Of a stretch of DNA of 12,320 nucleotides, positions 1 through 12,320 are shown piece by piece. The stretch's first letter is position 1. Every line of letters starts with the position of its first letter. The stretch comes from Candidatus Iainarchaeum sp. (GTDB lineage: Archaea > Iainarchaeota > Iainarchaeia > Iainarchaeales > CSSED10-239), in contig CALBUD010000054.1 of NCBI GenBank assembly GCA_937968065.1, forward strand, positions 1 through 12,320, in the 5' to 3' direction. The notes below the pieces were generated by a model. It saw nothing but the letters and a program-made list of their open reading frames with translations, had not been told where the DNA came from and made no database searches. The translations under genes and the position numbers were made by a program.

Positions 1-16
1 TTGAGAATAGTCAAAT

Positions 17-1789
17 ATGAAAAAGTTATTAATAAATAATAACAATAAAATTTACGCAATATCACCATTAATAGCAACTATTCTTTTAATTGTTGTTGCA
101 GTTGCAATCATAGGAATAATTATTTCTTGGGGAAAAAATTTTACTCAAGAAAATTTAGATATAGATGTAACAACCTACAATTTATCAAATTATAAAGATT
201 TTGTTTGGTATGATCGACTTACAGGTAATAATCTACAAATAAAAAACTTAGGAGATCAAAGTTTTGAAATAACAGGTTATAAAATAAACACCTCTCTTAA
301 TTCTCCTTATCTAAATCAAGTTATAACTTTAGATGAACCAATACAAGTATTAAATAACAGTACACAAATAATTCCTTTATTCTGTGTTCCAGAACCAGAA
401 TTTTTTATAGAAATAATAACTTCAGATAGTACTTATTTTAATATTCCTATAAAAAATGCACAAATGCATTTATCTTCTTGTTTTCTTGATTTTGAAATAA
501 CCTCACCAGAAGAAGATTATATTTTTGTTTTAACACAAGAAATATTTTTTTCTTCGCAAGTAAATAAAACTTTAGGAGATTATAATTGTTTTTGGGATTC
601 AAATATAGATGGAGAACTATCTACAGATTGTAATTTTACAAAAAGTGACTTATCTCCAGGAACACACAATATTACATTAATTGTTACAGATAATTTATTT
701 CAAGATAATTTACAAATTATACTTGAGATAAAAGATAATCTTGGAGCCGAGATCACCTCTCCAAACAATAACGATACATTTAATTATAACGAAACAATTA
801 ATCTTGTAGGTACTGCAATTAATTATTACGGAGATTATAATTGTTCTTGGTTTTCAAATCAAGATTTAAATTTAGGAACTGGTTGTACTTTAGATGTAAA
901 TTTATCTAAAAACACACACACTATAACTTTAACAGTTGAAGATGATTTAGAAGAAGTAACAGATAATATTATATTAGATATAGTTTCAATAACAGGAAAT
1001 ATAACATCACCTTTAAACAATTCTGAATACGAAGAAAATGATACTATTACTTTTCAAGCATCAGCAAATAATGCATATGATAATTTATATAGTTGTTCTT
1101 GGGATTCAAATATTGAAGTAAGCACTTTATCTACAGAGTGTTCTTTTACAAAAAGTGACTTATCTCCAGGAACACACAATATTACATTAATTGTTACAGA
1201 TAATTTAGATATAGATTATGTAAACATTAATCTAATAGTAAATGAACCACCTTGTTCAGGTCTTCCATATATAGCCTATTCTGGAAGTTATCTTTGTATT
1301 CATCCTACTTTAAATAATAATGGAGACAGTATTCAATGGGGTTGTAAGGATAACATTGTATCTCCATCAGCAACATCTTTATCTGATGGTAAACAAAACA
1401 CACAAAACATAGTTTCTTGGCATGAGGGTTGGAGTAGCCCTTGGGAAATTGGTCCTAATGGAGAAACTTGTAGTATAGATGCTGATGGAAATGTTGCTGC
1501 AAGATATTGTGATGAACTTGATTCTTATGGTTTTAATGATTGGTATTTACCTGCAAGATCTCAATTAATAGATATTTGGTATGTTGGGAGTGGTAGTAAT
1601 GAAACTATGAATGCTAATATCATAAAAGGAAATTATGAAAGTGAATGGCAAAATATTTCTACAAGTGACCATTGGACAAGTACTGAAATTAATGATGTGG
1701 CTTATGGATTTAGAGGATCTAATGGTCTTTTTAGTGTAATTGCAGGTAAAAATTTTGCTTTGCGTATTCGTTGTGTTCGTGATCATTAA
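17..1789 (+). CDS. Modular secreted/surface protein: archaeal type IV pilin-like N-terminus (class III signal peptide), beta-rich spacer, three tandem Ig/PKD-like repeats, C-terminal DUF1566 (Lcl C-terminal-like) domain; putative adhesin
   Basis: ATG at 17 opens a 590-codon frame, which is long for a genome this AT-rich. The N-terminus 'KIYAISPLIATILLIVVAVAIIGIIISW' matches the archaeal pilin/archaellin-type '(G/A)-(V/I)-SP-(V/L)-IATxLL' hydrophobic helix. Three 83-85-aa repeats each start with 'ITSP' and carry 'Y(N/S)CxW(D/F)SN...C...L S x (G/N) T H x I T L x V x D (N/D) L'. The C-terminus reads 'AARYCDELDSYGFNDWYLPARSQL ... HWTSTE ... ALRIRCVRDH', matching the DUF1566 pattern (yC..l...g..dWrLP...EL ... 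yWsSt ... vRCVR). Confidence 0.85.
   Translation: MKKLLINNNNKIYAISPLIATILLIVVAVAIIGIIISWGKNFTQENLDIDVTTYNLSNYKDFVWYDRLTGNNLQIKNLGDQSFEITGYKINTSLNSPYLNQVITLDEPIQVLNNSTQIIPLFCVPEPEFFIEIITSDSTYFNIPIKNAQMHLSSCFLDFEITSPEEDYIFVLTQEIFFSSQVNKTLGDYNCFWDSNIDGELSTDCNFTKSDLSPGTHNITLIVTDNLFQDNLQIILEIKDNLGAEITSPNNNDTFNYNETINLVGTAINYYGDYNCSWFSNQDLNLGTGCTLDVNLSKNTHTITLTVEDDLEEVTDNIILDIVSITGNITSPLNNSEYEENDTITFQASANNAYDNLYSCSWDSNIEVSTLSTECSFTKSDLSPGTHNITLIVTDNLDIDYVNINLIVNEPPCSGLPYIAYSGSYLCIHPTLNNNGDSIQWGCKDNIVSPSATSLSDGKQNTQNIVSWHEGWSSPWEIGPNGETCSIDADGNVAARYCDELDSYGFNDWYLPARSQLIDIWYVGSGSNETMNANIIKGNYESEWQNISTSDHWTSTEINDVAYGFRGSNGLFSVIAGKNFALRIRCVRDH
56..130 (+). other. Class III (prepilin-type) signal / pilin hydrophobic helix, aa 14-38 (AISPLIATILLIVVAVAIIGIIISW)
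   Basis: A short polar, Lys-containing leader (MKKLLINNNNKIY) is followed by A|ISPLIAT and about 22 uninterrupted hydrophobic residues. The putative prepilin-peptidase site would fall after Ala14. The usual charged residue at -2 is Tyr here (Lys sits at -4), so actual processing is uncertain. Confidence 0.55.
634..697 (+). repeat. Copy A of a 64-nt perfect direct repeat (inside adhesin repeat 1)
   Basis: ttttacaaaaagtgacttatctccaggaacacacaatattacattaattgttacagataattta is identical base for base to 1144-1207. I compared the two copies position by position (offset 510 nt). Confidence 0.95.
1144..1207 (+). repeat. Copy B of the 64-nt perfect direct repeat (inside adhesin repeat 3)
   Basis: Identical to 634-697. 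The flanks stay similar (gggattcaaatat at 594-606 and 1101-1113; tatctacaga just upstream) but include a one-codon indel. Confidence 0.95.
1250..1786 (+). other. DUF1566 / Lcl C-terminal-like domain (Cys- and Trp-rich) of the adhesin
   Basis: Motifs: 'IQWGC', 'AARYCDELDSYGFNDWYLPARSQLIDIW', 'HWTSTE', 'AYGFRGSNGLFSVIAGKNFALRIRCVR'. The segment contains seven Cys residues. Confidence 0.6.
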
Positions 1790-2659
1790 TTAATATTTAA
1801 AATCTTTCTCTAAAATTTGTTTTTTTGTAATATTTACATACCCTTTCATTTCTCCACCAAAACTAGGGTATACAAATACTTTCTTATCTGGATTTTCTAA
1901 AATAATTTTATCTAAGATCTTTTTTTGTTCATCATAAGATTGATGTTGATTATACAAAAATAAAATAATGTCTGCAATTGTTTTTAAAGCAACAATTGCT
2001 TGTTTTTCAATAAAGTTCATTTCTTTAAATTCTTCATGAATAAGCCCTGGAGTATCAATTACTTGAATAATTTCTTCTCTTTTTTTAAAATATCCAAAGT
2101 TAAGTGTTTTGGTTGTAAAAGAATAAGAATTAATTTCAGGATCAGCAGTTGTTATTTCAGAAAGTAAAGTTGTTTTACCTGTATTTGGAACTCCAACAAG
2201 CACAATTGTAAATAATTTTTGTGGATTTGGTATTTGTCTAAAATATTTTGAATAACCTATCAAAGCTTCATTAGTTGAATCTAGTTTTTTAAGCATAGAT
2301 TTAAGTCTTCCAAGATATTCTTTTTTAATTTTATTTTTTCCAGAATAAGTTCTTTCTCTTTTAATAAATCTTTTATATTTTTCAGATAATTTATTTATAA
2401 GTGAAATTGTTGTTATATAATGATTTTTATGTTTATCTAAATTTCTTTCTGAAACAATATTTTTAGACATTAAAAGATAATAATCTTCCATTTTTGAATA
2501 ATCTGGAAGTGTTTTTAAAATATGGTTTAATCTATCACTAATACTATTGTGCACAAAATTAATATAAAACAAGACATCATCTTGTTTTTGTTCTTTTTTA
2601 ACTTTGTTTATAACCATTTCTAAAAATTCATTTGATTTTATTATTTCTGGATATTTCAT
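1790..2659 (-). CDS. NOG1-family (nucleolar GTP-binding protein 1-like) archaeal GTPase, short form
   Basis: G1 P-loop 'GVPNTGKT', G2 region 'YSFTTK', G3 'DTPGL', and the NOG1-type 'IEKQAIVALKTIADIILFLYN' segment. The N-terminal helical region ('SISDRLNHILKTLPDYSKMEDYYLLM') resembles the NOG1 N-domain. I placed the start at the ATG at 2659 (MKYPEII...). The ORF-track start at 2680 is a TTG seven codons upstream and is possible but less likely. The stop abuts the stop of the adhesin gene. Confidence 0.8.
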   Translation of the reverse strand: MKYPEIIKSNEFLEMVINKVKKEQKQDDVLFYINFVHNSISDRLNHILKTLPDYSKMEDYYLLMSKNIVSERNLDKHKNHYITTISLINKLSEKYKRFIKRERTYSGKNKIKKEYLGRLKSMLKKLDSTNEALIGYSKYFRQIPNPQKLFTIVLVGVPNTGKTTLLSEITTADPEINSYSFTTKTLNFGYFKKREEIIQVIDTPGLIHEEFKEMNFIEKQAIVALKTIADIILFLYNQHQSYDEQKKILDKIILENPDKKVFVYPSFGGEMKGYVNITKKQILEKDFKY

Positions 2660-2680
2660 ATTTTTTCTATTTTTAATCAA

Positions 2681-2882
2681 TTAGACAAAAATTAATTTTA
2701 CTCTTTTCTATAAATATTATTTCTTAAAACTATTTATAAAATGATTTAAATATTTCAAAATCAAAAAAAATCTAAAATAAAAAAAGCTACTTAAGATTAA
2801 TATACTTTTCTAATTATATAATATATATAAATACTATTTATTAGTATATAATTATTTTTTAAAAATAAAAGCATGATTTTAA
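2681..2882. promoter_or_regulatory. Divergent promoter region between the GTPase gene (-) and secF (+)
   Basis: This 202-nt spacer is extremely AT-rich and is the largest intergenic gap in the window. It carries TATA-like elements: gtatataatta at 2844-2854, about 30-38 nt before the secF ATG, and tataaatatt around 2709-2718, which on the - strand lies upstream of the GTPase start. No transcription start site can be derived from sequence alone. Confidence 0.35.
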
Positions 2883-3950
2883 ATGAAATTTTTTACAAAA
2901 ACTAACTATAAAAAACTATTAATCATTCCAATAATTGTTTTATTAATATTTCTAATATTAATATTTATAACTCCTGGAATTCAAAAAGGTATTGATCTTA
3001 AAGGAGGAAATCAAATAATTGTTCATTATAATGAACATAAAGAATATTCTTCTCTTGAAACTGCTTTAAGAGAAAACTATGGAATTTCAGAAATAAAAAT
3101 AAATGAAGTTAGAAGTTTAAATGATTATGGTTTATTAATAGAGTTTTCTTTACAAACAGATCTTGAAAACGCAAAAGAAGCTAGATCAAAATTAGATTTT
3201 ACAAATGATTTAGAAGTTTTAAAACAAGAAACAAGAGCTATTTTAAATCCACTTGTTTCAACAAACCTTTTAGAAGAAAATGACCTTCAATTTATAGAGG
3301 TTTCAAGAAATCAAGAAGATCTAAGATTAAGTTTAAATGAATCCTTAATTTTAGCAAATAATAATTTTTATAATCAAATAACATCTTTAGTAACAACAGA
3401 ACTTAATTTAGAAAACGATGCAAAAATACAAACCAGAGAAATTGCTCCAACTTTAGGAAAAGATTTTGTAAAAAGTTCTATTCAAGTTGGAATTGTTGCT
3501 TTCTTTTTATTAATAGTTGTTATTTTACTTTTCTTTAAAGAAATAATTCCTTCAGGATTAATTATTTTTGCAGTTATTTTTGATGTTTTTGCAGCTCTTG
3601 CAGGAATGGCAATTTTTAATATTCCTTTAAGTTTAACAACTATTCCTGCTCTTTTAATGCTTATTGGTTATTCTGTAGACACAGATATTCTTCTATCTAC
3701 AAGAGTTTTAAAAGATATTTCAAAAGATCCTTTTGATTCTGCAAACTCATCTGTTGCAACAGGACTTACCATGACTTTTACAACCATGGCAACAATTATT
3801 GTTATGCTTGTAATTTCTTACCTTACCCAAATGCTTGTAATTTTTGAAATCTCAGTAATACTTATATGTGGACTTGTTGGAGATTTAATATCAACTTGGT
3901 TTTTTAATGCACCTGCATTAATTAGCTATGCAAATAAAAAAAAAAGATAA
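2883..3950 (+). CDS. secF: Protein-export membrane protein SecF (archaeal)
   Basis: N-terminal TM helix, 'GIDLKGGNQ' just after TM1, an extracytoplasmic domain of about 175 aa, then a 5-TM block with the SecF signature 'LLMLIGYSVDTDILLSTRV' (compare bacterial 'IGYSLNDTIVVFDRI'). It lies directly upstream of secD, as in characterised archaeal secFD operons. Confidence 0.85.
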   Translation: MKFFTKTNYKKLLIIPIIVLLIFLILIFITPGIQKGIDLKGGNQIIVHYNEHKEYSSLETALRENYGISEIKINEVRSLNDYGLLIEFSLQTDLENAKEARSKLDFTNDLEVLKQETRAILNPLVSTNLLEENDLQFIEVSRNQEDLRLSLNESLILANNNFYNQITSLVTTELNLENDAKIQTREIAPTLGKDFVKSSIQVGIVAFFLLIVVILLFFKEIIPSGLIIFAVIFDVFAALAGMAIFNIPLSLTTIPALLMLIGYSVDTDILLSTRVLKDISKDPFDSANSSVATGLTMTFTTMATIIVMLVISYLTQMLVIFEISVILICGLVGDLISTWFFNAPALISYANKKKR

Positions 3951-3973
3951 ATATTTAAAAATGTGGATAACAA

Positions 3974-5605
3974 ATGAGAACATTAATTAAAAAACCAATA
4001 ATTATTTTTGGGATAATTTTAATATTAATATCTTTAACTCTTCTTGCAACATCAGGTTTAAAGTTTGGTGTTGATTTTAGTGGTGGTACTGCTTTTCAAG
4101 TGGTTTTAGAAGAGCCTTTACCAGCAGAAGAACTTGCACAAACATCATCAATCTTAGGAAGACGTCTTGATTGGTCAGGATCAAAAGATGCTAGAGTAAC
4201 TCCTTCTGGAAGTCAATATATAACAATTCAGATAGCAGAATCAGATCCTGAAGAAATTGCTGCTTTAAGAACAATTATTTTAAAACAAGGAAATTTTGAA
4301 GCAGTTCTAGGTTCAGAAATTTTATTTTCAGGAGAAGATATAAGAACAATTTATAAAGATCCATCTAGAGGATATGGAATCACAGAAATATCAAAAGGAC
4401 AAGATTATCAATGGGCTCTTCCATTTTTACTTTCTCCTGACTCTGCAAAAAGATTTTCTGAAATGACCTTTCATAAATGTACTTCAACAGGAGTAACTGG
4501 TGGAAGTTTAGATGATAGATATGAATGTGAAAAAACATATTTCTTTATTGATAGACCAAAAGATGCTATATTATTAATTGATAAAACAACTTATCTTGAA
4601 GAAAAAGAAGTTCCATTAATACCAGGATTTTTTACATCTTTTTTTCCAATTGAAGATATTTTTGATCAATTAACAGTTCCTTATTATGTTCTTGACTCAC
4701 AATTAACAGAAACTGAAAAAAATAATTTAATACAAACACACAACGATTATTCAAAAGTCATAGTTTCTCCAGGAATCTCTCAAGAAATATTAGATCAATT
4801 AGATGAGATTGGTTATAGAATAATACCTGTTGAAAAACAAGAAAACATGCCATGGATCTGGGATGCAACTGGTCTTAAATCAGTAATTTCTATAACACCT
4901 GGAATTGCAAATATGGATGTTTCAACAACCGCTTCTGCAAGATTTCAAATCCACTCTCAACTTCATATAACTGGAAGAGCAGAATCAAATGCAAGTGCAA
5001 AAGAAAGATTAGATGATCTTTTATTGATTCTAGAATCTGGCTCTCTTCCAATAGCAATTGAAAGTATTAGCACAGAATCAATCTCTCCTCTTTTAGGAAA
5101 AGATTTTTTGAAAACTTCTCTTTTAATTGGTATTTTTGCTTTATTAACTGTTGCAATTATTTTATTTATAAGATATAAACATTTAAAATTAGCAGCTCCA
5201 ATTCTTCTAACAGGTGCAACTGAAATTTTAATTCTTTTAGGTATTTTGTCTTTAATGAATTTTAGATTAGATCTTGCAGCTGTTGCAGGTATTCTTGCAA
5301 CCATAGGAACTGGAATTGATGACAACATAATAATTATTGATGAACTTTTAAGAGGAAGAAACAAAAATGATAAAGAACATCATGAAAGTCTTTTAAAGAA
5401 AATTAAAAAAGCTTTCTTTATTATGTTTGCAGCAGCAGCAACAACCGCTGCAACAATGTTTCCAATAATTTTCTTTAGTTTAGGTCTTGGAAAGTTAGTT
5501 GGGTTTGCTGTAACTATTTTAATTGGAACTGCAATTGGTATCTTTGTAACAAGACCAGTTTATGCACAAATAGCAAAAACCATGCTTGCAAAAGAAGGAA
5601 AATAA
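3974..5605 (+). CDS. secD: Protein-export membrane protein SecD (archaeal)
   Basis: TM1, 'GVDFSGGT', a large extracytoplasmic domain of about 345 aa, then a C-terminal TM bundle with 'GILATIGTGIDDNIIIIDELL' (compare SecD 'TIGMAVDANVLIFERI'). It starts 23 nt after the secF stop. Confidence 0.85.
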   Translation: MRTLIKKPIIIFGIILILISLTLLATSGLKFGVDFSGGTAFQVVLEEPLPAEELAQTSSILGRRLDWSGSKDARVTPSGSQYITIQIAESDPEEIAALRTIILKQGNFEAVLGSEILFSGEDIRTIYKDPSRGYGITEISKGQDYQWALPFLLSPDSAKRFSEMTFHKCTSTGVTGGSLDDRYECEKTYFFIDRPKDAILLIDKTTYLEEKEVPLIPGFFTSFFPIEDIFDQLTVPYYVLDSQLTETEKNNLIQTHNDYSKVIVSPGISQEILDQLDEIGYRIIPVEKQENMPWIWDATGLKSVISITPGIANMDVSTTASARFQIHSQLHITGRAESNASAKERLDDLLLILESGSLPIAIESISTESISPLLGKDFLKTSLLIGIFALLTVAIILFIRYKHLKLAAPILLTGATEILILLGILSLMNFRLDLAAVAGILATIGTGIDDNIIIIDELLRGRNKNDKEHHESLLKKIKKAFFIMFAAAATTAATMFPIIFFSLGLGKLVGFAVTILIGTAIGIFVTRPVYAQIAKTMLAKEGK

Positions 5606-5635
5606 TTTCTTTTTTTGCTTAATTTTTTCTTTTTT
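5606..5635 (+). terminator. Oligo-T tracts downstream of secD (candidate archaeal intrinsic terminator)
   Basis: Three runs (T7 at 5610-5616, T6 at 5623-5628, T6 at 5630-5635) follow the secD stop codon (5603-5605) directly. Archaeal RNA polymerase terminates at oligo-T stretches. Confidence 0.4.
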
Positions 5636-5703
5636 AAAAAATAAGTAACATTTAAATACTTTTACATAAACAATAATATTATAGTTTTTATATGTGAATA
5701 ATT

Positions 5704-6447
5704 ATGAATAGAAATTTAAAAATAATTTTATATGTTATCTTAATTGTTTGTGTGTTTGCTTTATTATTTATTATTTTTATAAATGATGCAACAACAGATA
5801 TCTTTCCTGAAAAAGTAGATACTAACAAACCTATAGAAAACGATTTTAATACTTCAATAAACCCTATAGATTCTTCTTCTAACCAACAACAAACAGATCC
5901 AGTTGATTATAAATCATTAAATGTTTGTCAAGAGGATGATTTTGAATGTATTGTTCAAAACATTTTAGAATGTAAACCCTCTTATTTAAGATTTTCAACC
6001 ACTTCAGTTTATTCAACATCTCCTATCTATGAAATTGATGTTGTTGTAAATTATACTATCAAAGGTTATTCACAAACACAAGAATGTATAGTAGATATTG
6101 ATTATGAACAAATCAATTTTAAAAAGAGAGATGTTTCAAGAGAGGATTTAATAAATTATTTTATGGAAAAATATAATTTTTCAGAAGAAGAAGTAAATCA
6201 AACACAAATAGATGATTTGATGAATATTTCTGAAAACGAATCACAAGAAGAATTATTAATGCATAATAATCAATATTATGATTTAACAACAAAAGACGCA
6301 ACCTGTATGTTTAATCAAGAAACTATTCTTAACTTATTGAATGAGATATTTGATCTAAACAGTAAAGATTTAAGCAATCATAGTTTGTTTAATGAAGACC
6401 GAAAAATAGAAACCTATACTAATTGTACAGGTAACTTATATAACTAA
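5704..6447 (+). CDS. Hypothetical membrane-anchored, acidic, Cys-containing extracytoplasmic protein
   Basis: ATG start with a 247-codon ORF. One N-terminal TM/signal-anchor helix (IILYVILIVCVFALLFIIFI), a polar linker (SSSNQQQTDP), then a domain with 6 Cys (CQEDDFECIVQNILEC...EC...C...C). I do not recognise the family. Confidence 0.6.
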   Translation: MNRNLKIILYVILIVCVFALLFIIFINDATTDIFPEKVDTNKPIENDFNTSINPIDSSSNQQQTDPVDYKSLNVCQEDDFECIVQNILECKPSYLRFSTTSVYSTSPIYEIDVVVNYTIKGYSQTQECIVDIDYEQINFKKRDVSREDLINYFMEKYNFSEEEVNQTQIDDLMNISENESQEELLMHNNQYYDLTTKDATCMFNQETILNLLNEIFDLNSKDLSNHSLFNEDRKIETYTNCTGNLYN

Positions 6448-6449
6448 AA

Positions 6450-6887
6450 TTACCTTTCTTTAAATGTTTTTAATGATAGGTAAAGTATAATTACACCAAC
6501 AACAAACCAAGAGAGTATGTGTGTTGTTTTTGCAACCTCTAGACTTATTTTTTCAGACCCTAAAACAATAACCAGTCTTAAAAGGTTTATAAACCACATG
6601 AAAAGAACCACTTCTAAAACTCTAGTATAATCTAATATTTTTTTAAAAGCTATTTTTGAAGAAAAAACTATACTTATATATATAGATATACTGATAACTC
6701 CGCTACAGATTGGTACAAAAACAAAAGGAGCATAGTTAAGAGTTTCTTTAAAGATATTCTTTATAACAAACTCCCAGAGGCTTATAAGTGGAGTTGCTAT
6801 ACTATTAAGTAATAAGAAAGTTAATATCCCATAAATAACTATAAAATATATTAAAAATAAGATAATGGCATTATTTTTAAGTTTCAT
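6450..6887 (-). CDS. Minimal exosortase/archaeosortase-family protein (145 aa)
   Basis: Polytopic membrane protein with about 4-5 hydrophobic segments. It carries the family core in the right order and spacing: 'VPICSGVISI' (Cys61, nt 6705-6707), 'FINLLRLVIV' (Asn101/Arg104) and 'TTHILSWF' (His123). These correspond to the CSG...N..R...H pattern of the exosortase/archaeosortase core domain. It is much shorter than characterised ArtA/XrtA enzymes. Confidence 0.6.
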   Translation of the reverse strand: MKLKNNAIILFLIYFIVIYGILTFLLLNSIATPLISLWEFVIKNIFKETLNYAPFVFVPICSGVISISIYISIVFSSKIAFKKILDYTRVLEVVLFMWFINLLRLVIVLGSEKISLEVAKTTHILSWFVVGVIILYLSLKTFKER

Positions 6888-6925
6888 ATAGAATATATCT
6901 TACATTCTCTTTATATTTTTATTTT

Positions 6926-7621
6926 TTAAACAAAAATAAGATATATTAAAATTGAAAGTGCTCCTGCAAGAAATGTTGCAAGAAAATTAGTATGATTATT
7001 ATTAAATATTTTATTTCTTTCAAGAGTTGCTCCAATATAACTATCTATAATAGATCCTAAGATTCCACAAATAAATAAAATAATAATAAATATCATTTGA
7101 TATCCTACAATATAAAAGAAAATTGCAGATATTAATGAAGCAAAAGTTGCTGCGGTTATTCCTAAAATAGTTACTCCTCCAGAAGTTCCTTTTTCTACAG
7201 TTTTAAATGTAGTTATAAGTATAGGTTTTATTCTGGAAAGCTTTCCAATCTCTGATGAAAAAGTGTCTGCAAAAGCTGCATTTATTGAAACTATGCTTGC
7301 AAGAACAAATAAATGAAATTCTAAAATTCCAAGATTTGTAAAAATAAATCCCACTATTAAAAAAATAACTGCTGCAAGACAGTTTCCAATAATATTTAAA
7401 TAATTTCTTTTTTCATGTTTTTTATTAAATATTAAAGTAATTCCTTCTGCCATTGCAAAAAACATAATTACATATATTACTGCAAAAACATCTACAAAAT
7501 ATAACACAGTACTTAATAAAACATAGATTAAAGAAATAGTGAATAAATCATATCCTCTTAAAAGATGTAAAAAAACTCCAATTAAAATAAAAAAAATAAA
7601 ATAAAGAATATATAAAGGCAT
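6926..7621 (-). CDS. DUF92 / TMEM19 / COG1836-family integral membrane protein
   Basis: Polytopic membrane protein with the diagnostic stretch 'FADTFSSEIGKLSRIKPILITTFKTVEKGTSGGVTILGITAA' (DUF92 consensus aDTwaSEiG.ls...P.lItt.k.V.pGtnGGvS..Gt.A). It starts 6 nt after the rps3ae stop. Confidence 0.75.
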   Translation of the reverse strand: MPLYILYFIFFILIGVFLHLLRGYDLFTISLIYVLLSTVLYFVDVFAVIYVIMFFAMAEGITLIFNKKHEKRNYLNIIGNCLAAVIFLIVGFIFTNLGILEFHLFVLASIVSINAAFADTFSSEIGKLSRIKPILITTFKTVEKGTSGGVTILGITAATFASLISAIFFYIVGYQMIFIIILFICGILGSIIDSYIGATLERNKIFNNNHTNFLATFLAGALSILIYLIFV

Positions 7622-7627
7622 AAGCTA

Positions 7628-8194
7628 TCATATTATTTTTGCTTTAACAACAAGCACTTTATTAACATACCCTAATTTAACTAATTTTTTTTTAAGTTTT
7701 TCTGAAAACTTTTGAAAAACAATAGTCGCCCATGTTTCTTTAATTGTTTTTTCTTTAATTTCTTCAGTTATATGTTCTTGAATTATTTGTCTTGCTTGAG
7801 TTCTATTTGCAGTTGGAAACTTTGTGCTTGATAAAAATAAAACTTTTAGTTTAAGTTTTTGTTTATCTTTTGTTTCTACAAAAAAGATATTTTCAATTTT
7901 TGATTTTCCTCTTCTTACTAATCTTTTAAGATTTGCCACTTTTGTGTCATACTCTTGTATCTTTGTTTCTGCTGTTGTCCCTGTAATTTTATAAATTTTA
8001 AAAATAATAACATGCCCAGAATCTTTTATATTTGAGGTTAAATCATTTAATGATTTTTTTACACTTCTTCCAATTAAATTTTTATTTTCAAGAGCTACTG
8101 TTTTTGCAATTTCTTTAGAATCAAATATAGGATCTGCTAAAACATTATACCATTTTTTCTTTTTCCAGTTATCTGTTGTTTTCTTTTTTACCAT
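7628..8194 (-). CDS. rps3ae: 30S ribosomal protein eS1 (S3Ae)
   Basis: N-terminal 'WKKKKWYNVLADPIFD' (eS1 hallmark K.KKWY.i.AP..F), 'GRSVKKSLNDLT', 'IIFKIYKITGTTAET' and 'LKRLVRRGKSKIE'. Its 188-aa length is typical. Confidence 0.9.
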   Translation of the reverse strand: MVKKKTTDNWKKKKWYNVLADPIFDSKEIAKTVALENKNLIGRSVKKSLNDLTSNIKDSGHVIIFKIYKITGTTAETKIQEYDTKVANLKRLVRRGKSKIENIFFVETKDKQKLKLKVLFLSSTKFPTANRTQARQIIQEHITEEIKEKTIKETWATIVFQKFSEKLKKKLVKLGYVNKVLVVKAKII

Positions 8195-8216
8195 GTTTTC
8201 TACACCATTTTAAAAT

Positions 8217-8618
8217 TTATTTAACAAGTAATTTTGCTTCTTCATCTGAATATCTCCAAGTTTTTGGTAAAATTCCTTGTTTTATGTAATATTTTTTAAG
8301 TCTGTTTATTTTTGAAACTGTTAATTGATATCCAAGCTTTCCTCTGGTATCTTTTTTGTTTCCTTCTTTATGTTTTATAAGTTTTACAGCTTTTCTTATT
8401 AGTGCCATTAAATCATCTGGTATTTTTTTCTTAATGTTTAATTCTTTTTGAATTTTTGTAATTTTTTTACCAGTTTCTTTTTTTGTTTTTAAAACATTTA
8501 ATTTTTTAAGTTCAAGACCTATTTTTGCTGCACTTTCTCCTTTTTTTGAAAGTTCTTCAATTTTTTTAAAAATCTCTTCTTTTTCTAATTTTTTAGTAGT
8601 TTCTTTTTTTTCAACCAT
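8217..8618 (-). CDS. rps15: 30S ribosomal protein uS15 (archaeal S15 / S13e-type), N-terminally short
   Basis: 'IPDDLMALIRKAVKLIKHKEGNKKDTRGKLGYQLTVSKINRLKKYYIKQGILPKTWRY' matches the uS15 core (PEDLy.LIKKAv.lRKHLe.NkkD...k..L.l.ESkI.RL.kYY...g.LP..WkY). An in-frame TGA lies 3 codons upstream of the ATG. Confidence 0.9.
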   Translation of the reverse strand: MVEKKETTKKLEKEEIFKKIEELSKKGESAAKIGLELKKLNVLKTKKETGKKITKIQKELNIKKKIPDDLMALIRKAVKLIKHKEGNKKDTRGKLGYQLTVSKINRLKKYYIKQGILPKTWRYSDEEAKLLVK

Positions 8619-8746
8619 ATTTAATCATGTTTTTTATATTTTATAATTGTTTTTAATTTTTGTTGTTGTCATATAAAAAGTAACAATATATTATATATAT
8701 TTAATATTACGATGTATTTATATATATTATTATTTAATCCCTTATT
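8619..8746 (-). promoter_or_regulatory. Promoter-containing spacer upstream of the rps15-rps3ae-DUF92-archaeosortase-like gene string
   Basis: This 128-nt spacer is extremely AT-rich. On the - strand 'ttataaaatataaaaa' (complement of about 8631-8648) lies about 13-30 nt upstream of the rps15 ATG, which is compatible with a TATA box driving a leaderless or short-leader mRNA. Confidence 0.35.
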
Positions 8747-9316
8747 TTAAAGATATCTTGCTCTTTTCTCAATAACCTCTATTTGTTTTAAAATCTGTTT
8801 GTTTTTTGTTTTTTTCAAGTATCCTTTTATAATGTCTTTCCAAAAATATTCTGTTTTTTTAAGTGCTTTTAAGGTTTTTTTAAAAACTAAAAGGTCTGTT
8901 GCTTTATCTTCAAGTTTGAAAGATACATACCCTAATCCAAAATCAATAAAATAAATTTTATCTTTATTAGTGATTATGTTTATTAGATTTAAGTCTCCAT
9001 GTATGATGTTATTGTTATGTAATTTTGCAATTTCTTCTCCGATCTCAAATAATTTTTTAGTGTGTTTTTTTTCATTATATATATATTCCATAATTATTTT
9101 ATTTTCAGAAACATAATAAATATATGGAGAATTTAGATTTATTTTTTTAATTTTGTTTAAAAGAAAAACCTCTTCTTTATTTCTTGTCTTAATCATCTTT
9201 TTATCTAGAAAAGGATGTCTATATTCTTTTGAAATTCTTTGTTTGATACATATATCTTTTTTAAATAATTTAGATTTATAAATAATGGCTTCAGCACCAT
9301 GTGCTATTTCAATCAT
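8747..9316 (-). CDS. bud32: Bud32/PRPK-type Kae1-associated kinase (KEOPS subunit)
   Basis: 'HGAEAIIY' (GAEA glycine loop), 'ICIKQR' (catalytic Lys), 'YRHPFLDKKMIKTRNKEEVFLL' (Bud32 hallmark Y.h..LD...r..Rt..E), 'HGDLNLIN' (catalytic loop) and 'IDFGLG' (DFG). Its 189-aa length is typical of the minimal RIO-like Bud32 fold. Confidence 0.85.
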   Translation of the reverse strand: MIEIAHGAEAIIYKSKLFKKDICIKQRISKEYRHPFLDKKMIKTRNKEEVFLLNKIKKINLNSPYIYYVSENKIIMEYIYNEKKHTKKLFEIGEEIAKLHNNNIIHGDLNLINIITNKDKIYFIDFGLGYVSFKLEDKATDLLVFKKTLKALKKTEYFWKDIIKGYLKKTKNKQILKQIEVIEKRARYL

Positions 9317-9328
9317 AATAATCTAGTT

Positions 9329-9829
9329 TTATCTACAAACAGTTAGTTTTTCTACATCTATTCGATATGTAAAATAAGTTTGTTTAGTATTTTTTAAAAA
9401 CAAAACATAACTATCTATATTTAAGCTTTCGTATTTTTTAGTATTTATTTTTTCAAAATCAAATAATAATTTATCTATTTTAGTATCTATTGAATTTATT
9501 TTTAGTTTTAAATCTCTTGATATACAATCTTCTCGAACAACAGAAGCTCTAAATAAAAGTTTATCTACTTCTGAGATTTCTTGATTTAATTTTACAAAAT
9601 CTATAATAATAGCCGTTGCTTCAGTGTCTTTTATTTTTGATAATCTTAATATATATTCATTAGTGTTATAAGGCACCAACAATTCTTTAGAAACCCCAAA
9701 TTCTTCATTAACACTAATAATTTCTTTAACAGTATTTTGTTTAAATTGCCACATAAACAAAAACACAAAAAGAACAATTATTATGATAATTATTAAATCT
9801 CCTAAAAAACTAACTTTTTTATTTTCCAT
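9329..9829 (-). CDS. Hypothetical single-pass membrane protein
   Basis: ATG start with a 166-codon ORF. One N-terminal TM helix (LGDLIIIIIIVLFVFLFMW) is followed by a Lys/Glu-rich soluble part. It is wedged between valS (6 nt gap) and bud32 (12 nt gap), so it is likely co-transcribed. No family recognised. Confidence 0.55.
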   Translation of the reverse strand: MENKKVSFLGDLIIIIIIVLFVFLFMWQFKQNTVKEIISVNEEFGVSKELLVPYNTNEYILRLSKIKDTEATAIIIDFVKLNQEISEVDKLLFRASVVREDCISRDLKLKINSIDTKIDKLLFDFEKINTKKYESLNIDSYVLFLKNTKQTYFTYRIDVEKLTVCR

Positions 9830-9835
9830 TCATTC

Positions 9836-12271
9836 TCAAATTATAATTTTTAGTTTTAAACCTTCATATTCATAATTAAAATCATCAACTTCATTTACTG
9901 TTTCAATTTCTTTTGAAGTTGTTACTGCAAGAAGGTCTTCTAGATATCCATTATATGTTTTATCTGTATATATAATTATCTTTTTAATCTCTGTTTTAAG
10001 TGAAAGATTGTTCTTAGATTTATAGTTCCTAATTGCTGAAACTATTTTTAAAATTTCTTGAGAGGTTTCAACATCGTCTTTTTCAATATTTGTTTTTTCT
10101 GGATATTTTAAAAGATGCACAGATTTTTCTTTTTCATGTTTTATAAAATATGCTTGGTAAAGTTCTTCTGTTATAAAAGGCATAAATATAGAATAAAGCT
10201 TAATTATTTCAATAAAGGTTTTATATAAAACAAACTTTGCAGATTTTTGTTCTTTTTCTCCTCTTCTTTCAGGATTATATAATCTATCTTTAACAATTTC
10301 AAGATAATTATCACATAATTCTTTCCAAAAGAAATGATTAATCTCATAGAATGCTTTTGAATATTCGTAGTTTTCTAAATGTTTATCTGTTTCTTCTATT
10401 AATTTATTTAGTTTATTAAGAAGATAAACATCTATTTTTTGTGTAAGATTTAAATCTTTTTCATCTGGATTATATTCGTTAAGATGCATTATTGCAAATT
10501 TTGTAGAATTAAATAATTTTACAATAGTTTTTTGTCCTGTGATTAATTCTTTCTCTTGATAAGAAAGATCTTGTCCAGGTTTACAAATTCCAGCCATATA
10601 TCTTAAAGCATCTGCTCCATATTTATCAAAAAGATAAGTTGGTTCAATAACATTTCCTAAAGATTTAGACATTTTTTTACCATCAGAACCAAGTATCCAT
10701 CCATTAATATAAACATAATTCCATGGTATTTGATTAAAATGCATTTTTGATTTTACAAGAGTGTTAAATAACCAAAAAGATATAATATCATGTCCTTGAC
10801 ATCTAAGATCCATTGGTTTATTTTTTATAAGTTCATATGTTTTATGTTCTTTTAATTTTTCTTTAATAATTAAAGGAGTTAAAGAACTAGTTGCCCAGGT
10901 TGTCATAACATCTTTTTCAGGAACTATATTTTTAGAATTACATTTAGGACAGTTACTAACGGGTGGTTTTGAGGAAATTGGATCTATTGGCAAATCATTT
11001 TCATTTGCAATAATAATTTCTTCACATTCTTGACAAATCCATAAAGGAAAAGGAATTCCATAATATATTTGTCTTGATATACACCAATCCCAATTAAGTC
11101 CTTTTACCCAATTATAATATCTATGTTTATAAAAATCAGGAATCCATTTAAATTCATCAGCCCATAAAACCATTTCTTCTTTTATATCTAAATATCTTAA
11201 AAACCATTGTTTTGATTTAATAAATTCGATTGGAGTTTTACATCTTTCATGTGTATTTACAGGATGATTGATTTGTTTTTGAGAAGTTAAAAGTCCAGCT
11301 TCTTTTAAATCTTTAATAATTTCTTTTCTAGCCTCTTCTATTTTTAAATCTTTATATTTTCCTGCAAGTTCACTCATTTTCCCATTTTTTAAGATAGATT
11401 CTTTTATAGGAAGTGAATGTATTTTTTGCCATTCAACATCAGTTATGTCTCCAAAAGTACAACACATTACAAGTCCAGTGCCTTTATTAATATCTGCTTT
11501 AGCATCTTCTAAAATAGGAACTTTAAAATCAAATAAAGGTACTTTTGCAAATTTTCCTTTTAAATCTTGATATCTTTCATCTTTAGGATTGAAAAATAAA
11601 GCAACACAAGAAGATAAAAGTTCTGGTCTTGTTGTTGATACTATTAATTTTTCATCATCATCTGTAATAAAAATAATATCATTAAAAAAAGATGGTTTTT
11701 CAATATCTTCTAAATCAACTTGCGCTACTGCTGTTTGACAGTTAGGGCACCACATAGTTGGGGCTTCCATTCTATAGATTTTACTTTTATTAAATAACTC
11801 TATAAATGATTTTTGTGAAATTTTTCTACATTCTTGATCAATAGTTGTATAATAAAAAGACCAATCAATACTCATTCCTAATCTTTTAAAATTATCTATG
11901 TAGTCTTGTCTAAGTTCTTTTTCTAAAGTATCAAGACAGAGTTTAACAAACTCTTCTCTTTCCATGTTTTGTGCTCTAACATTTTTAATTTTTTCAATAA
12001 GTTTTTGAGTTGGAAGTCCATTATCATCCGTTCCAAAAGGAAGCAATACATTATAACCTTTAAGTCTTTTATATCTTGCAAAGAAATCATGTTGAGCACC
12101 TCCATAAGCATGCCCCATGTGTAATTTTCCAGAAATTGTTGGAGGTGGAGAGTCAATTGTGTAAATTGGTTTTTCTATATTATCTCTATCAAAAGCATAT
12201 ATCTTTTCTTCTATCCAGTATTCTGACCATTTTTTTTCAGATTCTAACGGATCGTATTTTTTTTTAAGTTC
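9836..12271 (-). CDS. valS: Valine--tRNA ligase (ValRS), 5'-partial because the contig ends
   Basis: Class Ia motifs: 'PPPTISGKLHMGHA' (HIGH; His57 codon at 12119-12121), 'KMSKSLGNVIEP' (KMSKS), 'TTRPELL', archaeal-type 'GTGLVMCCTFGD', 'WCISRQIYYGIPFPLW', and Zn knuckles 'CPNC' / 'CQEC' / 'CPKC'. The native N-terminal sequence starts at '...ELKKKYDPLESEKKWSEYW', so only a few codons are missing. The ORF-track residues MCSSDL are encoded by adapter sequence. Confidence 0.9.
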   Translation of the reverse strand, partial: ELKKKYDPLESEKKWSEYWIEEKIYAFDRDNIEKPIYTIDSPPPTISGKLHMGHAYGGAQHDFFARYKRLKGYNVLLPFGTDDNGLPTQKLIEKIKNVRAQNMEREEFVKLCLDTLEKELRQDYIDNFKRLGMSIDWSFYYTTIDQECRKISQKSFIELFNKSKIYRMEAPTMWCPNCQTAVAQVDLEDIEKPSFFNDIIFITDDDEKLIVSTTRPELLSSCVALFFNPKDERYQDLKGKFAKVPLFDFKVPILEDAKADINKGTGLVMCCTFGDITDVEWQKIHSLPIKESILKNGKMSELAGKYKDLKIEEARKEIIKDLKEAGLLTSQKQINHPVNTHERCKTPIEFIKSKQWFLRYLDIKEEMVLWADEFKWIPDFYKHRYYNWVKGLNWDWCISRQIYYGIPFPLWICQECEEIIIANENDLPIDPISSKPPVSNCPKCNSKNIVPEKDVMTTWATSSLTPLIIKEKLKEHKTYELIKNKPMDLRCQGHDIISFWLFNTLVKSKMHFNQIPWNYVYINGWILGSDGKKMSKSLGNVIEPTYLFDKYGADALRYMAGICKPGQDLSYQEKELITGQKTIVKLFNSTKFAIMHLNEYNPDEKDLNLTQKIDVYLLNKLNKLIEETDKHLENYEYSKAFYEINHFFWKELCDNYLEIVKDRLYNPERRGEKEQKSAKFVLYKTFIEIIKLYSIFMPFITEELYQAYFIKHEKEKSVHLLKYPEKTNIEKDDVETSQEILKIVSAIRNYKSKNNLSLKTEIKKIIIYTDKTYNGYLEDLLAVTTSKEIETVNEVDDFNYEYEGLKLKIII

Positions 12272-12272
12272 T

Positions 12273-12320
12273 AGATCGGAAGAGCACACGTCTGAACTCC
12301 AGTCACACAGTGATCTCGTA
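12273..12320. other. Illumina TruSeq indexed adapter (sequencing artefact) at the contig end
   Basis: AGATCGGAAGAGCACACGTCTGAACTCCAGTCAC + ACAGTG + ATCTCGTA matches the TruSeq read-1 read-through adapter, a 6-nt index (ACAGTG) and the start of the P7 tail (ATCTCGTATGCCG...). Confidence 0.97.

Follow-up and report, generated by a model that had tools for sequence, protein, structure and literature searches.

What is the protein encoded at the very start of this archaeal contig, and does its sequence vary, as that of close relatives does? Here, the window denotes the whole 12.3-kb stretch of DNA that was analyzed, and the window gene, protein, or copy denotes the open reading frame at positions 17–1789 of the forward strand, which specifies 590 amino acids. 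The contig starts only 16 nt before the gene. Because an in-frame TAG lies at 8–10, upstream of the ATG start codon, the open reading frame listing and the translation define a complete gene. Its stop codon abuts that of a convergent NOG1-type GTPase open reading frame, which ends at 1790. An identical protein exists in NCBI/ENA (P0001). Gene content, together with relatives that NCBI labels “Candidatus ainarchaeum sp.” (presumably the DPANN genus Iainarchaeum), points to a DPANN-like archaeon as the source, and the gene likely specifies an adhesin displayed on the surface of its cells: a pilin-type head is joined via a PKD stalk to a DUF1566/Lcl_C binding tail. The modular reading offered by the initial annotation is therefore borne out, and both the open reading frame and the architecture are real. 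Tens of homologs share the architecture, but they are unannotated, carrying labels such as “hypothetical” or “flagellin-like.” The explanation that we favor, and that we consider probable, is that the protein is a four-module surface adhesin, inserted into a pilus and tipped with a lectin, and that the window copy is static.

The head begins with a predicted class III (prepilin-type) leader, aa 1–13 (MKKLLINNNNKIYA; positions 17–55, forward strand), delimited by alignment with relatives. The window N terminus consists of MKKLLINNNNKIYA followed by ISPLIATILLIVVAVAIIGIIISW, with the predicted cleavage site between them, and we infer cleavage after Ala13. The pattern sought was a helix start of the form [ILVQ]-S/T-P after a leader ending in a small residue. 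Read directly and aligned with 34 relatives, MKKLLINNNNKIYA and the ensuing ISPLIATILLIVVAV... display a short positive leader, a small residue, and a hydrophobic helix. The leaders of the relatives end in K-[KR]-[SAG] immediately before [ILV]SPLIAT. A basic residue (K/R) at position –2 of the cleavage site is a criterion of FlaFind-type predictors, and nearly every listed relative possesses one. In the window leader, which contains K-I-Y-A, position –2 is instead occupied by Tyr, and the Lys stands at –4. Consequently, processing of the window protein is less certain than was initially assumed, and its leader may be cleaved poorly or not at all.

Following the leader is the hydrophobic pilin alpha-1 helix, aa 14–48 (ISPLIATILLIVVAVAIIGIIISWGKNF...; positions 56–160, forward strand), which AlphaFold models as a helix spanning residues 17–48. 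In relatives, clusters of three to five small pilins, all with the same SPLIATILL head, lie directly after two T2SSF platform genes. The window helix is ~74% identical to the heads of these small pilins, which are 147–160 aa in length. Heads that match a major pilin are typical of minor pilins that co-assemble with it. Next comes a globular beta-sandwich domain, aa 49–157 (positions 161–487, forward strand), with strands modeled between residues 63 and 146. The initial annotation had called this region a beta-rich spacer. It is instead the pilin globular domain: it is modeled as a beta-sandwich, it has its own cysteine pair (Cys123/Cys155), and it accompanies the head as a conserved unit throughout the family, including in proteins bearing unrelated tails.

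Profile searches place the head among archaeal pilins at the level of the family. Pilin_N (PF07790) matches 12 of 22 family heads, with a best E of 5.2e-5. A profile built from 22 family heads (A3) matches the Pyrobaculum pilin 8FK7 with an E of 1.6e-7 across positions 8–120, a family-level rather than a single-sequence result. Weaker matches of the same profile are to 8REY (4e-4) and then to 9MYG, Iho670 (5KYH), and 8FJ5. Many of the short relatives are labeled “flagellin-like protein” by JGI. For the window protein alone, Pilin_N scores 15.4–15.8 bits (E 0.036) against a Pfam cut-off of 25.2, and NCBIfam arch_flag_Nterm scores 11.6 against a cut-off of 20. The archaeal type IV pilin-like N terminus proposed at the outset therefore holds for the family, while the single protein is sub-threshold. 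Because both Pilin_N and Lcl_C fall below their Pfam cut-offs in the window protein alone, both assignments rest on family-level evidence.

Analogous to archaeal type IV pilins such as 8FK7 from Pyrobaculum calidifontis, 8FJ5 from Haloferax volcanii, and Iho670 (5KYH) (PMC10334743), the window protein combines a short basic leader, a helix start of the form [GAS]/[ILV]SP[LIV]I[AG] (slash, cleavage), and a beta-sandwich. Those pilins are structural subunits of 130–300 aa, whereas the window protein carries ~430 additional residues, comprising three PKD domains and a lectin. Also unlike them, it lacks the basic residue at –2 and on its own falls below the Pilin_N cut-off.

Could the N terminus be a signal-anchor only? 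In that case, the protein, cleaved or not, would be tethered in the cytoplasmic membrane via its single hydrophobic helix, its stalk and lectin would reach through the S-layer, and it would never enter a pilus. The class III-signal sugar-binding proteins of Sulfolobus provide a likeness. The Tyr in place of Lys/Arg at –2 and the sub-threshold Pilin_N score are compatible with such an arrangement, as is the absence of pilus assembly genes from the window. No prepilin peptidase or assembly ATPase was detected in the 12.3-kb window or in any fetched locus, and a regular-expression scan of 86 loci for A24 peptidase and T2SSE Walker A motifs returned none, a weak negative. Moreover, a C-terminal load of ~430 aa would presumably fit a filament only at its tip. 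Opposing the signal-anchor proposal, the conserved unit is the helix plus the whole beta-sandwich, with the match to a solved pilin extending over positions 8–120, and the helix closely resembles those of small structural pilins encoded beside T2SSF genes. We judge a bare anchor to be unlikely, although it fares best among the alternatives to a pilus-inserted adhesin.

The stalk consists of three PKD/Ig-like repeats, all on the forward strand: repeat 1, aa 158–241 (positions 488–739; Cys191/Cys205), repeat 2, aa 242–325 (740–991; Cys276/Cys290), and repeat 3, aa 326–410 (992–1246; Cys360/Cys375). Their period is 85 aa, matched in the DNA by two repeat families (D1/D2) with copies at spacings of 255 and 510 nt. 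Across 102 nt, repeats 1 and 3 share 89% identity. Two Pfam families pass their cut-offs in the window protein: PKD, with 30.4 bits (cut-off 23.5) at aa 339–397 in repeat 3, and Big_7, with 29.7 bits (cut-off 24.1), which marks two stretches and lends support to repeat 2. In the AlphaFold model, the stalk forms three Ig-like domains whose pLDDT is mostly >90. When the full-length model is submitted to Foldseek, the matches are generic Ig arrays only, with E down to 6e-12, and nothing is returned for either terminus. The three Cys-paired Ig/PKD-like repeats noted at first inspection are thus confirmed. The protein also contains 18 N-x-S/T sequons, compared to 11.7 ± 2.9 in composition-preserving shuffles (p ~0.03), a modest excess. 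The initial count of at least 15 stands. The emphasis then placed on a glycoprotein was rejected because the excess is marginal for an Asn-rich protein.

The remainder of the protein, aa 411–590 (positions 1247–1786, forward strand), is an Lcl_C (formerly DUF1566) tail, predicted to be C-type-lectin-like. It contains six Cys and eight Trp; every family member retains Cys498 and Cys586. Lcl_C scores 25.1 bits (E 2.3e-5) on the whole window protein and 28.3 bits (E 2.4e-6) on the tail alone, both below the cut-off of 34.9. Matching the pattern for the head, the family supplies the support: all 10 family tails match Lcl_C at E ≤ 0.01 (best 1.2e-15), and PF07603 is precomputed for eight homologs. 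A PDB profile search with 10 tails returned 8Q4E (E 2.5e-5) and 4EPS (E 0.0028), whereas the single window tail sequence gave chance-level PDB matches only. Likewise, a homologous-protein search with the tail alone recovered no relatives, whereas the full-length query had recovered tails. The AlphaFold model of the tail has a pLDDT of 78.8 and a pTM of 0.82, with an insertion of ~60 aa at low confidence. Foldseek places 8q4e first (probability 0.93, TM 0.32–0.43, E 2e-3) and 4eps second (probability 0.91), both weak matches. Snake-venom and NK-receptor C-type lectins follow, with E >1. The DUF1566 tail of the initial annotation is upheld by the family tails, with 8Q4E and 4EPS as the best, though weak, fold matches and with the single protein again sub-threshold.

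8Q4E is the C-terminal domain of the Legionella adhesin Lcl, founder of Lcl_C (PF07603), and ranks first for the window tail in the profile search and in Foldseek alike. The two share a C-terminal ...YWSS(T/I)E...VR.VR motif. The match is partial, covering profile positions 129–176 only, and the window tail differs in possessing the ~60-aa insertion (aa ~437–495) and extra cysteines. Legionella Lcl is, moreover, a bacterial collagen-like adhesin with no link to pilins.

A feature of the tail that the initial annotation missed comes into view in relatives with the same head, in which the tail is the variable domain that diversity-generating retroelements (DGRs) target for hypermutation. Specifically, three sets of relatives with this pilin head adjoin genes for bAvd and a reverse transcriptase (RT). 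In the first, locus L001, the order is target, bAvd, template repeat (TR), RT, and 21 of 23 mismatches between variable region (VR) and TR are changes from A in the TR to N in the VR. In the second, L126, bAvd and RT lie beside the target, and 16 of 17 VR/TR mismatches are adenine-specific. The third set, L166 and L168, couples the pilin head to an FGE-sulfatase tail, again with bAvd and RT adjacent. Here, the mismatches are adenine-specific without exception (20/20 and 14/14). Although L166 and L168 have flanks that are 97% identical, 25 positions distinguish their VRs, and 23 of these correspond to adenines in the TR. In all of the cis-linked relatives, the cassette lies downstream of the target, and TRs of the family are identical to each other at 93 of 101 positions. 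The window tail shares 39–54% identity with its counterparts in P0005, P0007, and P0004, which are products of genes with demonstrated VRs, and it keeps the invariant tail residues LP, DWYLP, W, and RC.RD. At two further loci, L148 and L149, an RT lies beside a pilin-headed gene with an FGE-type tail. We do not count these two loci as DGR-linked because no TR was found within 2 kb.

At the Lcl_C-tailed, DGR-linked loci L001 and L126, the stop codon is closely followed by a conserved double hairpin. In L001, L004, and L126, this stretch folds as DNA into the two hairpins, which show one compensatory change; the folding energies are –22.5 to –23.1 kcal/mol (z –7.7 to –10.2). In L004, which encodes P0002, the hairpins are intact and no Avd gene is found within the 540 nt of downstream sequence present. 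This arrangement suggests that trans-targeting occurs in the family. Signs of decay also exist among the relatives: P0004 (L208) appears frameshifted, and the hairpins of L005 have decayed. In keeping with a static reading of the window copy, three separate sequencing runs contain the same sequence of P0012, an AT-drifted relative.

How does the window copy compare? The segment equivalent to the relatives’ VR, aa 556–588 (TEINDVAYGFRGSNGLFSVIAGKNFALRIRCVR; positions 1682–1780, forward strand), aligns with the VRs of L001 and L126 and is apparently fixed. Measured against the TRs of those two loci, it differs at 19–25 of 57–58 non-adenine sites and contains indels in addition, whereas cognate pairs differ at 1–2. 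A degenerate TR pattern (VR A to A, C to M, G to R, T to W) recovers the TR in L001. In the pattern derived for the window, every position allows A, and a fixed non-A anchor such as CGTTGTGTTCGTGA is needed. No second copy of the gene’s 3′ end that could serve as a TR is present in the 12.3 kb, and neither RT (RVT_1) nor bAvd is found among the window open reading frames scanned over that length. The post-stop stretch at positions 1790–1859 (forward strand), the site of the hairpins in DGR-linked relatives, contains none in the window: its DNA fold has an energy of –2.2 kcal/mol (z –0.56). Given the missing DGR elements and the drift at scaffold positions, the window copy appears to be a static paralog with one fixed binding specificity. 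In our reading, the family comprises archaeal pilin adhesins that DGRs make variable, and the window copy is a member in which the pilin-anchored lectin is static.

Alternatively, the window gene could be an active DGR target, with its TR, Avd, and RT located beyond the upstream end of the contig or at a remote site and with recognition elements that differ from those of the relatives examined. Consistent with this idea, the family scaffold (W-T-S-T-E ... A-Y ... G ... K ... R-C-V-R-D-H) persists in the tail, in which NNT codons are numerous. Only 16 nt separate the gene from the upstream end of the contig, and assemblies are presumably often broken by repeats at such points. Remote targets are known for DGRs (PMC8144416), and L004 hints at targeting in trans in this very family. 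Against ongoing diversification, the place occupied by the downstream cassette in cis-linked relatives is taken in the window by a convergent housekeeping gene, and no hairpins follow the stop codon. The non-adenine drift and indels contrast with the well-conserved TRs of the family. Furthermore, the tail is AT-rich like the rest of the gene, whereas the VRs of active members are, judged by eye, GC-richer. We therefore consider an active target quite improbable. Finally, the loss of DGR elements, the atypical –2 residue, and, among relatives, the apparent frameshift in P0004 (L208) and the decayed hairpins of L005 might be taken to mark the gene as a decaying relic of a former target that yields no functional protein, but this possibility is very slight because the reading frame of 590 codons is uninterrupted, every Cys pair and all invariant tail residues are retained, the Ig domains are modeled confidently, and the static tip pilin BovFim1C (4EPS), which coexists with DGR-variable ones in Bacteroides, establishes that static copies can be functional (PMC11601372).

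Returning to the static, lectin-tipped pilus adhesin, we envision the following mechanism. Together, the leader, the alpha-1 helix, and the small beta-sandwich would make up an entire type IV pilin domain of the archaeal kind, and a prepilin peptidase would most likely process it. By way of its helix, the protein would then enter a type IV pilus, serving as a minor or tip subunit, or else a short pseudopilus. The three PKD/Ig domains would form a stalk of ~10 nm, estimated from typical Ig-domain dimensions. At its end, the Lcl_C C-type-lectin-like domain would present its last ~35 residues as the ligand-binding surface. In relatives with the same head and stalk, it is exactly this last ~35-residue segment of the lectin domain that the DGR rewrites. 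The DGR RT, with Avd assisting, copies the template repeat with errors at adenines, and the mutated copy homes to the 3′ end of the gene, presumably via the double hairpin there. In theory, at most ~10^23 sequences could arise in this way. In the window copy, the DGR elements would have been lost or never acquired, and scaffold positions have drifted. We infer leader cleavage, filament incorporation, and adhesive function from these features, and the ligand would be a glycan or protein on the surface of a host or partner cell.

A broader notion, which we put forward tentatively and rate at slightly under an even chance, is that type IV pilins display DGR-hypermutated lectin heads in these archaea. 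These “programmable” pilus-tip adhesins, with at most ~10^23 variants, would function in finding and holding hosts or partners, and the window gene would be a copy with frozen specificity. As part of the same proposal, recombination would have joined the pilin head to a range of tails, among them Lcl_C, FGE-sulfatase-type, LamG, and Kelch. Specificity could then be either explored, by the DGR-linked copies, or fixed, as in the window copy. The variable lectin is predicted to reside on the pilus or at its tip, and export is predicted to require a prepilin peptidase together with a T2SSF/T2SSE-type platform. If correct, this proposal would define for the first time how archaeal DGR targets are displayed at the surface, a question that Roux et al. 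2021 (PMC8144416) left open. The static window protein would be a convenient construct for ligand screening, given its unvarying sequence.

These ideas bear on a larger question in DPANN biology. DGRs account for most reverse transcriptases in DPANN archaea (PMC8632793), and their presumed role is to aid the attachment of these very small, host-dependent cells to partners (PMC6349945). DPANN/nanoarchaeal DGR variable proteins, for example AvpA, have been proposed to act in cell–cell attachment, and, like members of the family described here, they occur in small-genome archaeal hosts and possess a C-terminal variable domain with a C-type-lectin fold (PMC4372165, PMC5006420, PMC8144416). [quoted passage not shown] The family described here, by contrast, has a clear pilin head and a PKD stalk. 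Targets that bear both a VR/TR pair and an archaeal type IV pilin domain make the attachment hypothesis concrete. Pilin-headed archaeal DGR targets did not turn up in the searchable literature, a body that does not encompass the main DPANN survey (Paul et al. 2017).

Among bacteria, Legionella pneumophila LdtA and other “category d” (DUF1566/CLec2) DGR proteins likewise place the VR at the extreme C terminus of a surface-displayed lectin-like domain, and some of them carry upstream Ig-like domains, as does the family here (PMC5758913). LdtA is held by a lipoprotein anchor in the bacterial outer membrane. The window protein instead has an archaeal pilin-domain anchor and is unaccompanied by TR, RT, Avd, or hairpins. 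The second parallel is the Bacteroides type V pilus. Type V pilins assemble by strand exchange from a lipoprotein-type precursor. The window head instead belongs to the archaeal type IV pilins: it combines a class III leader with an alpha-1 helix, precedes a PKD stalk, and is not homologous to the N-terminal part of type V pilins. Nonetheless, in the Bacteroides type V tip adhesins BfrT, BthT, and BunT and in the static BovFim1C (4EPS), the N-terminal part of a pilus subunit is fused to a C-type-lectin-like head (PMC11601372), and 4EPS is the second-best match to the window tail, by sequence profile and by fold. As in the archaeal family, the head is DGR-diversified in some of these tips and static in others (PMC11601372). 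If our proposal is right, the pilin-headed adhesins would be the archaeal type IV counterpart to the DGR-diversified type V pilus tips of Bacteroides.

The gene at positions 17–1789 (+ strand) is a complete ORF of 590 aa with an upstream in-frame stop codon at 8–10, and its product is modular. The initial annotation described an archaeal pilin-like N-terminus, three Cys-paired repeats, and a Cys/Trp-rich tail, all of which are present. Assigning the termini required family-level evidence because Pilin_N (15.4 bits; Pfam cut-off 25.2) and Lcl_C, formerly DUF1566 (25.1 bits; cut-off 34.9), both remain below threshold in the window protein alone. In the family, 12 of 22 heads match Pilin_N, and 10 of 10 tails match Lcl_C (best E 1.2e-15). 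On these profile comparisons, the head is homologous to type IV pilins and the tail to Lcl_C/C-type-lectin-like domains.

Homology searches show that the first ~155 residues are common to tens of proteins with differing C-termini: zero to five PKD repeats plus Lcl_C, FGE-sulfatase-type domains, or LamG, Kelch, and others. Relatives conserve, as one unit, the leader, the helix, and a beta-sandwich that has a Cys pair of its own. Thus, what had been taken for a beta-rich spacer is the pilin globular domain. A profile built from 22 family heads was compared with solved archaeal type IV pilus subunits. Its best match is 8FK7, the flagellar-like type IV pilus of Pyrobaculum calidifontis (E 1.6e-7, positions 8–120); further matches are 8REY and, at weaker scores, 9MYG, Iho670, and the Haloferax pilus 8FJ5. 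Many short relatives carry the JGI label “flagellin-like.” On relatives’ contigs, a conserved locus has small pilins (147–160 aa) with the same SPLIATILL head in clusters of three to five directly after two T2SSF (PilC/FlaJ-like) platform genes (L170, 7472–10999; also L161, L165, L169, L185, and L198). Neither an ATPase nor a prepilin peptidase was found within ±10 kb of these loci.

The window protein begins with MKKLLINNNNKIYA, followed, after the predicted cleavage site, by ISPLIATILLIVVAVAIIGIIISW. An A24 prepilin peptidase would cleave after Ala13, and the helix would then place the protein in a pilus, where it would be a minor or tip subunit, or in a pseudopilus. The main rival is that the head is a plain membrane anchor and that the protein never enters a filament. 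Position −2 of the cleavage site is Tyr in the window protein (Lys is at −4), whereas nearly all relatives have Lys or Arg there; this Tyr favors the plain anchor, as does the lack of assembly genes in the window. On the side of the pilin reading, the window helix is ~74% identical to that of the small T2SSF-linked pilins.

Behind the pilin head, residues 158–410 form three 85-aa repeats with one Cys pair apiece, repeated in the DNA at spacings of 255 and 510 nt. Their proposed PKD/Ig-like nature is borne out: PKD and Big_7 both exceed Pfam cut-offs in the window protein alone, and the AlphaFold model contains three Ig-like domains with pLDDT mostly >90. Typical Ig-domain dimensions would make them a stalk of ~10 nm. 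Repeats 1 and 3 (618–719 and 1128–1229) share 89% DNA identity, and repeat 2 is ~71% identical to repeat 1; the similarity of 1 and 3 suggests recent duplication or gene conversion. The estimate of at least 15 N-x-S/T sequons holds, with 18 counted, and the excess over shuffled sequences (11.7 ± 2.9) is marginal (p ~0.03).

The final 180 residues contain 6 Cys and 8 Trp. Matches to a profile of the family tails include 8Q4E, the C-terminal domain of Legionella Lcl (E 2.5e-5), and 4EPS, a type V tip pilin from Bacteroides ovatus (E 0.0028). The same structures are the top Foldseek matches of the AlphaFold tail model (pLDDT 78.8, pTM 0.82), with probabilities of 0.93 and 0.91, respectively, and low TM-scores of 0.32–0.43; classical C-type lectins come next, with non-significant scores. 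We propose that the last ~35 residues may bind a glycan or protein on the surface of a partner cell. DUF1566 is a recognized C-type-lectin-type variable domain (“category d”) of diversity-generating retroelements (DGRs), exemplified by Legionella LdtA (PMC5758913).

Mismatch patterns identify relatives with the same head as bona fide DGR targets, with DGR action on the tail. Specifically, P0007 shares the architecture of the window protein (~40% identity), and its gene is followed by bAvd and then reverse transcriptase (RT). The final 109 nt of this gene are repeated between bAvd and RT with 23 mismatches, 21 of which change a template A to any base. The P0005 gene is arranged alike, and 16 of its 17 mismatches are adenine-specific. 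A head-motif scan of JGI metagenomes returned 80 loci. Among these loci, pilin-headed proteins with FGE-sulfatase-type tails also adjoin Avd and RT, and 20/20 and 14/14 mismatches are adenine-specific. At two FGE-type loci the flanking sequences are 97% identical over 18 kb; of the 25 positions at which their variable regions (VRs) differ, 23 are template adenines, as expected if diversification took place in the past. The two Lcl_C-type template repeats (TRs) are identical at 93 of 101 positions; their theoretical coding range is, as an upper bound, ~10^23 sequences.

A conserved 70-nt double-hairpin element, which resembles the target-site hairpin of other DGRs, lies just 3' of the stop codon of the Lcl_C-type targets in L001 (11633–11702), L126 (2014–2083), L004 (2614–2683), and, in decayed form, L005 (1517–1586). 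In the first three it folds at −22.5 to −23.1 kcal/mol (z −7.7 to −10.2), and L126 carries a compensatory change in one stem. L001 and L126, the P0007 and P0005 loci, are cis-linked to a DGR cassette. In L004 the hairpins are intact, yet Avd is absent from the 540 nt of accessible downstream sequence and no cassette was seen; thus, L004 may be a remote target. Tails also appear exchangeable. L001 (10001–13945) and L127 (7303–13159) represent the same chromosomal site, next to ThrRS, in two strains. L001 has a pilin-PKD gene with an Lcl_C tail plus Avd, TR, and RT; L127 has one with an FGE-sulfatase-type tail plus Avd and TR, without RT, and its VR/TR mismatches comprise 11 A-specific and 7 others. 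Farther down, L127 holds a headless 261-aa PKD+Lcl_C ORF resembling a displaced old tail. This comparison suggests cassette-like replacement of tails. In L148 (9998–12581; also L149), a gene with a pilin head and an FGE-type tail precedes a DGR-like RT; no TR was found within 2 kb, and the RCVVV end of the tail is out of frame.

DGR features are absent from the window copy. Its 3' end occurs only once within the 12.3 kb, and neither Avd nor RT was found there. The sequence 3' of its stop has no stable fold (−2.2 kcal/mol, z −0.56). Its VR-equivalent (1682–1780) differs from family TRs at 19–25 of 57–58 non-adenine positions, plus indels, versus 1–2 such differences in cognate VR/TR pairs. Given these absences and this divergence, we read the gene as a static paralogue in a DGR-target family; a cognate TR for it, whether beyond the contig break on its upstream side or at another place in the genome, seems improbable. 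As a whole, a static, pilin-anchored lectin adhesin within that family is the best explanation, one we hold to be somewhat favored. Similar copies exist: P0003 (L005) has decayed hairpins and no RT found within 3.4 kb, and P0012, which three separate sequencing runs show in identical form, has an AT-drifted tail and lacks hairpins. P0004 (L208, 1–1499), a close relative at 57% identity, retains a canonical VR scaffold; its head and its PKD/lectin part lie in different reading frames, which marks it as either a pseudogene with a frameshift or a product of faulty assembly.

The window (G+C ~25%) otherwise carries archaeal housekeeping genes: a NOG1-type GTPase, whose convergent ORF ends with a stop codon directly abutting that of the adhesin gene, SecF, SecD, DUF92, ribosomal proteins S3Ae and S15, a RIO/Bud32-type kinase, and a class I aminoacyl-tRNA synthetase. 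Three ORFs have no Pfam match: 5704–6447 (+, 247 aa, Cys-containing, acidic), 6450–6887 (−, 145 aa), and 9329–9829 (−, 166 aa); they are hydrophobic at the N-terminus or contain several membrane segments. Positions 12273–12320, at the end of the contig, read on the minus strand as an Illumina TruSeq indexed adapter (TACGAGAT-CACTGT-GTGACTGGAGTTCAGACGTGTGCTCTTCCGATCT). The “GTG ... MCSSDL” start of the synthetase ORF (9836–12289, 817 aa) is this adapter in translation; thus, the contig end truncates the real gene.

The window gene itself is an ordinary-looking, uncharacterized static adhesin, and the interest lies in its family context. The component kinds are all known: archaeal type IV pilins, PKD stalks, and DUF1566-type DGR variable domains. 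DPANN archaea are already known for their abundant DGRs. [quoted passage not shown] 2021, PMC8144416). The full-text literature searched yielded no description of such targets with a type IV pilin head or class III signal peptide; a prior mention is possible. From the bacterial side, type V pili with DGR-diversified tips are known, and in Bacteroides the DGR-variable BunT occurs alongside a static tip pilin, BovFim1C (PMC11601372). Like BovFim1C, the window copy would be static in the company of DGR-variable relatives.
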